Positions 1 through 64,000 of a stretch of 64,000 bases of DNA are shown here, piece after piece. Under the pieces are notes generated by a model. That model ran no database searches. It saw nothing but the letters and a program-made list of their open reading frames with translations, and was not told the DNA's origin. The DNA is from an uncultured virus (IMG/VR IMGVR_UViG_3300008107_000208) (taxonomy: Duplodnaviria > Heunggongvirae > Uroviricota > Caudoviricetes), in IMG/VR virus record IMGVR_UViG_3300008107_000208, positions 1 to 64,000 of that record; one strand, 5' to 3'. How positions within the stretch are numbered: position 1 is the stretch's first letter; the number at the start of each line of letters is the position of its first letter. The position numbers were made by a program, and so were the translations under genes.

Positions 1-118
1 ACAATAATCTACCCACGAATGCCCGACTCCTTAATAAACATAAGGATGAAGAGATAGTCTGAACTTACTGGCGACAGTAAGAAGTAAAGAATAAAGAGTC
101 TTTACGATAACACATTTG
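1..118 (+). mobile_element. 3' part of a group I (IA-like) self-splicing intron in psbA; 5' end outside window
   Basis: J8/7-P7' motif GAAGAGATAGTCT (48-60), P9 hairpin CTTACTG-GCGA-CAGTAAG with GNRA loop, second hairpin GTAAAGA/TCTTTAC, terminal G118 immediately before in-frame D1 codons; layout resembles the T4 td intron 3' end. Confidence 0.85.
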
Positions 119-190
119 CACAATTTCCCACTTGATCTTGCTGCTGCCGAGTCAACTCCTGTTGCACTCACCGCACCTGCAATTGGTTGA
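119..190 (+). CDS. psbA: Photosystem II D1 protein, last exon ([23 protein letters not shown])
   Basis: Translation matches the D1 C-terminus including the CtpA-cleaved extension; sequence upstream of 119 does not encode the expected ...HERNA. Confidence 0.95.
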
Positions 191-216
191 TATAAAACCA
201 AATATATGATATAATT

Positions 217-243
217 AAGGGACCCCAAAAGGGTCCTTTTTTT
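217..243 (+). terminator. Rho-independent terminator after psbA
   Basis: AAGGGACCC-caaaa-GGGTCCTTT hairpin followed by T run. Confidence 0.85.
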
Positions 244-250
244 ATAAATA
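243..250 (+). promoter_or_regulatory. T4-type late promoter TATAAATA for the endonuclease gene
   Basis: Exact T4 late consensus 26 nt upstream of ATG 277. Confidence 0.75.
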
Positions 251-276
251 GTTTTGGAAAGTTATGAGCAACCTTT

Positions 277-855
277 ATGGACCTCCACGAATTAGTAATA
301 TCTGAATGTGAAAGACGGGGTTTAGAACTTATCTACCTTCCTGAAAGACTTGTGCGTCGCTCAACCGATGTAGTGGTTAAATGCCCTTGCACAGGACAGA
401 GAAATATGAGTATAAGAAACTTTATTTTCACCTATGAAAAAGGTGGAGAAGCATTTTGTTGCAAAAGAAAATCAAAACTTGGTAAAAATAATCCAGCATT
501 TGGGAAACCAACTTGGAATGCTGGAACGGTTGGTATATCAAAAAGTTATGGATTTTTCGGTTTTAAGGAGGAATGGTCTGATAGAGAAGATTACTTATAT
601 TTTATTGAAACCATATACGGAACTTATAAAATAGGTAGGTCTTTTCACGGAATAAAATATCGCTTTACTGAAACTGTAAAAGAACTTGGCGAATGGAAAG
701 CGTCCCACAAAAAAGTATTTGAGTGTGAAAGATATATCTTGGATACTTATAAGCAGTATCAAAAAAAGATTGATGGTATAATAGGAGGGTCAGAGCATTT
801 TGTAAAAGAACTTCCAATACAAGAAATCATAGAATATGCTAATAGTTGTTTGTAA
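277..855 (+). CDS. Putative free-standing homing endonuclease (C-terminal GIY-YIG/T5orf172-like domain, N-terminal Cys and NUMOD-like motifs)
   Basis: YLYFIE...YKIGRS...R...E...GSEHF pattern; GKNNPAFGK motif; location between psbA and psbD. Confidence 0.65.
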   Translation: MDLHELVISECERRGLELIYLPERLVRRSTDVVVKCPCTGQRNMSIRNFIFTYEKGGEAFCCKRKSKLGKNNPAFGKPTWNAGTVGISKSYGFFGFKEEWSDREDYLYFIETIYGTYKIGRSFHGIKYRFTETVKELGEWKASHKKVFECERYILDTYKQYQKKIDGIIGGSEHFVKELPIQEIIEYANSCL

Positions 856-863
856 TAAAACTA

Positions 864-986
864 ATGTCTCATAATACCGAAAACGAACCTATGCCTAACT
901 GGGTCATCTGGGCAGGTGTAGGTATGATGATATTCACAGTTATTATTTTCGTTGCGTTCACTCTTAGCGTCATTTATTGGGGATGA
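864..986 (+). CDS. 40-aa single-pass membrane peptide (MSHNTENEPMPNWVIWAGVGMMIFTVIIFVAFTLSVIYWG)
   Basis: Hand-translated ORF below track cutoff; one long hydrophobic stretch; fills the gap before the psbD promoter. Confidence 0.6.
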   Translation: MSHNTENEPMPNWVIWAGVGMMIFTVIIFVAFTLSVIYWG

Positions 987-999
987 GCACAAACACCCA

Positions 1000-1028
1000 T
1001 TGACTTCTTTGTTAAGGAATGTTAAGAT
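1000..1028 (+). promoter_or_regulatory. sigma70-type promoter of psbD
   Basis: TTGACT-17 nt-TAAGAT, then AGGAGG RBS before ATG 1055. Confidence 0.75.
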
Positions 1029-1054
1029 AAATATGAGAAACGATACAGGAGGTT

Positions 1055-2116
1055 ATGACTTCTTCAACTCTTTCACCGCCCATTTCACAGAGAGGTTGGT
1101 TCGATGTCCTTGATGACTGGCTTAAACGCGATCGCTTCATATTTGTGGGTTGGTCTGGACTACTACTTTTTCCCACTGCTTATCTTGCCCTTGGTGGCTG
1201 GCTTACTGGCACGACGTTTGTTACAAGCTGGTACACCCACGGGTTGGCGTCTAGTTACCTTGAGGGCGCTAATTTCCTTACAGCTGCTGTGTCGTCGCCT
1301 GCAGATTCTATGGGTCATTCTCTTCTTTTACTTTGGGGTCCAGAGTCTCAGGGAGATATCGTCCGTTGGTTCCAACTTGGGGGACTCTGGACTTTTGTGG
1401 CGCTCCACGGAGCCTTTGCCCTTATAGGTTTCATGCTTCGCCAGTTTGAGATTGCTCGCCTGGTTGGTATCAGACCTTATAACGCAATCGCATTCTCAGG
1501 TCCTATTGCTGTGTTCGTCAGCGTATTCCTGATGTATCCTCTGGGTCAATCCAGTTGGTTCTTCGCACCTTCCTTTGGTGTTGCTGCTATCTTCAGGTTC
1601 CTTCTGTTCCTTCAGGGTTTCCACAATTGGACGCTAAACCCCTTCCATATGATGGGAGTTGCTGGTATACTAGGAGGAGCACTACTCTGTGCTATTCACG
1701 GTGCAACAGTTGAGAACACACTTTATGAAGACAGTGATCAATCAAATACTTTCAAAGCGTTTGAGCCTACCCAAGAAGAAGAAACTTATTCAATGGTTAC
1801 TGCCAACAGATTTTGGTCCCAGATCTTTGGTATTGCTTTTTCTAATAAACGTTGGCTGCATTTCTTTATGCTTTTTGTACCCGTTATGGGCCTTTGGACT
1901 TCTTCTATCGGCATCATTGGTCTTGCTCTTAACCTAAGAGCTTATGATTTTGTATCTCAGGAAGTTAGAGCGGCAGAAGATCCAGAGTTTGAAACTTTCT
2001 ACACGAAGAATATATTATTAAACGAGGGCTTGCGTGCTTGGATGGCTCCTGTGGATCAGATTCATGAAAATTTTGTATTTCCAGATGAGGTTCTCCCAAG
2101 AGGGAATGCTCTCTAA
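1055..2116 (+). CDS. psbD: Photosystem II D2 protein
   Basis: Full-length D2 ([16 protein letters not shown]...EVLPRGNAL). Confidence 0.99.
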
Positions 2117-2132
2117 ATATGTCGTATAATAC

Positions 2133-2161
2133 AAGACCCCCCCTCAAAGGGGTCTTTTTTT
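2133..2161 (+). terminator. Rho-independent terminator after psbD
   Basis: AAGACCCC/GGGGTCTT stem plus T run. Confidence 0.8.
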
Positions 2162-2167
2162 AACTCT

Positions 2168-2422
2168 ATGAAGAAACAAAAAACACTCTGGCGTTTGTGG
2201 GCAAAAGCACTTGGCGAGAAGTCAGGTAAAAACGATAGAGAGTCTGATACTATTGCTATTATACGCACCCTTATTTTTATCACATACCTGATTACAAATA
2301 TCGCAATCGTAGCAAACGCAATAAGACACTGGAATGATAACAACGGAAACACCATACAAACTCGCAGAGATAATACGGGATACTTGGCCAAATCTTTACA
2401 GACCGCCAAAAAAGAAGTATAA
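2168..2422 (+). CDS. Hypothetical membrane protein
   Basis: ORF track; one hydrophobic segment. Confidence 0.6.
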   Translation: MKKQKTLWRLWAKALGEKSGKNDRESDTIAIIRTLIFITYLITNIAIVANAIRHWNDNNGNTIQTRRDNTGYLAKSLQTAKKEV

Positions 2423-2462
2423 TGAAGAGAGACTAGAAAAACCAGATGATCGGAAACCTTGA
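2334..2462 (+). CDS. Small hypothetical protein (MITTETPYKLAEIIRDTWPNLYRPP...)
   Basis: Hand-translated 42-aa ORF overlapping neighbours; resembles small cyanophage proteins I recall. Confidence 0.45.
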   Translation: MITTETPYKLAEIIRDTWPNLYRPPKKKYNEERLEKPDDRKP

Positions 2463-2727
2463 ACCTGAGGAAAATGTAATGAGAAGTGCTGATTGGGTAG
2501 AACATCTTAATAGTGCTCTTCAAAAATTGAAATGGACTGCTGATGATGATATTGCTGTTGAAATCGGTGGAGTTGCTTTCAGTGGTATTAAGCAAACCGA
2601 AAGTGCAAATCCAAAGTGGTCAAAACCATACGGAACAATTTCCTATCAGAATGATGCCTTCATTGTAATTAAAAATAAAAGTAGAAGTCCAGTAGTTCCT
2701 TCGCAACCTAATAATGAAAAAGTATAA
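2446..2727 (+). CDS. Hypothetical protein
   Basis: ORF track; packed with neighbours. Confidence 0.65.
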   Translation: MIGNLEPEENVMRSADWVEHLNSALQKLKWTADDDIAVEIGGVAFSGIKQTESANPKWSKPYGTISYQNDAFIVIKNKSRSPVVPSQPNNEKV

Positions 2728-3037
2728 TGACGAGCACTTTACAGTAAGAGAAAGAAGAACTCATAAAAAAATTTGTGACTGTGGTAGTTTTGAAGATGCA
2801 AGAATGATGATGAGTCTGGACGGACCAAATCGTGAGATTGTAAAAAACAAGGTGCTGATGGACCAGGTAATAGATATTGAAACTCCAAAGGCACTTCCAA
2901 CCAATGAGATTGTCGTCAATATGGATGGTGGTGTTGGTGGTTCTTGGAAGGAAATATATGAAGAATTTGATGATGCGTTTGGTGTTGAAAATCAAAAACA
3001 ATTAAACCAGAGCGATGCCAAAGTTTTCGTACCCTAA
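2714..3037 (+). CDS. Hypothetical protein
   Basis: ORF track; overlaps upstream stop. Confidence 0.65.
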   Translation: MKKYNDEHFTVRERRTHKKICDCGSFEDARMMMSLDGPNREIVKNKVLMDQVIDIETPKALPTNEIVVNMDGGVGGSWKEIYEEFDDAFGVENQKQLNQSDAKVFVP

Positions 3038-3164
3038 TGACCCAAAGGATTCCAAGTGTCCTTATTGTGGTGAGTCTGGTAAACTTTGCTCTCATGTAGA
3101 TAGTATGGCACGGGCATGGGCACGAGGAGCATGTAAGAGAATAAATATAGATAAGTCGCAGTAA
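3015..3164 (+). CDS. 49-aa putative Zn-binding peptide (CPYC...CSH...C)
   Basis: Hand-translated; fills the gap before the HNH gene. Confidence 0.5.
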   Translation: MPKFSYPNDPKDSKCPYCGESGKLCSHVDSMARAWARGACKRINIDKSQ

Positions 3165-3167
3165 TTT

Positions 3168-3539
3168 ATGGGACCTCTACACTCTCCAAAAGAATACTTG
3201 TTTAATCTATACACAACAAGTTCTGGAGAGGCAAAACGAATGTGGAAGAAACATATAAAAGAGCAATGGAATCATCAATGTGCTTATTGTGGATCAGGAG
3301 AAAATCTCACAATAGACCACATTGTTCCACAGTCCAAAGGTGGAATGGACTTCACAAAGAATGTAGTTTGCTGCTGTCACTCCTGTAATCAAGATAAGGG
3401 GTACGAGCATTGGAAACTGTGGTATGTTCAGCAAGAATTTTATAGTGAAGAAAGGATCAATAAAATAGAAGAGTGGATGAAACCAGATCCACCAGTAAAC
3501 CTATTTAAATATCGTCCGAGAAGAAATAATTTTTCTTAA
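3168..3539 (+). CDS. HNH endonuclease
   Basis: CAYCG...TIDHIVP..KGG....N...CCHSCN..KG motif. Confidence 0.9.
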   Translation: MGPLHSPKEYLFNLYTTSSGEAKRMWKKHIKEQWNHQCAYCGSGENLTIDHIVPQSKGGMDFTKNVVCCCHSCNQDKGYEHWKLWYVQQEFYSEERINKIEEWMKPDPPVNLFKYRPRRNNFS

Positions 3540-3591
3540 TAAATATAAGGAGCAGTATATACTGCTATTAAGGTAAATACCGAATCTAGTA

Positions 3592-4365
3592 ATGGCAGAT
3601 CCTAAGATTATAATTAGGCGTAGTGCTACGCCTGGTAAAGTTCCTACTGAAAGTCAGCTATCTCTTGGTGAGTTAGCTATTAACACATATGACGGTAAAC
3701 TTTATCTTGAGCAGGATCAGACATCAACAGGATTAGGTGTCACCGTAATAGCAGTTAATCCTTGGAGTGTTGGGATTGGCAGCACTGCATATAATACTTA
3801 TTTTACCTCAGGTAATGTCGGTCTTGGATTAACAAATCCAACACAAAGATTGGACATTGATGGGGGAATAAGAATTCGTGGTGCATTATATGATAGTAAT
3901 AATGTTGTAGGTGCTGCCGGATCAATCCTTACTTCAACTGGAATTGGAGTTAGTTGGACTACACCTTCTGCTGGTTCTGGTGGAAGTAGTGAATCCTATT
4001 GGTCATCTACCGTATTAGGAATACATACTCTTTCTAATGTTGGTATAGGAACTGAAATTCCAACATCAAAACTGACTGTTTCTGGTGATGTAAATGTAAG
4101 TGGAGTAGTAACAGCTAGTGCATTTGTCGGTGATGGATCTGGACTAACTGGGATTGTTGCTGTTGGGTCTGGTATTGCAATTCAAGATGAAGGAATACAA
4201 GTTGGATCTGCAAGTACGACTCTTAATTTTGTTGGAACTGGTGTTTCTGCGTTTATTGTAGGTAATATAACAGAAGTTGTTATAGATTTGCAAGGAAATC
4301 TTGATGGTGGATCGCCATCATCAAATTATGGTGGAATAGAAAATGTTAATGGAGGAGGCATTTAA
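3592..4365 (+). CDS. Virion fibre/adaptor protein
   Basis: N-terminal IIRRSATPGKVP...GELAINTYDGKLY fibre-attachment-type motif; GNVGIG repeats; AATAAATA late-like promoter at about 3538. Confidence 0.75.
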   Translation: MADPKIIIRRSATPGKVPTESQLSLGELAINTYDGKLYLEQDQTSTGLGVTVIAVNPWSVGIGSTAYNTYFTSGNVGLGLTNPTQRLDIDGGIRIRGALYDSNNVVGAAGSILTSTGIGVSWTTPSAGSGGSSESYWSSTVLGIHTLSNVGIGTEIPTSKLTVSGDVNVSGVVTASAFVGDGSGLTGIVAVGSGIAIQDEGIQVGSASTTLNFVGTGVSAFIVGNITEVVIDLQGNLDGGSPSSNYGGIENVNGGGI

Positions 4366-4370
4366 AAAAA

Positions 4371-5072
4371 ATGGCAACTAGAATTCAAATTAGAAGAGGA
4401 AGTTCTGCAGACTGGACAAATGCCAATCCAGTGCTTGCTGAAGGTGAGTTGGGTTTAGAATTAGATACTGGAAGAATTAAAGTTGGTTTAGGAACCACAT
4501 CATGGAATTATCTTGATTATCGGTACGGTACTGCATCTGCTGGATCTAATACTGAAGTTATTTTCAATGATAATTTAACTCTTGGAGCATCTTCTAACTT
4601 CACATTCGATAAAAACACTTCGGATCTTAAAATTGGTGGAGTCAGTGGAATAGGAATTAATACTAGCACTATTAAAATCAATGGAACAGATGTTCTTTCA
4701 TCAAATACACTTGGTTCTGGTATAGTTAATTCTTCACTTACATCTGTTGGTACTCTCAACCAGTTAAGTGTTTCTGGTATTGTAACCATAAGCACTTTAG
4801 ATGTAACAACTGGTACTATTGATTACTTATCTGGTACTAATGTTTCCTATAGTGGTATTGGTACTATTGAAGGGACTTTAAATGTTGGAGCAGCTGGGAC
4901 AGTTATTACCACATCTATTGGTGGTGAAGTTGGAATAAATTCCACTGTACCTACATATAAATTAGATGTTGGTGGAGATATAAATAGTTCGACAGATCTT
5001 AAAATTGATGGAATTAGTGTTCTTACCACAGCAAGTAATGATGCACTTGCACTTGCAATCGCACTAGGATAA
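4371..5072 (+). CDS. Fibre protein with major-tropism-determinant N-terminal (Mtd_N-like) domain
   Basis: RIQIRRG...WT.ANPVLAEGELGLELDTGRIKVG; ends ALAIALG. Confidence 0.8.
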   Translation: MATRIQIRRGSSADWTNANPVLAEGELGLELDTGRIKVGLGTTSWNYLDYRYGTASAGSNTEVIFNDNLTLGASSNFTFDKNTSDLKIGGVSGIGINTSTIKINGTDVLSSNTLGSGIVNSSLTSVGTLNQLSVSGIVTISTLDVTTGTIDYLSGTNVSYSGIGTIEGTLNVGAAGTVITTSIGGEVGINSTVPTYKLDVGGDINSSTDLKIDGISVLTTASNDALALAIALG

Positions 5073-5077
5073 TAAAA

Positions 5078-5407
5078 ATGGCAAATTTATTTAAAAGTTA
5101 TACTAAAGCAAATGTAGGAACTGCTGCAAGTGATATTTACACTGTTCCCGGCGCGACTACATCCGTAATTGTGGGACTGTGTTTGGTAAACACAGTAGAA
5201 TATCCTATAAATGCTAATGTTCTTGTAGACAAGGCAGGTGCTTCTGATACAGTTTATCTTGCTAAAAGTTTAGAACTTTCAGATGGATCTCTTTATGAGT
5301 TTAATGGTGGCAATAAAATCATTTTAGAGACCGGTGATAAATTGCAGGTATTTTCCAATATATCTTCCAGTATTGATGTAATGTTGAGTATTCTAGAACA
5401 AACTTAG
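5078..5407 (+). CDS. Small beta-rich virion connector-like protein
   Basis: IYTVP...IILETGDKLQV pattern; similar to N-half of 48123-48782. Confidence 0.7.
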   Translation: MANLFKSYTKANVGTAASDIYTVPGATTSVIVGLCLVNTVEYPINANVLVDKAGASDTVYLAKSLELSDGSLYEFNGGNKIILETGDKLQVFSNISSSIDVMLSILEQT

Positions 5408-5418
5408 GGGTAAGATAG

Positions 5419-8400
5419 ATGGCATATTTCGGTAAGAAACCAGAAAGACTTCGTGGTAAGGTTTACGATTATAATAATCAGGTTGGAGTAGCTGGATCCG
5501 TTTTAGTTTCTACAGGATCTTCTGTAGAATGGACATCTAGTAGTAGTGTTGTATCGCTAGGAATAGGAACAAATAGAAATGCTGAATTTCAGCAAGTTAA
5601 TGTTTCAGGAGTAACCACTTCAGCAGGTGGTTTTGTAGGTAATTTAACTGGAACTGCAACAACAGCAACAAATCTTTCTGATGCTGCAAATATTACTACT
5701 GGAACTATTAATGCCTCTAGATTATCTGGATCTTATGATATTGATATAAGTGGCAATGCTGCAACTGCAGATTATGCTGATGTATCGGGTATTTCTACAT
5801 ATTCCACATCAGCAGGTATAGCAACTTATGCAACTACTGCGGGTATTGCAACAGCACTTCAGAACTCAAGAACATTTGAAATTACAGGAGACGTTGTTGC
5901 ATCAGCGATCAGTTTTGATGGAACTGGAAATGTTTCATTAGCGGCAACTATTCAACCAAATTCAGTTGGATTGGGAACCGATACGACTGGAGATTATGTA
6001 AGAGATATTACAGGAACTGCAAATCAAATTACCATAACTGGTGGCACTGGTGAAGGTTCGACACCAACATTAAGTATTCCAAATCAATTCACAGTACCAC
6101 AGGATATAGAAGTTACAAGAGATCTTCAAGTCAATCGTAATTTAAATGTTAACGGAAACATTACTATTGGTGGAACAACAGCGACATTACTTACAAGTGA
6201 ATTAAAAATTTATGATCCAGATATTGTTCTTGGTTTTAGAACTGATGCATTTGGTAATGATGCTTCTAATGATAATACTGCAAATCATGGTGGTATTGCT
6301 GTTGCATCAACTGAAGGTTCTCCACTAGTTAATCTTTTTATTGCTGGTATTGAAACTACGCCTACCACATATAAAAAGATTATGTGGTTCAAGGCGGGTG
6401 AATTTTCTGGACTTGGAACTGATGCTTGGTTATCAAACTATGCCGTTGGTATTGGTTCTACGCAAGTTCCTAATGGTGTTAGACTTGCTGCTGGAGCAGT
6501 CCAATTTACTGAAAGAGATTTAATTTCTGTTAGAAATATTAATTCATCCGGTATTATTACTTCGGATAGTGGGATTAGTGTATCTAATGGCGGGATTAAT
6601 ATAACAGGTGTCTCTACATTTGTTGATAGTGTTAAATTTAATTCAACTTTAAAAGATTATTTTGGTAATGTTGGTGCAGCTTCTTCTGTTTTAATTTCAA
6701 CGGGGTCTGGAATTAAATGGGAATCAATTGAAACTGCGGCTTTACAAGGTGCTGAAGGTGCTCAAGGAACTACAGGTGCTGAAGGTGCTCAAGGTGCTGT
6801 AGGGGATCAAGGTGCTCAAGGTGCTCAAGGATCTACAGGTGCTCAAGGTGCTCAAGGATCTACAGGTGCTGAAGGTGCTCAAGGAACCGCTGGTGCTCAA
6901 GGAACCGCTGGTGCTCAAGGAACCGCTGGTGCTCAAGGAACCGCTGGTGCTCAAGGATCTACAGGTGCTGAAGGTGCTCAAGGTGCTGTAGGGGATCAAG
7001 GTGCTCAAGGTGCTCAAGGAACCGCTGGTGCTCAAGGAACTACAGGTGCTGAAGGTGCTCAAGGTGCTCAAGGATCTACAGGTGCTCAAGGTGCTCAAGG
7101 ATCTACAGGTGCTCAAGGTGCTCAAGGATCTACAGGTGCTCAAGGTGCTCAAGGATCTACAGGTGCTGAAGGTGCTCAAGGTGCTGTAGGGGATCAAGGT
7201 GCTCAAGGATCTACAGGTGCTCAAGGTGCTCAAGGAACCGCTGGTGCTCAAGGTGCTGAAGGTGCTCAAGGTGCTCAAGGAACCGCTGGTGCTCAAGGTG
7301 CTGAAGGTGCTCAAGGTTCCACAGGTGCTACTGGTGCTCAAGGAGTTCAGGGTGCTGATGGAAACTTTGGTGGTGCTACCTTCGACTATACATTTTCTAC
7401 AAATACTACCGATAGCGACCCAGGAACAGGAACTCTGAAGTTTAGTGAGTCTCCTTTCTCTGGAGCACTAAACCTTTATATTGATTATACTGACGACAAT
7501 GGAACTGATATTCAGTCGTTCTTGAGAACTATTGATGACTCTACCTCTACTATTAAGGGTCACTTTAGAATTTCAAACCGACTTGATGCCTCAGACTTTG
7601 CTCTGTTTACTATTTCTTCAGTAACAGAGAACACTGGATATTTTGATGTAAGTTCTTCATACGTTTCAGGAAGTGCTACATCATTCTCCAATGGTGAAGA
7701 CGTTATTATTACTTTTGCTAGAACTGGTGATAAGGGTGATACTGGAGCACAAGGAACCGCTGGTGCTCAAGGTTCCACAGGTGCTACTGGTGCTCAAGGT
7801 CCTCAAGGAACCGCTGGTGCTGAAGGTGCTCAAGGTGCTCAAGGAACCGCTGGTGCTGAAGGTGCTCAAGGTGCTCAAGGAACCGCTGGTGCTGAAGGTG
7901 CTCAAGGAACCGCTGGTGCTCAAGGTGCTGTAGGGGATCAAGGTGCTCAAGGAACCGCTGGTGCTCAAGGAACCGCTGGTGCTCAAGGAACCGCTGGTGC
8001 TCAAGGTCCTCAAGGAACCGCTGGTGCTGAAGGTGCTCAAGGTGCTCAAGGCGCCACTGGATCTGGTGCTCAAGGTGCTGATGGAGCACAAGGTTCAATA
8101 GGTGCCACCGGTGCTCAAGGTTCTACTGGTGTCACTGGTGCTCAAGGTTCTACTGGTGCTCAAGGTTCCACAGGTGTCACTGGAGCACAAGGTAATGCTG
8201 GTGCCCAAGGTTCCACAGGTGCTACCGGTGCACAAGGTTCTATAGGTGCTCAAGGTTCCACAGGTTCCACAGGTGCTCAAGGTGCTGATGGAGCACAAGG
8301 TTCCACAGGTGCCACTGGAGCACAAGGTTCCACAGGTGTCACTGGAGCACAAGGTAATGCTGGTGCCCAAGGTTCTACTGGTTCTATAGGTGCTCAAGGT

Positions 8401-11400
8401 TCCACAGGTTCCACAGGTGCTCAAGGTGCTGATGGAGCACAAGGATCTACAGGCTCTACAGGTGCTCAAGGTACAGCAGGAGCACAAGGATCTCAAGGAA
8501 CTGCTGGTGCACAAGGTACGGCAGGAGCACAAGGATCTACAGGTTCTACAGGTGCTCAAGGTGCTGATGGAAACTTTGGTGGTGCTGCTTTTGATTACAC
8601 ATTTGATAGTTCAACAGTAGATAGCGATCCAACACAAGGTAAATTAAGATTAAATCAAGTTGGAATAACAACAGCAAGTTATCTTTATATTCATAATGAT
8701 GATGATAATAATGTAGATATTACAAGTTATTTACAAACAATTGATGATTCAACTTCTAATATTAAGGGACATTTCACAATTGCACAAAAAGGAAATACTG
8801 CATATTTTGGATTATTTTCAATTGTAGGTCTTCATACTGAATATACAAATTACTTTGCAGTTCCTATTTCTTATGTTTCTGGTATTACGACATCATTTAC
8901 CAATAACCTTGATGTAATTATCACATTTGCTAGAACTGGTGATAAAGGAGATACAGGTGCACAAGGTTCTACCGGTTCCACTGGAGCACAAGGATCTACA
9001 GGTTCCACTGGAGCACAAGGATCTACAGGTTCCACTGGAGCACAAGGAACTGCTGGTGCTCAAGGTGCTGATGGATCTCAAGGTTCTACTGGTGTCACCG
9101 GTGCTCAAGGTTCCACAGGTGCCACTGGTGCTCAAGGTTCCACAGGTGCCACAGGTGCTCAAGGTGCTGATGGAGCACAAGGTTCAATAGGTGCCACCGG
9201 TGCTCAAGGTTCTACTGGTGTCACTGGTGCTCAAGGTTCTACTGGTGCTCAAGGTGCTGAAGGTGCTGAAGGTGCTCAGGGTGCTGAAGGTGCTCAAGGA
9301 ACCGCTGGTGCTCAAGGTTCCACAGGTGCTCAAGGTGCTGAAGGTGCTCAGGGTGCTGAAGGTGCTCAAGGAACCGCTGGTGCTCAAGGAACTGCTGGTG
9401 CTCAAGGATCTACAGGTGCTGAAGGTGCTCAAGGATCTACAGGTGCTGAAGGTGCTCAAGGAACCGCTGGTGCTCAAGGAACTGCTGGTGCTCAAGGTTC
9501 CACAGGTGCTACTGGTGCTGAAGGTGCTCAAGGAACCGCTGGTGCTCAAGGAACTGCTGGTGCTCAAGGTTCCACAGGTGCTACTGGTGCTGAAGGTGCT
9601 CAAGGTTCCACAGGTGCTACTGGTGCTGAAGGTGCTCAAGGAACCGCTGGTGCTCAAGGAACTGCTGGTGCTCAAGGTGCACAGGGTGCTGTTGGAGCAC
9701 AAGGAGCTGATGGTAACTTCGGTGGCGCTACATTTGACTATACTTTCTCTACAAACATTACTGCTAGTGACCCAGGAACTGGAATACTAAAGCTCAATAA
9801 CGCTACAGTTTCATCTGCTACGGTTCTATACATTGATGATGTTGACGATAACTCTACAGATATTCAGTCATTCTTAAGAACTATTGATGACTCTACTTCT
9901 ACTATTAAGGGTCACTTTAGAATTTCTAATAGACTGAATGCTGACGACTTTGCTCTGTTCACTATCTCTAGTGTGACTGAGAACACTGGATACTTCACAG
10001 TCAGTTGTGGATATGTATCTGGTAGTGCTTCTTCATTCAGTGATAGTGAAGACGTTATCATCACCTTTGCTAGGACTGGTGATAAAGGTGATGTAGGTGC
10101 TCAAGGATCTACAGGTGCTCAAGGTGCTCAAGGAACCGCTGGTGCTGAAGGTGCTCAAGGTGCTCAAGGTGCCACTGGATCTGGTGCTCAAGGTGCTCAG
10201 GGATCTACAGGTGCTCAAGGATCTATAGGTGCTCAAGGTGCCACTGGATCTGGTGCTCAAGGTGCTCAAGGAACCGCTGGTGCTGAAGGTGCTCAAGGTG
10301 CTCAAGGATCTACAGGTGCTCAAGGTGCCACTGGATCTGGTGCTCAAGGTGCTCAGGGATCTACAGGTGCTCAAGGATCTATAGGTGCTCAAGGATCTAC
10401 AGGTACTCAAGGTGCTCAAGGATCTACAGGTGCTCAAGGTGCCACTGGATCTGGTGCTCAAGGTGCTCAAGGAACCGCTGGTGCTGAAGGTGCTCAAGGT
10501 GCTCAAGGACCTGCAGGAGAGGGTGGCAGTGGATCTGGTGCTCAAGGTGCTCAAGGTGCTACTGGTGCTCAAGGTTTAGTAGGAGCACAAGGATCTACAG
10601 GTGCTCAAGGTGCTCAAGGATCTACAGGTGCTCAAGGATCTACAGGTGCTCAAGGTGCCACTGGATCTGGTGCTCAAGGATCTACAGGTGCTACTGGTGC
10701 TCAAGGATCTACAGGTGCTCAAGGTGCCACTGGATCTGGTGCTCAAGGATCTACAGGTGCTACTGGTGCTCAAGGATCTACAGGTGCTACTGGTGCTCAA
10801 GGTGCTCAAGGACCTGCAGGAGAGGGTGGCAGTGGATCTGGTGCTCAAGGTGCTCAAGGTGCTCAAGGTGCTCAAGGATCTACAGGTGCTCAAGGATCTA
10901 CAGGTACTCAAGGTGCTCAAGGATCTACAGGTGCTCAAGGATCTACAGGTGCTCAAGGTGCCACTGGATCTGGTGCTCAAGGTGCTCAAGGAACCGCTGG
11001 TGCTACTGGTGCTCAAGGTGCTCAAGGACCTGCAGGAGGGGGTGTCGGTGGCGGTGGAGAATTCATTTTAAGTGGTTCTTGTGGGACCATTTACAGTTCA
11101 GAAGCAGGAACTGGTGGCACTGGACTCAATAATTTCTTTGCTGGTTATTGTGCTGGTCAATCCAACACCAGTGGATCCTTTAACTTCTTTGCTGGACAAT
11201 GTGCTGGTGCCTGTAACACCACTGGATCCAATAACAACTTTATTGGACAAGGTGCTGGTGCCTGTAACACCACTGGATCCTTCAACAACTTCATTGGACA
11301 ATGTGCTGGTCGATGCAACAGCACTGGAACTAACAACAACTTCTTTGGACGATTTGCTGGATTCCGCAACACCATTGGAAACTACAACAACTTCATTGGA

Positions 11401-12657
11401 AATTATGCTGGTCGATACAACAGCACTGGAACTAACAACAACTTCATTGGATTTAGTGCTGGTTATAGCAACACCACTGGAACCTGCAACAACTTCATTG
11501 GACGATGTGCTGGTTTCAGCAACACCACTGGATCCAATAACAACTTCATTGGAGCTTATACTGGTCAATCCAACATCGGTGGAGCCAACAACAACTTCTT
11601 TGGATCTAATGCTGGTCGATGCAACACCAGTGGAACTCATAACTTCTTTGCTGGACAATGTGCTGGTTTCAGCAACACCAGTGGATCCTACAACAACTTC
11701 TTTGGACGATTTGCTGGTCGATGCAACACCAGTGGAGCCAACAACAACTTCTTTGGATCTAATGCTGGTCAATCCAACACCATTGGAACCTGCAACAACT
11801 TCATTGGACGACTTGCTGGATCCAACAACACCACTGGATCCAATAACACCTTCATTGGAGCTTATGCTGGTTTCGGCAACACCACTGGATCCAATAACAA
11901 CTTTATTGGATTTAGTGCTGGTTACTGCAACACCGGTGGATCCTTTAACTTCTTTGCTGGACGATGTGCTGGTTTCAGCAACACCACTGGATCCAATAAC
12001 AACTTTATTGGATTTAGTGCCGGTCAATGCAACACCACTGGAGCCTTTAACAACTTCATTGGACAATGTGCTGGATTCCGCAACACCAGTGGAACCTTTA
12101 ACATCTTCATTGGAGCTTATACTGGTATCTGCAACACCAGTGGATGCAACAACACCTTTATTGGACGTAATGCTGGTTACTGCAACACCACTGGAACTAA
12201 TAATCTTTTCTTCGGACAAAATGCTGGAACGGGTTCTACAGGACTTTGTAATGTTACAACAGAATCCAATTACATCATTATGGGTAACAACAGTCATGCA
12301 TGTGCTCTTATCCAGGTTGCTTGGACAGCAGTTTCTGATTGCCGTGACAAGTGCATTTTTGGACCTGTTCCTCATGGTAGAGGTTTCCTTCATAATATTA
12401 CTCCAATTGAATATGCCTTTAAGGACCGTGATACTGATGAATTAAAGGACATAGAAGGAAAGCGTAGGTATGGATTCAGTGCCCAGAATGTCCTTGAAGC
12501 AGAAGGAGAAAATCCTGTTATTGTAGACTCAAATGATCCAGAGCATCTCAAACTGACATCAGATCATATGATTCCAGTTCTTGTAAATGCAGTGAAGGAA
12601 TTATCAGAGGAAGTTGATGTATTAAAATCAAGATTGGATATATTGGAAAATTCGTGA
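5419..12657 (+). CDS. 2412-aa collagen-like tail fibre with 17-aa repeat head and C-terminal intramolecular chaperone (peptidase S74-like)
   Basis: Long G-X-Y tracts, three internal globular repeats, NxFxG repeats, SD.R.K...YGF.AQ...LVNAVKEL C-terminus. Confidence 0.9.
6748..11035 (+). repeat. Collagen-like G-X-Y coding repeats (GGTGCTCAA etc.) in four blocks
   Basis: 9-nt periodicity; triplets [15 protein letters not shown]. Confidence 0.95.
11122..12225 (+). repeat. About 21 tandem 51-nt (17-aa) repeats GxxNxFxGxxAGxxNTx
   Basis: Counted 21 N-[TSI]-x-G units at 51-nt spacing. Confidence 0.9.
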
Positions 12658-12697
12658 TATAATAGTCTCATACATACTGTATGATACGTGAGAATAT

Positions 12698-13339
12698 ATG
12701 AAAAAAGTTTTAATTGCTACACCATGCCTTGATCAAAAAGTTGATGCTTATTTTGTTCACAGTTTATGTGAATCTATTAAATTAGGAATCAAAAATGACT
12801 TAGATATTAGATGTGTTTTTTTAGCTAATGAAAGTATTCTTCCAATGGCTAGAAATGAGTTATTTAAATTATCTTATACTGATAATTATGATGTAATGGT
12901 GTTTATTGATGATGATGAATATTGGGATGAAAAAGCATTAATTGAAATTATTCAATCTGAAAAGGATGTTATAACAATACCTGTTGTGAATAAGGAAGAT
13001 AAAAAAATTAAATATAATGTATGGTTAAATAATGACATTCAAAAAGATACCGATGGATATATTAAAATTGAAAAATGTGGGACAGGATTTCTTAAATTGA
13101 CTCGTAAGGTTATTATTGATTTGTGGAATACAAACACAGAATTACTATTTCGTAACAGTCCTTTAAAAAATATTTGTGAATATACCTTTGAAAATGGAAG
13201 TTTTATCGGAGAGGATGTCGCATTAACTAGAAAAATAAAGGAATTGGGATATGATATTTGGTTAAATCCAAAACACACAGTATCACATATTGGAAATAAA
13301 ATATATAAAGGAAATTTTGAAAAGAGTTATAATTTATGA
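12698..13339 (+). CDS. GT-A-fold glycosyltransferase-like protein
   Basis: LIATP, ARN, FIDDD, GTGF, GED...H motifs. Confidence 0.75.
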   Translation: MKKVLIATPCLDQKVDAYFVHSLCESIKLGIKNDLDIRCVFLANESILPMARNELFKLSYTDNYDVMVFIDDDEYWDEKALIEIIQSEKDVITIPVVNKEDKKIKYNVWLNNDIQKDTDGYIKIEKCGTGFLKLTRKVIIDLWNTNTELLFRNSPLKNICEYTFENGSFIGEDVALTRKIKELGYDIWLNPKHTVSHIGNKIYKGNFEKSYNL

Positions 13340-14634
13340 TCGATCTCATTATTCCAACAATGTGGTTTGCAAATAAATTTGAAGAATCTTTGCAAACTTA
13401 TGTAAGTCATAACTCAATTAACAAAATTATTATCGTTGACAATAATAAATTAAAAAGACCATCTTATGAGATTTTAAATCACTCAAAAATTGAAATTATT
13501 TCATATGGTAAAAATATTTTTGTAAATCCTGCTTGGAATGAGGGATATTTTCGATCAAAATCTAAAATTATTGGAATATTAAATGATGATATTAAAGTGT
13601 CATCAGAAATATTTGATATGATTATTGATTTTAATCTTTCAAATGGAGATTTGATTGGTGTAAATTTACAGGGAAGGCAAAATAATTATAAAATTGATGA
13701 TTATATTGATACAAAAGAAGAGATTGTAAAATTAAATTATGATCCCACAAAACCTATTGGAGGTCAGTCGTGGGCATTCGGAATCTGTATGTTTATGTTA
13801 AGAGAATCATATAAAGTTATACCATCTCTATATCAAGTTTGGTATGGTGATGATTTTTTTGTACAATATGCAAAAAACATTTACGCGATTAATTCAAATA
13901 AAATTAAAGGAACTATTTCGGAAACACTTACAAAGTTTGAAGACCCCGACAGTGATATTTCAAAAAGAATTGAATTAGATTCAAAAAACTTGATATCATA
14001 TGATCATTTTATCAATGGAAAAAATTGGGAAATCCCACACAATATGATAAAACTTTATGAACATCAACGTAAAGATAAAAATATAAAATCAGGTGTATTT
14101 GATTTAGAGTATCAAAGAGCAAGGAAAATACCAAGTGATATCAACGAAAATGTTCATGAACTTTATGAATTAGCAAAAGAATGTAAGACCGTAGTGGAAA
14201 TGGGAGTTAGAACAGGAGTTAGTACTAGAGCATTTTTAAACACTAATGCTAAACTTTTTTCCTTTGATATCATATTAGATTCAAATGTTCAAAAACTTTT
14301 TGATCTTGCTAAACGACAAGGAAAATCTGCGGAATATATTCAAGCAGATGTTCTCGATATAGAAATTGAAGAGACTGATTTATTGTTTATTGATACTTTT
14401 CACATATATGATCAACTTAAACGGGAATTAAATCTTCACGGAAACAAGGCACAAAAATATATTGTATTTCATGACACATATACATTTGGTCTTAAAGGAG
14501 AAGATGGAAAAGATGATAAAGGATTGTTATCTGCGGTTATTGAGTTTGTAATGAAGAATCCACACTGGAAATTTTATAAGTATAAAACAAACAATAATGG
14601 ATTGACAGTTTTAAAAAGAGATGATATAATATAA
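13336..14634 (+). CDS. Glycosyltransferase family 2-like domain fused to SAM-dependent methyltransferase
   Basis: IIPT..IVDN..NDD..GDD N-domain; EMGVRTGVST..LFIDT.H..HDT C-domain. Confidence 0.8.
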   Translation: MIDLIIPTMWFANKFEESLQTYVSHNSINKIIIVDNNKLKRPSYEILNHSKIEIISYGKNIFVNPAWNEGYFRSKSKIIGILNDDIKVSSEIFDMIIDFNLSNGDLIGVNLQGRQNNYKIDDYIDTKEEIVKLNYDPTKPIGGQSWAFGICMFMLRESYKVIPSLYQVWYGDDFFVQYAKNIYAINSNKIKGTISETLTKFEDPDSDISKRIELDSKNLISYDHFINGKNWEIPHNMIKLYEHQRKDKNIKSGVFDLEYQRARKIPSDINENVHELYELAKECKTVVEMGVRTGVSTRAFLNTNAKLFSFDIILDSNVQKLFDLAKRQGKSAEYIQADVLDIEIEETDLLFIDTFHIYDQLKRELNLHGNKAQKYIVFHDTYTFGLKGEDGKDDKGLLSAVIEFVMKNPHWKFYKYKTNNNGLTVLKRDDII

Positions 14635-14694
14635 TGCACCATAAATTGATAATAATATTTTATAAGTAGACCCATTCAAGTTAATCATTCATTT

Positions 14695-15597
14695 ATGAAA
14701 TCAAAATATAGTATTTTTCATGTGCAGGGTGGTATTGGAAAACATATTGCGGCCACCGCAGTAGCAAAAGCAATTAAAGCAAATCACCCAGATCGTAAAT
14801 TAGTTATAGTCTGTGCATATGCAGATATTTTTATAAATCTTCCTTATGTTCATAGAGTTTATACCATAGGAACAACGCAGTATTTTTATCAAGAATATAT
14901 TCAAGATAAAGATTCTATTCTATTTCATAATGAACCATATTATACAACTAATCATATTCATAAACGTAAACGTTTAATTGAGAATTGGTGTGATATGTAT
15001 GGTATTAAATATTCTAGAGAAAGACCAGAAATAAGATTTAATAAACTTCAACAAAATATATCCAGAGAAGTTTGGAAACGAAAAAAACCAGTTATGATTA
15101 TTCATACTAACGGTGGAGTTATGACCACTGATTCGAAACCATATTCTTGGACAAGAGATATGCCATTTGATCTTGCAGAAAAACTTGTAGATTATTATAA
15201 ATCTGAATATCATATTATTCAACTTACAAAAGTTAATTCGCCAAAACTAGAAGGTGTCGAGCACATTTTTGCAACACCAGAAAAATCTTTATCTTTGATG
15301 GAATACTTTAGTATTGTTCTTCATGCTAAAAAAAGAATCTTAATTGATTCTTGTGTTCAACATGCTGCTGCCGCACTAAATAAAAAATCAACAGTTCTTT
15401 GGAATGGGACTAGTCCAAAAGTATTTGGATATGATCTGCATGATAATATCTCCACAACAGTTCCATATGATTTTAAATTACCGGGGAGTTATCTTTTTGA
15501 TTTTGACTTTGATGGTAATGAAGTTGAGTATCCTTATGAAGAGGGAACCGAACTGTTTGATTTTAATGAAATTGTTAAATCCGTTGATGCTCAGTAA
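14695..15597 (+). CDS. GT-B-fold (GT9-like) glycosyltransferase
   Basis: GGIGK N-terminal motif; IDS..QH.AAAL...VLW motif. Confidence 0.7.
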   Translation: MKSKYSIFHVQGGIGKHIAATAVAKAIKANHPDRKLVIVCAYADIFINLPYVHRVYTIGTTQYFYQEYIQDKDSILFHNEPYYTTNHIHKRKRLIENWCDMYGIKYSRERPEIRFNKLQQNISREVWKRKKPVMIIHTNGGVMTTDSKPYSWTRDMPFDLAEKLVDYYKSEYHIIQLTKVNSPKLEGVEHIFATPEKSLSLMEYFSIVLHAKKRILIDSCVQHAAAALNKKSTVLWNGTSPKVFGYDLHDNISTTVPYDFKLPGSYLFDFDFDGNEVEYPYEEGTELFDFNEIVKSVDAQ

Positions 15598-15606
15598 ATT
15601 AAGTCT

Positions 15607-16521
15607 ATGGTAGAACCAGTGCAAAAAACTTATTATTTTATGGCGGGACTTCCTCGCTCTGGAAGTACAATTTTATCTAGCATTTTAAATCAAAATCCAA
15701 GGTTTTATTCTGGTCCTAGTTCTCCTGTGACTGGGTTGATGATTATGTTAGAACAACAATTGTCTCAGGACGAGTTGTTTTTGGCATATCCAAAACCAGA
15801 ACAAGCATCAATGATTATTTCCAATATTATTCATCAATATTATTTTGATGTAAAAAAACCAGTAATTTTTGACAAGAATAGATCTTGGGTAAATCGAATT
15901 CATTACATTGAAGGTTACTTGGGAATTACACCAAAAATTATTTGTCCTGTTAGAAACATTGATGAAATTTTAGCATCTTTTATTTCGATGCATCGTCGTA
16001 ATCCATATGAAGTAAATGGAAAAATAAACTTTATTGATGATATGTTAGTTAAATCTAATATTTTATTAACGGATGATAATCGTTGTGAATTTCTTGTAAG
16101 TGAATCTGGAATTCTTGGACAAAGTTATTTGGGAATTCGTGATGTACTAACGAAAGGGCAGGAAAAATATTTGCATTTTGTTGAATATGATGATCTTGTT
16201 AGTTTTCCAGAAAAAACAATGAAGAAAATTTATGAGTTTCTTGATGAAGAATATTATGAACACGAATTTGATAATCTTATTAACATTAATGAGGAAAATG
16301 ATGCCTCTACTTATGGTTTAAGTGATATGCATTATGTTAGAAAGGAGTTGAAAAAAACTTCTTTATCTCCAAAAGAAATTCTTTCCGATGAAATCTTATC
16401 AAGATGTAAAGGACTTGAATTTTGGAGAGATCTTGAATCAATTGATTATGAAGATATTGAATTGAATATAAATGCAAATAATCAGGTCTTTGAAGATTCA
16501 AAAAACTTTATAGGAGCTTAA
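15607..16521 (+). CDS. Sulfotransferase family protein
   Basis: GLPRSGST PAPS-binding loop; VR....AS; YDDLV..P. Confidence 0.85.
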   Translation: MVEPVQKTYYFMAGLPRSGSTILSSILNQNPRFYSGPSSPVTGLMIMLEQQLSQDELFLAYPKPEQASMIISNIIHQYYFDVKKPVIFDKNRSWVNRIHYIEGYLGITPKIICPVRNIDEILASFISMHRRNPYEVNGKINFIDDMLVKSNILLTDDNRCEFLVSESGILGQSYLGIRDVLTKGQEKYLHFVEYDDLVSFPEKTMKKIYEFLDEEYYEHEFDNLININEENDASTYGLSDMHYVRKELKKTSLSPKEILSDEILSRCKGLEFWRDLESIDYEDIELNINANNQVFEDSKNFIGA

Positions 16522-16524
16522 AAA

Positions 16525-16794
16525 ATGGCAAGAACTCAAGAACAAATTTTGCAAACAATTACTGTAGCTAAAGATAGTGTTTGGGTGATTGAAGATGCTA
16601 TTGAAAAATTAGATGGTGGAGAAACGCCCTCCAAAGACTTAAAATCTAATATTGATCGTAATGTTGGACACCTTAAACTTGTTGTTACTGACCAAGAAAT
16701 TGTAGATTCTGGAGAAGATATTTCAGATCTAGAATCTGCAATTATAACTGGCGAAGCAAAACTTGCTGAAAACATTTGGTTAACTAATCTTTGA
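16525..16794 (+). CDS. Hypothetical protein
   Basis: ORF track; AGGAG RBS. Confidence 0.7.
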   Translation: MARTQEQILQTITVAKDSVWVIEDAIEKLDGGETPSKDLKSNIDRNVGHLKLVVTDQEIVDSGEDISDLESAIITGEAKLAENIWLTNL

Positions 16795-16817
16795 TGATGG
16801 GTGTACGTTCTCTTTAA

Positions 16818-16918
16818 GGTCTTCAAGATTCCTTGTATCTTTGGGAATGAAGACCCTCTCTGTGGTGGGAGAGGTGAGTTGGTGGTTAAAAAAGGAGAGT
16901 TTTATACTCTCTTTTTTT
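16818..16918 (+). ncRNA. Putative structured small RNA, copy 1, including terminator
   Basis: 59-nt core (16830-16888) 58/59 identical to 58905-58963; two hairpins; GAGAGT/ACTCTC-T7 terminator. Confidence 0.6.
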
Positions 16919-16920
16919 AT

Positions 16921-16949
16921 TTGACTTTATGTATGATATTGGTTATAAT
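16921..16949 (+). promoter_or_regulatory. sigma70-type promoter
   Basis: TTGACT-17 nt-TATAAT. Confidence 0.7.
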
Positions 16950-17005
16950 CCTTTAAGAATTCAAAGAAAAGATAAATAACTTGAAAGGAATATAGTGGTT
17001 AGATA

Positions 17006-18367
17006 ATGGCTCTAAACTTTCCAGATAGTCCATCAGTAAATGATATTTTTACATCTAGTAACTCCAGATGGATATGGAATGGAACATCTTGGGTTAGGCA
17101 GGGAACACCTGGAACTCAAGGTGCTCAAGGATCTACAGGTGCTCAAGGTGCTCAAGGATCTACAGGTGCTCAAGGTGCTCAAGGTGCTGTAGGGGATCAA
17201 GGTGCTCAAGGATCTACAGGTGCTGAAGGTGCTCAAGGTGCTCAAGGTTCAGTAGGAGCACAAGGATCTACAGGTGTACAAGGCACAGTTGGTGCTCAAG
17301 GTTCAGTAGGAGCACAAGGATCTACAGGTGCTCAAGGTGCTCAAGGTGCTCAAGGTGCTCAAGGTGCTCAAGGTGCTCAAGGAACCGCAGGTACATCAGG
17401 ATCTCAAGGTACTATAGGTGCTCAAGGTGCTCAAGGTGCTACTGGTGCTCAAGGAACCGCAGGTGCATCAGGATCTCAAGGTTCCACAGGTGCTCAAGGT
17501 GATGTAGGTGCTCAAGGTGCTCAAGGTGATGTAGGTGCTCAAGGATCTACAGGTGTACAAGGCACAGTTGGTGCTCAAGGTTCCACAGGTGCTCAAGGTG
17601 CTACTGGTGCTCAAGGTGCTACTGGTGCTCAAGGTTCAGTAGGAGCACAAGGATCTACAGGTGCTCAAGGTGCTCAAGGTTCCACAGGTGCTCAAGGTGC
17701 TCAAGGTTCCACAGGTGCTCAAGGTGCTCAAGGAACCGCAGGTACATCAGGATCTCAAGGTACTATAGGTGCTCAAGGTGCTCAAGGATCTACAGGTACT
17801 CAAGGTGCTCAAGGATCTACAGGTGCTCAAGGTGCTGTAGGTGCACAGGGTGCTGTTGGATCTCAAGGTACTTCTGGCGCTATAACTTTTGCATCAGGCA
17901 CTTTGATGTTATTCCAACAGACAGCAGCACCTACTGGTTGGACCAAACAAACAACTCATAATAATAAAGCACTTAGAGTAGTAAGTGGATCTGCAAGTTC
18001 TGGTGGTACGACCGCATTTACAAGTGTATTTGCTTCTAGGACACCATCTGGTTCTGTTTCGGTTTCTGGATCTAACTCTGGCGGTTCTGTAAGTAATACT
18101 ACACTAACCACTTCAGAGATGCCATCCCACAACCACTCATCAACATCTGGGCAATTTTTGCTTGATAATGGTGGAGGTGGTTCTCAAGGATTTGCCGGTG
18201 GTGGTACAATTGTTGGTCTCAGCCCAAATACCACATCAACTGGTGGTGGAAACTCTCACGGACACGGATTTACTAATCCATCTTGGTCTGGTTCAGCATC
18301 TTTTACAGGTACAGCAATGGACTTTGCTGTCCAATATGTTGACTTAATTATTGCTTCTAAAGACTAA
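17006..18367 (+). CDS. Collagen-like fibre with MALNFP N-terminal module and tail-collar-like C-terminus
   Basis: MALNFPDSP...[11 protein letters not shown] tract; GTLMLF.Q..APTGW...LT..EMPSHNH. Confidence 0.85.
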
Positions 18368-18392
18368 TACTGATATAATATAATTTTTAGAT

Positions 18393-18737
18393 ATGGCTAA
18401 AATTAAACCAGGAAACTTTTGTCCACTTATTAAGAAAGACTGCATTGGTCTTAAGTGTTCATGGTACACTCAGATGAGAGGTACTAATCCAAACACAGGA
18501 GAACCAGTTGATGAGTGGGGGTGTGCAGTAACTTGGATGCCTTTTATGGCAGTTGAAATAGCACAAAAATCAAATCAGACTGGAGCAGCAGTAGAGAGTT
18601 TTAGGAATGAAGTTGTGCGAGCAAACTATCAAAACCAAGAACTTTATAAAGAAGCACTTAAGCAACAAATTATTCCTGCACAAATTACACCACTCAATCA
18701 ACCTATAAATATCTTAGAAGAAGGTAAAGAAGAATGA
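18393..18737 (+). CDS. Cys-rich fibre-associated hypothetical protein
   Basis: CPL...C....C.W...WGCA motif; follows fibre gene. Confidence 0.7.
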   Translation: MAKIKPGNFCPLIKKDCIGLKCSWYTQMRGTNPNTGEPVDEWGCAVTWMPFMAVEIAQKSNQTGAAVESFRNEVVRANYQNQELYKEALKQQIIPAQITPLNQPINILEEGKEE

Positions 18738-19249
18738 GAATTACACTTATTCCAAGTGATAAAACAATTGGAATTGATAATGAGTTTTATCGTAATATTG
18801 AACAGGATTTTTCTTGGATTCCGTCAAATATTCATGCTGTTCAATGGTATGATACCTGGGGTGAGATTGAGTATATTGATGGATCTCCCAATAAAAGAAT
18901 TGAGGAGTTGGGTATTTTTGAACAGGCAGTTTTGGATTTTAATAATGAAAAGGAAAGAATTGATACTGAACTTGAGGCATTAAATAAAGAGAATGAGGAG
19001 AAAAAAATTTTAGAAGAATTGGCATTGGAAGCAGCAAGAAATTACTGGAAAGAATTTAGAAATATAAGAGATAGTCTTTTATCTAGATGTGATTGGACTC
19101 AATCTCCAGATTCCCCACTAACAGAAGAAAAGAAAGATGAGTGGGCAACATATCGTCAGATATTGCGAGATCTCCCAGTTATTATTAGTGATCCAAAACC
19201 AATGGTTAATGATTTAAATCACGAGAATTGGCCAACTAAACCAGATTAA
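18734..19249 (+). CDS. Tail fibre assembly chaperone-like protein
   Basis: RN.RD.LL..CDWTQ..D....W..YRQ.LRDLP...WP.KP. Confidence 0.8.
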   Translation: MRITLIPSDKTIGIDNEFYRNIEQDFSWIPSNIHAVQWYDTWGEIEYIDGSPNKRIEELGIFEQAVLDFNNEKERIDTELEALNKENEEKKILEELALEAARNYWKEFRNIRDSLLSRCDWTQSPDSPLTEEKKDEWATYRQILRDLPVIISDPKPMVNDLNHENWPTKPD

Positions 19250-19250
19250 T

Positions 19251-19568
19251 ATGATATTTTTTGATAATGATGTTTTTAAGTTAAGTGAGAAGTTGAATGT
19301 CACAACCATAAATTATGGTTTGACTGATATTAGTATACTTGATAATTTTTATTGTGATTTAGATGCGGTTAATTGTGAGATAGAAAAACTACCTATAACT
19401 TTAGTGGGTGGTCTTTACAAACCAGATAATGGTAAAAAATATATTGATGGTAGAAAAATTTATATTCAGAACATGAGGGGAACTGAACTACCATATCTAG
19501 TGAATGATCAGTTAAAAAAAGTAGTTTCAAAAATTTCAAAAAATAGTTTGACTGAACCAACTACATAA
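19251..19568 (+). pseudogene. Probably 3'-truncated 2OG-Fe(II)/DUF6445-like gene
   Basis: ILDNFY N-terminal motif as in 22977-23561 but no HxD...H core; runs into the next promoter. Confidence 0.45.
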
Positions 19569-19576
19569 GGTATAAT
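19548..19576 (+). promoter_or_regulatory. sigma70-type promoter of glycosylation operon
   Basis: TTGACT-17 nt-TATAAT. Confidence 0.75.
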
Positions 19577-19599
19577 ACTTCTATATCACCTTTACTTGA

Positions 19600-20832
19600 A
19601 TGGATTATAAGTTCAGCATTATTTCGCCATCCCACAAGAACACTCCCTACCTTCAAGAACTCTACGAAAGTCTGTGTGCTCAGACTTATGAGAACTGGGA
19701 GTGGATTTTGTGGTTGAATGGTAAGTTTAACCGTAGCAAACTCTCTCCAGAAATTGAGAATGATGGGAGGGTAAAGATCTACGAGTGTAATGAAAATAAT
19801 CCTAACGTTGGGTTTCACAAGAGCAAGGCATTCCATCTTGGTTCTGGTGATGTCCTTGTGGAAGTTGACCATGATGATATGATCACACCAGACTGTCTGG
19901 AAGAACTTAACAAGGCATACCAAGACGAGAGTGTTGGTTTTGTGTACAGTGATGTTGCTGTGTATGATGATAACTTTGTTCCTTATAATGAGCAGCATGG
20001 TTGGTCTTACTACTTCTACAATTTTCGTGGTAAAGACCGTTATGTGATGAACTCTTGGCGTCCAACTAGTCAGGCATTATCATTCATCTGGTATTCTCCT
20101 GACCATGTTAGATCTTGGAGAAGGAGTGTTTATCAATCAATCGGTGGGCATAATGTTCAATTAAGTATATGTGATGACCACGAGTTGATGATAAGAACCT
20201 ATCTGAATACGAAGATGTATCATATTCAAAAACCTCTTTACATCTATAGGGTTTATGGTGACAATACTTACCTAGAAAGAAATGCTCAAATTCAAACTAA
20301 GACCGTAGACCTTTATTATGAGTATGGATATCAACTTGCAGAGAAAGATGCAGAAGACCGTGGACTTCTGAAAGTTGATATTGGTGGTGGACTTTATCCT
20401 CGTCCTGGTTATGTAACCATTGACCAGGAGGGTGCTGATATTACTTGTGACCTGAATGATGGCATCCCACTTCCTGATAATAGTGTTGGTGTTTTGAATG
20501 CAAGTCATGTTCTAGAGCACCTGAGAGACCCTGTTAAGTCAATGAGAGAAATTCATCGGGTCCTTGCACACGGTGGTTGGGCAATGATTGAGGTTCCTTC
20601 TACTGATGGTAGGGGTGCATTCCAAGACCCAACTCACGTTAGCTTCTGGAATGAACATAGTTTCTGGTATTATACCAACAAACAGCTAGCAAACTTCATT
20701 AGAAACTATGATATTCGCTTTCAAACGTATCGGTTAAATACTTGGGAAATGGCACCACATATTCCTGTTGTCACTGCTTGGTTGACAGCAATTAAGGATG
20801 AAGAACGTTTCCCTGGAATTCTTGCAATTTAA
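19600..20832 (+). CDS. GT2 glycosyltransferase fused to class I methyltransferase
   Basis: FSIISP..DHDD..DD.EL; DIGGG...SHVLEH..EIHRVL..GG. Confidence 0.85.
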   Translation: MDYKFSIISPSHKNTPYLQELYESLCAQTYENWEWILWLNGKFNRSKLSPEIENDGRVKIYECNENNPNVGFHKSKAFHLGSGDVLVEVDHDDMITPDCLEELNKAYQDESVGFVYSDVAVYDDNFVPYNEQHGWSYYFYNFRGKDRYVMNSWRPTSQALSFIWYSPDHVRSWRRSVYQSIGGHNVQLSICDDHELMIRTYLNTKMYHIQKPLYIYRVYGDNTYLERNAQIQTKTVDLYYEYGYQLAEKDAEDRGLLKVDIGGGLYPRPGYVTIDQEGADITCDLNDGIPLPDNSVGVLNASHVLEHLRDPVKSMREIHRVLAHGGWAMIEVPSTDGRGAFQDPTHVSFWNEHSFWYYTNKQLANFIRNYDIRFQTYRLNTWEMAPHIPVVTAWLTAIKDEERFPGILAI

Positions 20833-20837
20833 TTTTT

Positions 20838-21863
20838 ATGGCACTTGCATATGTAATCGGCGCAGGAACAGCAGGTTCAACTGCCGCTAGAATTTTAAAA
20901 GATAATGGGTGGGATGTAGAAGTATTTGAAACTAGATCTTATATTTCTGGTAATTGCTACGACTATATTGATGAAAAGACCCGTTGTATTGTCCATGCAC
21001 ATGGTCCACACGCAATTCATACTAATAGTGAGAAAGTCTGGAACTGGTTGCATCAGTTTTCGGAGTTTAATGATTTCTCAGTCAAGGTCTGGGCAAATAC
21101 TAAACTGGGTAAAATCCCCATTCCTTATAATGATACGTCTGATAGAATTATTGGACGACGACTTTCTGATGAAGAAATTATTGATTTAGTCTTCAGGGAT
21201 TATTCTGAAAAGATGTGGAATACTCCCTTTGAGGAACTTCCTCAGAGTATTCTTGCACGACTAGCAGTAAGAAATCCTGGTGAAGAAACTTACTTTGTGA
21301 ATAACAAGTATCAGGGTCTTCCTAAGTATGGATTTGTTCGGATGTTTGAAAACATTCTGGATGGTATCCCCGTTCATTTGGATACACCCAGAGATGAGTG
21401 GAGAAAACTGAAAGACAAGTGTGACCTGTTGGTTTATACTGGTAAGGTTGATAATTACTTTGATTATCAGTTTGGCGAATTAACTTATCGCTCTTTGAAT
21501 TTTGAACACGTCTATTGCCCTAAAACTCTTTATATTCAACTGAATGAATGTAATAAAGAGAATGGATGGAACCGTGCAATTGACCATTCCTACTGGTATA
21601 AACAGGATGTAGAAACAACAATTGTCACAAGAGAGTATCCTGTTCCTCACGTTGATGGTGTGAACAATCCATATTATCCAATGATATTTGGTGAGTATCT
21701 CAGTCAGTTCAGACTGTATGAACCTCTGATGCAGGCAGAAAAGAACACAGTATTCACTGGAAGAACTGCTACTTATGAATATCTGACGATTGATGAAACC
21801 ATCATCAAGACTGCTAAAAAACTGAAGAAACTTGGACTATCTGATTCTATTTTAACGCCATGA
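20838..21863 (+). CDS. glf: UDP-galactopyranose mutase
   Basis: GAG.AG FAD motif, GNCYD, HGPH..HT, YQGLP..G, L.YRSL, PYYP, GR.A.Y.Y. Confidence 0.92.
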   Translation: MALAYVIGAGTAGSTAARILKDNGWDVEVFETRSYISGNCYDYIDEKTRCIVHAHGPHAIHTNSEKVWNWLHQFSEFNDFSVKVWANTKLGKIPIPYNDTSDRIIGRRLSDEEIIDLVFRDYSEKMWNTPFEELPQSILARLAVRNPGEETYFVNNKYQGLPKYGFVRMFENILDGIPVHLDTPRDEWRKLKDKCDLLVYTGKVDNYFDYQFGELTYRSLNFEHVYCPKTLYIQLNECNKENGWNRAIDHSYWYKQDVETTIVTREYPVPHVDGVNNPYYPMIFGEYLSQFRLYEPLMQAEKNTVFTGRTATYEYLTIDETIIKTAKKLKKLGLSDSILTP

Positions 21864-22975
21864 AGAAAACTAAACTATGTCTCAATGTAATGCTTGGAAA
21901 TGAGGAGCACGTCGTTGAGAGAATGCTTAATTCTTGTTATAAGCACATTGACTATTGGATTATCCAGTGTAATGGTAACGACCGCACTCAACAGATGGTT
22001 GAAGACTTTTTTCAACAAAAAGGTATTCCTGGATTTACCTACAATGTAGAATGGCACTATCCTGGTTGGAATAGTGATGACTTGGTTCAGAAATGTACAG
22101 AGACTGACCACGGTTGTGACTGGTTATTCAGAATTGATGCTGATGAACAACTACACGTTGATGATGACTTTGATTGGAGTGTTTTAGAAGATACTTCAAT
22201 TGATGCCTGGGATGTTACGGCACAGTCTGATAATTGTATTTGGTATCGTTGCCGTCTATGGAATACAAAAATTCCCTGGAGGTTTAGGCACGACAAGAGG
22301 CACGAGTGTATTCTGAAACCTGGATGTGTTCCAACGGGAGAAGAGTTTCCAAGAATAAGTCTGGCAAGAGGATTTAGACACATCATTATTAACGATGGTC
22401 GGACTTGGGTAAATCCAACTAAGTTCTTTACTGATGCTGTTGAACTTGAGAACCAACACATTTCCAACAACACAATGCTAGAGGATGTTTATCACTTCTG
22501 GTATATTGCTAAAAGTTATAATGATGCTGCTTATGGTACTTATCCTTTAGGTGAAACGCATAATCAGGAGATGGCACGTCGTGCTTTATTTTATTATGAA
22601 GAGTATCTGAATTATCGATTTAATTATCATCAACTTGGATATGTAACTGGTATTGATGAGATGGCATATTTTACTTTATGTGCTATGGGAGACTTGAATC
22701 GAACTTGCAATAATTTTGAAAAAGCAATTGACTGCTATATTCGTGCAGAAGAATGGTGTCCACCAAGAAATGAACATCTTGTGGGATTATCTGAGTGCTA
22801 CAGAACTTTAGGTGATTATCAGATGATGAAGATGCAGACGGAAAGATTGATTGATCCGAGCAGAGTTAATCCTTTTCCCACATATCACTTCCTTGTCAAT
22901 AGTAACTATTATATAGATACCGGTGATTATGGAAAATCGCTTCATCAAATCGTATGTGAAAACTTATGCAATTGA
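21860..22975 (+). CDS. GT2-like glycosyltransferase with C-terminal TPR-like helices
   Basis: IDADE DxD motif, HE motif, helical repeats. Confidence 0.75.
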   Translation: MKKTKLCLNVMLGNEEHVVERMLNSCYKHIDYWIIQCNGNDRTQQMVEDFFQQKGIPGFTYNVEWHYPGWNSDDLVQKCTETDHGCDWLFRIDADEQLHVDDDFDWSVLEDTSIDAWDVTAQSDNCIWYRCRLWNTKIPWRFRHDKRHECILKPGCVPTGEEFPRISLARGFRHIIINDGRTWVNPTKFFTDAVELENQHISNNTMLEDVYHFWYIAKSYNDAAYGTYPLGETHNQEMARRALFYYEEYLNYRFNYHQLGYVTGIDEMAYFTLCAMGDLNRTCNNFEKAIDCYIRAEEWCPPRNEHLVGLSECYRTLGDYQMMKMQTERLIDPSRVNPFPTYHFLVNSNYYIDTGDYGKSLHQIVCENLCN

Positions 22976-22976
22976 T

Positions 22977-23561
22977 ATGAAATACCTTCCAGTCTCATCA
23001 ATAAATAGACAGTCGCAGAAAACTATATGGGTTGTTGATAATTTTTATGCTAACCCATATGCTGTAAGAGAATTTGCTCTTCAGCAAGAGTTTTCTGAAG
23101 ATTTAAATTATTTCAAAGGAAGTCGTTCAAAAGAACAATACTTCGTTCCTGGAACAAAAGAAGCATTTGAAAAAATCATGGGTATCAAAATCCGTGAATG
23201 GGAGTCTCATGGAATGTGTGGTCGTTTTCAATACTGTACCTCACAAGATGCCCTTGTCTATCATCACGATGGTCAAACCTGGGCTGCTATGATATATCTC
23301 AACCCAGATGCTCCTTATTGTACAGGAACTTCTCTTTACGCTAGTAAGAATGGTGCTAGGAGAACTGGTGACCCCAACTTTACGGATGATGTATTTGCTG
23401 GTGGTTTTTACGATGAAACCAAGTTTGAGTTAGTTGACTCTATTGGTAATGTCTTCAATAGACTATTCATCTTTGACGCTCAAAATATTCACGCAGCATC
23501 AAAATACTTTGGTCAAACCAAAGAAGATTCACGACTCTTTCACATTTTCTTTTTCGACTAA
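22977..23561 (+). CDS. 2OG-Fe(II) oxygenase-like (DUF6445-type) protein
   Basis: VVDNFY, HHD, WAAMIYL, GTS, FNRL..F....HA, RL..FF; ATG 22977 preferred over track start. Confidence 0.75.
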   Translation: MKYLPVSSINRQSQKTIWVVDNFYANPYAVREFALQQEFSEDLNYFKGSRSKEQYFVPGTKEAFEKIMGIKIREWESHGMCGRFQYCTSQDALVYHHDGQTWAAMIYLNPDAPYCTGTSLYASKNGARRTGDPNFTDDVFAGGFYDETKFELVDSIGNVFNRLFIFDAQNIHAASKYFGQTKEDSRLFHIFFFD

Positions 23562-23563
23562 AA

Positions 23564-23806
23564 ATGAATTTTACAGTTTACTCAAAAGAAGGTTGTCCAT
23601 ATTGCGACAAAGTAAAAAAAGTCTTAGAGTTGACAAACACTCAGTTTGTCGTGTATACTCTTAGTGAGGACTTTACTAGAGAAGAATTCTATTCTGAATT
23701 TGGTGAAGGTTCTACCTTCCCTCAGGTTATTTGTGATGATAAAAAGCTAGGAGGTTCCGTTGACACAATCAGATTCCTCAAAGAACAACAAGTCATCAAG
23801 TCATAA
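23564..23806 (+). CDS. Glutaredoxin
   Basis: CPYC, TFPQV, LGG. Confidence 0.92.
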   Translation: MNFTVYSKEGCPYCDKVKKVLELTNTQFVVYTLSEDFTREEFYSEFGEGSTFPQVICDDKKLGGSVDTIRFLKEQQVIKS

Positions 23807-24011
23807 CATAAATAAAAACAAGAGTCACGTAAACCGTGGCGTTGATTTACTGCTTAATGGAGGTAAGAGAAAGCAAACGCAACCATTCCATATCATCTTC
23901 GAAAAGATGGTTTGCTTTCTGAATCGGGAAGTTACCATCTATTTTGAATTTTCCTTTAAGTCAAGGAAAAGAATAGTAGTTTCCCGAGGCAAAAGAAATG
24001 TTAGCAGTTAG
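23760..24011 (+). CDS. Hypothetical protein (start uncertain)
   Basis: ORF track; gene packing. Confidence 0.5.
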   Translation: MTQSDSSKNNKSSSHNINKNKSHVNRGVDLLLNGGKRKQTQPFHIIFEKMVCFLNREVTIYFEFSFKSRKRIVVSRGKRNVSS

Positions 24012-24228
24012 TCTAGTTTTTGGTTCATTCATGACCGTATTGTTTCTTATTGTGGGACTTATAGGTGGTTGGGTAGCAAGAGAATATATGATGAACTATC
24101 GGGAGATTCCAAGACCTCACCCCGAAATGTTCGATAACCAGGGTAACCTGATTCCAGATGAGGTGATTGCATTTAACTTTGAAAACTATCATGACTACGA
24201 AATCAACGACGAAGAAGACGACGAGTAA
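23998..24228 (+). CDS. Small membrane protein
   Basis: N-terminal TM helix, HPEMFD..GN motif, acidic tail. Confidence 0.75.
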   Translation: MLAVSLVFGSFMTVLFLIVGLIGGWVAREYMMNYREIPRPHPEMFDNQGNLIPDEVIAFNFENYHDYEINDEEDDE

Positions 24229-24805
24229 CACTACCAATACAAAACCAAGGACTGTTAAGGTTTCTACCTCACTAGAACTCCCTAATAATCCACTGGTTTT
24301 TGAGGTTCTTGATCTAGTATCGAAACAAAAAACCAAAGCAAAAAAAGTCGAAGTTCTGAAAAAATATGAGGATATGTCTCTTAAGATCATCCTCATTTGG
24401 AACTTTGATGAGAGTGTTGTAAGTGTTCTTCCACCAGGGGAAGTTCCATATTCCTCTTATGATGAACAAACTGTAAACTCTGGTACACTTTCTACCAAAA
24501 TCAGTCAAGAGACACGTAGAATGTATGAGACTGGTTCATTCTCAATGGGAGTGACTGATCAGCAGGCTAGAACTACTATTCGTAAAGAGGCGAAGAACTT
24601 TTATTTCTTTGTGAAAGGTGGTAATGATAGTATGAACAGCATTCGTAGAGAAAGTATGTTTATCAATCTTCTCCAAGGTTTACACCCACTTGAAGCAGAG
24701 ATTATTTGTCTTGTAAAAGATAAAAAACTAACCGACAAATACAATCTTACTCAGGATGATGTTGCTGAAGCATTCCCCGATATTCAGTGGGGCAATCGTT
24801 CTTGA
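24191..24805 (+). CDS. Conserved T4-like phage hypothetical protein
   Basis: LP.GEVPY, RRE.MFI.LL.GLHP.EAE motifs. Confidence 0.8.
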   Translation: MTTKSTTKKTTSNTTNTKPRTVKVSTSLELPNNPLVFEVLDLVSKQKTKAKKVEVLKKYEDMSLKIILIWNFDESVVSVLPPGEVPYSSYDEQTVNSGTLSTKISQETRRMYETGSFSMGVTDQQARTTIRKEAKNFYFFVKGGNDSMNSIRRESMFINLLQGLHPLEAEIICLVKDKKLTDKYNLTQDDVAEAFPDIQWGNRS

Positions 24806-24806
24806 T

Positions 24807-25067
24807 ATGGGAAAGGGTATCAATATTATTCACATAAATTGTGATCCTTCTTTTGCTGACGATAAGAGTCTTCCAAGAGATTCTTATCTAGTATCTTATG
24901 GTGATAATGATGAAGAAAAGTTTGATGTAGTTCAAGGTCTTCGCTCTGATATCTTTGACCACTATTGGGATAAGTATCGTGATGTAAGACGAATGGATTG
25001 GACTCAAGGTACAGTCAATCCAAAGTCATGGGGTTATAATGTGCCTGAAAAGAAAAAGCGAAAGTAG
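24807..25067 (+). CDS. Hypothetical cyanophage protein
   Basis: ORF track; IFD.YWDKY, G.VNPK.W. Confidence 0.75.
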   Translation: MGKGINIIHINCDPSFADDKSLPRDSYLVSYGDNDEEKFDVVQGLRSDIFDHYWDKYRDVRRMDWTQGTVNPKSWGYNVPEKKKRK

Positions 25068-25162
25068 TTTCCAATATCGCTAATAATTTTTCCGGCAAAA
25101 TTTTCTTGCGTGAGGGTTTTCACAAATCTTCACGCTTTTTAGTATAATATAGATACCATTTA

Positions 25163-25176
25163 GTATCTTATGTTAC
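25163..25176. promoter_or_regulatory. Candidate NtcA box
   Basis: GTA-TCTTATGT-TAC is an exact GTA-N8-TAC upstream of a nitrogen-linked cluster. Confidence 0.45.
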
Positions 25177-25232
25177 TGTTTTCACACATATAAGACCTAT
25201 ATAGGATGAATAGGGGTATAATAATCCCCTAA

Positions 25233-25485
25233 CGTTCATCCTATGACTAAAGCACTTTTGCTTTTAGCATGGGTTCCACTTCTTTCTGTTTCAACGCCAC
25301 GACTTATACAGAATCCATATCCTGTGACTATAAGTTGTGACGCAGCGTGGGAACTAATGGACATCGTTAAAAACGACGATGTAGTAGACCAAAGAAGAGA
25401 AGACCGATTGCTATTAGAACTCCGAAAGGATGTTGTTCAAAGGTGCTAAAAACTGAATAGGACGCAAGTAAGCCGACTCGGAACG
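25233..25485 (+). ncRNA. Glutamine riboswitch-like aptamer 1 (glnA/Downstream-peptide family) with ORF in P2 loop
   Basis: CGTTCA-TCCTAT...ATAGGA-CGCAAGTAAGCCGACTC-GGAACG; TATAAT at 25217-25222. Confidence 0.7.
25243..25449 (+). CDS. 68-aa two-Cys protein nested in aptamer 1
   Basis: ORF track; hydrophobic N-terminus; similar to 25498-25653. Confidence 0.65.
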   Translation: MTKALLLLAWVPLLSVSTPRLIQNPYPVTISCDAAWELMDIVKNDDVVDQRREDRLLLELRKDVVQRC

Positions 25486-25488
25486 GAT

Positions 25489-25660
25489 CGTTCATCTATG
25501 GAGCAACTCTTTTTATCTTGCTTACAGGCACAACTTCTCATTAGTAGAGTTAATGCTAGTAACTTCGTCACTGACCATGAAAAAATTGGTCTCATATTAG
25601 AAATTGAACAAGTCACAAAGAAAGGTTGTTTCATAGACGCAAAAGCCGACTGAAGGAACG
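25489..25660 (+). ncRNA. Glutamine riboswitch-like aptamer 2 with ORF in P2 loop
   Basis: CGTTCA-TCTATG...CATAGA-CGCAAAAGCCGACTGAAGGAACG directly upstream of a YRG-motif peptide gene. Confidence 0.78.
25498..25653 (+). CDS. 51-aa two-Cys protein nested in aptamer 2 (MEQLFLSCLQAQLL...KGCFIDAKAD)
   Basis: Hand-translated open frame; stop lies in the aptamer core. Confidence 0.6.
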   Translation: MEQLFLSCLQAQLLISRVNASNFVTDHEKIGLILEIEQVTKKGCFIDAKAD

Positions 25661-25694
25661 GGACTAACCATCTCATTTCTTTAGGAGAAAACCA

Positions 25695-25832
25695 ATGTCG
25701 AAAGTAGTTTATCGTGGTGCTGAATACGATACCGAAAAGCGTATCGCATATCAACAACAGATGATGCAACAACCCCAACAATACAACGAAACCTATCGTG
25801 GTGTTAAGTATGTAAAGGAGGGGCACAAATGA
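25695..25832 (+). CDS. DUF4278-like YRG peptide (45 aa)
   Basis: VVYRGAEY and TYRGVKY motifs; AGGAG RBS; expected gene downstream of glutamine aptamers. Confidence 0.8.
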   Translation: MSKVVYRGAEYDTEKRIAYQQQMMQQPQQYNETYRGVKYVKEGHK

Positions 25833-25927
25833 AGAAACTAAACTTCTTGCAAATCATTAAAGAGCAAAAACAAAAAGAAGAGCGTCGTCATCAAGCCCAA
25901 CTAGCACAATTAGTAGGAGCAAGGTAA
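25829..25927 (+). CDS. 32-aa basic helical peptide (MKKLNFLQIIKEQKQKEERRHQAQLAQLVGAR)
   Basis: AGGAGG RBS; ATGA overlap with upstream stop. Confidence 0.65.
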   Translation: MKKLNFLQIIKEQKQKEERRHQAQLAQLVGAR

Positions 25928-26013
25928 TGGTACAGTTCATGGTATCAACTACTGCTGCGATTGCTTTAACAACCGTATTTTTATCAATGTATGTTCAGTG
26001 GTTGGACAAATAA
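25927..26013 (+). CDS. 28-aa hydrophobic peptide
   Basis: TAATG coupling at both ends; AGGAG RBS. Confidence 0.55.
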   Translation: MVQFMVSTTAAIALTTVFLSMYVQWLDK

Positions 26014-26168
26014 TGGACAACTACAAATATCATTATGATGATATGGATAAGGACAATAGACCTCCTGCTTGCTATCAACTAACATACAGGGGTTGTAATT
26101 ATTGGTCCTGTTATACTATTCATCTAGATGAGTGGTTTGAAAAAATGTTTAAGTTTGAGGGAGATTGA
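26013..26168 (+). CDS. 51-aa peptide with LTYRG motif and three Cys
   Basis: TAATG coupling; CYQLTYRGCNYWSC. Confidence 0.65.
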   Translation: MDNYKYHYDDMDKDNRPPACYQLTYRGCNYWSCYTIHLDEWFEKMFKFEGD

Positions 26169-26184
26169 CTCTCCCTCTTTTTTT
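26157..26184 (+). terminator. Terminator closing the micro-ORF operon
   Basis: GAGGGAGA/TCTCCCTC stem plus T run. Confidence 0.8.
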
Positions 26185-26321
26185 ATGTCTATAAGTTTCT
26201 CTAATAGGCATAAATTTTTGTATCCTAAGTAACATATCTAATATACATATGGTAGAATAATGAGGTCATACAAATGAGCGAAAATTATTTGTTATGATTA
26301 TCCTTGTGCGTGGAGGACATT

Positions 26322-26495
26322 ATGCACAACCTTGTCTCTTACAATCAACTTGCAGAATGGCGACACTTTGAGCAAACAGTTGACCGTTGTAATGATGAAA
26401 TGGAGTTAGTCAATGATTATTTTAACTGTCTAATAGAATGTGATGATGACCAACAAACTTGTAAACGGGTATGTAGAAATATGCTGAGTGAGTAA
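26322..26495 (+). CDS. 57-aa four-Cys protein (CLIEC...CKRVC)
   Basis: GGAGG RBS before ATG 26322; CxxxC...CxxxC. Confidence 0.75.
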   Translation: MHNLVSYNQLAEWRHFEQTVDRCNDEMELVNDYFNCLIECDDDQQTCKRVCRNMLSE

Positions 26496-26501
26496 TAAGA
26501 T

Positions 26502-26539
26502 GGGGAGGTCTTGACGACCTCCCTTTTTTTGTGTAAAAT
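26502..26539 (+). terminator. Terminator overlapping a sigma70-type promoter
   Basis: GGGAGGTC/GACCTCCC-T7; TTGACG(26511)-17 nt-TAAAAT(26534). Confidence 0.7.
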
Positions 26540-26560
26540 GAGTTGAGAGAACCCTATCTT

Positions 26561-26731
26561 ATGGACAAAGAAAAACTTAAACTCATCGTCCGTAATCTTG
26601 AATTACTTGTAGATTCTCTCAAAGCTGAAGTATACTCTGATACTCAGAGTTATCTCAACTATGAGGAAGTAAAAGTAGGTCTACAAGACTACGATGAAAT
26701 TTTTGACGATGATGATGGATATGCAGATTAA
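26561..26731 (+). CDS. Hypothetical cyanophage protein
   Basis: MDKEKLKLIVRNLELLVDSLKAEVYSD. Confidence 0.7.
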   Translation: MDKEKLKLIVRNLELLVDSLKAEVYSDTQSYLNYEEVKVGLQDYDEIFDDDDGYAD

Positions 26732-26895
26732 TGACTAGTAGATCTAAAAAACTTGTAAAGTTGCTTGAGCGTCTCATCAAGCAAGACCATCTCTATACCG
26801 ATGAAAAGATTCGTGAGATGAAAGTGCAACTTCGTGAGTTGAAAGAACAACTCGCAGACTTAGAAAAGAAAACATCAAAAGGATTTGGTAAATGA
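26731..26895 (+). CDS. 54-aa coiled-coil protein ending KGFGK
   Basis: Hand-translated; TAATG and ATGA coupling to neighbours. Confidence 0.7.
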   Translation: MTSRSKKLVKLLERLIKQDHLYTDEKIREMKVQLRELKEQLADLEKKTSKGFGK

Positions 26896-27545
26896 CTGTA
26901 AAACTGGTTAGTGTAACTCCAGACGCCGAAAAGACAATGGCGTATGTAGCAAGAGTCAGTAATCCTGCAAATCAAGACAACGAAAACTATTCCAAGTTGC
27001 TTGCTTATTGCATCAAGCACAACCATTGGTCTGTGTTTGAGCAGAGTTTTATGACTCTTGAGATTGAAACCAATCGTGGTATCGCAGCTCAAATTTTGCG
27101 TCACCGTAGTTTCACATATCAAGAGTTCTCACAACGCTATGCTGATACTTCACTGATTTCAGAGTATATTCCCGTTCCCGATCTTCGTCGTCAGGATACC
27201 AAGAATCGTCAAAACTCTATTGATGATATTGGCGAATATGAAAAACTGACGCTACAAAGTAAGATTCAAGACCATTTTGCGGAGGGTATGCGCCTCTACA
27301 AGGAACTTCTTGCTCACGGAGTAGCAAAAGAGTCTGCTCGCTTTGTGCTTCCTCTGGCGACTCCTACTCGTCTTTATATGGCGGGTAGTTGCAGGTCTTG
27401 GATCACATATATTGCACTCCGAGAAAAAAATGGAACGCAAAAAGAGCATATGGATATTGCTAAAGAATGTAAAAAAATCTTTGCCGAGCAATTTCCTATC
27501 TGTACAGAAGCACTTGGGGGAGTAGAAAATCAATGGGTTCTGTAA
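26892..27545 (+). CDS. thyX: Flavin-dependent thymidylate synthase
   Basis: RHRSFTYQEFSQRY ThyX motif; H.SVFE; E.AR..LP. Confidence 0.97.
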   Translation: MTVKLVSVTPDAEKTMAYVARVSNPANQDNENYSKLLAYCIKHNHWSVFEQSFMTLEIETNRGIAAQILRHRSFTYQEFSQRYADTSLISEYIPVPDLRRQDTKNRQNSIDDIGEYEKLTLQSKIQDHFAEGMRLYKELLAHGVAKESARFVLPLATPTRLYMAGSCRSWITYIALREKNGTQKEHMDIAKECKKIFAEQFPICTEALGGVENQWVL

Positions 27546-27584
27546 TGTATCCATATTATAAATATAAGTAGTTGGATACATTAC
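27542..27584 (+). promoter_or_regulatory. 12-bp inverted repeat enclosing late promoter TATAAATA (27557-27564)
   Basis: GTAATGTATCCA / TGGATACATTAC perfect arms ending 4 nt before ATG 27589. Confidence 0.75.
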
Positions 27585-27588
27585 TACT

Positions 27589-28167
27589 ATGGGAAGAAAA
27601 TCATCTATTAGTGTTGGAGATGTCATAGGCAACTTTACCGTATTGGATGTAATACCAGCAAAAGGTCCAGGTCATCATGTTAAAGGGAAAGTAAAATGTT
27701 CTATATGTGGTGGGACTAAAGAAATGTATAGTTTTAACATAAGAAGAAGATATTCTTGTGGATGTTCTCAAAGAGATGTATCTACTTGGAAATCAAAAGG
27801 GGCAAAAAATATGCCTTGGAAATTATCTTATGGTGAAGCCGCAAAAAACGACCTATACTCCACATATAGAACTTCTGCTAATAGAAGAGGATTAAACTTT
27901 GACATTGATGTAAATTTTTTTACAGAAAATGTAGTAAAATCTTGTTCTTATTGTGGTGATTCATTATCTTCCGTAAAAAAATCGCAATCAAAAACTGGCG
28001 GTGATTTTTTATATACTGGAATTGATAGGATTGATAGTACTAAAGGTTATACAGAAGATAATTGTACCCCTTGCTGTAAAATTTGTAATGTGATGAAGTG
28101 GGATTTATCTTTGGAAGATTTTACCAATCATATTATGAAAATATCTTCTCATTTAAACAATAAATAA
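27589..28167 (+). CDS. Putative free-standing HNH-type homing endonuclease
   Basis: CSYCG...GIDRIDS.KGY...N..PCC..CN..K; N-terminal CxxC/SCGC; inserted next to thyX. Confidence 0.8.
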   Translation: MGRKSSISVGDVIGNFTVLDVIPAKGPGHHVKGKVKCSICGGTKEMYSFNIRRRYSCGCSQRDVSTWKSKGAKNMPWKLSYGEAAKNDLYSTYRTSANRRGLNFDIDVNFFTENVVKSCSYCGDSLSSVKKSQSKTGGDFLYTGIDRIDSTKGYTEDNCTPCCKICNVMKWDLSLEDFTNHIMKISSHLNNK

Positions 28168-28193
28168 GTTCATATCATTAGGAGGTGAAAATT

Positions 28194-28442
28194 TTGGCAA
28201 CATATCCTGTAGTCCACAAAGAAACTGGTGAACAAAAAGAAGTGACGATGAGCGTCAACGAATGGGACCAGTGGAAAGTGGAAAATCCAGAATGGATTCG
28301 AGACTGGTCTGATCCTTCTACCTGCCCACAACCTGGTGAAGTGGGTGAGTGGAAGGACAAACTCAGGAAGAAGAATCCTGGATGGAACGATGTGCTGCAC
28401 CGTGCAGCGAAAATGCCTGGTTCTAAAGTAAACAAAATCTAA
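28194..28442 (+). CDS. Conserved hypothetical protein upstream of phoH
   Basis: AGGAGG RBS then TTG start giving MATYPVVHKETGE. Confidence 0.75.
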   Translation: MATYPVVHKETGEQKEVTMSVNEWDQWKVENPEWIRDWSDPSTCPQPGEVGEWKDKLRKKNPGWNDVLHRAAKMPGSKVNKI

Positions 28443-29200
28443 TGGCAAGAAGAAAAAGATCGTCTGCAGAGCAACCTATCGGGGTTGGTCTCACTGCAAA
28501 GCAGATGAAGAGGAAGAAACCTCTAAGTTCCGATTACCTTATTGATATTGATCCCCTTACGGATAATCAAAAAAGATTATTTAATTCCTATCAAGAAGGT
28601 AAACATTTAGTAGCATATGGTTGTGCTGGTACTGGTAAAACCTTTATCACACTTTATAATGCTCTTCAAGATGTATTGAATGAACATACACCTTATGAAC
28701 GCATTTACCTTGTTCGTTCTCTAGTTGCTACCAGAGAGATTGGGTTCCTTCCTGGTTCTCATGAAGATAAGGCGGATATTTACCAAATTCCTTATAAGAA
28801 TATGGTGAAATATATGTTCCAGATGCCTAGTGATGCTGATTTCGAGATGCTCTATGGTAATCTCAAGTCACAAGAAACAATCAAGTTTTGGAGTACTTCG
28901 TTCCTTCGTGGAACTACACTTGATAACTCTATTATTATTGTTGATGAATATCAGAACCTAAACTTCCATGAATTAGACTCTATTATCACTCGTGTTGGTG
29001 AAAATACTAGAATTTGTTTCTGTGGTGATGCGGTTCAGTCTGATTTGCAGAAGTCAAATGAGCGTAATGGTATTCATGATTTTATGAGTGTATTGCGTAA
29101 AATGCCTTCTTTTGATATAATTGAATTTGGGGTTGATGATATTGTCCGCTCTGGACTTGTTAAAGAATACATTCTCGCAAAAATGGAAGCAGGTTTTTAA
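28442..29200 (+). CDS. phoH: PhoH-like ATPase
   Basis: GCAGTGKT, IGFLPG, RGTT, DE.QN, GD..QSD. Confidence 0.97.
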   Translation: MARRKRSSAEQPIGVGLTAKQMKRKKPLSSDYLIDIDPLTDNQKRLFNSYQEGKHLVAYGCAGTGKTFITLYNALQDVLNEHTPYERIYLVRSLVATREIGFLPGSHEDKADIYQIPYKNMVKYMFQMPSDADFEMLYGNLKSQETIKFWSTSFLRGTTLDNSIIIVDEYQNLNFHELDSIITRVGENTRICFCGDAVQSDLQKSNERNGIHDFMSVLRKMPSFDIIEFGVDDIVRSGLVKEYILAKMEAGF

Positions 29201-29877
29201 TGTTCAGTCATGTTGATATTGATCTCCCTCAACTTGAGAGGGAGACTATTGATGGTGTAAGGTATTACAGAGTTCCTACAGAAGAAGAACTTCTTAGACT
29301 GGTCTCCATCACTTCGGTGACCAGTCATTTTAATAGGGAGATTTTCGTCAACTGGAGAAAGAAAGTCGGTGATGAAGAAGCAGATCGTATCACGAAGGCA
29401 GCAACAAGTCGTGGTACAGACATGCATACTCTGGTAGAACATCATCTGAAGAATGAAGAACTACCAAAAGTACAACCAATTTCTGATTTCCTCTTTAAAA
29501 TTTCAAAATCAGACTTAAATCGTATAAATAATATTTACGCCCTTGAAGGGTCCCTATATAGTAAGCAACTAGGTATTGCTGGGACAGTTGACTGCATCGC
29601 TGAATATGACGGTGAGTTAGCTATAATCGACTTTAAGACTTCTAAAAAACCAAAACCACGAGAGTGGATCGAACACTATTTTGTTCAATGTATGGCTTAC
29701 GGATGTATGCTGTACGAACTGACTGGTATTTCAGTTAAAAAACTTGTAATCATCATGGCTTGTGAAAATGGAGAATGCGTCGTCTATGAAGAACGAGACA
29801 AATCAAAGTACATCAAACTTCTCAGCGAATACATTAGAAAGTTTGTTAGAGATAAACTGGAACTCTATGGAAAATAA
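29200..29877 (+). CDS. PD-(D/E)xK exonuclease (cyanomyovirus exonuclease type)
   Basis: SIT, RGT..H, AGTVDC, IIDFKTS, Q..AY. Confidence 0.88.
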   Translation: MFSHVDIDLPQLERETIDGVRYYRVPTEEELLRLVSITSVTSHFNREIFVNWRKKVGDEEADRITKAATSRGTDMHTLVEHHLKNEELPKVQPISDFLFKISKSDLNRINNIYALEGSLYSKQLGIAGTVDCIAEYDGELAIIDFKTSKKPKPREWIEHYFVQCMAYGCMLYELTGISVKKLVIIMACENGECVVYEERDKSKYIKLLSEYIRKFVRDKLELYGK

Positions 29878-30127
29878 CAAAGAACTAGAACAAGCAATAG
29901 AAAGTAAGTTTCTGACTCCTTCTAAATTCGCTCTTGAAATTGAGAAGATTGTGATTGAAGAAAACTTCAACTACATTGATGCTATCTGTCACTATTGTGA
30001 AATTAACAGTCTTGAGGTAGAATCAGTCACGAAGCTTATCTCAAAACCATTAAAAGAGAGATTGAAGTGGGATGCTATCCGTCTCAACTTTATGAAGAAG
30101 ACTTCGAAGGCAAAACTTCCTCTGTAA
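29867..30127 (+). CDS. gp33: Late transcription coactivator gp33
   Basis: F...IE..V......YIDAI...C, LKE.L..DA..LN; position before gp59/gp32. Confidence 0.85.
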   Translation: MENNKELEQAIESKFLTPSKFALEIEKIVIEENFNYIDAICHYCEINSLEVESVTKLISKPLKERLKWDAIRLNFMKKTSKAKLPL

Positions 30128-30153
30128 ACTAAATACATAAAAGACAACTTCAA

Positions 30154-30669
30154 ATGAAAACGTTTAATCAGTTTATATCTGTAATAAACGAAATGAAAGC
30201 TGGATATATCACTGGTGACGAAACTCACGGAGGATATGATCCAAGTCATGGTGGTAAAAATTATCATGATCATTTGGAGTTTGATGATAAAAAGACTAGA
30301 GATGCTGCTATAGCATGGATGAAAAAACAGGGTTGGGAGATTGGTTCCACCTCTGGAGGAAAGCACTCTAAAGGATCAAGGCACTATTCTGATAGAGCAT
30401 TTGATATCCCAATGTATAGACCTTCTGGTGGGGTACAAAAAGGTTTCTCTGATGATAAGATTGGAGAAAGAGCAATGAGTTCCTCAATTCGCAATGATTT
30501 AGCAAGAGCTGGATTTAGCATTTCTTCTGTATATGGCGGTGGTTATACCCCACCAAAAGTTCTTTCAAAACTAAAGGGAGTTGAGGGAACTGGTGTTGGT
30601 AAAGACTTTGTTGCTAGACAATGGAGTGATACTGAAAAATCAAGATATACTGCTTGGGGAGGAAAGTAA
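30154..30669 (+). CDS. Hypothetical protein with M15/LAS-like Zn-peptidase motifs
   Basis: SRHYSDRAFD (SxHxxxxAxD) and HDH; MKTFNQF N-terminus; CTAAATA late-like promoter. Confidence 0.55.
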   Translation: MKTFNQFISVINEMKAGYITGDETHGGYDPSHGGKNYHDHLEFDDKKTRDAAIAWMKKQGWEIGSTSGGKHSKGSRHYSDRAFDIPMYRPSGGVQKGFSDDKIGERAMSSSIRNDLARAGFSISSVYGGGYTPPKVLSKLKGVEGTGVGKDFVARQWSDTEKSRYTAWGGK

Positions 30670-30684
30670 TTTTTGAAGTTTATT

Positions 30685-31275
30685 ATGTCACCATTTGAAA
30701 CTTATCAAACTTATCTTTCGATGAAAAGTCATTTTACGAACAGTAAATATGACTTTTTTAAGTATGGAGGAAAGTCACGGGCAACTGTGACTTCTTTCAA
30801 TAAACGTAAAGACAAATACTGGTTTGAGAAGACCAGCCGTAAATATTCTGATGAGGAAGTCAAAGACTTTCTACTTGCAAATTTTGTATCCGCAGACAAC
30901 CCACAAAACTTATGGATTGGAGAAATTATCAATTCTGGCGAAAGAACATACGCAGAGTGGATGAGGCGTCAACAGAGTTTGACCTACTTATTCAAAGAGC
31001 AAAGCAACGAATTGTTATCGGAGAACGAGTTAGAGAGTTTGTTCAACTGTACCAAAGGTCACCCTCCGATACTCAAAAAGTTTCTAAGCGGGCAACTATC
31101 GCTAGAAACTTTCACAATCTACGAAAAAATATTCCATTTCTCAAACGATTTTGATAAGAAACTTCTGGACCCTGTGTGGGAAACCGTAAGTTTGAAATTG
31201 AAAAAATATTCCCCATTCCTAAATATTGATGTGTTCAACTACCGAAAGATTTTGCGGTCCATTATCAATGAGTGA
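30685..31275 (+). CDS. gp59: Helicase loader gp59
   Basis: Y..YL..K.HF....YD..KY.GK...F.KRKDKY.F. Confidence 0.9.
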   Translation: MSPFETYQTYLSMKSHFTNSKYDFFKYGGKSRATVTSFNKRKDKYWFEKTSRKYSDEEVKDFLLANFVSADNPQNLWIGEIINSGERTYAEWMRRQQSLTYLFKEQSNELLSENELESLFNCTKGHPPILKKFLSGQLSLETFTIYEKIFHFSNDFDKKLLDPVWETVSLKLKKYSPFLNIDVFNYRKILRSIINE

Positions 31276-31600
31276 ATTTTTTAAATCCGATATTATTCAA
31301 GAAGAACTTGAAGAAATTAATAATCTTCAAGAACAAATCTATGGAAGTATCCTTACCTTTGGTGTAATGGATAATGAAACCAAGAAAGAACACGTTGAAA
31401 AGTTACAGACCTTGCTAGAAAAGCAAAGGATCATGTATACTAGATTGTCTCTTTCAGATGACCCACAGGCGGTTGAGATGAAAGAGAATCTTCGCAAATC
31501 GGTAGCACTGATGGGATTCCCACCAGAGACCGATATGCAAGTTTTATTCGACAGTATGAATCAGACAATCGAATCCCTCAAGCAATATCTTGACGACTGA
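31268..31600 (+). CDS. Conserved cyanophage helical protein (DUF1825-like)
   Basis: FF.SDI.Q.E, LEKQ...Y.RL.LSDDP.A. Confidence 0.75.
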   Translation: MSEFFKSDIIQEELEEINNLQEQIYGSILTFGVMDNETKKEHVEKLQTLLEKQRIMYTRLSLSDDPQAVEMKENLRKSVALMGFPPETDMQVLFDSMNQTIESLKQYLDD

Positions 31601-31618
31601 GGGCATCCCTGTTATACT
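31590..31618 (+). promoter_or_regulatory. sigma70-type promoter of gp32
   Basis: TTGACG-17 nt-TATACT. Confidence 0.7.
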
Positions 31619-31661
31619 ATCCGAGTAATCCCCCGAATCCAATTAATCCGAGGTAATCCAA

Positions 31662-32591
31662 ATGTCTTTCGCAGACCTTAAGAAGCAATCTAAGCTTGGC
31701 TCCCTGACCGCAAAACTGGTCAAGGAAGTCGAAAAAATGAATAACAATGGCGGTTCCAGTGGCGATGAGCGCCTGTGGAAACTAGAATGTGATAAGAGCG
31801 GCAATGGTTATGCCGTCATCCGTTTCCTGCCTGCTCCGAACGGTGAGGACCTTCCGTTCGTGAAACTCTACAGTCACGCATTCCAAGGTCCTGGTGGTTG
31901 GTATATTGAGAACTCTCTGACCACTCTGGGTCAGAAGGATCCTGTGTCTGAGCACAACACGATGCTGTGGAACAACGGCACTGATGTGGGTAAAGAACAG
32001 GCACGTAAACAGAAGCGTAAACTGACTTACATTGCTAACATCTATGTGGTCAAGGATCCCGCTAACCCCTCTAACGAAGGTAAAGTCTTCCTGTATAAGT
32101 TCGGTAAGAAGATCTTCGACAAACTCACTGCTGCGATGCAACCTGAGTTTGAGGATGAGGAAGCAATTGATCCGTTCGATTTCTGGCAGGGTGCTAACTT
32201 CAAACTGAAGGCAAAGAACGTTGCTGGTTATCGTAACTACGACTCCAGTGAGTTTGCTCGTCCCGATGCTCTTCTGGAAGATGACGATGCGATGGAAGCA
32301 ATCTGGAAGAAGCAGTATTCTCTCGCTGAACTTGTTGCTGCTGATCAGTTCAAGTCTTATGATGATCTGAAGAAGCGCCTTGACTATGTTCTTGGTAACA
32401 AGGGCACTCCTCGCTATCAAGATCCTGATGAGGGTGAAGAAGAAGAATACACTCGTGGTTCTTCCCGTGAACTCACGGAAGATCTTCGTGGAGAACTGAA
32501 TTCTCTTCAACCTACTCGCACTGTATCTTCTGCTGACGAAGATGAGGATGATGATACTCTTTCTTACTTTGCACGACTTGCTGAAGAGTGA
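31662..32591 (+). CDS. gp32: Single-stranded DNA-binding protein gp32
   Basis: D.R.WK...GNG.AVIRFLP, YIEN, GANFKLK, NYD.S.F, acidic tail. Confidence 0.97.
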   Translation: MSFADLKKQSKLGSLTAKLVKEVEKMNNNGGSSGDERLWKLECDKSGNGYAVIRFLPAPNGEDLPFVKLYSHAFQGPGGWYIENSLTTLGQKDPVSEHNTMLWNNGTDVGKEQARKQKRKLTYIANIYVVKDPANPSNEGKVFLYKFGKKIFDKLTAAMQPEFEDEEAIDPFDFWQGANFKLKAKNVAGYRNYDSSEFARPDALLEDDDAMEAIWKKQYSLAELVAADQFKSYDDLKKRLDYVLGNKGTPRYQDPDEGEEEEYTRGSSRELTEDLRGELNSLQPTRTVSSADEDEDDDTLSYFARLAEE

Positions 32592-32652
32592 AGTATAATC
32601 AAATCTGCCTAATACTTTTAGTTGTAGCAGCATACATTAATTTACTGTTCAA

Positions 32653-32967
32653 GTGAAAACAGATTATTACATTGACCGTGTAAGTAAATCCGAAGCCGCA
32701 GAGTTACTTCTGCGGTTTCATTATCTTAAGGACTTTTCTAAAGGATTTAAGAGCGGATATAACTACGGTTTATATGAGAGCAATGATTTTAGCCCACTGA
32801 ATATTGGTGGTATTAAAGGAGTCTGTATCTTTACAGGTCTCCCTGTCCCAGAAGTAGCACAAGGAGCATTTGGACTAGCACGAAATGAGCAAGAAGGACT
32901 CTTTGAACTTTCACGCCTTTGCGTACACCCTGAAACCCAACGAGCAGAATATTGTGATGATATTTGA
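32653..32967 (+). pseudogene. Truncated Mom-like (GNAT) DNA-modification gene
   Basis: HYL, GV..F, ELSRLC present; the SYAD...G.IY.A.N half expected for the family is absent. Confidence 0.55.
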
Positions 32968-32980
32968 TAAGAATTTAGAG

Positions 32981-33631
32981 TTACTGTGGTGAAGTGTTTC
33001 TAGTATTTTCAGTAGCAGCAAGTTGCTTATTGATATATTGAGAAGACTTTTCATACTTCATAATTCTTCTCATATCACTAAGATAGAGTTGTAGGTAGTC
33101 TGGTTTTAATAGATAGACCTGTCTCTTTTGCTCATTTAGTCTTACTTCATACTCATAGTTAGTAACACCACCAACAGGATTTAAATTTGCTGTTGGTATA
33201 TTTGGATTTGGAATTGAGAAATTTGAATCTACAACTTTACCTTTAGGAAGAATAAGCCTTCCAGAAGAATCTTTCACTTCAGTTGTTTCATAGAATCTAA
33301 TTGTATTCAGATTACTACCATACTTATTTTCTGCATACTTATAAAGTTCGTAATCTGAAAGTGGCCACTGGTCTCTAACATTTACAATACCAGCGGTTAA
33401 AAGAACAACCCAATCATAAGATACGTCACCATAAAGTCTATTGGCGACAGTTTCTGGTCTTTCTCCTTGTTGGATTTGGTATTTGTTGAATAGAGTAAAA
33501 ACATTCTGTAAGTCATCACGAAGTTTGACTCTTCTAAAAAGATTCTTTACTCTTACATATTCGGTAGATGAAGTTCTATCTTTAAATGGGGACTGATAGA
33601 ATAAGTCTGGTAGTTCTCTAAAGTAACTCAT
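32981..33631 (-). CDS. gp53: Baseplate wedge subunit gp53
   Basis: YF...P, GERPE.VA..LYG....WVVL, WPL, YEYE...NE.KR. Confidence 0.9.
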   Translation of the reverse strand: MSYFRELPDLFYQSPFKDRTSSTEYVRVKNLFRRVKLRDDLQNVFTLFNKYQIQQGERPETVANRLYGDVSYDWVVLLTAGIVNVRDQWPLSDYELYKYAENKYGSNLNTIRFYETTEVKDSSGRLILPKGKVVDSNFSIPNPNIPTANLNPVGGVTNYEYEVRLNEQKRQVYLLKPDYLQLYLSDMRRIMKYEKSSQYINKQLAATENTRNTSPQ

Positions 33632-33632
33632 T

Positions 33633-34709
33633 TTAGTAACCTACAGCATGACCTTGGTTCACTGGATCTTCACCTGGAGCATATGGACCACTATATTGCT
33701 CCTCGTTATAATCTTCAAAGTATATTGGATTAAGTTCTTTAAATGATAAAGACATTGTTATATGAGTTGGTGTTCCATCCCAGAAGGTTGAATAAGTTCC
33801 AGAACCTGTGTAGTTCACTTGTAGATCTACCAGAGCCATTGGTTTAAACTTATTCAATATTGGGTGGTTTTTACCACCTTTCATATAAGTCAGTTGGAAA
33901 AGATCTGGAGCGGAAATGAAGACACCTTGAATCTTAGAGTTTCCACTTGCGTTTTTCTTAGCACTCATTCTTGCTTTCAGGGTACGAATAATAAGAATGA
34001 CTTGTTCCGCTTCTTTCTTATTTCTTGGAAAGAATTCAAAGCTAAACTGGAAATTTCTAAGACCAACACCATCAAATAATAGTTCCAGGTTTGGATTAAA
34101 TACTTGACCAGTTGCTCTTGAAATTAATTCATTAGCACTTACGTTACCACCTAAGACACCAATTGCGGTAGAGGAAACAACATTCTGTATGGCTTTCAAT
34201 GCTTGTGAATCAGCTCCAATTCCACTTACTCCATCCGTCAACGCCTTTAGGGCAGCATTTAATGCTGCTGTTGGATTATCTTGAAATTGATTACCAAAAC
34301 CAATACCAAAGGCTTCTGCTGGATTTAATTTTCCCTCTCCCCAACTAATTTGTGTGGTATCACCTATTTGTTCTGGTATTGGTAGATAAATTGTATGAAG
34401 TATTCCTTTCGTTCTTTTAGTTTCTTCTACTTTTGAAGATATCGTAGGTAATTGAAAGTTTGCCTTCTCTTTTATTTTTACAGTTGGATTTTCTACATTC
34501 TGATCTGTTGGAACATCAAAAAGAGAATCTAAGTTAATTGCTGGAGACTCATATTTGATTATCTCAATTCTCAAATAATCAGAGTCGTTATCGATTCTAG
34601 CATATGGATACCTTAAAACCTTGTCCTTTTGAGCAGTTGCTTTCTCTCCAGGTTTAGGTGAATTTGGTTGATTTCCTTGATATGGAATTACATCTAAGGG
34701 TATCGCCAT
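33633..34709 (-). CDS. gp48: Baseplate tail-tube cap gp48
   Basis: IYLP.P, NPN.E.LF.G..LR.F.F.F.F.P, L.F.E. Confidence 0.85.
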   Translation of the reverse strand: MAIPLDVIPYQGNQPNSPKPGEKATAQKDKVLRYPYARIDNDSDYLRIEIIKYESPAINLDSLFDVPTDQNVENPTVKIKEKANFQLPTISSKVEETKRTKGILHTIYLPIPEQIGDTTQISWGEGKLNPAEAFGIGFGNQFQDNPTAALNAALKALTDGVSGIGADSQALKAIQNVVSSTAIGVLGGNVSANELISRATGQVFNPNLELLFDGVGLRNFQFSFEFFPRNKKEAEQVILIIRTLKARMSAKKNASGNSKIQGVFISAPDLFQLTYMKGGKNHPILNKFKPMALVDLQVNYTGSGTYSTFWDGTPTHITMSLSFKELNPIYFEDYNEEQYSGPYAPGEDPVNQGHAVGY

Positions 34710-34718
34710 TTATGTTTT

Positions 34719-35126
34719 TTAAGTATTTAGTCGAAAATTAGCAAAAGGTATCATCTGCAAATCTTTCACTTCCGATGGATAGACTTCATACAACCCACCA
34801 GCAACTTCATTCCAAGTATATTGTCTGGTCTCACCCCAATGGAAGTTCAGACCACGAAAACCCCACTGGAATACATCAGTAACAGCAACAAAAGGGTTTT
34901 GATCATAGTTCAGTGATGCTGTCTTGGCGCTGTAAACAAAGATATAAATCTTACCTGCTTCAGGTATCTTAGGTCCTTCATTTAGAACTGCTAAGAGTTC
35001 TACCATAATATCATCAGGGTCTTTGATACCAATAATACTATCACTTATCCCACGGACTCGGTTTACATTTGTATCCGTATCTGTGGGTCTTTTTGTTGTT
35101 TGTTGCTTGACTGTCTTTCTAGGCAT
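34719..35126 (-). CDS. gp2-like DNA end protector (short form)
   Basis: G..Y.F.Y.AKT...YD..P, F.GLNFH; adjacent to gp4. Confidence 0.65.
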   Translation of the reverse strand: MPRKTVKQQTTKRPTDTDTNVNRVRGISDSIIGIKDPDDIMVELLAVLNEGPKIPEAGKIYIFVYSAKTASLNYDQNPFVAVTDVFQWGFRGLNFHWGETRQYTWNEVAGGLYEVYPSEVKDLQMIPFANFRLNT

Positions 35127-35563
35127 TACTTGATACCTAATTCTTTCTCAGTAAAGACTCTGAACTCATAACCCCTATCAAGACACCATTCTTTTGCTGC
35201 TTCCCACTTTGCCTGGTTTTTAGCATACTCGTATGCCTCACGCAAGTAACCTTGAGTTTGTCTCTTTGGTTTTGGTGGAGGTGCAGTTTGACGTAGAGGT
35301 TTAATCTCAATAATATACTTTTTAATGTTTCCAGTTGATTCTTTTACTTTAATGTAAAAGTCTGGAAAATATCTATGTGGTTTATTGTCTACTGGAGACT
35401 TATACCACACATACATTTCTTCACTACCCCATTCTAATATATTTGGGTTATTATCACAGTAACGACAAAACTTTCTTTCCCATAATGATCTATAGATTAT
35501 ATTTGATGGGTCACCTTTGTATTTTTTTGGGTTAGAAGGTTGATACTTTCCCTTATATGCCAT
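35126..35563 (-). CDS. gp4: Head completion nuclease gp4
   Basis: YKG...P.NP.KY.GD...I.YRS.WE, YFPDF, EIKP, N.AKW. Confidence 0.95.
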   Translation of the reverse strand: MAYKGKYQPSNPKKYKGDPSNIIYRSLWERKFCRYCDNNPNILEWGSEEMYVWYKSPVDNKPHRYFPDFYIKVKESTGNIKKYIIEIKPLRQTAPPPKPKRQTQGYLREAYEYAKNQAKWEAAKEWCLDRGYEFRVFTEKELGIK

Positions 35564-35604
35564 CTAAATAACTAATAATGTAAGACTCGTATAAGGTATT
35601 TAGA
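35563..35604. promoter_or_regulatory. Pair of opposed late-type promoters between divergent genes
   Basis: TCTAAATA (+, 35563-35570) and its exact reverse complement (35597-35604). Confidence 0.55.
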
Positions 35605-36405
35605 GTGGCAGCACCTAGACCAAGAAGGATATCGGATTTTAAACCAGCACTAACAAATCTAGCGCAAACTTCACATTATCAGGTTGTTTTTGGTGGTCTA
35701 CCATTACCTTTAAGACAACATTTGAATGTCCGTGGAGTTGGTTATAGGTTTATTACTGAGACATCAGGACTTCTGTGCTATTCTGCTTCGTTACCTGGAA
35801 GTGCTCTTGCTACTGCGAATATTAAGGGAAACTTTATGGGAGTCGTTGAAAATATGGCTCACACAAGATTGTTTACTGAGATAGGTCTTGAGTTTTATGT
35901 TGATAATGAGTATAAAACTCTGAAGTTCTTAGAACATTGGATGGACTTCATTTCTAATGGATCCGCACATAGAAAAGCATCTGATGATTATTATTTTAGG
36001 ATGGAATATCCAGAAGATTATAAATCAAACCAAACAAAAATTATTAAGTTTGATAGAGATTATAAAGAAGATATAGAATATACTTTCTGGGGTCTTTTTC
36101 CAAGAGATCTTTCATCAACAGTAGTGAAATATGATGCATCGGAGATATTAAAAGCATCAGTACGCTTTAGTTACGACAGATATATTTGTGGTAGAAGTGA
36201 TAGTTACTCTATTCACAGAGGAACTGATGATAATAAGAAAAATGATAATTCAAATCAATCAACTGGTAATGAAGGACAGAGATATGTTCCAGTTTCTGCT
36301 GGTGCTGCTCAGGCTGGTGGAGTTAGATTTATTCCTGAAGGTATGACTTATGCTGAAGCACTTAACAAGGGACAAGTCTACAATAGCCCCTATGGACCTA
36401 GATAA
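35605..36405 (+). CDS. Tail-tube-fold baseplate protein (gp19/gp54-like)
   Basis: LC..ASLPG, F.VD, FLE.W, FP..L....V.F.Y; upstream of gp26. Confidence 0.7.
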   Translation: MAAPRPRRISDFKPALTNLAQTSHYQVVFGGLPLPLRQHLNVRGVGYRFITETSGLLCYSASLPGSALATANIKGNFMGVVENMAHTRLFTEIGLEFYVDNEYKTLKFLEHWMDFISNGSAHRKASDDYYFRMEYPEDYKSNQTKIIKFDRDYKEDIEYTFWGLFPRDLSSTVVKYDASEILKASVRFSYDRYICGRSDSYSIHRGTDDNKKNDNSNQSTGNEGQRYVPVSAGAAQAGGVRFIPEGMTYAEALNKGQVYNSPYGPR

Positions 36406-36434
36406 ATATTTTTAACTGAACTTTTTGGGTTGTT

Positions 36435-37151
36435 ATGCCTTTACCAAAAATATCTACACCAACCTATGAGTTGGAACTTCCTTCTAATGGAAAGAAAATT
36501 AGATATCGCCCTTTTCTTGTAAGAGAAGAAAAGATTCTTATCATCGCAATGGAAAGCGAAGATGATAAGCAAATCACAAATGCTGTTAAGGAAGTTATTT
36601 CTAACTGTATCCTAAGCAGAGGAATTAAAATCGAACAACTGTCTACATTTGATATTGAATATATCTTTTTGAACATCAGAGGTAAATCTGTTGGCGAAGA
36701 AGTGGAAGTTATTGTAACATGTCCAGATGATGGAACTACCCAAGTTCCCGTAACAATCAACTTAGATGATATCAAAGTTGAGACTGGAAAGAACCATAAT
36801 AGAGATATCAAACTTGATAATGATCTTATTCTGAGGATGAAGTATCCATCTATGGAAGAATTTGTGAAAAATAATTTCAGCACCGAAGAGCTAAACTTAG
36901 ATAATACTTTTGATCTAATCTCTTCCTGCATTGAGCAAGTCTATTCTGAGGAAGAGTCTTGGTCAGCATCGGACTGTTCTAAGAAAGAACTTAGAGAATT
37001 TCTTGAGCAGTTGAGTTCAAAACAATTCAAAGAGATTGAAACATTCTTTGAGACAATGCCAAAATTGTCTCATACTGTTACGGTGATGAATCCAAATACA
37101 AAGGTTGAAAATGAAATTGTTCTGGAGGGATTAAATGCTTTTTTCGGGTAA
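36435..37151 (+). CDS. gp26: Baseplate hub subunit gp26
   Basis: MPLPKI..P.Y.L.LPS, RPFLV.EEK, FD.EY.FL..R.KSVGE, GL..FF. Confidence 0.93.
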   Translation: MPLPKISTPTYELELPSNGKKIRYRPFLVREEKILIIAMESEDDKQITNAVKEVISNCILSRGIKIEQLSTFDIEYIFLNIRGKSVGEEVEVIVTCPDDGTTQVPVTINLDDIKVETGKNHNRDIKLDNDLILRMKYPSMEEFVKNNFSTEELNLDNTFDLISSCIEQVYSEEESWSASDCSKKELREFLEQLSSKQFKEIETFFETMPKLSHTVTVMNPNTKVENEIVLEGLNAFFG

Positions 37152-37153
37152 GT

Positions 37154-37336
37154 ATGGCTCATGAAGATCTTGAGTCATACTACAAGATAAATTTTGCCTT
37201 GATGCAGCATCATAAATACTCATTGACTGAACTAGAGAATATGATACCTTGGGAAAGAGAAGTTTATCTCACTTTCCTAAAACAATATATTGAGGAAGAA
37301 AATTTAAAACAACAGCAATCTGAACTAAATGGCTGA
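37154..37336 (+). CDS. gp51: Baseplate hub assembly protein gp51
   Basis: YY..NF.LMQHHKYSLTE.ENM.PWER..Y. Confidence 0.9.
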   Translation: MAHEDLESYYKINFALMQHHKYSLTELENMIPWEREVYLTFLKQYIEEENLKQQQSELNG

Positions 37337-38741
37337 GTTTTCATCGCCAATCACAACTGGTTTAAGAGTAAGAAGAACTAGAGTATCCTCTTTTTCGTTT
37401 CTGAATCGTCCCCAAGACCAACAGCCAAGGGAAGATTATGGAACTACGCTTGCGCTGCAGCAGAATAGACTTGCTTTTGATAATATTAATTCTTCCCTTA
37501 TAAATCTTAGTAATCAAGTTAGTGCTCTAAGTGCTTCTCTGAATGGTATTGCTGAAAGAGTAAGAGAAGATTCTGCATTAGATCAGGCAAGAGAATCTCA
37601 GAAGATAAGACAGGAAGAAATCTTAGCAGAGCAGAAAATCAGAGAAGGTAAAGAAAGCGTCGTTGAACGCAAAATGCAGTCTGCTCTTTTGACTCCGATT
37701 AAAAAAGTTGGCGATAAAGCAAGATTTACTCTAGGTAGATTATCAAGCTTCTTTATGATTCTCCTAGGTGGTTTCCTAGGAAATATGGCGCTATCAACTA
37801 TTAGTGCCTTGATATCTGGTGATAAAGAAAGACTAGAAGAACTTAAGCAAAAGTTCTTGAAGAATATTGGTGTTGTAACTGGTATTTTCTTATTGTTTAG
37901 TGGTGGATTTAGAACTATACTTGGTTATCTTACCAGACTTACTTCTAAGTTGGGTAGTTCTATTTTTAGAAACTTATTAATTAGACCTGTTGCTGCACTA
38001 CTCAATTTAGTTAAAACTGCTGCTGCAGGTATAGCGGCAGGAATAGGTTTAAAACCAAAAACAAAACCAACTCCAACAAAACCAAAACCATCAGCACCAC
38101 CAGCAAAAACTTCACCTGGAGGTAAAGCAGGATCTAGTGGAGCTCCACCTGCTTCATCTGGTTCTAAAGGAAGTCCTTTTGGTTCATCAGTACTTAAAGG
38201 TGGTTTATTCGCTGCAGGTGCGTCTGCAATATACGATACGCTTTTTGGATCATCTGTTGGTGAAATGATCGCTGGTTCTGGTACAGGTTTTGCTGCTGGC
38301 GGTGCTCTATCAGCATTAAACTATGTTCTAGGTCCAAAATTCACAATACCGTTAACAATAGCTGGAACATTTGCTATTCCAGCATTGATTGGTCTTGGTA
38401 AGGAATTTTATAAGGGAAGCGATATTGGTAAAGATAATCCATTCTTGAATACAGAGATTAATTTACTAGATGCGTTTACTGGACAAGGACCATTATTTAA
38501 AACACCATCTCCAGAAATAAATGCACCACCAAAAAAATCTAATGATAATCTCCAGTCATTAAAAAGTTCAGACTCTGGAGGTAATGTAACAGTAATTAAT
38601 AATGAATCTACTGCTAGTGCAAGAAATGTACCAACACAAGATCTAGGTTCTGCTAACTATCTGCCTAGCATTGCTACTTCAGATCCAGATAATTTTCACA
38701 AGTATACTTCGTATCGTTACTTTAATACTGGATGGGCATAA
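37329..38741 (+). CDS. Tail structural protein, coiled-coil and hydrophobic segments (tape-measure-like)
   Basis: Position after gp51; composition. Confidence 0.55.
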   Translation: MAEFSSPITTGLRVRRTRVSSFSFLNRPQDQQPREDYGTTLALQQNRLAFDNINSSLINLSNQVSALSASLNGIAERVREDSALDQARESQKIRQEEILAEQKIREGKESVVERKMQSALLTPIKKVGDKARFTLGRLSSFFMILLGGFLGNMALSTISALISGDKERLEELKQKFLKNIGVVTGIFLLFSGGFRTILGYLTRLTSKLGSSIFRNLLIRPVAALLNLVKTAAAGIAAGIGLKPKTKPTPTKPKPSAPPAKTSPGGKAGSSGAPPASSGSKGSPFGSSVLKGGLFAAGASAIYDTLFGSSVGEMIAGSGTGFAAGGALSALNYVLGPKFTIPLTIAGTFAIPALIGLGKEFYKGSDIGKDNPFLNTEINLLDAFTGQGPLFKTPSPEINAPPKKSNDNLQSLKSSDSGGNVTVINNESTASARNVPTQDLGSANYLPSIATSDPDNFHKYTSYRYFNTGWA

Positions 38742-38746
38742 GTTAA

Positions 38747-40300
38747 ATGGCGTATCGTTCTTCCATAAATGTAACTAGCATTAATAAGTCTTTATCTGGA
38801 CTTAACAAAAGTCTTCTTAGGACAAGAGAATCTGCTGCAACTGTTAGAACAACAATTATACAGTCTACAACAAATAAGAGAAAATCTTTTTCAGCGAGTA
38901 TAAAAGCATTTAATCAGAGAAGAGAAGCGACAAGAAGAAAAGAAAGAGAGGATATTGTAGAGGCATCATCAATTCAGGGTGCAATATCAAGATCTACTAG
39001 TGCTGTAGCAAATAGCACAAGAGGTTTCTTGGGTAGAATACTTGATTTTCTTGGAACATTACTAGTTGGATGGGCTTTGACCAATCTCCCAAATATCATT
39101 AAAATGGCTCAAGCTCTCATTGAGAGGATGAAGACATATTTCCAATATCTCAATAATTTTAGAGAGGGTCTTCAAAACTTTTTGATAGGATTTGGTGATA
39201 TGGTTGGTGAAATTTCTTCTGGTCTTGTTAGATTTGATTTTAATGCTGTAAGAGTAGCAGTAGACAAAGGAATGAATCAAATGAAGGATTCCTTCGTCCA
39301 AATGGATAATTCAATAAATTCTGTAATACTTTTACTTAAGCAGGATGTTAAGAAATTACTTGGAATTGAGGATTATGAATTTGATAGAGGTAGTGATGAT
39401 GGTGGAGGTGGTGGAGTAGATCCTGGAGGAGGTTCAGCACAACTTCCAGATCCAAAGTCTGCTGAAATGTATCGTATCGCTGCGGCACTCACCACAGAAG
39501 GTAGTAGTGACCAGGGATACGCCGACATGCTGCAGGTGGTTGCTAATAGAGTTGCACACCCTGGATATGGTACTAACTATACTGATGTTCTTGGTGCTCC
39601 CGGACAGTTTCAAGGTGTGTACACTAGAGGTAGTGGAGCATTTAAATCAATACGTACTTTAGGGCAAGCATCTGCATGGTCTGGTCAAAGTCAGGCAACT
39701 CTATTAAAAGTTATTAGTCTTCTATCCGATCCAAAAAGACAAGCAAGTGCAGCAAAATTTGTTGGCGGTGCTCTAGAGTTTAGAGGTAGTCCAGCAACAG
39801 TTAGGGCAGTTAATAGTGATAGCGATCCACGAAATAATATTCGGGCAGATGCTAATGGAATAATTCCTGGTTCCGTCTGGCGTGGTACAAACCAAGATAA
39901 CCAGTTCCTTGTGGATCCATCCAAAGATCCGATGCTTAGTGGTCCAGCATCACTTAACCTACCAAAACCACAACCACAAGCACCACCACCAAAAAGCCCC
40001 CCAAAACGAAATACTGCTATGCCTGATGCGAGTAAAGAGGGTGCTCCCGGAATTCCTGGAGATCCTAAGTCTCCAAAAATTGGTGAATGGGTAGGTTCAT
40101 CTAAAAAAGACTATTCATCTCAACTTGCTATGGCTTTGCAAAATGCAAAACCACAACCAAGAACAAATACTTTAATTTTAAATAATACTGTAAAGCAAAC
40201 AGAATATGTTGGTGGAGAAACAAATAGTGGTTCTGTTATTATAGTTGCTGGGGTAAATAGTAATAATATAAAAAATAAGTTCCTTTCTAGTGTAGTATAA
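38747..40300 (+). CDS. Tape-measure-like protein with SleB/Hydrolase_2-like cell-wall hydrolase domain
   Basis: AALTTEG...QVVANRV...VL.APGQF motif after a helical N-half. Confidence 0.65.
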   Translation: MAYRSSINVTSINKSLSGLNKSLLRTRESAATVRTTIIQSTTNKRKSFSASIKAFNQRREATRRKEREDIVEASSIQGAISRSTSAVANSTRGFLGRILDFLGTLLVGWALTNLPNIIKMAQALIERMKTYFQYLNNFREGLQNFLIGFGDMVGEISSGLVRFDFNAVRVAVDKGMNQMKDSFVQMDNSINSVILLLKQDVKKLLGIEDYEFDRGSDDGGGGGVDPGGGSAQLPDPKSAEMYRIAAALTTEGSSDQGYADMLQVVANRVAHPGYGTNYTDVLGAPGQFQGVYTRGSGAFKSIRTLGQASAWSGQSQATLLKVISLLSDPKRQASAAKFVGGALEFRGSPATVRAVNSDSDPRNNIRADANGIIPGSVWRGTNQDNQFLVDPSKDPMLSGPASLNLPKPQPQAPPPKSPPKRNTAMPDASKEGAPGIPGDPKSPKIGEWVGSSKKDYSSQLAMALQNAKPQPRTNTLILNNTVKQTEYVGGETNSGSVIIVAGVNSNNIKNKFLSSVV

Positions 40301-41590
40301 ATGGCAGCAAGAGACGCATCAATATTCGAACAAATTACCATAGAGTCTGGTGATGGTACAAGAACCATTGATATGAGACTCGGTGTAGTTGCTATCAAAT
40401 ATTATGAAGATGTTTTTTCACCAACTATCACAGCAGAGATTACCGTATCTAATACGGGAGGAACAATTCCTGGAAAAGATGGTTCATTGCAGTCAATCTA
40501 CAGTGGTCTTCCGTTAAGAGGTGGCGAAAGAGTATTCATAAAAATTGCTGGTAACAGTGATAAAAATAAATCTGGTATTGATCTTGTTGATGAACCATTG
40601 TACGTCTCTAAAATTACAAATGTTATCAGAGAAGGTCAAAGAGAAACATTTACATTAAAGTTAGTATCAAGAGAAGCAATTACTAATGAAACTTCAAGAC
40701 TATACAAAAAATTTCCAAGAGCTCAAATAACTGATCATATAGAAAACATTATAAAGGAAGGTTTACAATCTCAAAAAACATTGAAATCTGATGTCGTTAG
40801 TAATCAATATAGTTTTATTGGAAACTTGAGAAGACCTTTCGATGTTCTGACTTGGTTAGCATCAAAGTCTATTCCAGATACCAATGTTCCTGGATACTTT
40901 TTCTATGAAACTATAGATGGATACAACTTCAGATCTATCGACAAACTTATTATTGATGGAAAAGCAAGTCCAAAAGCAGAATATTATCATCAAGAGGACC
41001 AAGATATTGAGAAGTCAACTGATCAAAGGATATTGAGTTATTCTGTTAATAGAAATAATGACTTATTAGAAAAACTTAGACTAGGAACGTATGCATCATT
41101 CTTTACTGAATATGATCCATATCAAAGTAAGTTTAGTCTTCAGCAAGAAGGAAAGAGAACAATAACTGATTTTGCTAAGAACGCAACATTCCTTGGTGAC
41201 GATCCAGATATTCCTAAAATTTTTGGTTCTGGTAACTTCTCTTTTGACACTGTTCCAAGTAGAATTATCTCATCAGTTCTCGATGTTGGTGTGTTGGAGA
41301 AAGATGTGAGCAAACAACCTGGTAATGATGCTAAGTTATATCAAAGAGACGCTTTCTTTAGATACAATTATTTGTTCATGCAAACACTCAATATGACTGT
41401 TCCATTAAATAATAATTTAAGATCTGGTGATGTTATACGATGCAATTTCCTTAAAATTTCAGCAAACAGTAATGATTTTGACCCTGAGAATAGTGGTCTA
41501 TATATGATAAAAGAACTCTGTCATTATTTTGATGGTACACAATCTCTAACATCAATGAAGCTACTTAGAGATACATTCAGGGATATTTAA
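40301..41590 (+). CDS. Baseplate hub protein (gp27-like)
   Basis: YYED.FSP, LP.RGGE, FFYET.DG.NF.S, SGLY.I..L.H. Confidence 0.7.
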   Translation: MAARDASIFEQITIESGDGTRTIDMRLGVVAIKYYEDVFSPTITAEITVSNTGGTIPGKDGSLQSIYSGLPLRGGERVFIKIAGNSDKNKSGIDLVDEPLYVSKITNVIREGQRETFTLKLVSREAITNETSRLYKKFPRAQITDHIENIIKEGLQSQKTLKSDVVSNQYSFIGNLRRPFDVLTWLASKSIPDTNVPGYFFYETIDGYNFRSIDKLIIDGKASPKAEYYHQEDQDIEKSTDQRILSYSVNRNNDLLEKLRLGTYASFFTEYDPYQSKFSLQQEGKRTITDFAKNATFLGDDPDIPKIFGSGNFSFDTVPSRIISSVLDVGVLEKDVSKQPGNDAKLYQRDAFFRYNYLFMQTLNMTVPLNNNLRSGDVIRCNFLKISANSNDFDPENSGLYMIKELCHYFDGTQSLTSMKLLRDTFRDI

Positions 41591-41599
41591 AAGTAACAA

Positions 41600-43651
41600 A
41601 TGGAAGATCTTTCACTTAAAACTAATTTTGTAGGCAGAGATGGATTTGTTTGGTGGATAGGGCAGATTCCACCTATTGAATCATGGGACCAACAAGCAAC
41701 TGGTCCAGGTTGGGGCATTAGATATAAAGTCCGCATTATGGGATATCATCCTTATAGTGAAGCGGAACTAAGTAATGAGGACTTACCATGGGCACATGTG
41801 ATGCTACCACCAGGTCATGGAACTGGTTCGGCAAATACATTCAAGAGTATTCGTTTTAACCCTGGTGATACTGTAATTGGTTTCTTTCTAGATGGAGCAG
41901 ATGGTCAGCATCCAGTTATTATGGGTGCATTCGCCAATTCAATCGACGCTGTAAAGGATGGTGAGAAACTACCATTCGCACCATTCTCCGGATACAATAA
42001 GTATATCAAAGAACCAGCGAAAGGCTCACTATCAAAGAGTGAGTCTGGAGATCAGAATGCTGCAACTGCAAAACAACCAATAGGTGTTAGTCCTTCTGAT
42101 GCTAAAAAGGTAGATCCAAGCAATCCAGCAGCAAAGAGAACTTCTGATGGAAAGGTGATACGATTACCTTGTGGTACAGAAGGTGAAGATACTAAAGGTA
42201 ATAAAGGAACAATTACCAAGATCAAAAATGCTATTGAAGGATTTGTTAAGTTTCTCCAAGACTTAAAGGCACAGTTTGATGAGGGACTTGAGTATTATAG
42301 AGACTGGGTAGATAGAGAGATTGATATTAGGGCAGAACAAATAACTACCGCTGCAACCAAAATGATCAGTGGTATGATTAATAAGTTATTTAAGAAACTT
42401 GAACCAATTCTAAGCAAGGGTCTTGATCTTCTCTATGCTTCTGTATATGCTACAGTCTTCGCTGCAACTTTAAATCCAGTAGCAGCACACCTTGCTGGAG
42501 TAGCGGCACAAACTGCTATGCTTCAACCAGTAAAAATACTTCAAGATCTTATCCCTTGTATTGTTAATCAAATCTTAGACAAAGTATTTAATCTTGTAAA
42601 AGATCTTTTAAAGTCTATTGCTAATAATGTCCTAAACTTTGTCGATTGTGTTGCTGATCAAACTGTCGGTGCAATGATCAATGGTATTATTGGTCTTATT
42701 GATAATGCATTGCTACCAGCAATTAATGGAATATCTAAGATTCTTCAATTCTTCGAAGACTTTAGTGTTGAGGGTCTACTACGGAATGGTATTGATGCAC
42801 TTCTTGGACTTGTTGGTCTTAAGTCTTGTAATAAAAAGAATCAGAAAGACAAGTATGGCGCTTGCAAATATAAACTAGGATATGGACCAGTATTTCAAGA
42901 TGAGCCAGATCTCAAAGGAATTATTGATAATGCTAATACTGCTAAGTCAATATCAACAGCAGCAAAGCTTGCTGGTTTCCCATTAGACGGAGTTCAAGAT
43001 ATTGCTGGAGCATATGACTTCATATCTGGAACAGTTAAAGATCCAAACTTTATTGGTGATCTTGGTTCTTGTTATACTGGACCACCAATTGTTTGTGGAC
43101 CACCAAAGATCAATATTTTTGGTGGGGGTGGTACAGGAGCAAGTGCTGTTCCTATTCTTGGTGGTATTATCGGTGAAGATAAGTATAAAACAGGAAGTAT
43201 TATAAGTGTTAAGGTAACCAATCCAGGAAGTGGATATACCTTCCCACCATTTGTAGAAGTTGTAGATAGTTGTAACCAAGGATATGGTGCTATTGCTAGA
43301 GCTATTGTTAAGAATGGTCAGGTAGATACCATTTATGTTGTGTCTGAGGGTGAGAACTATCCAGCAGATAAAGAGATTCCATATGTTGTTGATAGCGTAA
43401 CAGTTATTGATCCAGGGCAAGACTTTGAAGATGGAGATACTGTAGTTGATGACCAAGGAAATGAGTATGATGTTCTTATCCAGTCTGGTGCTATCATCAA
43501 GGTGACCCCAATAAATAGTAGAGATGTAACTAATATTCCTGTACTTGAGGTCATTTCAAAGAATGGTTCTGGAGCAATCCTTGCTGCTAACCTAGGAGAA
43601 AGACCACCATTTGATGGAGAAGTTAAGCAAGTAATTGATTGTATTACCTAA
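41600..43651 (+). CDS. gp5: Baseplate hub/needle protein gp5 (N-terminal OB-fold)
   Basis: F.WWIG, R.KVRI.GYH, LPWA, V.GFFLDG...Q.PVI.G; no lysozyme motif seen. Confidence 0.85.
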   Translation: MEDLSLKTNFVGRDGFVWWIGQIPPIESWDQQATGPGWGIRYKVRIMGYHPYSEAELSNEDLPWAHVMLPPGHGTGSANTFKSIRFNPGDTVIGFFLDGADGQHPVIMGAFANSIDAVKDGEKLPFAPFSGYNKYIKEPAKGSLSKSESGDQNAATAKQPIGVSPSDAKKVDPSNPAAKRTSDGKVIRLPCGTEGEDTKGNKGTITKIKNAIEGFVKFLQDLKAQFDEGLEYYRDWVDREIDIRAEQITTAATKMISGMINKLFKKLEPILSKGLDLLYASVYATVFAATLNPVAAHLAGVAAQTAMLQPVKILQDLIPCIVNQILDKVFNLVKDLLKSIANNVLNFVDCVADQTVGAMINGIIGLIDNALLPAINGISKILQFFEDFSVEGLLRNGIDALLGLVGLKSCNKKNQKDKYGACKYKLGYGPVFQDEPDLKGIIDNANTAKSISTAAKLAGFPLDGVQDIAGAYDFISGTVKDPNFIGDLGSCYTGPPIVCGPPKINIFGGGGTGASAVPILGGIIGEDKYKTGSIISVKVTNPGSGYTFPPFVEVVDSCNQGYGAIARAIVKNGQVDTIYVVSEGENYPADKEIPYVVDSVTVIDPGQDFEDGDTVVDDQGNEYDVLIQSGAIIKVTPINSRDVTNIPVLEVISKNGSGAILAANLGERPPFDGEVKQVIDCIT

Positions 43652-44197
43652 ATGGCAAAGCGCCCAGAAGATAAACAAAACTGGTATTTGAGAGAGTGTA
43701 TCTCTTATAACCCAAAAGTAAGGGAAGAAATATGTAATCCTTCCTTTGGATATTTGGGAGCTTCCAATTATTTTTTATATACAGTATCCGATAAGAATTT
43801 AAAAACTTCTATCGACATTACGGATGCTGGAAAATTTATTCTAAACTCCGACGAATCCATTGAAATGGTTGCTGGAGAGCGTTCTGGCGACAAAAGTGAG
43901 AACATTCTAATTCACGCTAGACGTGGTAATGTATCAATAACAGCAGATAGAACTGGAAATATTCGCATATCGGGTAATAATGTAGTAGTTGAGTCTAATG
44001 GTGATCTCGAATATGTGGCTGGTAATGATTTTATTGTTGATGCCGCTAACATGAGGTTTCAAGGGAACAGTATTGAATCTGATGCACTAACAGGAAGTAT
44101 GGTTCCACCACAGAAACAGTTTTTATTTAAAGTCTTCGCCAACTCCTTTGTTGGTGGTGGAGTAATACTAAAAGCACTTGGATTATTCATAGGATAA
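43652..44197 (+). CDS. gp5 C-terminal-like beta-helix/spike protein
   Basis: Short beta-repeat pattern; follows gp5. Confidence 0.5.
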   Translation: MAKRPEDKQNWYLRECISYNPKVREEICNPSFGYLGASNYFLYTVSDKNLKTSIDITDAGKFILNSDESIEMVAGERSGDKSENILIHARRGNVSITADRTGNIRISGNNVVVESNGDLEYVAGNDFIVDAANMRFQGNSIESDALTGSMVPPQKQFLFKVFANSFVGGGVILKALGLFIG

Positions 44198-44198
44198 G

Positions 44199-47100
44199 AT
44201 GGCAGAAAACATCTGGGTACAAGGACAAGAGTCATATTTTAATGAAGACGCTAAGTTCTTCAAAGACGTATACATTTACGGAAAACTTTATTATGACTTT
44301 GAAGGTCTTGGAGATGATTTAACTCTTGATAATCTTACTGTTAATAACCAAGCAAATATAAATGACCTATATGTAGCAGGTCTCTCTACTTTCATAGGAG
44401 CATCTCAATTTAATAGCGTAGTTTCTTTTGGAAACACTGCTACTTTCCAAACCGATGTTAACATTCTAGGAACACTAGATGTAGATAATATTGATGTTGG
44501 AATTGCTACAGTCAGACAACGTTTTGAACTTACTAGTGATGGCGGAACTAATTACTTAGTTGGTTTTGCTACTGGATCCCGCGCTGGTAATATTGGTATT
44601 GGAAGCACGTTACCTGAACAACTACTTGATATTGGTAACTCTATTCGTATTGTTAGGAATATCTTTGACTCTGCTAACTTTCCTGGTGATAATGGATACT
44701 TCCTATCCCGCGATGCTAATGGTATTCGTTGGATTTCTGCACCACCAAATGCTAAGACTGATGGATTCTTCGCACGAAATGAAGGTATAAACGTCGGTGT
44801 TGGTTCATTTACAACTATTAACTTCATTGGTAATGGTAGTGGTGGAGACGTTGTTAATGCTACAGTAAATACTTCAGACTCCAATGTCCTTGATGTTAAT
44901 ATCATAGACCATTGGATAAGAAATGGTGCTGGTATTCACACAACAGTTAATGTTGGTGTTAATGTAATTTCCCCACAAACACAGCTTGATGTTAACGGAA
45001 TTGCTTGGTTCAGGGATGAACTGAGAGTATCTGGGGTATCAACATTTACTCAGTTGGTTAGAATAGATGCTCCACTGAGAGTACATAATAATCTTATTGT
45101 AGGTACAGCAACAACAGCAATATACGCAAATAACTCTGGTATTGCTACATATGCAGATAGGGCAGGTTTCTCTACAGTAGCAGGAATCTCAACGTTTGCT
45201 ATCCAGTCTGGTTTCTCTACAGTATCAGGCATTGCTACATACGCTATTCAGTCTGGCTTCTCTACAGTATCAGGCATCTCTACTTTTGCTATTCAAGCAG
45301 GATTTGCTACCGTATCTGGTATATCGACTTTTGCTATTCAAGCAGGTTTCGCAACAGTAGCAGGAATCTCAACGTTTGCTATTCAGGCAGGATTTGCTAC
45401 TGTATCTGGTATATCGACTTTTGCTATTCAGTCTGGTTTCTCTACAGTATCAGGTATTGCTACCTTTGCTATCCAGTCTGGATTTGCTACAGTAGCAGGT
45501 TTCGCAACAAATGCCGCTAGAGCAGGCATTTCTACATTCATTCAAACTACTGAGACTCTCACAAACCAAGACTTCTTCATTCCATTTGTTGAAAACTCAA
45601 CTAGTCAAACAAGTGAGACTGTAAGAGTTGATAGTGGTATTACATATAACCCATCAACCAATGCTTTGGGTATTGATGGATCTTTACAGGTTGGATCTGC
45701 TGCTACAGTTATTGCTACTAATGCATCTGGTGATATTGGTTTCAACAGCACAACTCCAACAAGAGCAGTTGACTTCCAAAAAGATGTTCGCTTCCAGCAG
45801 GCATTATATGATCTAAATGATAATGTTGGATTTAGAACTGAAAAGTATCAGGTTCCAAGAAATGTCCTAACAACTGTTGGAGTTGATACGACAGGAAACA
45901 TTATTGGTGGAAGATTCTATGATGCCGCAAACCTAATACGACTAAACTTAGACTACATTGCTAATGAATCTATTGGTTTCTTAACAAGTACAGACTATAA
46001 GAGTCCAGCATTTGCCCTATCTTCGGCAGACTACACTTCCTGTAAGGATGATATTAAGGATATTCTGAAAGCTATTACCTATGATATCACAAGAGGTGGT
46101 AACTCCCGTTGTGTTGGTGCTGGTCAGTCTTATTATAATGGAGCAACTCTACAGCACATCACTGGAACTGATATAAACGGTTACAGTATCAAGGAAGCAA
46201 CTATTGTTGCTATCACGACTGCTGCTCAAGTAGCAAGATATGTTATCAATAACTTACCAGCACCAAGATCTTATCAGGGTGTAGGCAATAGTGTTTCTCT
46301 CATTCGTGATCTAACATTACAAGACGACCCTGCTGTTGGTTTCAACACTGATCCAGGCGGTTGTTCTAATGTTGTTTCTGCTATTACTGTTTGTGCAGGT
46401 ATTGTTACTAATATTATTCAACTTGGTGCATCTGCATTCACCACTATTGGTTTTACCACAACAGCACCAAATGGTAAGATTGTTTGGGCTCCTGCAGGTG
46501 CTGACTCTAGAAACATTATCTGGGTTTCTAAGTATGGTAACGATGATAATGATGGTAGAACAGAAGGTTCAGCAAAACTAACTATCGGTTCCGCCGCTGA
46601 AGCAGCACAACCTGGCGATACTATTATGGTTCGCTCTGGTGTTTATGCTGAGAACAATCCTATTGGTTTAAGAACTGATGTTTCGGTTATTGGTCAAGAC
46701 TTAAGACTGGTTACTATTTACCCACAAAACAATGATGATGTCTTTTATGTTAGAAGAGGATGTTTGATTGATAGTTTGAGTTTTGCTTACAGTAAAGATC
46801 CTTATGATGATTCTGCACCATTGTCTATTACTGGTGCTGCTGTTGCTTTCCCACCACCAGCTGGTATTGGTAGTGCTAGATCTGGTTTCTTGGATCCTGG
46901 TCCTTGCAATGAAGGTCCAAGTGGAAGATGGAGATCTCCATATGTTCGTAACTGTACGAACTTTATGAGTAACAGTATTGGTATGAAGATAGACGGAGAC
47001 CATGTTGCTGCTGCCTTTACCGGAACTAATAATCTTGGGCAAGACCTCAAGTGTATGGTTTGTGACTCATTTACTCAATATAACCAAAATGGTATTGGCG

Positions 47101-48113
47101 TTTCTATCACTAACAAAGCATATGCTCAGTTAGTTTCTATTTTTACTATCAACTCTAAGATTGGTATCTTTGCTGGTAGTGGTGGACAATGTGACCTAAC
47201 AAACTCTAACTCCTCATTTGGTGATTATGGTTTGTATGCTGATGGAACCAGTGGTGATGAGTTTACTGGAATTACTACTGGGACAACAGTTGCTGCGGAA
47301 CAAGATACTTATACCTTCTTCGATATGAGAGATGATCTATCGAATATAAGAAAACCATTTGATGGTCAGGGTGCTTTCTTCAAGATAAACCTTGACGATT
47401 ATGTTAATACTGGAGGAAAGAGTGGTATTGTTATGGAACCACTTAGAACTATTAGAACAATTAATGTTACCAATGGAGGTTCTGGATATAGTGCATCAGC
47501 TCCTCCTAATGTAACTGTATCTGCACCATTTGGTCCTGAAGGAATTCTTGCCGAACTATCTGCTAATGTGAGTGCTGCCGGAACTATTAGTTCTATTGAT
47601 ATTATTGCTAGTGGTAGAAACTTCCTTCCCGCAGGTAGTGGATCTAATCAACAGGATATTGTTATCACCATTTCTGGTTCTGGTGGAGCAACTGCCGAAG
47701 CGATTACGGATCCAATACTTTACACTATAAACACTGCAACAGAACCAACAAATACTGGTGTTACAACTGTTACTTTCAATGAATTTGTTCCTTATTCTGT
47801 TGGTGTTGGTGTGAGTGTTTCACTGAGAAGACTAAGTAGAATCATCACCAGTTCTCACTCCTTTGAATATATCGGTGCTGGTACAGACATAAATAGAGCA
47901 AACCCCTTCCAGGGTGGTGTGCCTATTCCTGAAAATGAAATAGTTGCTATTAATGGCGGTCAAATTCCATTCACCAGCACAGATCAAAAAGGAAACTTTA
48001 GAATTGGACAAGGACTAACTATTGACCAAACTACCTCTACTATTTCTGGAAGAGACTTTAACAGAGCGATACAAGCAAACTTAACACCACTGATACTTGC
48101 TTTGGGAGGATAA
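44199..48113 (+). CDS. Large fibre/spike protein with pectin-lyase-like beta-helix region
   Basis: WVSK.GND.NDG...AK.TI..A...GDTI.V.SG.Y.E; SPYV.NCT; ends ILALGG. Confidence 0.8.
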   Translation: MAENIWVQGQESYFNEDAKFFKDVYIYGKLYYDFEGLGDDLTLDNLTVNNQANINDLYVAGLSTFIGASQFNSVVSFGNTATFQTDVNILGTLDVDNIDVGIATVRQRFELTSDGGTNYLVGFATGSRAGNIGIGSTLPEQLLDIGNSIRIVRNIFDSANFPGDNGYFLSRDANGIRWISAPPNAKTDGFFARNEGINVGVGSFTTINFIGNGSGGDVVNATVNTSDSNVLDVNIIDHWIRNGAGIHTTVNVGVNVISPQTQLDVNGIAWFRDELRVSGVSTFTQLVRIDAPLRVHNNLIVGTATTAIYANNSGIATYADRAGFSTVAGISTFAIQSGFSTVSGIATYAIQSGFSTVSGISTFAIQAGFATVSGISTFAIQAGFATVAGISTFAIQAGFATVSGISTFAIQSGFSTVSGIATFAIQSGFATVAGFATNAARAGISTFIQTTETLTNQDFFIPFVENSTSQTSETVRVDSGITYNPSTNALGIDGSLQVGSAATVIATNASGDIGFNSTTPTRAVDFQKDVRFQQALYDLNDNVGFRTEKYQVPRNVLTTVGVDTTGNIIGGRFYDAANLIRLNLDYIANESIGFLTSTDYKSPAFALSSADYTSCKDDIKDILKAITYDITRGGNSRCVGAGQSYYNGATLQHITGTDINGYSIKEATIVAITTAAQVARYVINNLPAPRSYQGVGNSVSLIRDLTLQDDPAVGFNTDPGGCSNVVSAITVCAGIVTNIIQLGASAFTTIGFTTTAPNGKIVWAPAGADSRNIIWVSKYGNDDNDGRTEGSAKLTIGSAAEAAQPGDTIMVRSGVYAENNPIGLRTDVSVIGQDLRLVTIYPQNNDDVFYVRRGCLIDSLSFAYSKDPYDDSAPLSITGAAVAFPPPAGIGSARSGFLDPGPCNEGPSGRWRSPYVRNCTNFMSNSIGMKIDGDHVAAAFTGTNNLGQDLKCMVCDSFTQYNQNGIGVSITNKAYAQLVSIFTINSKIGIFAGSGGQCDLTNSNSSFGDYGLYADGTSGDEFTGITTGTTVAAEQDTYTFFDMRDDLSNIRKPFDGQGAFFKINLDDYVNTGGKSGIVMEPLRTIRTINVTNGGSGYSASAPPNVTVSAPFGPEGILAELSANVSAAGTISSIDIIASGRNFLPAGSGSNQQDIVITISGSGGATAEAITDPILYTINTATEPTNTGVTTVTFNEFVPYSVGVGVSVSLRRLSRIITSSHSFEYIGAGTDINRANPFQGGVPIPENEIVAINGGQIPFTSTDQKGNFRIGQGLTIDQTTSTISGRDFNRAIQANLTPLILALGG
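45165..45497 (+). repeat. Seven 45-nt (15-aa) repeats GF[SA]TV[SA]GI[SA]T[FY]AIQ[SA]
   Basis: Direct reading of translation. Confidence 0.85.
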
Positions 48114-48122
48114 TAAGATAAG

Positions 48123-48782
48123 ATGGCAATCGCACCAGTCAATAAGTTTCTTACAGTCGCTGTTCCTGTGGCTCCAGGAGAACAGAAAATATACGAGGTC
48201 CCTACAGGCACTTCTGCTATTTTACTCTATGCACAAGTATCTAATGTGGGAGTTGGAACCTATCCGACTACAACTCTGATACACAGAAGAGAAAGTAGAA
48301 GTACAGGTAATACAAGAGATATTAGAATTATAAAAAATATTGAAGTTCCACCAAACGATGCTGCTATTCTTATTGATGGTCGTTTGGTTTTAGAAAAAAC
48401 TGCTACAGTTCTAGATAGACTTTATATCACTGGAACACAGACTGGTATTGTAACGATTACAAATGTAACTTATGATGAACCAACTGGTGTTTCAACTATT
48501 ACAACTTTAACAGCACATAACTTTACTGTTGGTTCTGATATCACTATGTCTGGTATTGCTATGACCTGCCCATCAGGTTCTGGTATTACCACAACTATTT
48601 TCCCAAGTCCACAAAAGTCTTATGTTGTAGACAACATAACTAGTGATGTTGGAGGTTCGAAAACATTCACAACAACTGTAGGAAGCGCCAATGGAATTAT
48701 CCATACATATGTAAGCGGCGGTCTTGTTGGTCCACTACAAATGGAATTTATTGGTAGTTTCCTAGAAAATAGCACCACTTAA
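48123..48782 (+). CDS. Virion connector-like protein
   Basis: IYEVP...LVLE pattern like 5078-5407 with an inserted beta domain. Confidence 0.7.
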   Translation: MAIAPVNKFLTVAVPVAPGEQKIYEVPTGTSAILLYAQVSNVGVGTYPTTTLIHRRESRSTGNTRDIRIIKNIEVPPNDAAILIDGRLVLEKTATVLDRLYITGTQTGIVTITNVTYDEPTGVSTITTLTAHNFTVGSDITMSGIAMTCPSGSGITTTIFPSPQKSYVVDNITSDVGGSKTFTTTVGSANGIIHTYVSGGLVGPLQMEFIGSFLENSTT

Positions 48783-48788
48783 TAAGAA

Positions 48789-50654
48789 ATGGCAGATAAT
48801 ACAAGAAAGCCGACACAGCGATATATAAGTGGTAGAGTAAAGATAGCAGGAACTGAAGCGTTATCTTCAGACCGTCATTTATATGTTCATCCAGGTGAGG
48901 TCGAACCCAACTTAGGTTATGTTGGAGAAAAATTAATACCACTTGCTGATAAGTATTATCAGTTGATTACCGTTAATAACGGTACAACTTATGATAGATA
49001 CTGGCAGGAACAGCCTGGTTTACAACCTGGTGGAATAAGTATCTTTGACGAAGGATTTCTTGTTGGAACTGCCAATAGTATATCAAAACTAAACTTTGTA
49101 GGAACTGGTGTAACTGCCATTGCAAGTGGATCTATTTCTACAATTACAATATCTCCCAGAGTTACTGTTAGTGCAGAACCACCAAGTGGAGTAAGTCAGG
49201 GAGATCTTTGGTGGGATAGTGATGTAGGTGAACTATATCTTTACTATCAGGATGGAAATAGTGAACAGTGGGTTGAAACATCTGGTGGTAGTGAGACTGT
49301 AACTATTAGCGATACTGCTCCAAGTTCTCCAAATATTGGAGACTTATGGTGGGAAAGTGATACTGGAGATTTAAAAGTATATTATAATGATGGTTCTAGT
49401 TCTCAATGGGTATCTGCAAATAGTTCTGATACACTAGTACAAATATCAACATCATCTCCATCATCACCACAACCAGGCGATCTTTGGTGGAATAGTGAGT
49501 CTGGTAACCTTTACGTTTACTATGAAGATGCAGACACATCTCAATGGGTTACGGCAAGCAATGCTATTGAAGGACCACAAGGATCTACAGGTGCTCAAGG
49601 TACTGCTGGACCACAAGGAGCACAAGGTTATCAAGGTGCTCAAGGTGCAGTAGGAGCACAAGGATCTACAGGTGCTCAAGGTGCTACTGGTGCTCAAGGT
49701 TCAGTAGGAGCACAAGGATCTACAGGTGCTCAAGGTGCTCAAGGTACGGCAGGTACATCAGGATCTCAAGGTACTATAGGTGCTCAAGGTGCTCAAGGTG
49801 CTCAAGGTCGTCAGGGTGCTGTTGGTGCTCAAGGTGCTACTGGTGCTCAAGGTTCAGTAGGAGCACAAGGATCTACAGGTGCTCAAGGTACGGCAGGTAC
49901 ATCAGGATCTCAAGGTACTGTAGGTGCTCAAGGTGCACAAGGTTATCAAGGTGTTCAGGGTGCTGTTGGTGCTCAAGGTGCTCAAGGTGCTACTGGTGCT
50001 CAAGGTTCAGTAGGAGCACAAGGATCTACAGGTGCTCAAGGTGCTCAAGGAACCGCAGGTGCTCAAGGTGCTCAAGGTACGGCAGGTACATCAGGATCTC
50101 AAGGTACTATAGGTGCTCAAGGTGCTACTGGTGCTCAAGGTGCTCAAGGAACCGCAGGTGCATCAGGATCTCAAGGTACTACTGGTGCTCAAGGTGCTCA
50201 AGGAACCGCAGGATCTCAAGGTACTATAGGTGCTCAAGGTACTATAGGTGCTCAAGGTTCAGTAGGAGCACAGGGTGCTCAAGGTCGTCAGGGTGCTACT
50301 GGTGCTCAAGGTGCTCAAGGTACGGCAGGTGCTCAAGGATCCGATGGAACAAGACCTCTAACTGTAACCACAAAATCTTCATCATATGTTTTAGTTGCAG
50401 GAGACGCTGGAACTATTATAAGTATAACTGCAGGAGGAGTTACTGTTCCTTCTGATACTTTTACTGCAGGAAATACCGTATTAATTTACAATAACTCCGC
50501 TTCTTCACAAACAATCACACAGGGTACTTCTACAACATTAAGACTTCCTGGAACTTCTGATACTGGCAATAGAACTTTACAGCAAAGAGGTTTGGCAACG
50601 GTTTTATGTATAGCAAGTAACGAATTTGTAATTTCTGGTAGCGGATTGTTGTAA
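48789..50654 (+). CDS. Collagen-like fibre with three GDLWW repeats and C-terminal adaptor domain
   Basis: GDLWW at 49200, 49338, 49476 (138-nt period); G-X-Y tract; ends FVISGSGLL. Confidence 0.85.
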   Translation: MADNTRKPTQRYISGRVKIAGTEALSSDRHLYVHPGEVEPNLGYVGEKLIPLADKYYQLITVNNGTTYDRYWQEQPGLQPGGISIFDEGFLVGTANSISKLNFVGTGVTAIASGSISTITISPRVTVSAEPPSGVSQGDLWWDSDVGELYLYYQDGNSEQWVETSGGSETVTISDTAPSSPNIGDLWWESDTGDLKVYYNDGSSSQWVSANSSDTLVQISTSSPSSPQPGDLWWNSESGNLYVYYEDADTSQWVTASNAIEGPQGSTGAQGTAGPQGAQGYQGAQGAVGAQGSTGAQGATGAQGSVGAQGSTGAQGAQGTAGTSGSQGTIGAQGAQGAQGRQGAVGAQGATGAQGSVGAQGSTGAQGTAGTSGSQGTVGAQGAQGYQGVQGAVGAQGAQGATGAQGSVGAQGSTGAQGAQGTAGAQGAQGTAGTSGSQGTIGAQGATGAQGAQGTAGASGSQGTTGAQGAQGTAGSQGTIGAQGTIGAQGSVGAQGAQGRQGATGAQGAQGTAGAQGSDGTRPLTVTTKSSSYVLVAGDAGTIISITAGGVTVPSDTFTAGNTVLIYNNSASSQTITQGTSTTLRLPGTSDTGNRTLQQRGLATVLCIASNEFVISGSGLL

Positions 50655-50657
50655 TTT

Positions 50658-51518
50658 ATGACTATTGCATCTGTTCCTCATTTACTATCTTCAGAATTAA
50701 TTCATCACATTACAACCAATCAAGAGAATTTAAATTTACAAACTCTTTTTGGATCAAGTAAGTATTCAGCAGGTATTAATAAAAGAGTTGTCATTGCTAG
50801 TGGAGTTACTATTGGAGCCACGAGCACAGGAAATTATGCTTTAAACATTCCGTCAGGATTTGGTGGAAGAATACTTTTGGTAAATGAGGGTTCTATTCTT
50901 GGTGCTGGTGGTGCCGCAAATAGTGGAACTGGTGGAAATGCTATTAATGCTGGTGCCTCTAATATTTTCATTGATAATCGTGGCACTATTTCCTCTGGTG
51001 GTGGAGGAGGAGGAGTTGGTGGCACTGGTGGTGGAGGATATTATCAATCATCTGGAGAATCATATTGGGCAAATACTGTTTGTAGCGGAAACAGTATGCC
51101 TTGTTATCAATTAAATCCACCACACCCTTGTAACTGTCAAGATGAATGTAGAAGAATAAGAGCTTGTGGTGATGGTAGAAACTATACATTATGGGAAAAA
51201 GTATGTAAATATTGCTATACAAATACTTACTATACCTCAGGTGGTTCTGGTGGTAATGGTGGAAGAGGTGAAGGTTATGATGGTGCTGCTGCATCTGGTT
51301 CTTCTGGAAGTGCAGGTGGCACAAATGCTGGTGCTGGTGGAACAGGTGGAACTGGTGGTTCTTACGGAAACAGTGGTAATACTGGTAACACCGGTGCAAA
51401 CGGCAACAATGGGTCTGGTGCCGCAGGAACTGCTGGTGGTTTAGCAGGATTTTATATCGTTAACAATGGAAATGTTACTTGGGTTGCAAATGGCACAAGA
51501 AATGGTAGAATAGGATAA
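50658..51518 (+). CDS. gp38-like glycine-rich adhesin
   Basis: L.N.G.I.G.GG...GGNAI...I.N.G.I..GGGGGG...G.AG....VTW...G.R.G layout of T2/S16 gp38. Confidence 0.7.
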   Translation: MTIASVPHLLSSELIHHITTNQENLNLQTLFGSSKYSAGINKRVVIASGVTIGATSTGNYALNIPSGFGGRILLVNEGSILGAGGAANSGTGGNAINAGASNIFIDNRGTISSGGGGGGVGGTGGGGYYQSSGESYWANTVCSGNSMPCYQLNPPHPCNCQDECRRIRACGDGRNYTLWEKVCKYCYTNTYYTSGGSGGNGGRGEGYDGAAASGSSGSAGGTNAGAGGTGGTGGSYGNSGNTGNTGANGNNGSGAAGTAGGLAGFYIVNNGNVTWVANGTRNGRIG

Positions 51519-51543
51519 ATACTTGTAAATTTATTGATACATA

Positions 51544-52098
51544 ATGAAGTATATAATCAAAGAAGTTCTTCCTGGTCAAATCAGGGTTGAGTTTGAAGAT
51601 AATTCGTGGGCAATCGTGCCTATTGGAGAAAATTTTTCTCTAGAAGATGTTGATGACGCAGTATCTTATTATGATCCAGAATTTATACCAGACCCACAAA
51701 CTTTGATTAATTCGAATGTTTCTGTAGATTTAGAAAGGCAATCTACTAGAAAGGAAAATTCTGTATTGCCAAATACAATTTTTGAAAAATCTATTCAAAC
51801 TCAAGCATCAACTAGTGATAATGTTCCAGATGTAGATTTAACACCAATTACAACTGAATTATATGGCGGTTTACCACTACCAAATTTTCACAAAGACCAA
51901 ATTATCATATCATATGTAATGGCAGATTACTTTATCAAGAAAAATGATGATTATAGATTGAAAGAAGAGTTGGATAAGAAAATTGAGGAATATGTCGTAA
52001 CAAATAGTATTACTGTTGAAGATGCAATAGAAAGTTTAATTTTTGAAAATGATGATTTAATCGTAGAACTTGCAGAGGAGCAATTGAAAAATGAATGA
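51544..52098 (+). CDS. Hypothetical protein
   Basis: ORF track; GATAAATA upstream. Confidence 0.7.
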   Translation: MKYIIKEVLPGQIRVEFEDNSWAIVPIGENFSLEDVDDAVSYYDPEFIPDPQTLINSNVSVDLERQSTRKENSVLPNTIFEKSIQTQASTSDNVPDVDLTPITTELYGGLPLPNFHKDQIIISYVMADYFIKKNDDYRLKEELDKKIEEYVVTNSITVEDAIESLIFENDDLIVELAEEQLKNE

Positions 52099-52246
52099 AA
52101 AAATTCAGTTAGCTGTTGATAGAATGAAACTTTGCTTACAGTGCGAACATTTCTTCAAACCAACTAGACAGTGTAAGAAGTGTGGGTGTTTTATGCCGAT
52201 TAAGGTAAGACTTAGCAATTCTTCGTGTCCTGTTGGGAAATGGTAG
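52091..52246 (+). CDS. 51-aa Cys-rich protein (CLQC...CKKCGC...CP.GKW; DUF6171-like)
   Basis: Hand-translated. Confidence 0.7.
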   Translation: MNEKIQLAVDRMKLCLQCEHFFKPTRQCKKCGCFMPIKVRLSNSSCPVGKW

Positions 52247-52370
52247 TTTATTGTTGATGATAAAAATCTTAATTAATATTAACTAAAGTGATTGGTTGGC
52301 AAAAAAGTTACAGATTTAATGTTGCATTTCTAATTACATGCTAAGAATAAATATCTAAAAACCGTAGATA

Positions 52371-53270
52371 ATGGCTGCATTAAATTTTCCTGCTAGTCCT
52401 ACTTTAAATGATGAGTATAACGCTAATGGTGCTACTTGGCGTTGGAATGGAACTGCTTGGGTAAGACTTGGTGATCCTGGAGCACAAGGTGCTCAAGGTT
52501 CCACAGGTGCTACTGGTGCTCAAGGTGCTCAAGGGACCGCTGGTGCTCAAGGTGCTGTAGGGGCTCAAGGTGCTCAAGGTTCCACAGGTGCTACTGGTGC
52601 TCAAGGTTCCACAGGTGCTACTGGCGCACAAGGTTCAGTAGGAGCACAAGGAACCGCTGGTGCTCAAGGTGCTACTGGTGCTACTGGTGCTCAGGGTGCT
52701 GTAGGTGCTACTGGTGCTCAGGGTGCTGCAGGTGCATCAGGATCTCAAGGTACTATAGGTGCTCAAGGTGCTACTGGTGCTCAGGGTGCTGTAGGTGCTA
52801 CTGGTGCTCAAGGTGCTCAAGGTACGGCAGGTGCTCAAGGTACTATAGGTGCTCAAGGTGCATCAGGATCTCAAGGTACTATAGGTGCTCAAGGTGCTAC
52901 TGGTGCTCAGGGTGCTGTAGGTGCTACTGGTGCTCAAGGTGCTCAAGGTGTACAGGGTTCACCTGGAACTCTAACTCTTAATGAAAAGTCTTCAAATTAT
53001 ACATTAGTAGCATCAGATAATAGTAAAATTATTTCAATTACTGCAGCAATTAGTATCACCGTTCCATCTGGAGTATTTTCTGCTGGAGATACTGTAACCA
53101 TAGTAAATAACACAAATGCAACCAGATCAATAGTTCAAGGATCTGGTGTTACTATGTACACTGCAGGAACTTCTACTACAGGAAATAAATCTTTAATTCA
53201 AAGAGGAATTGCTACGGTAATTTGCGTATCTTCCGATACTTTTTTCATTAGTGGAGCTGGTCTTGTATAA
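52371..53270 (+). CDS. Collagen-like fibre (MAALNFP N-module, C-terminal adaptor)
   Basis: Shared N- and C-terminal modules; AATAAATA upstream. Confidence 0.85.
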
Positions 53271-55333
53271 TGGGTCATCCACAACAATATACAATATTTA
53301 ATACTCAACTGAATGATCTTCCGTCGTTGGAGAATTGTATTTATTATTATAATATTAGTAGTGTGTATGGGATATATAACAGACCTAATGGAAATATTTT
53401 ACAAAGTCTTGCACCTGGACATCCCTTTGCTGTAAATGCAGGATCTAGTAATCGTAATGGTTCTAGGTTTGGTCAAACTGAAACTCCATATAATTATTAT
53501 CCAACTTTATCCAGTAATTCTAATGGAGAATATTTGGATATGTCTGTGAATAATAATTGGAATCCTGATACTTCTGGAGTTCTTGCTGGTTTTGTTGGTC
53601 CAGCAATTGGCGCTAAAAACCAAATGAATTGGCCAAATAGTAGTATGACATTTACATTTTGGGTTACTTATGAACACAATAATATTGCAAAACAAGCTTT
53701 AATGGGAGTAGATACAATTCCAAGTTCTGGTCAAAGATATGTTGGATTTTATTTTGTTTCTGGAAAACTTGTATACACTAGTTATGATTATACAGCAGGA
53801 TGGCAAGAAGAACATACATTTGACTATACTTTTTCAACTTCAGTTCTGTATAATATAACTATAACATTCAATTCTTCTGGTGTAATTAGTTTATATGTGA
53901 ATGGAACCTTTGAAGATAATTATACTGAGACTGAATCTGTCAATACTCCAGTAGGATCTAGAACTGGATATGGTGTAAGTGCTGATGTTTATGGTGATGG
54001 TGCCTTTAGTGGAAAATACTATAAATCGGCAGCGTGGGCAACACTTTTAAATTCTACTCAAATTACAGAAGTTTATGATGCTGGACCTGGAGTTAATCCA
54101 GATTCTTCGTATTGGATAAGTAGTGTTGGTTATAGTAGTCTTGAGAGAGGTACTGCTGGTGTATATTATGATGGACATTACTATGGTTTTGGTGATACAA
54201 ATAGGGGAAGTGGTGGACATGATGATTGGTTTATCTATAAAATAAATGAATATGGTGCGATTGTTTGGCAAAAATATATTGGTGCTGGTAATTATGAATA
54301 TGGTCTTGGAATAGATATTGATTCTAGTGGTAATATTTACATCTTTGGTGCTCAGTCATCGGAATTATACAAACCGTTCTGGACAATGCAATTAAGCTCT
54401 TCGACTGGAGCAATTCAATGGCAAAGACAAATTACAACAGGATATGCTAATAATGTAGCTTATGATTTAAGATGTGATTCAAGTGGAAATGTTTATTGGA
54501 CTGGATACGTCAATTCTCCAGCAACTGCCGGTAATGAACAAATGTATCTTGTAAAATATAATTCTTCAGGAACTTTACAGTGGACTAAAACATCAGGTAC
54601 TGGTTACTCTGGAATGGTTGTTTTTGTAGATAGAACAACTGATGATGTTTATGTTGGATTTGGTAATAATGTTTCTCATTTCAATTCATCGGGAACTCTT
54701 CAAAAGACGGTACAGTTTTCTACAATACTTTCCAATAGTGGAATTAGAGGATTATGTGTTGATAGTAGTGGAAATATATTTGTGGGTGCTATTGATAGTA
54801 ATAATGATGGATATGTATTGAAAACAAATTCTTCTGGCGTAATTCAATGGCAGATTAAGCATAGCTCTGAAAGTAGAATCTATGCTACAGCAATGACTTT
54901 GGATGATGATGGCAATCTTTACGTTGGAGGATCTCTTCTACAAACAAGTCCATCAGTTGTTCTCAGGTCTTTTCTTTTTAAATATAACCAATCCAATGGA
55001 AACATTTCTTGGAAGAGATCTATATCCCATTCAACTAATTTTGTACAAAGTAATTCTCACCATCTTTATGTTGTTAGAAATAGTATTTACTTTGTTGGTA
55101 TGAATCAGTCTACTGCTGGAAATTGGGATCATATGGTAGCAAAACTTCCAATAGATGGTTCTTTTACTGGAACGTATGGTGGATTTACGTTAGCATCTTA
55201 TACAACAACTGATTCTACTCCAACTATTACATCTTCAACACCAAGTCTATCCTTTGGAACACTTGGATCATCAAGCACATCATCACTTTCAATATCAGAT
55301 GCTTCTGCTACTCAAATTATTCGGTACTTATAA
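53270..55333 (+). CDS. Putative receptor-binding protein: LamG/ConA-like domain plus beta-propeller repeats
   Basis: LYVNG, F.G, L...QI..Y; repeated DSSGN.Y..G...KYNSSG.LQW. Confidence 0.75.
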   Translation: MGHPQQYTIFNTQLNDLPSLENCIYYYNISSVYGIYNRPNGNILQSLAPGHPFAVNAGSSNRNGSRFGQTETPYNYYPTLSSNSNGEYLDMSVNNNWNPDTSGVLAGFVGPAIGAKNQMNWPNSSMTFTFWVTYEHNNIAKQALMGVDTIPSSGQRYVGFYFVSGKLVYTSYDYTAGWQEEHTFDYTFSTSVLYNITITFNSSGVISLYVNGTFEDNYTETESVNTPVGSRTGYGVSADVYGDGAFSGKYYKSAAWATLLNSTQITEVYDAGPGVNPDSSYWISSVGYSSLERGTAGVYYDGHYYGFGDTNRGSGGHDDWFIYKINEYGAIVWQKYIGAGNYEYGLGIDIDSSGNIYIFGAQSSELYKPFWTMQLSSSTGAIQWQRQITTGYANNVAYDLRCDSSGNVYWTGYVNSPATAGNEQMYLVKYNSSGTLQWTKTSGTGYSGMVVFVDRTTDDVYVGFGNNVSHFNSSGTLQKTVQFSTILSNSGIRGLCVDSSGNIFVGAIDSNNDGYVLKTNSSGVIQWQIKHSSESRIYATAMTLDDDGNLYVGGSLLQTSPSVVLRSFLFKYNQSNGNISWKRSISHSTNFVQSNSHHLYVVRNSIYFVGMNQSTAGNWDHMVAKLPIDGSFTGTYGGFTLASYTTTDSTPTITSSTPSLSFGTLGSSSTSSLSISDASATQIIRYL

Positions 55334-55365
55334 TCTAGAATAAATAATCAAAAAGTTTGTAATAA

Positions 55366-56313
55366 ATGGCGCTAGATTTTCCATCCAGCCCTAGTTTAAA
55401 CGATTATTATGTCGCCAATGGGCGTAGGTGGCAATGGAATGGGACTGCCTGGCAACGAATACCAGACCCTGGAGCACAAGGTGTTCAAGGTTCCACAGGT
55501 ACTACTGGTGCTCAAGGTGCTCAAGGTGCCACTGGATCTGGTGCTCAAGGAACCGCTGGTGCTCAAGGAACCGCTGGTGCTCAAGGATCTACAGGTGCTC
55601 AAGGTGCCACTGGATCTGGTGCTCAAGGATCTACAGGTGCTCAAGGTGCTACTGGTGCTCAAGGAACTCAAGGTAGTATAGGTTCAACAGGTGCTCAAGG
55701 TTCTACTGGAGCAACTGGAGCACAGGGTGCAACAGGTTCTACTGGAGCACAAGGAAGTACAGGAGCAACAGGTGCACAGGGTGCAACAGGTTCTACAGGT
55801 GCTCAAGGTGCTCAAGGTTCCACAGGTGCTACTGGTGCTCAAGGAGCACAAGGATCTACAGGTGCTCAAGGTTCCACAGGTGCTACTGGTGCTCAAGGAG
55901 CACAAGGATCTACAGGTGCTCAAGGTTCCACAGGTGCTACTGGTGCTCAAGGTGCTCAAGGTTCCACAGGTGCTACTGGCGCACAGGGTGCACAAGGTGT
56001 TGCTGGACCATCAACAATTCCTCAAAATTCCCAAACAACAGGATACACTTTGGTATCTGGTGATGTTGGAAAGCATATATCAATAACTACTGGTGGAGTT
56101 ACTGTTCCAAACTCAGTGTTTAATGTTGGAGATGCGGTGTCTATATATAATAATTCTGGTAGTAATCAAACAATTACTCAAGGAGCATCTACTACTTTAC
56201 GTTCAGCAGGAACGGCAAATACAGGAAACAGAACATTAGCACAATATGGAGTATGTACAATTTTGTGTGTAGGGTCTAATACATTTGTAATATTTGGAGC
56301 AGGATTAACATAA
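55366..56313 (+). CDS. Collagen-like fibre (MALDFP N-module, C-terminal adaptor)
   Basis: Shared N- and C-terminal modules; AATAAATA upstream. Confidence 0.85.
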
Positions 56314-56314
56314 T

Positions 56315-57166
56315 ATGTCTATTATTCAATCATTTTTTATGGGATCATCTTCATCACCATTGAGTGTTGAAGTTCTTATGATGGGTGGTGGTGGTGGAGC
56401 ATCATCTCTTCTAGCAATTAATCCTATTGCTAGAGATGACGATGTTTATTGGCCAAATTACTATGGAGGCGGCGGGGGTGGTGCTGGGGGATTATATATT
56501 TACTCGGCAACATTAAATCCTGGAAGCAGTTCTACAGTCACAATTGGTGGAGGTGGAAGTGGTTCTGCCGATGGATCTCCAACTTCATTTACTGGTGCTT
56601 CTAATGCTGTTGGTGGTGGATATGGAGCAGCAAGTGATACTGGTGTAGCCTGGACAGGCCGACCTGGTGGATCTGGAAGTGGTGGTAGCAGTGGTGGCGC
56701 CGGCGGATCCGGAACTTCTGGTCAAGGAAATTCTGGTGGATCATCCACTAGTAACGCGCAATGGGGAGCAGGAGGTGGTGGAGGAAAAGGTGGTGCTGGT
56801 AGTCCAGGACCATATCCTGTCGGTGGTGCTGGAGGACCTGGTTATGATTTAGCAACTTTTAGAGGAGGGACTTCACTAACAGTTGCTTTTGGAGGGGGTG
56901 GTGCCGGATGGAGTAGTGTCGGAAATAATGGTGATGGAACCACGACTCAATCACCTGCTTCTAATACAGGGGGTGGTGCTAGAAATGCTATCGGAAATTA
57001 CTTGGGCCCTGCAGGTACTTTCTCTGGTGGATCAGGAAGAGTCATCGTTCGCTATGCTGGATCTACACAAAGAGCAACAGGAGGAACTGTAACAACAGCG
57101 ACTGTTGGTGGATCTCCTTATACTATTCACGATTTCACCGCAAATGGTACATTCTCTGTAACTTAA
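56315..57166 (+). CDS. Glycine-rich fibre-tip protein
   Basis: VEVL..GGGG, GGGGGAGG, GGSG.VIVRY, IH.FT..GTF.V. Confidence 0.75.
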   Translation: MSIIQSFFMGSSSSPLSVEVLMMGGGGGASSLLAINPIARDDDVYWPNYYGGGGGGAGGLYIYSATLNPGSSSTVTIGGGGSGSADGSPTSFTGASNAVGGGYGAASDTGVAWTGRPGGSGSGGSSGGAGGSGTSGQGNSGGSSTSNAQWGAGGGGGKGGAGSPGPYPVGGAGGPGYDLATFRGGTSLTVAFGGGGAGWSSVGNNGDGTTTQSPASNTGGGARNAIGNYLGPAGTFSGGSGRVIVRYAGSTQRATGGTVTTATVGGSPYTIHDFTANGTFSVT

Positions 57167-57179
57167 TATAGTAATAATT

Positions 57180-57686
57180 ATGGCACATTTCGCAGAACTA
57201 GATGAAAATAATATAGTACTTCAAGTAACAGTAGTCAATAACTCTGATATTTTGGATGAAAATGGAAATGAGTCAGAAGAGATTGGAATTCAATTCAATA
57301 AAAACTTATTAGGACAAGATACAAAGTGGGTTCAAACTTCTTATAATTCAAATTTTAGATATAAGTATGCTGGGATAGGTGACTTCTATGATGAAGTTCA
57401 TCAAGTTTTTATTCCACCAGGATATCATTATGATGAAGAATATAATCGAGTTGTTTTAGATGGTTCTTTATATAATGAAGAATTTGATGAATTTATTTTA
57501 CCTCAACCACATCCTTTATGGTGGTATGATCCAGAAAGAAAAAAATGGAGACCACCATTTCCAAAACCAATGACTACTCATCAATATGAATGGGATGAAT
57601 CTATTTCAGATTGGAAACAAGTTGAAGGTTCTTCCTGGATACATTCATGGAGCAGTTCATCCAGAAACAGGAGAGATTTTAACTAA
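57180..57686 (+). CDS. Fibre-associated hypothetical protein (MAHFAELDENN family)
   Basis: WVQTSYN..FR..YAGIG, P.P.P, Y.WDE; C-terminus may be altered by a deletion. Confidence 0.75.
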   Translation: MAHFAELDENNIVLQVTVVNNSDILDENGNESEEIGIQFNKNLLGQDTKWVQTSYNSNFRYKYAGIGDFYDEVHQVFIPPGYHYDEEYNRVVLDGSLYNEEFDEFILPQPHPLWWYDPERKKWRPPFPKPMTTHQYEWDESISDWKQVEGSSWIHSWSSSSRNRRDFN

Positions 57687-58146
57687 ATCTAGGTCTATAC
57701 AATTAGATATCTCTTATAATGATAAAAATCTTTCCAATATTATAACGGTAACTCAAAAGTTATTCAATCATGGGTTTTTGAATATCTTTTATGATAGGTT
57801 TCCACAACATAAAAAAATTCTAAACACTAATTATTGCTACACAAAAGTTAGATATTATCATGATGGAGACTATTATGCTCCCCATACTGATATAAATCAT
57901 GACTTTTTAGCGTTCAGTTATTTCAATAGAGAACCTAGAAAGTTTACGGGTGGTGAATTATTTTTTCCAGAGTATGGTGATTATGAATTTAAATGTATGA
58001 ACAATAGTTTAATTCTGTTACCATCATATGTTACTCATGGAGTTAAGTGGGTAAGTATAGAAGATACAGATTATTATTCTGGAAATGGTAGATATTGTAT
58101 ATCTCATTTCTTTGGTATTGATTATCAAAAAGCACATGAAAATTAA
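57586..58146 (+). CDS. 2OG-Fe(II) oxygenase, start uncertain or 5'-truncated
   Basis: Y..GDYY..HTD, F.GGEL.F, HGV..V, RY. Confidence 0.75.
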   Translation: MNGMNLFQIGNKLKVLPGYIHGAVHPETGEILTKSRSIQLDISYNDKNLSNIITVTQKLFNHGFLNIFYDRFPQHKKILNTNYCYTKVRYYHDGDYYAPHTDINHDFLAFSYFNREPRKFTGGELFFPEYGDYEFKCMNNSLILLPSYVTHGVKWVSIEDTDYYSGNGRYCISHFFGIDYQKAHEN

Positions 58147-58846
58147 TCAAATTTACCACACATCTCACTGTGGTTCTACTTTAATGGCAACATTATTGGC
58201 GAATTCTACAACTGTTTATTGCGAACCATCATGGTCTTCTAGGTTATTAAATGGTGAGTTGGAACTTGATGATGCCACTATTAAATTTGGAAGTGGATGG
58301 TGTCCGTTTTCACATCAACTACCGGGTAAAAAAGTTTTCTTGTATAGGAAATTAAAACATCATCTGTTTAAAATAAAATCATCAAACTATATTAATCGTA
58401 TTGTATCTACAAAGTATGAACATCATCTAAAACATTGTCACCCATCTTTAAAGGAATATCAGTTTACAACTGATCTTGAGAAAATTACTTTTATGTGGTT
58501 GAATAATGTTCAATGGATAAGTGATATTGGTGATGTCTTATGGGTAGAATCAAATAGTTTTTTTGAGAATAAAAAAGAAACTATGGATAAAGTATGTGAT
58601 CACTTTAATTTAGATAGAGTAAAAAACTATGAACTATCTAATGTTTATGTGAAGTCTTTTGGTCTGATAGGGAAAGAAAAATCAATTAATGAAACTGAGA
58701 TACCAAATTTAGGTACAGTAAAATCTTTATACCCTTCTTTTGGTATCATTGATGATGACTTATGTGATCTATGTCCTGAAATTAATGATTTAGTTTCATG
58801 GATTAAAAAAGAAATACCCAGTATGCAAATTGATTTTCTAAATTAA
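58136..58846 (+). CDS. Sulfotransferase-like/P-loop protein
   Basis: HTSHCGSTL...LL, EP, LYR motifs. Confidence 0.6.
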   Translation: MKINQIYHTSHCGSTLMATLLANSTTVYCEPSWSSRLLNGELELDDATIKFGSGWCPFSHQLPGKKVFLYRKLKHHLFKIKSSNYINRIVSTKYEHHLKHCHPSLKEYQFTTDLEKITFMWLNNVQWISDIGDVLWVESNSFFENKKETMDKVCDHFNLDRVKNYELSNVYVKSFGLIGKEKSINETEIPNLGTVKSLYPSFGIIDDDLCDLCPEINDLVSWIKKEIPSMQIDFLN

Positions 58847-58859
58847 AAAATTACTAGAC

Positions 58860-58888
58860 TTGACAATCCCCAAATAATCCTTTATAAT
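58860..58888 (+). promoter_or_regulatory. Consensus sigma70 promoter driving the putative sRNA
   Basis: TTGACA-17 nt-TATAAT. Confidence 0.85.
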
Positions 58889-58894
58889 AATCAA

Positions 58895-58995
58895 GTCTTT
58901 CAAATCCTTGTATCTTTGGGAATGAAGACCCTCTCTGTGGTGGGAGAGATGAGTTGGTGGTTACTAGAGAGGGTCTTAGCACCCTCTCTTTTTTT
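58895..58995 (+). ncRNA. Putative structured small RNA, copy 2, including terminator
   Basis: Between a consensus promoter and AGAGAGGGT/ACCCTCTCT-T run; near-identical to 16830-16888. Confidence 0.7.
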
Positions 58996-59006
58996 GCCTA
59001 GACCCC

Positions 59007-59035
59007 TTGACACCAGGACCCAGACCCCCTATAAT
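59007..59035 (+). promoter_or_regulatory. Consensus sigma70 promoter of the small-ORF/tRNA operon
   Basis: TTGACA-17 nt-TATAAT. Confidence 0.85.
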
Positions 59036-59060
59036 ACTCAGGTAATCAACGGAACATCCA

Positions 59061-59255
59061 ATGGGAACCGCACAAGAATCTGTCCTGGGCATTGTTATTG
59101 ATGTCTGCACTCGCTCTTTCCTTCTCATTAGTGATGAAGGTAATGAGAAAATGGTAGAGTGTGAAACTGTTCAGGAGTTTATGAATGTCCTGGAAGTTGT
59201 TACTGCTAACCTTGAACCTCATCAAATCGAATACGCTGATATTGCTGTAGAATAA
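59061..59255 (+). CDS. Hypothetical protein
   Basis: ORF track; directly after promoter. Confidence 0.7.
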   Translation: MGTAQESVLGIVIDVCTRSFLLISDEGNEKMVECETVQEFMNVLEVVTANLEPHQIEYADIAVE

Positions 59256-59257
59256 TA

Positions 59258-59431
59258 ATGGAAGTGTTTACTGTAAAAGAGTGGGAAGAAAACTTTGATG
59301 CTCTCCTAGAACGAGTAGAACAAGGAGAGCACATTGGTATCATTGGAGAAGATGGTAAGGCAGCAGTTATGATGCCTGCCGATGATGAACTTATACGAAT
59401 ACACACTGAGTTAAACAACGAAGCTCAGTAA
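59258..59431 (+). CDS. 57-aa Phd/YefM antitoxin-like protein
   Basis: Hand-translated: TVKE...NF..LL.RV..GE.I.I....K.AV..P. Confidence 0.6.
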   Translation: MEVFTVKEWEENFDALLERVEQGEHIGIIGEDGKAAVMMPADDELIRIHTELNNEAQ

Positions 59432-59443
59432 GTTCATCATCTA

Positions 59444-59531
59444 GGAAGTGAGACTTGGTAGTCAGAGGAGTCTTATAAACTCTTTCCGCCAGATTAGCGG
59501 CTTTGAGGTGGTTCGAATCCACCCACTTCTA
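59444..59531 (+). tRNA. tRNA-Ile(UAU), atypical, long variable arm
   Basis: GGAAGTG/CACTTCT acceptor, GGAGT-CTTATAA-ACTCT anticodon arm, GGTGG-TTCGAAT-CCACC T arm. Confidence 0.75.
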
Positions 59532-59627
59532 TTGGTAGTCGTTAGGCAGATAGCCTAAAAAGACGCCAACTTCTACTACGGGTATCTTCCGTAGCGTCGT
59601 ATGGGAAGGGCAATGTTCTTCCCAATT
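59532..59627 (+). ncRNA. Candidate structured RNA between tRNAs
   Basis: Three consecutive hairpins: TTAGGC/GCCTAA, CTACGG/CCGTAG, TGGGAAG/CTTCCCA. Confidence 0.45.
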
Positions 59628-59634
59628 ACATAAA

Positions 59635-59708
59635 GCAGGTTTAGCAATCTGGTAGAATGCTCAGAACTCATAATTCTGCGAAGGCGAGTTCGATCCTCGC
59701 AACCTGCA
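59635..59708 (+). tRNA. tRNA with CAU anticodon (elongator Met or Ile2)
   Basis: GCAGGTT/AACCTGC, CAGAA-CTCATAA-TTCTG, GCGAG-TTCGATC-CTCGC. Confidence 0.88.
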
Positions 59709-59713
59709 CCTAC

Positions 59714-59787
59714 GCCCGCATAATCCAACAGGCAGAGATAGGGAGCTTAAAACTCCTCCAGTGTCGGTTCGAATCCGACTGTGGGTA
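59714..59787 (+). tRNA. tRNA-Leu(UAA), short variable loop
   Basis: GCCCGCA/TGTGGGT, GGGAG-CTTAAAA-CTCCT, GTCGG-TTCGAAT-CCGAC. Confidence 0.85.
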
Positions 59788-59820
59788 TAAAAATAAATAT
59801 AAGATACGGGAGTGAAGCCT

Positions 59821-60126
59821 ATGTCTTATAGAATAGACACTGCGTACTGCTGGTATAACGAAGGCAGCATGATAGTGAAAATGTATTTCATTAATCAAGT
59901 CCCATTCACATTTGATGAGATGCCTGATGGGCATTTGGAAGATGATGATCTTAAGAGACTAGCAGATAAAGAAAGATCATTTGAACCAGACGACTTATAC
60001 AGAAGTTCTTTCTACCTTATAGATGAGGAAGTGCATCCTTGTATGTTCCCGATAGAACTAGAAAACCCTGAAGATATGCCTGATGAACTAGAATATTATC
60101 ACGATGAGGAAGATTTGATGGGTTGA
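59821..60126 (+). CDS. Acidic hypothetical cyanophage protein
   Basis: ORF track; GGGAG RBS before ATG 59821. Confidence 0.7.
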   Translation: MSYRIDTAYCWYNEGSMIVKMYFINQVPFTFDEMPDGHLEDDDLKRLADKERSFEPDDLYRSSFYLIDEEVHPCMFPIELENPEDMPDELEYYHDEEDLMG

Positions 60127-60164
60127 TAAATAAAACATAGAAATATATTGGCGTATATAATCCG

Positions 60165-63100
60165 ATGCCTTTAAACAAACTGGAAAATTTCATAAAGAAT
60201 ACTGAAGGGCGTATTCTCTATGTTAACCCAAGTGACCTTGATGCTACCGATTCTATCGAGAATCAAGGTAATTCGTTAACAAAACCTTTCAAAACGATTC
60301 AGAGAGCACTGCTAGAGGCAGCGAGATTCTCATATTTGAGGGGAAGTGATAATGATATTGTAGAGAAAACTACAATTCTTTTATTTCCTGGCGAACACGT
60401 CATTGATAATAGACCTGGATATGCTATTAAAGATGTAAGTGGAACTGCTACTGCCGTATCTCCAGCTGGTTCAGAGACCGTAGCATCTACAGAATTAACT
60501 CTTACATCATCTTCAGTATTTGATCTAACGCAGCAAGAAAATATTCTTTATAAGTTTAATAGTATTCATGGTGGTGTTGTTGTACCTAGAGGTACTTCAA
60601 TTGTTGGTTTAGACCTTAGAAAGACTAAGATTCGTCCTAAGTATGTACCAAACCCAACTGATACTAATGTAGCAGGTTCTTCTATTTTCAGAATCACAGG
60701 TGCTTGTTACTTCTGGCAGTTTTCTATCTTTGATGGTGACCAGAGTGGTCTAGTATATACTGATGCATCAAACTTTGGTTCTGGTAATCAGTCAAAACCA
60801 ACATTCTCTCACCACAAACTAACTTGTTTTGAGTATGCTGATGGTGTGAATATCCCTACTGGATATTCCATTACAGACCTCGACATGTATTATAGCAAGC
60901 TTTCGAATGCATTTAATTCGGAAACTGGCAGAAATATTGACCAGAAGTGGCCAGCTGAACCACTAGGTTTTGCTAAGAAGCGTTCTGAGTGGGAAATTGT
61001 TGGCGCATTTGCTGCTGACCCAGTTAATATCTCTACCATTATTTCTGGAGATAGTTTCACTCCTGGTAGTGTTATTACAGTTACTACATCTACAGCACAT
61101 GGTCTTACAACTGGTACACCTATCAAAGTTAAAGGTGTAAGTGTTGATGACTATAATGTATCAACCACAGTTCAAAGTGTAAGCAGCGAAACTCAGTTTA
61201 CTTATCTACTACCATTTGTAAGAAACAATCTTCCTGCTTCTCCTAGTGCTTCTGGAGCAACAGTTACTATCGAGACTGATACTGTTGGTGGTGCTTCTCC
61301 ATATATCTTTAACTGTTCCTTGCGTTCAGTTTATGGTATGAACGGTCTTCATGCCGATGGTGCTAAGGCATCTGGTTTCCGTTCGATGGTTGTTGCTCAG
61401 TTTACTGCTGTTTCTCTACAGAAAGACGACAGAGCATTTGTTAAGTATAATGAGTCTTCTAGAGCGTATGAAGGTATTACGGTTTCTAAAGTAACTGGTG
61501 CATCACTTTCAAGTGAATCTTCATCTACAGATTCTAATAAAGTTTATCACCTAGACTCTGATGCTCTCTATAGAACTGGATGGGAATCTAGTCATATTAA
61601 AGGTTCGAACGATGCCTTTATTCAGGTCGTCTCTGTATTTGCTATTGGTTTTTCATATCACTTTGATGGTAGAACTGGTGCTGACTTCAGTATCACAAAC
61701 TCTAACTCAAACTTTGGTCAGTTCTCACTGAACGCAGAAGGATTTAAGGCAGAAGCATTTGCGAAGGACAATAAAGCATTTATTACTTCTGTTATTACAC
61801 CAAAAGCAATTGTAGCGACAGAAGAGAGTATTGACTGGGTACAACTAGATGTTGGTTTAACAACTTCTGTTGGTATTTCAAGCCATCTATATCTTTATGG
61901 TTACAATGATAAGAACATTGCTCCACCAGTTCTTGTTCAAGGTTATAGAGTTGGTGCTAAACTGAACGATCAACTATCGTTCGTTGGATCTGGAACTACC
62001 TACAGTGCAAATATCCTAATGGTTGATAATGCCATTAGCACATCTGGTATTACCTCTGCTCTAGGAACATCTAGTTCATTTAAACAATACTCTGTAAGTA
62101 GCGTTTCATCTAGCGTTCTGACTATTGGAACACATAACTTACTAACTGGTGAAAAGATTCTACTCATCAGTGATAGTGGAGACCTACCAGAGAATATTAA
62201 TCCACACACCATTTATTATGTTATTAAAGAGTCTTCAACTCAAATTAAGATAGCATCTTCAGCAACGAATGCTGAGAATAGTGCATTCATTACACTATAT
62301 GGTGGAACGAATATTAAAGTTATTAGTAGAGTAAGTGATAAGGCTGCTGGTGAAATTGGTTCACCTATTCAGTTTGATGCTGCAAATAACAATTGGTTTA
62401 TTCATTCATCCCATAATAATGCTATCTACACAGCATTTAATACTCTAGGAACTGGAACTCTTGGTTCTGCATCAAATCCATCATTCTTTAATAGAACAGA
62501 AGATCCAAGAAGTCTTGATGAGAAACTCTATAAGTTTAGAGTTGTAGTTCCAAAAGAGTTTGATAATGCAAAGGATCCAGAAGAAGGATTTGTTATTCAG
62601 GAGTCCAGCACTACTGGAGCAAGATCTAACGCTGACTTTACTGCTACTGGAATTACAACATCTGACTATGATTATAACAGAAACCCAAGATTCATCAGCA
62701 CCTGCTCAACGAGTTCTTCTACAGTTACTGTTATTACAGAACTACCACATAATGTAAGAGTTGGTGAGAAGATTATCATCAGAAATGTAACCAGCACTGG
62801 AAACACTGCTGGAACTGTTAATAAGGGATATAATGGAGTATTTACTGTTGCTTCTGTAGTTGATGATAAGACATTTACTCACTCAACAGCAGATGTTTAT
62901 GGTATAACTCATTCTACTGGTTCATTTACAAATGATACAAGCAGTAGAACAACTGCTCTTCCAAGATTAGAAAGAAATGATTGGAATGAGAACTTCTATG
63001 TTTATAGAAACGAGGTCATCTCTCCATATATTAAGGATGTTCAAGATGGTGTTTATCACTTGTATGTGTTAAATGCTGGTAATACTGTTGAAACTGAATT

Positions 63101-64000
63101 CACTGGACATTCCTATAGTCAAAATGTTAAAGATCTATATCCACAGTTGGATAGAGATAATATCAGTGATAATCCAAACTCAAGTAAAACATACGCTAAG
63201 AGATCTCCTATTGGCGATGTTGTAACTGATGATCTTAAGAAGAGTCTTACAAGAGAAACTGTTGATATTTTACTCCCAGCTCTTGGTATTGGTCTTCCTA
63301 TCACTGGAGTTACAACTTCATTCCCAAGTGCAACTGTTGGAGTTGCAACTTTAACATTCGCTAGAGAGCATGGTTTTAATGGAATTGTAACTTATAGTTC
63401 CTTTACTGGTGGTAGTGGATATACCAATGGAACTTACTATAATGTAAAACTCTTTAATAATGGAACATCAACTTGGGATGGCGCTACCGCCACTGTAACA
63501 GTTGCTGGTAATGCTGTATCCTCTGTAGATATTACTGTTGGTGGTTCTGGTTATACAAATGGCGAAGAACTAGACTTTGATACTGGAAGAATTGGTGGTG
63601 GAGTAGGCGCTGGTTTAACTGTAACAACTGCTGGTATTTCAACAGTTATTGGTAATACCGTTCAAATCACAGGTATTGGAACAACTGCTGGTGGATACTA
63701 TCGTATTACTGGTGTTCCTGCTAAAAATCAAGTTGCTATTGCTATTACTGATAAGGATCCAAGAATTGTTCAAGGGCAATATCTACTGAACATTGCACCT
63801 GAACTAACTGTTTCTTCTTCAGCATTTACTTCAGCAACTGGTATTACCACCTTTACAATGTCTGAACCTCATGGTTTTGTGGTTGGTAATAGACTCACCG
63901 TTAAGAACTCTACAGATCAAAACTTAGGCGACTATCTAGTTACTGGTATCACAACCACAACAGTTAGTGCTAAGACGAGTGCATCACTTACTTCTCCTAA
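60165..64000 (+). CDS. Very large virion structural/fibre protein, runs off the window
   Basis: Starts MPLNKLENFIKNTEGRILYVNPSDLDATDSIENQGNSLTKPFKTIQRAL; GATAAATA upstream; G/T/S-rich coding pattern continues to the end (absent from track because it has no stop; not every codon checked). Confidence 0.85.
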   Translation, partial: MPLNKLENFIKNTEGRILYVNPSDLDATDSIENQGNSLTKPFKTIQRALLEAARFSYLRGSDNDIVEKTTILLFPGEHVIDNRPGYAIKDVSGTATAVSPAGSETVASTELTLTSSSVFDLTQQENILYKFNSIHGGVVVPRGTSIVGLDLRKTKIRPKYVPNPTDTNVAGSSIFRITGACYFWQFSIFDGDQSGLVYTDASNFGSGNQSKPTFSHHKLTCFEYADGVNIPTGYSITDLDMYYSKLSNAFNSETGRNIDQKWPAEPLGFAKKRSEWEIVGAFAADPVNISTIISGDSFTPGSVITVTTSTAHGLTTGTPIKVKGVSVDDYNVSTTVQSVSSETQFTYLLPFVRNNLPASPSASGATVTIETDTVGGASPYIFNCSLRSVYGMNGLHADGAKASGFRSMVVAQFTAVSLQKDDRAFVKYNESSRAYEGITVSKVTGASLSSESSSTDSNKVYHLDSDALYRTGWESSHIKGSNDAFIQVVSVFAIGFSYHFDGRTGADFSITNSNSNFGQFSLNAEGFKAEAFAKDNKAFITSVITPKAIVATEESIDWVQLDVGLTTSVGISSHLYLYGYNDKNIAPPVLVQGYRVGAKLNDQLSFVGSGTTYSANILMVDNAISTSGITSALGTSSSFKQYSVSSVSSSVLTIGTHNLLTGEKILLISDSGDLPENINPHTIYYVIKESSTQIKIASSATNAENSAFITLYGGTNIKVISRVSDKAAGEIGSPIQFDAANNNWFIHSSHNNAIYTAFNTLGTGTLGSASNPSFFNRTEDPRSLDEKLYKFRVVVPKEFDNAKDPEEGFVIQESSTTGARSNADFTATGITTSDYDYNRNPRFISTCSTSSSTVTVITELPHNVRVGEKIIIRNVTSTGNTAGTVNKGYNGVFTVASVVDDKTFTHSTADVYGITHSTGSFTNDTSSRTTALPRLERNDWNENFYVYRNEVISPYIKDVQDGVYHLYVLNAGNTVETEFTGHSYSQNVKDLYPQLDRDNISDNPNSSKTYAKRSPIGDVVTDDLKKSLTRETVDILLPALGIGLPITGVTTSFPSATVGVATLTFAREHGFNGIVTYSSFTGGSGYTNGTYYNVKLFNNGTSTWDGATATVTVAGNAVSSVDITVGGSGYTNGEELDFDTGRIGGGVGAGLTVTTAGISTVIGNTVQITGIGTTAGGYYRITGVPAKNQVAIAITDKDPRIVQGQYLLNIAPELTVSSSAFTSATGITTFTMSEPHGFVVGNRLTVKNSTDQNLGDYLVTGITTTTVSAKTSASLTSP

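Follow-up and report, generated by a model that had tools for sequence, protein, structure and literature searches.

The leader of a small operon in a T4-like cyanophage carries two glutamine-riboswitch-like units, and the P2 loop of each encloses a complete protein-coding gene. The two CGTTCA…GGAACG units (25233-25485 and 25489-25660, 3 nt apart) lie in a 64,000-nt stretch of an uncultured virus record (IMG/VR IMGVR_UViG_3300008107_000208; hereafter the window), with one ORF per P2 loop (25243-25449, 68 aa, and 25498-25653, 51 aa). Comparison with related loci strongly supports two points: that both nested ORFs are genes under purifying selection, and that the aptamer strands, junctions and P2 pairs are preserved around the inserts. 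We give about even chances to the full reading, in which the operon leader would be an interlocked double aptamer of glutamine-I type with a selected gene in each P2, and in which translation and folding would compete. No published description of genes nested in glutamine aptamers was found in the available parts of the literature searched, in agreement with the earlier note on this DNA, which knew of no gene-in-aptamer layout.

Results

Layout of the leader

The earlier note had described both units, their helices and their ORFs, and every one of these sequence statements is exact to the base. Unit 1 opens with CGTTCA (25233-25238), and its P2 combines a base helix (TCCTAT, 25239-25244, with ATAGGA, 25457-25462) and an extra 10-bp helix with one G-U pair (25251-25260 with 25438-25447), followed by the core CGCAAGTAAGCCGACTCGGAACG (25463-25485). 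A GAT linker (25486-25488) leads to the CGTTCA of unit 2 (25489-25494), its 14-bp helix with three G-U pairs (25495-25508 with 25624-25637) and the core CGCAAAAGCCGACTGAAGGAACG (25638-25660). The ATG of gene 1 lies partly within the P2 5′ strand and that of gene 2 inside P2; the TGA of gene 2 (25651-25653) falls within GACTGAAGG, and the C-terminal DAKAD and the stop are encoded by the aptamer core. GGAG, GAGG and AGGA are all absent ahead of either nested ATG in the window, whose sequence thus bears out the claim that the nested genes start within or at the edge of the P2 5′ strand and lack a Shine-Dalgarno sequence.

Upstream of the units, a GTA-N8-TAC box, which we take to be the NtcA consensus, is found again in 42 of the 44 unique sequences that could be properly anchored ahead of related loci, between -53 and -71 relative to CGTTCA and most often at -62 or -70. 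The stem of the hairpin at 25213-25229 covaries among relatives (GGGG/CCCC, GGAG/CTCC, GAGG/CCTC). The inverted repeat formed by ATAGGATGAA at 25203-25212 is partially conserved among relatives, and its target (25235-25244) takes in the first two letters of the ATG together with the P2 5′ strand and some of the P1 5′ strand. Coordinates are collected in Table 1.

Table 1 Features of the leader and its operon, in window coordinates
Feature	Position	Strand	Basis
Terminator-like hairpin, end of upstream gene block	25108..25135	+	
Sigma-70-like promoter match (TTCACA, 18 nt, TATAAT; 11/12)	25119..25148	+	Consensus match only
GTA-N8-TAC, NtcA-box-like motif	25163..25176	+	
ATAGGATGAA, complementary to 25235-25244	25203..25212	+	
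GGGG-TATAATAAT-CCCC hairpin, loop with -10-like TATAAT (25217-25222)	25213..25229	+	
CGUUC, unit 1 P1 5′ strand (outer P1 5′ strand in interlocked model)	25233..25237	+	
Unit 1 P2: 6-bp base and 10-bp helix, closing 224-nt insert	25239..25462	+	
Nested gene 1: 68 aa, family A2	25243..25449	+	ORF list, dN/dS 0.28, model
Junction J1, CGCAAGUAA; linchpin base N1 = C25465	25463..25471	+	
GCCGACU, P3 5′ strand, partner 25644-25650	25472..25478	+	
GGAACG-GAU-CGUUCA: unit 1 3′ strand, linker, unit 2 5′ strand	25480..25494	+	
Unit 2 P2: 14-bp helix closing 143-nt insert	25495..25637	+	
Nested gene 2: 51 aa, family A1, phrog_504	25498..25653	+	ORF list, model
Junction J2, CGCAAA; linchpin base N2 = C25640	25638..25643	+	
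AGCCGAC, P3 3′ strand	25644..25650	+	
UGAAG junction (gene 2 stop), GAACG P1 3′ strand (25656-25660), G25661 = C25465 partner	25651..25661	+	
UUUCUUUAG (25676-25684), pairs with CUGAAGGAA (25650-25658); overlaps Shine-Dalgarno AGGAG (25683-25687)	25676..25687	+	Inferred expression platform
Downstream gene: 45 aa, YRG repeats, Gln-rich, DUF4278-like	25695..25832	+	
Three further small ORFs of operon: 25829-25927, 25927-26013, 26013-26168	25829..26168	+	ORF list
Intrinsic-terminator-like hairpin and T run, end of operon	26157..26177	+	

The nested genes and their proteins

We analyzed 87 unique long loops from cyanophage contigs (29 unit-1 and 58 unit-2 inserts). In all 87, the ORF (49-69 aa) begins with an ATG 9-13 nt from the C of CGTTCA, which shares letters with the P2 5′ strand and leaves no spacer, and in 71 the stop codon is supplied by the core (56 unit-2 TGA, 15 unit-1 TAA). 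Summed over the 87 loops, stops number 20 in frame 0, 439 in frame +1, 538 in frame +2, and from 217 to 340 in the reverse frames. The dN/dS values of the nested families are 0.49, 0.23, 0.28 and 0.28, and in their alignments the column entropy peaks at the third codon position and both cysteines are invariant. The earlier claim that the P2 loops enclose genuine protein-coding genes is sustained by loops that, in all 87 cases, are open in frame 0 alone and by dN/dS of 0.23-0.49. Mini-ORFs in the short loops were considered and rejected, since an ATG occurs in just 7/66 unit-1 and 0/33 unit-2 short loops. A Shine-Dalgarno sequence at -18 to -5 was found in 1 of 64 unit-2 nested ORFs of other loci; its absence is common in the phage, where 12 of 68 crude ORFs of at least 100 aa have one.

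The product of gene 1 has a signal-peptide-like N-terminus, after which Cys32 and Cys68 bound a helical hairpin; that of gene 2 is also a helical hairpin, in which Cys8 and Cys44 are invariant. AlphaFold2 predicts the hairpins with pLDDT of 69.8 (gene 1) and 86.7 (gene 2). The proteins fit a common pattern of 45-70 aa with two conserved cysteines 35-45 residues apart flanking a helical hairpin. Gene 2 matched phrog_504 (E = 2.7e-4), and gene 1 had no match in PHROG or Pfam. A fold search with the gene-2 model gave no PDB match at E ≤ 0.001 and, in the viral library BFVD, uncharacterised cyanophage proteins only; matches in the protein atlas were viral hypothetical clusters only. The unit-2 family profile matched 342 clusters (50% identity) at E ≤ 0.001. 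Two candidate relatives were discarded: P0088, a long match whose sequence is that of a repeat protein, and P0001 (2888 aa, 21 matched stretches), whose match pattern suggests a repeat protein.

With sampling that started from the proteins, 77 of 80 A2 loci sit between CGTTCA and the core, as do 62 of 80 loci of A3, the other unit-1 family, by script and a further 15 by reading translations. A loose-pattern scan of genome contigs gave random matches in unrelated bacteria, with the fuller junction in one (L324) among the matches listed. The two window proteins had been said to look paralogous; their own similarity is weak (BLASTP E = 0.019; hhalign of A1 against A2, 14% probability), and it is A3 that is related to the unit-2 family (89% probability, E = 2e-6, hhalign).

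Folding of the nested coding RNA

Selection for self-folding of the nested coding RNAs is strongly supported. Both P2 closures appear in the minimum-energy fold of 25229-25700 computed without constraints, and the window inserts fold with z = -4.49 (unit 1) and z = -2.76 (unit 2), with 0/200 shuffles as good. Relative to shuffles, the median z is -4.4 for the 29 unit-1 inserts and -3.2 for the 58 unit-2 inserts, against -0.6 for 70 control coding segments from the window (Mann-Whitney test, P = 7e-20). The signal is not confined to the closing strands, z still being -2.9 and -2.2 after inserts were trimmed by 18 nt per end, and the ends are closed in the minimum-energy fold of 23/29 unit-1 and 55/58 unit-2 inserts vs. 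1/70 controls. Folding back of the coding RNA brings the P2 strands together. The folding of the inserts shows adaptation to life in a hairpin; what it proves is that the inserts coexist with the sensor, and not that the two are linked in regulation.

Distribution of the layout and possible passive carriage of the genes

At least one nested gene is present in 74 of 108 classifiable unique loci, and two are present in 15, the type to which the window belongs. The loop states of the 108 loci are 47 short/long, 34 short/short, 15 long/long and 12 long/short; all four combinations exist, and the nested-gene layout is dispensable. This polymorphism, together with loci that have 96-99% identical downstream sequence and yet differ in loop state, and with one locus (L271) that retains both genes after loss of the central core, is what would be expected if small-gene cassettes were passive cargo in tolerant P2 loops, spread by recombination between co-infecting cyanophages through the highly conserved aptamer arms, with a working sensor and no selected regulatory link to the genes. 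Short P2 loops already range from 10 to 28 nt, and a cassette that moved solely through the aptamer arms would likewise appear only there. Passive carriage fits less well with start codons that overlap the P2 5′ strand without a spacer in every one of the 87 loops and almost never have a Shine-Dalgarno sequence (the 1/64 above), with reading frames that in 71 of them end on a stop codon belonging to the core, or with coding RNA so strongly selected to fold, interior included. We regard it as possible, though on the unlikely side.

Identity of the aptamer and conservation of P2

The Rfam Glutamine model (RF01739) gave 35.6, 33.5 and 33.3 bits on the short-loop homologues in S-PM2, S-CREM1 and DSL-LC02 (unit 1), the gathering score of 35 bits being reached by the first of the three. 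No Glutamine match was obtained in the window (at the gathering score or at E ≤ 10) or in the whole virus record, as is expected of a 53-position model interrupted by inserts of 143 and 224 nt, and the miss is no evidence against the glutamine motif. Four weak Rfam matches in other families (2dG-I, sR9, MIR6151 and freshwater-2) were set aside as chance, that to MIR6151 being due to the 25203/25235 inverted repeat. Outside P2, unit 2 of the window is identical letter by letter to the S-PM2 unit, and the S-CREM1 record annotates its own copy as a glnA riboswitch. The RF01739 scores of the homologues and a phrog_5049 match of the downstream gene (see below) uphold the previous assignment of the units as glnA-type glutamine-riboswitch elements upstream of a putative DUF4278-like gene. 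Glutamine binding by the window RNA is putative.

The P1 strands CGUUC/GAACG and the unpaired A both occur twice in the window (25233-25238, 25480-25485, 25489-25494 and 25655-25660) and are invariant in 30/30 aligned homologues. P2 follows CGUUCA directly, with compensatory changes at positions 3-5 in short and long loops alike. In the 58 unique long unit-2 loops, the pairs are CG 31, TA 22 and TG 5 at position 3; AT 21, CG 19, TA 11, TG 6 and AA 1 at position 4; and TA 27, AT 22, TG 5, CG 3 and TT 1 at position 5. Of the first six P2 positions, a mean of 5.5 are paired, vs. 4.2 with partners shuffled among units. A local P3 hairpin between CGGAAGUA and GAAG is absent, and neither unit has its own partner for GCCGAC; P3 function seems to be kept, with a topology different from that of glutamine-I.

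One interlocked aptamer or two in tandem

Covariation speaks for a single interlocked double aptamer rather than a pair of independent ones in tandem. In the interlocked model, the 5′ half of unit 1 (CGUUC, P2, CG-N-AAGUAA) would work with the 3′ strand of unit 2, GAACG-GAU-CGUUC would form an inner P1 hairpin (25481-25485 with 25489-25493), G25486 would pair with C25640 and G25661 with C25465, and GCCGACU (25472-25478) and AGCCGAC (25644-25650) would form a shared P3. Among 30 homologues, N1 can pair with the base after the unit 2 GGAACG in 30/30 (CG 16, GC 14) and N2 with the base after the unit 1 GGAACG in 30/30, vs. 17/30 for each within-unit (cis) alternative, and the P3 closing pair is GC in 11, UA in 11 and AU in 8. 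Across the 76 unique loci that bear one nested gene or more, the pair of N1 with the base after unit 2 (N1-t2) is Watson-Crick in 76/76, vs. 58/76 in cis, a covariation with two states only that largely track two clades, so that few independent events may underlie it; the corresponding N2-t1 covariation has a single double change behind it. For P3, 74/76 of these loci have a Watson-Crick closing pair, and in L082 GUCA/UGAC replaces P3. The long-range G-C linchpin is thus present between units and fails within them. Pairing of P3 between units would equally fit two separate kissing aptamers.

The earlier note had proposed two self-contained tandem aptamers, which is probably wrong, since linchpin and P3 covary between units and not within. 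Two independent glutamine aptamers, each closed by its own P1 around a nested gene and with additive effects on the gene downstream, would agree with a primary sequence that shows two units, each complete, separated by 3 nt, with the separate alignment of each short-loop unit by Rfam, and with the window itself, where both linchpin options are C-G. The constrained energy of the tandem fold is also slightly better (-114.2 vs. -112.6 kcal/mol for the interlocked fold; unconstrained minimum, -123.2 kcal/mol), but nearest-neighbor energies cannot tell the two folds apart. Within-unit linchpins, however, fail in 13/30 homologues each, against none for the between-unit pair, and without an own P3 partner in either unit it is J1 and J2 that covary (GC, UA, AU, and the L082 replacement), which leaves the tandem arrangement improbable.

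The downstream gene and its putative expression platform

The downstream gene matched phrog_5049 (E = 8e-10; YRG motifs visible) and, below the cut-off of 25.3 bits, PF14105 (E = 0.0014, 19.4 bits). Of the three further small ORFs, only 25829-25927 had a match, a weak one to phrog_545. A Shine-Dalgarno sequence is present in 109/110 downstream genes. The minimum-energy fold of the window leader pairs 25650-25658 with 25676-25684, and among loci of the same class as the window (n = 75) the helix that CUGAAG or CUAAAG forms with the Shine-Dalgarno region averages 5.9 nt (control 4.9), which suggests a modest anti-Shine-Dalgarno signal in that class. The DUF4278/IF17 gene gifB is described as being under an ON switch (Klahn 2018, PMC6212724).

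Metatranscriptome contigs from four studies cover 25210-25545 and 25630-25923 at 88-100% identity, with DNA carry-over possible, and leave 25042-25167 and 25924-26007 uncovered; such contigs cannot show transcript starts, strand or level. Contig joints that skip 25496-25636 were rejected as splicing, for they carry 20 other letters and come from short-hairpin relatives.

Discussion

With genes nested inside sensor hairpins, sensor folding and translation should compete on the same RNA. The start codons in the P2 5′ strands would adjoin the P1 5′ strands, the reading frames would enter the P2 3′ strands, and the frame of gene 2 would continue through J2 and P3 to its stop in UGAAG. From these overlaps with P2, J2 and P3 we infer that a translating ribosome cannot coexist with the folded sensor. 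Nested translation would then occur mainly during RNA synthesis, or while ribosomes hold the RNA open. Once the last ribosome has gone, the insert would zip up, P2, P3 and P1 would close and the start codons would be buried; glutamine would stabilize the closed fold, and the Shine-Dalgarno sequence of the DUF4278-like (IF17-like) gene would be freed from CUGAAGGAA. The net effect would be expression of the nested genes early or at low glutamine and of the downstream gene at high glutamine.

We propose only tentatively, and consider it rather doubtful, that these steps make up one kinetic device, in which ribosomes loading during transcription would make the Cys-Cys hairpin proteins and keep the sensor open until a lapse in translation let the coding RNA collapse into a rod, from which the sensor would assemble and lock the starts, leaving glutamine to control the IF17-like gene. 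The 14-bp P2 of unit 2 is stable without ligand, so burial of its start codon may not depend on glutamine. Furthermore, a ribosome at the unit-2 TGA (25651-25653) would cover CUGAAG, the strand able to mask the downstream Shine-Dalgarno sequence, and by ending there would free that sequence; this would be coupling, the opposite of reciprocity, and it tells against a simple form of the hypothetical reciprocal nitrogen switch that the earlier note had suggested.

Two other explanations fare worse than passive carriage or a tandem fold. The nested ORFs could be regulatory leader peptides, places of ribosome loading or stalling as in attenuation with functionless products, and short ORFs whose start and stop codons overlap regulatory helices do recall these; purifying selection on the amino acids (dN/dS 0.23-0.49), two invariant cysteines, confident helical-hairpin models, a protein profile that still recognises 342 clusters and the absence of a conserved Gln-codon run across the nested families make this very unlikely. 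That the inserts broke the aptamers and left relic motifs flanking ordinary small genes is the least credible of all, for despite the missing Rfam match in the window and true loss of the core at one locus (L271), the core motifs are intact, P2, P3 and linchpin pairs covary in insert-bearing loci, and the insert RNAs are selected for self-closure.

The closest known system is the glutamine-I riboswitch (glnA RNA, RF01739), e.g., the leader of Synechocystis gifB/IF17 (Klahn 2018, PMC6212724; Weinberg 2010, PMC2864571), for which tandem occurrence has been reported, and with a long-range G-C linchpin between a junction base and a base 3′ of P1 (Ren 2015, via Klahn 2018). The phage element and glutamine-I have in common a CGUUC/GAACG P1 with an unpaired A and then P2, CG(G/C)AAGUA and GAAG junctions, the long-range G-C linchpin, and a downstream small gene, in the phage putatively of DUF4278 type, with a maskable Shine-Dalgarno sequence. 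They differ in that the phage P2 loops are protein-coding genes of 143-224 nt and not a few (about 4) nt, P3 appears to be formed between units and not as a local hairpin, the linchpins appear to be exchanged between units, and the window copy is undetected by the Rfam model. Glutamine-II (Downstream-peptide motif, RF01704; marine picocyanobacteria) has the same CGUUCA and GGAACG strands and a similar downstream small gene, but is a pseudoknotted two-hairpin single aptamer without a nested gene; RF01704 matched the S-PM2 homologue weakly (24.6 bits), and RF01739 gives the phage units higher scores.

Group I introns of T4-type phages carry homing-endonuclease ORFs looped out of peripheral helices, and there too a gene occupies a tolerant loop of a functional RNA, folding and translation interfere, and presence varies among related phages. 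The RNA described here is, in contrast, a ligand sensor in a 5′ leader and not a ribozyme, its inserts encode Cys-Cys hairpin proteins of 49-69 codons without a nuclease signature, and their start and stop codons are embedded in helices and junctions of the sensor itself. In the tandem glycine riboswitch, two ligand-binding units in one leader contact each other and are not independent; here the units appear to trade strands, giving an outer P1, an inner permuted P1 and a shared P3, and there is a gene in each. RNAIII/hld and SgrS/SgrT combine a structured regulator and a small-protein mRNA in one transcript region, but these are trans-acting sRNAs with largely separate coding and regulatory parts, whereas here codons form the helices and junctions of the sensor.

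Riboswitch aptamers are usually treated as compact non-coding domains, and covariance-model scans, which assume likewise, miss the element here completely. Because nested genes are common in cyanophage sensors (the 74 of 108 sampled loci) and are missed by such a scan, phage riboswitches are undercounted. The interlocked double-aptamer fold, which covariation makes probable, is a second and separate point, on riboswitch architecture. The leader is a natural setting where the same nucleotides would have to serve both translation and ligand sensing in competition, accessible in cultured phage-host pairs such as P-HM2, with PHM2_179 and PHM2_180 as its nested ORFs, and Prochlorococcus MED4, and it ties a large, unstudied family of small Cys-Cys proteins to a nitrogen-status circuit (glutamine riboswitch and IF17-like peptide) that phages copy from their hosts. 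If the kinetic device is real, one leader would deliver two sets of small effectors depending on the host's translational and nitrogen status, and the nested codons would be under triple selection, for the protein, the fold of the insert and the core of the sensor.

Layout and identity of the leader

In the 77-kb T4-like cyanomyovirus record from which the window comes, a small unit between two terminator-like hairpins opens with the glutamine-riboswitch strands in duplicate (units 1 and 2). In both, the P2 helix begins immediately 3′ of CGTTCA and its partner strand lies far downstream, the intervening loop holding an ORF (gene 1 and gene 2, respectively). Every coordinate in the earlier note proved correct when we re-checked the window sequence. 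Gene 2 continues in frame across CGCAAAAGCCGAC, which supplies its C-terminal …DAKAD, and its stop codon is the TGA within GACTGAAGG.

Coordinates of the operon leader and its boundaries in the window
Feature	Position	Product	Remark
Terminator-like hairpin	25108-25135		Upstream boundary of small unit
Unit 1 strands	CGTTCA 25233-25238; GGAACG 25480-25485		
Unit 1 P2 helix	25239-25244 with 25457-25462; 25251-25260 with 25438-25447		
Nested gene 1	25243-25449	68 aa	Sole ORF of the enclosed stretch
Inter-unit linker	Between GGAACG (ends 25485) and CGTTCA (starts 25489)		GAT
Unit 2 strands	CGTTCA 25489-25494; GGAACG 25655-25660		
Unit 2 P2 helix	25495-25508 with 25624-25637		
Nested gene 2	25498-25653	51 aa	Sole ORF of the enclosed stretch
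Downstream gene	25695-25832	45 aa, YRG repeats	Strong AGGAG upstream
Terminator-like hairpin	26157-26177		Downstream boundary of small unit

The downstream protein bears a weak likeness to DUF4278 (PF14105 at E = 0.0014, which misses the cut-off, and phrog_5049 at E = 8e-10), and its middle is rich in glutamine (…QQQMMQQPQQ…), as it is in DSL-LC02. Three further tiny ORFs occupy 25829-26168 of the same small unit before the terminator, encoding 32 aa (weak phrog_545 match), 28 hydrophobic aa, and 51 Cys-rich aa with a YRG motif. Elsewhere in the window, two tRNA genes lie side by side at 59635-59787 (52.6 and 48.1 bits).

The glutamine-riboswitch assignment was recovered through relatives, but not in the window itself, where an Rfam search returned no Glutamine match. 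Homologous leaders with short P2 loops match RF01739, the Rfam Glutamine (glnA-type) model, at 35.6 bits (DSL-LC02 unit 1), 33.5 bits (S-CREM1 unit 2) and 33.3 bits (S-PM2 unit 2), DSL-LC02 alone of the three reaching the gathering score of 35. The S-PM2 unit is identical to unit 2 of the window outside P2, an entry in the S-CREM1 record labels its own copy glnA, and the variable hairpin in the Rfam structure line is the exact place of the nested genes. The passages retrieved by a full-text literature search refer to glutamine riboswitches in phages and to glnA RNAs in tandem; neither a gene inside a glutamine aptamer nor an interlocked fold was found in those passages.

Nested genes across cyanophage loci

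Using the inter-unit junction pattern, we found at least 120 related viral-contig loci, among which P2-loop length is bimodal (10-28 or 138-224 nt). Among the matches listed, the 114 unique loci comprise 47 with unit 1 short and unit 2 long, 34 with both short, 15 with both long (the window's type), 12 with unit 1 long and unit 2 short, and 6 cut by the locus end. P-HM2 has a gene in each loop, PHM2_179 and PHM2_180, annotated as hypothetical proteins since deposition. Contigs from RNA libraries of four studies cover the small unit and are silent on translation, strand and transcript ends; in libraries X1-X3, some carry a 20-nt short hairpin instead of the unit-2 gene (window 25495-25637), so both loop states co-occur in those samples.

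The nested ORFs are protein-coding, as the earlier note had supposed. In all 87 unique long loops, a loop-filling ORF of 49-69 aa goes with an ATG 9-13 nt away from the C of CGTTCA, and stops summed over these loops number 20 in frame 0, 439 and 538 in the other forward frames, and 217-340 in the reverse frames. Variability is greatest at the third codon position, and dN/dS is 0.23-0.49. The stop is the core TGA in 56/58 unit-2 ORFs and the TAA of CGCAAGTAAGCC in 15/29 unit-1 ORFs; in the remaining 14, including the window's type, it lies 5-16 nt upstream of the core. A Shine-Dalgarno sequence precedes 1/64 nested unit-2 ORFs vs. 109/110 downstream genes, the phage background also being low (12/68).

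The nested proteins fall into three alignments: A1 (55 sequences of the unit-2 type, in which C8 and C44 are invariant), A2 (the unit-1 type found in the window, N-terminus MTKALLLLAWVPLLS…) and A3 (a second unit-1 type). hhalign relates A1 to A3 at 89% (E = 2e-6, spanning Cys to Cys), whereas the proposed paralogy of the two window proteins is weak (BLASTP E = 0.019; A2 links to the other alignments at hhalign 14% and 6%). AlphaFold2 predicts a two-helix hairpin for gene 2 (pLDDT 86.7, H8-20 and H26-38) and, for gene 1, an N-terminal hydrophobic helix followed by such a hairpin (pLDDT 69.8, H32-44 and H50-67). No solved structure matched the gene-2 model at E <= 0.001, and matches in a viral structure library were uncharacterised cyanophage proteins only.

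At E <= 0.001, the A1 profile matched 342 clusters (50% identity), almost all of them 44-116 aa long; some longer matches are gene-caller artefacts, extended over the core or read through TGA. Public gene calls for proteins P0003, P0019 and P0056 likewise run the nested gene upstream over the aptamer core, or join it to the downstream gene with the core TGA taken for a residue; they are annotation artefacts due to the layout.

Protein-first sampling agreed with RNA-first sampling. Of 80 A2 loci, 77 sit between CGTTCA and a core, as do 62 of 80 A3 loci by script and 15 more by their printed N-terminal extensions, read as …YVH/HVH… (= …CGTTCAT…). Among the rest, L194, L256 and L258 end too early; in L271 the central core is replaced; L149 and L150 (about 560-640) have a unit-1-type gene and a core with a longer self-contained P3-like hairpin (GTGGTATTACCAC) before GAAGGAACG, and in each of them the nested gene may occupy a lone aptamer of canonical form.

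Folding of the coding RNA

Long loops retain the P2 base with compensatory changes. In the 58 unit-2 long loops, the pairs are CG 31, TA 22 and TG 5 at position 3; AT 21, CG 19, TA 11, TG 6 and AA 1 at position 4; and TA 27, AT 22, TG 5, CG 3 and TT 1 at position 5, with a mean of 5.5 of the first 6 positions paired vs. 4.2 with shuffled partners.

Loci with 96-99% identical downstream sequence differ in loop state, and nested genes can outlast the core: L271:380-760, where the central core (J1 and the GGAACG-linker-CGTTCA stretch) is replaced and both nested genes remain back to back, is a natural "sensor-less" variant. Both observations favor the nested genes being passive cargo in a tolerant loop, swapped via conserved arms, an explanation that we consider rather unlikely.

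The window inserts fold with z = -4.49 (unit 1) and -2.76 (unit 2). Median z was -4.4 for unit-1 inserts (n = 29) and -3.2 for unit-2 inserts (n = 58), vs. -0.6 for control coding segments of the window (n = 70; P = 7e-20), and the ends are closed in the minimum-energy fold in 23/29, 55/58 and 1/70, respectively. With 18 nt trimmed off each end, the medians were still -2.9 (unit 1) and -2.2 (unit 2). The nested genes are thus shaped to fold back and join the P2 strands, an argument for a sensor that is intended to form with the genes inside it.

A proposed interlocked double aptamer

We examined pairing between units in 30 distinct leaders, choosing those in which each unit has a short loop. 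Base N of unit 1 CG-N-AAG pairs with the base 3′ of unit 2 GGAACG in 30/30 (CG 16, GC 14), although these two states largely track two clades, and with the base 3′ of its own GGAACG in 17/30. The reciprocal linchpin, the long-range pair of a junction base with the base 3′ of P1, gave the same contrast (30/30 between vs. 17/30 within units). The base 3′ of unit 1 GCCGAC covaries with the base 5′ of unit 2 GCCGAC (GC 11, UA 11, AU 8), and the two GCCGAC stretches can pair with each other, leaving two internal mismatches, of which one becomes A-U in 6 sequences. In 76 unique gene-bearing loci, the linchpin is Watson-Crick between units in 76/76 and within units in 58/76, and the P3 closing pair in 74/76. 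At L082:668-990, three units stand in tandem (short, gene-bearing and short loop); GUCA/UGAC (DNA GTCA/TGAC) replaces the GCCGAC P3 strands in the last two, and the first has no obvious P3 partner.

The simplest reading is an interlocked double aptamer. The outer aptamer would have its P1 at 25233-25237 with 25656-25660, P3 would be shared (25472-25478 with 25644-25650), and the inner, permuted aptamer would use the hairpin 25481-25485/25489-25493 as P1, each holding one P2 with its own gene. Two kissing aptamers would also fit the P3 pairing. Nearest-neighbor energies do not separate the interlocked (-112.6 kcal/mol) from the tandem model (-114.2 kcal/mol). Two self-contained tandem aptamers, as proposed earlier, are unlikely given the linchpin and P3 pairing between units.

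Upstream elements and a candidate switch

A GTA-N8-TAC motif at 25163-25176, 70 nt upstream of CGTTCA, which we take to be NtcA-box-like, is conserved in 42/44 anchored unique upstream sequences of related loci, at -53 to -71 (mostly -62 or -70), despite diverged flanks. Judged from a promoter-like match at 25119-25148, it would lie just downstream of the predicted transcription start, where the box of NtcA-repressed gif genes also lies. ATAGGATGAA (25203-25212) and TTCATCCTAT (25235-25244) are exactly complementary; if transcribed, the former could tie up the 5′ strands of P1 and P2 together with part of the ATG of gene 1. Between the two, a GGGG…CCCC hairpin has a stem that covaries in relatives and a -10-like TATAAT loop.

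In the minimum-energy fold, CUGAAGGAA (25650-25658) pairs with UUUCUUUAG (25676-25684), overlapping the Shine-Dalgarno sequence of the downstream gene. The same strand pairs with this region in the window's class (75 loci; 5.9 nt vs. 4.9 in controls), and the tail CUCUUUA does so in the other class (31 loci; 7.0 vs. 4.8). A maskable Shine-Dalgarno sequence fits the ON switch proposed for gifB, a Synechocystis DUF4278-type gene (Klahn 2018, PMC6212724).

A 30S subunit at either nested AUG would have to keep the neighboring 5′ strands of P1 and P2 unpaired, and a ribosome elongating or terminating on a nested gene would open the P2 3′ strand and, in gene 2, also J2 (the unit-2 junction, 25638-25643), P3 and UGAAG. 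Because the ribosome needs these strands open, translation and the folded sensor would be mutually exclusive. The outer P1 strands, 420 nt apart, would allow a long co-transcriptional period in which translation alone is possible; afterwards, the self-folding inserts would close the sensor and bury the start codons. A ribosome halting at TGA 25651 would unmask the downstream Shine-Dalgarno sequence, which weakens the purely reciprocal switch suggested earlier. We give about an even chance that translation of the nested genes is coupled to the glutamine sensor.

Follow-up and report, generated by a model that had tools for sequence, protein, structure and literature searches.

A conserved, structured promoter-to-terminator RNA gene with two exposed GUGGU motifs in T4-type cyanophages related to S-SRM01

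The window analyzed here, i.e., the whole stretch of 64,000 nt, corresponds to the opening 64 kb of a viral record that totals 77 kb, with an estimated completeness of ~37%, and the nearest cultured relative of the genome it belongs to is S-SRM01, a freshwater T4-type cyanophage of the Kyanoviridae. This genome carries two copies of a short RNA unit, 42 kb apart, hereafter termed copy A and copy B according to their order along the window. Copy B (58860-58995) is a compact arrangement running from a sigma-70-type promoter to an intrinsic terminator. The features of both loci are the following:

58860-58888, plus strand: sigma-70-type early promoter of copy B, TTGACA-17-TATAAT, 12 of 12 matches
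58895-58929, plus strand: P1, the 5'-terminal hairpin, from the fold and the model alignment
58930-58949, plus strand: P2, a hairpin with the invariant loop GUGGUG at 58937-58942, from the fold and the model alignment
58950-58965, plus strand: unpaired linker with the second motif UUGGUGGU (58954-58961), from the MFE and centroid folds
58966-58995, plus strand: intrinsic terminator of copy B, with a 9-bp stem, a 6-nt loop and a T run
59007-59035, plus strand: second perfect early promoter, 12 of 12 matches, 11 nt past the T run of the terminator
16817-16918, plus strand: copy A of the RNA, 87% identical to copy B, with its own terminator and no promoter of its own
16921-16949, plus strand: near-consensus early promoter right after the terminator of copy A, TTGACT-17-TATAAT, 11 of 12 matches

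Every element that an earlier note, made from the letters of this DNA, had listed for copy B (the TTGACA-17-TATAAT promoter, the hairpins, the unpaired UUGGUGGU and the terminator) is present where that note had placed it. The promoter and P1 are separated by 6 nt, and P1 is composed of an outer stem, an internal loop, an inner 4-bp stem and a 9-nt loop (UGUAUCUUU). The outermost pair of P2 is a C/A mismatch in the model alignment, the GUGGUG loop has an unpaired probability of ~0.99, and the terminator stem (58966-58989) contains 9 pairs, five of them G-C, followed by six T. Promoters with at most one mismatch occur seven times in the window, against 1.10 +/- 1.02 in shuffled sequences, and none of 100 shuffles reached seven. 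The fold energy of copy B is by itself unremarkable (z = -1.14, with 24 of 200 shuffles at least as stable), and the case for something beyond chance therefore rests on the comparison with other sequences. Downstream, the promoter at 59007-59035 serves ORF 59061-59255 (Pfam DUF7294, E = 3.5e-19), one further small ORF and a cluster of three tRNA genes spanning 59444-59787. A 57-aa ORF (59258-59431) between the DUF7294 gene and the tRNA cluster matches the Phd/YefM antitoxin family weakly, at 21.9 bits, below the cut-off of 29.8 bits. The first tRNA of the cluster, an 88-nt tRNA-Ile(tat) at 59444-59531, is predicted by ARAGORN; the Rfam tRNA model at its gathering threshold gives only those at 59635-59708 and 59714-59787.

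Copy A differs from copy B by a single base over the ~65 nt of the core, and the two terminator stems differ by compensating changes. It scores 115.8 bits against the covariance model described below, compared with 100.9 bits for copy B, and is thus nearer to the family consensus, with which its core agrees almost completely. Copy A is preceded by ORF 16525-16794 and closes a 2.3-kb block whose first element is the perfect promoter at 14602-14630, the nearest plus-strand consensus promoter upstream of it, and its neighborhood is the sole promoter-less type among the 70 examined. Each copy forms with the sequence that follows a composite of a stem-loop/terminator and a (near-)consensus early promoter (58966-58995 with 59007-59035, and 16887-16919 with 16921-16949). 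Neither adjoins the glutaredoxin gene nrdC of the window (23564-23806), which lies directly 3' of another ORF. Copy A looks like the ancestral nrdC-side copy, now separated from nrdC by ~6.6 kb of promoter-bounded genes. In contigs L076, L148 and L272, the element adjoins the homologue of the window sequence from 23560 onward. Contig L102 has the element plus the promoter downstream of it joined directly to the homologue of the window sequence from 19596 onward, and because of this direct junction the 2.6-kb block bounded by the promoters at 16921 and 19548 is taken to be an indel. The block itself (17006-19576), not present in L102, comprises a 453-aa collagen-like gene with Gly-X-Y repeats and three further ORFs, flanked by the near-consensus early promoters at 16921-16949 and 19548-19576. 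The stretches 14695-16521 and 19600-23561 are likewise organized in promoter-bounded blocks, with sulfotransferase, 2OG-Fe(II) oxygenase-like and DUF6445 genes among further ORFs.

Homologues were sought by three pattern scans of IMG/VR contigs, with seeds taken from different parts of the element, which found 69, 110 and at least 119 stretches, the contigs being mostly shared between the scans. Fifty-seven distinct full elements were taken (excluded were L187, L254, L268 and L272, with no T run, and copies near the end of a locus), and the covariance model built from them recovers both copies of the window and one copy each in two complete viral genomes of 211 kb and 236 kb. It also detected a copy in S-SRM01 (10975-11078, 80.5 bits), where nothing is annotated between a hypothetical gene and the glutaredoxin gene; a blastn search with the core among 50,697 phage records gave no match. 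The words sRNA, small RNA and promoter are all absent from the S-SRM01 genome paper. Genomes carry one or two copies. As to whether the element stems from a host, scanning 185,579 species genomes with the pattern returned 9 matches, none with the architecture of the element, and the covariance model run on 151 sampled cyanobacterial genomes returned only terminator-like matches of 27-32 bits and no host homologue. Eight nrdC loci of marine cyanophages gave no match above 8.6 bits with filters off, and the upstream gaps of two of these loci, read by eye, contained no analogue. Within the genomes searched, the family appears confined to freshwater T4-type cyanophages related to S-SRM01.

Comparison with Rfam at gathering thresholds identified only two tRNAs in the whole window, and a search of 58700-59200 at E<=10 gave only chance-level matches to snoRNAs, the L20 leader and a frameshift element, the last two falling on the terminator. 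The earlier note had pointed to paired G-rich motifs in the wcaG RNA, with which the present RNA also shares its setting in cyanophage-type DNA, and had proposed an Rfam comparison including that family. A link to wcaG found no support: wcaG appears neither in the gathering search of the window nor in the E<=10 search of 58700-59200, in which no other cyanobacterial or phage family appears either, and no family could be matched to the RNA. As a further difference from wcaG, it does not seem to depend on one class of downstream gene. Its kind, a phage sRNA gene, is known, but the family is new: it is absent from Rfam, and no published description of it came up in the literature searched. The family may already be included, without a name, in an IMG/VR-derived catalogue comprising 8,495 structured-RNA candidates, in the available text of which DNAVirus_7143 and DNAVirus_8224 are located at most 25 bp upstream of glutaredoxin genes (PMC10690425).

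The architecture of the unit is conserved across the family. Among 70 distinct neighborhoods of 275 nt each, a promoter with no more than one mismatch is found in 69 (perfect in 56), invariably 6 nt upstream of the first G of P1; a T run is present in 67. The structure was tested on a structure-blind MAFFT alignment of the 57 distinct homologues, in which 97.5% of the structure cells pair, compared with 51-68% for slid partner columns. Ten pairs have both members changed; shuffles give 4.1 +/- 1.3, and ten was reached in none of 500. Compensatory changes are found in all four helices. In P2, the pairs 46-65 and 48-63 change from C-G to U-A in 7 and 5 of the 57 homologues, respectively, with 98.5% of cells paired; P1 is fully rewritten yet paired in L113/L443, L425 and S-SRM01 through compensatory replacement of both stems; and five of the seven pairs of the terminator stem are changed on both sides across the family. 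Additionally, near-fixed U-G pairs (in 56 and 47 of the 57) and many G-U variants of the terminator are compatible only with an RNA made from the plus strand.

Pattern scans force conservation of the parts on which they are seeded, and loci were for this reason also gathered through the neighboring glutaredoxin protein. This approach collected 80 loci (76-100% protein identity), 37 of which have the RNA directly upstream of nrdC, 36 scoring 79-128 bits and one being a degenerate remnant at 37 bits, and the structural picture is the same as in the set of 57. In 28 distinct loci, i.e., after dropping the remnant (L402) and a 5'-cut copy (L437), pairwise identity averages 0.894 in the RNA core, from P1 to the linker, 0.798 in the terminator, 0.941 at codon positions 1 and 2 of nrdC, 0.693 at its third codon positions and 0.497 in the promoter spacer. 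The P2-loop GTGGTG and the linker GTTGGTGGT are invariant in all 28, and the two UGGUG-type motifs are the most strictly conserved unpaired positions family-wide; in the distant members found by pattern scan, only GUGGU-type cores, 5-7 nt per motif, stay fixed. A P2 variant with a 2-nt insertion (CCACTTCTC instead of CCCTCTC) is common in the family and shifts any frame read across the core. That a real, conserved and structured RNA gene of ~100 nt lies at this locus can be held with high confidence. The view put forward in the earlier note, i.e., a stand-alone, promoter-to-terminator, non-coding RNA gene exposing two UGGUG-type motifs, is borne out by the family, to which the comparison adds the second copy, the usual place upstream of a glutaredoxin gene and the terminator-plus-promoter composite after the RNA.

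Several variants and minor features of these loci were also recorded. In about half of the family (e.g., L009), the window copies not among them, the linker reads TGGTATAAT, an extended -10 promoter form, and the other half has TTAC/TTAA variants in its place; transcripts started from TGGTATAAT would begin inside the 5' arm of the terminator and could escape termination and reach nrdC. The remnant in L402, upstream of nrdC, is promoter-less and has lost both GUGGU motifs, and in L386 a consensus-like promoter upstream of nrdC is immediately followed by a terminator-like hairpin, the RNA core being missing. A pseudoknot between the P1 loop and the linker was considered and rejected, since by eye the alignment shows A/U variation of the loop in the main group with no matching change in the linker. 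A G-quadruplex formed from the GG tracts conflicts with the covarying stem of P2. We take the linker to resemble the Chi octamer of E. coli, and a Chi-like recombination signal was set aside because only GUGGU is conserved in distant members.

The presence of a 5' hairpin at +1, a motif in a loop, a motif in single strand, a strong terminator and an early promoter led us to choose a trans-acting early sRNA as the preferred reading. It seems probable that the RNA acts in trans, either by base pairing or by protein capture. More specifically, and on a tentative basis, we favor a stand-alone early sRNA in which the two GUGGU motifs would serve as short redundant seeds pairing with ACCAC-type sites. 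Judging from the geometry of promoter and terminator, the consensus sigma-70 promoter would be used by host RNA polymerase immediately upon infection, with transcription beginning at or beside the first G of P1 and ending at the intrinsic terminator. An RNA protected by its 5' hairpin is predicted as the product, consisting of P1, P2, the single-stranded linker and the terminator hairpin. Its action in trans would be exerted through two near-identical, exposed G-rich motifs, the GUGGUG of the P2 loop and the UUGGUGGU of the linker, acting as a first choice as redundant seeds on ACCAC-type sites of host or phage RNAs and, as a close second, capturing an RNA-binding protein.

The closest known systems share parts of this design. 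Phage trans-acting sRNAs, as far as the available text of their description goes, are likewise compact, non-coding promoter-to-terminator units that begin with a hairpin, expose a conserved stretch ahead of the terminator and rely, in the present case by prediction, on the host polymerase for expression (PMC12197685); the present RNA has no sequence or model match to any described family, and its carriers are lytic T4-type cyanophages. The psbA antisense RNA of S-PM2 is also a non-coding RNA of a T4-type cyanophage, but it is presented in the available text as cis-encoded and antisense to a phage gene (PMC10690425), whereas here no gene lies on the opposite strand and the RNA has its own promoter and terminator. 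In the literature searched, no trans-acting sRNA is described for T4-type cyanophages. The RNA has clean boundaries, is under strong purifying selection and follows a simple two-motif design, and because it is present in a cultured pair, S-SRM01 and its Synechococcus host, its expression, its partner and its effect on infection are directly testable.

Searches for partners of the motifs gave the following picture. In a crude test, the 11-nt complement of the linker was not enriched over control in the two complete relatives and S-SRM01, nor in 401 sampled cyanobacterial genomes. The window shows an excess of near-matches to the linker complement, located mainly on the motif-bearing strand, where they correspond to glycine codons. 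Hairpins with a GUGGU loop (at least 6 bp) are also in excess, with eight in the window against 1.5 in block shuffles, all on the plus strand. Besides the two element copies, these are located at 2582, 25998, 37768, 39939, 42369 and 51436 (plus strand); the one at 25998 is found just upstream of a small ORF, and because the other five lie inside coding sequence the excess is treated as a codon effect.

The 5-7 nt that stay fixed per motif in distant members are short for an antisense seed and fit protein recognition equally well, which brings in a second reading of the same anatomy. The two GUGGU motifs, one in the loop and the other single-stranded ~20 nt downstream, could bind a dimeric or two-domain RNA-binding protein of host or phage, which an abundant early RNA would titrate or recruit. 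In favor of it, the fixed part is the short motif alone, with the flanking linker bases varying in distant members, the presentation of GUGGUG in a loop is retained while the P2 stem covaries, and no complementary nucleic-acid target stood out in the phage and cyanobacterial genomes searched. However, those target searches were crude and leave room for base pairing, and no RNA-binding family was found among the proteins encoded by neighboring genes. No protein of cyanobacteria or S-SRM01-type phages is known to bind a GUGGU motif. Among bacterial RNAs that act through several copies of a motif or as protein sponges are Firmicutes sRNAs with C-rich motifs and members of the CsrB/RsmZ class, and the present RNA resembles them in displaying a short motif at two places, a hairpin loop and a single-stranded stretch. 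Its motif is nonetheless the G-rich GUGGU, neither a C-rich seed nor GGA, and it has two such motifs and no Rfam match in place of the many GGA loops of a CsrB/RsmZ-type sponge. With only two motifs, each RNA could hold one partner. On balance, we regard protein titration or recruitment as possible but somewhat unlikely.

A bolder proposal, which the conserved anatomy allows and which we consider rather doubtful, is that the RNA is a decoy of a new type for host takeover. As a bulk RNA made from its consensus promoter in the first minutes of infection, it would use its two GUGGU motifs to clamp either a dimeric RNA-binding protein of the host or a pair of sites on a single essential host RNA, and would thereby reprogram translation or RNA decay in picocyanobacteria; the unit would in addition travel between phages as a cassette bounded by promoter and terminator. 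Picocyanobacteria are not known to have classical Hfq/CsrA circuits. T4-type cyanophages shape picocyanobacterial populations, and a takeover factor of this kind, if real, would indicate a post-transcriptional control point in freshwater picocyanobacteria.

The position of the RNA in most genomes suggests a different role, in cis. In 63 of the 70 neighborhoods, the start of a glutaredoxin ORF lies 31-49 nt past the T run, the interval containing no sigma-70 promoter, and the layout is the same in S-SRM01. The RNA could accordingly be the 5' leader of nrdC, with a terminator that sets or regulates read-through in response to a ligand or a protein, and with the short RNA as a by-product. A 10-bp alternative helix between the 5' arms of P2 and the terminator, private to copy B, would suit such a switch, but only certain lineages, including that of copy B, have any alternative helix. 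When transcripts are truncated ahead of the 3' arm of the terminator, the 5' arm is paired by 24% on average and by 0% in most, and this mostly free arm argues that there is no conserved antiterminator. Moreover, the terminators are strong, with a mean hairpin energy of -13.5 kcal/mol across the family, and at 43 of the 80 close nrdC homologues the RNA is missing and the upstream sequence is a different one, which in many of them includes a TATAAT-type box of its own. A TATAAAT box follows the terminator in 54 of the 70 neighborhoods and could serve nrdC alone. This box presumably resembles the late promoters of T4-type phages. In the window, neither copy precedes nrdC and both are directly followed by a (near-)consensus promoter. 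Within the lineage the RNA occurs in three contexts, which speaks against dependence on a particular downstream gene, and the position as a 5' leader that the earlier note had given for wcaG does not apply either, copy B having its own terminator and then a new promoter and the family showing at least three contexts. A leader function is hence quite unlikely, and a stand-alone sRNA is preferred.

The composites of terminator and promoter raise the question of whether the DNA, rather than the RNA, is what is maintained. In T4-type phages, PeSLs consist of a stem-loop/terminator followed by a near-perfect sigma-70 promoter (PMC2839356; PMC4122927, both as far as their available text goes). By analogy, the unit could be a mobile cassette kept as a terminator plus early-promoter module for recombination or shuffling between co-infecting phages, with an RNA that has no function of its own. 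Both window copies, with a (near-)consensus early promoter directly after the terminator, form a composite as in PeSLs and, as in the available description of the latter, appear to lie at the borders of variable gene cassettes (PMC4122927). In line with this possibility, the 2.6-kb indel seen in the comparison with L102 is bounded by such promoters, the element is duplicated in the lineage of the window, and two loci carry fusions, made at GTGGTGG, of its 5' half with a glycine-rich gene. Because of the composites, the indel and these fusions, the unit can be said to take part in cassette shuffling. However, a PeSL is, in the text available, a stem-loop and a promoter only, repeated many times, whereas here a conserved, covarying 70-nt core precedes the terminator, copies number one or two per genome instead of forming a series, and a downstream sigma-70 promoter is found in only 3 of the 70 neighborhoods. 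In addition, compensatory and G-U changes reveal selection on the fold of the plus-strand RNA, and the unpaired bases of loop and linker are more conserved than stems, spacer and synonymous sites. As read from the alignments, this pattern of selection is that of an RNA, and a cassette with a functionless transcript appears very unlikely. Under the preferred reading as an sRNA gene, the family would show that a regulatory RNA can move along with terminator/promoter cassettes in T4-type genomes.

The fusions themselves are found in L187 and L268, where the promoter, P1 and the 5' arm of P2 run, with GTGGTGG as the exact junction, straight into a glycine-rich coding sequence like that at 56315-57166 of the window (Pfam Gly_rich_2), linker and terminator being missing; judging from the junction, they look like the product of recombination at a shared GGTGG microhomology.

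A small protein gene, starting for instance from the ATG inside the 3' arm of P1, is extremely improbable: the overlapping ORFs of 61 aa (58916-59101) and 51 aa (16801-16956) are in different frames and both run through the terminators into the next promoter, the common 2-nt insertion in P2 shifts the frame, and the terminator region varies by compensatory changes and indels, all of which bears out the earlier note's remark that the region holds no credible ORF. A further, weak match to the covariance model lies at 26424-26528 (23.9 bits), mostly on a GGGGAGG/CCUCCC terminator, and purine-rich 5' arms may be usual among the terminators of the window phage.
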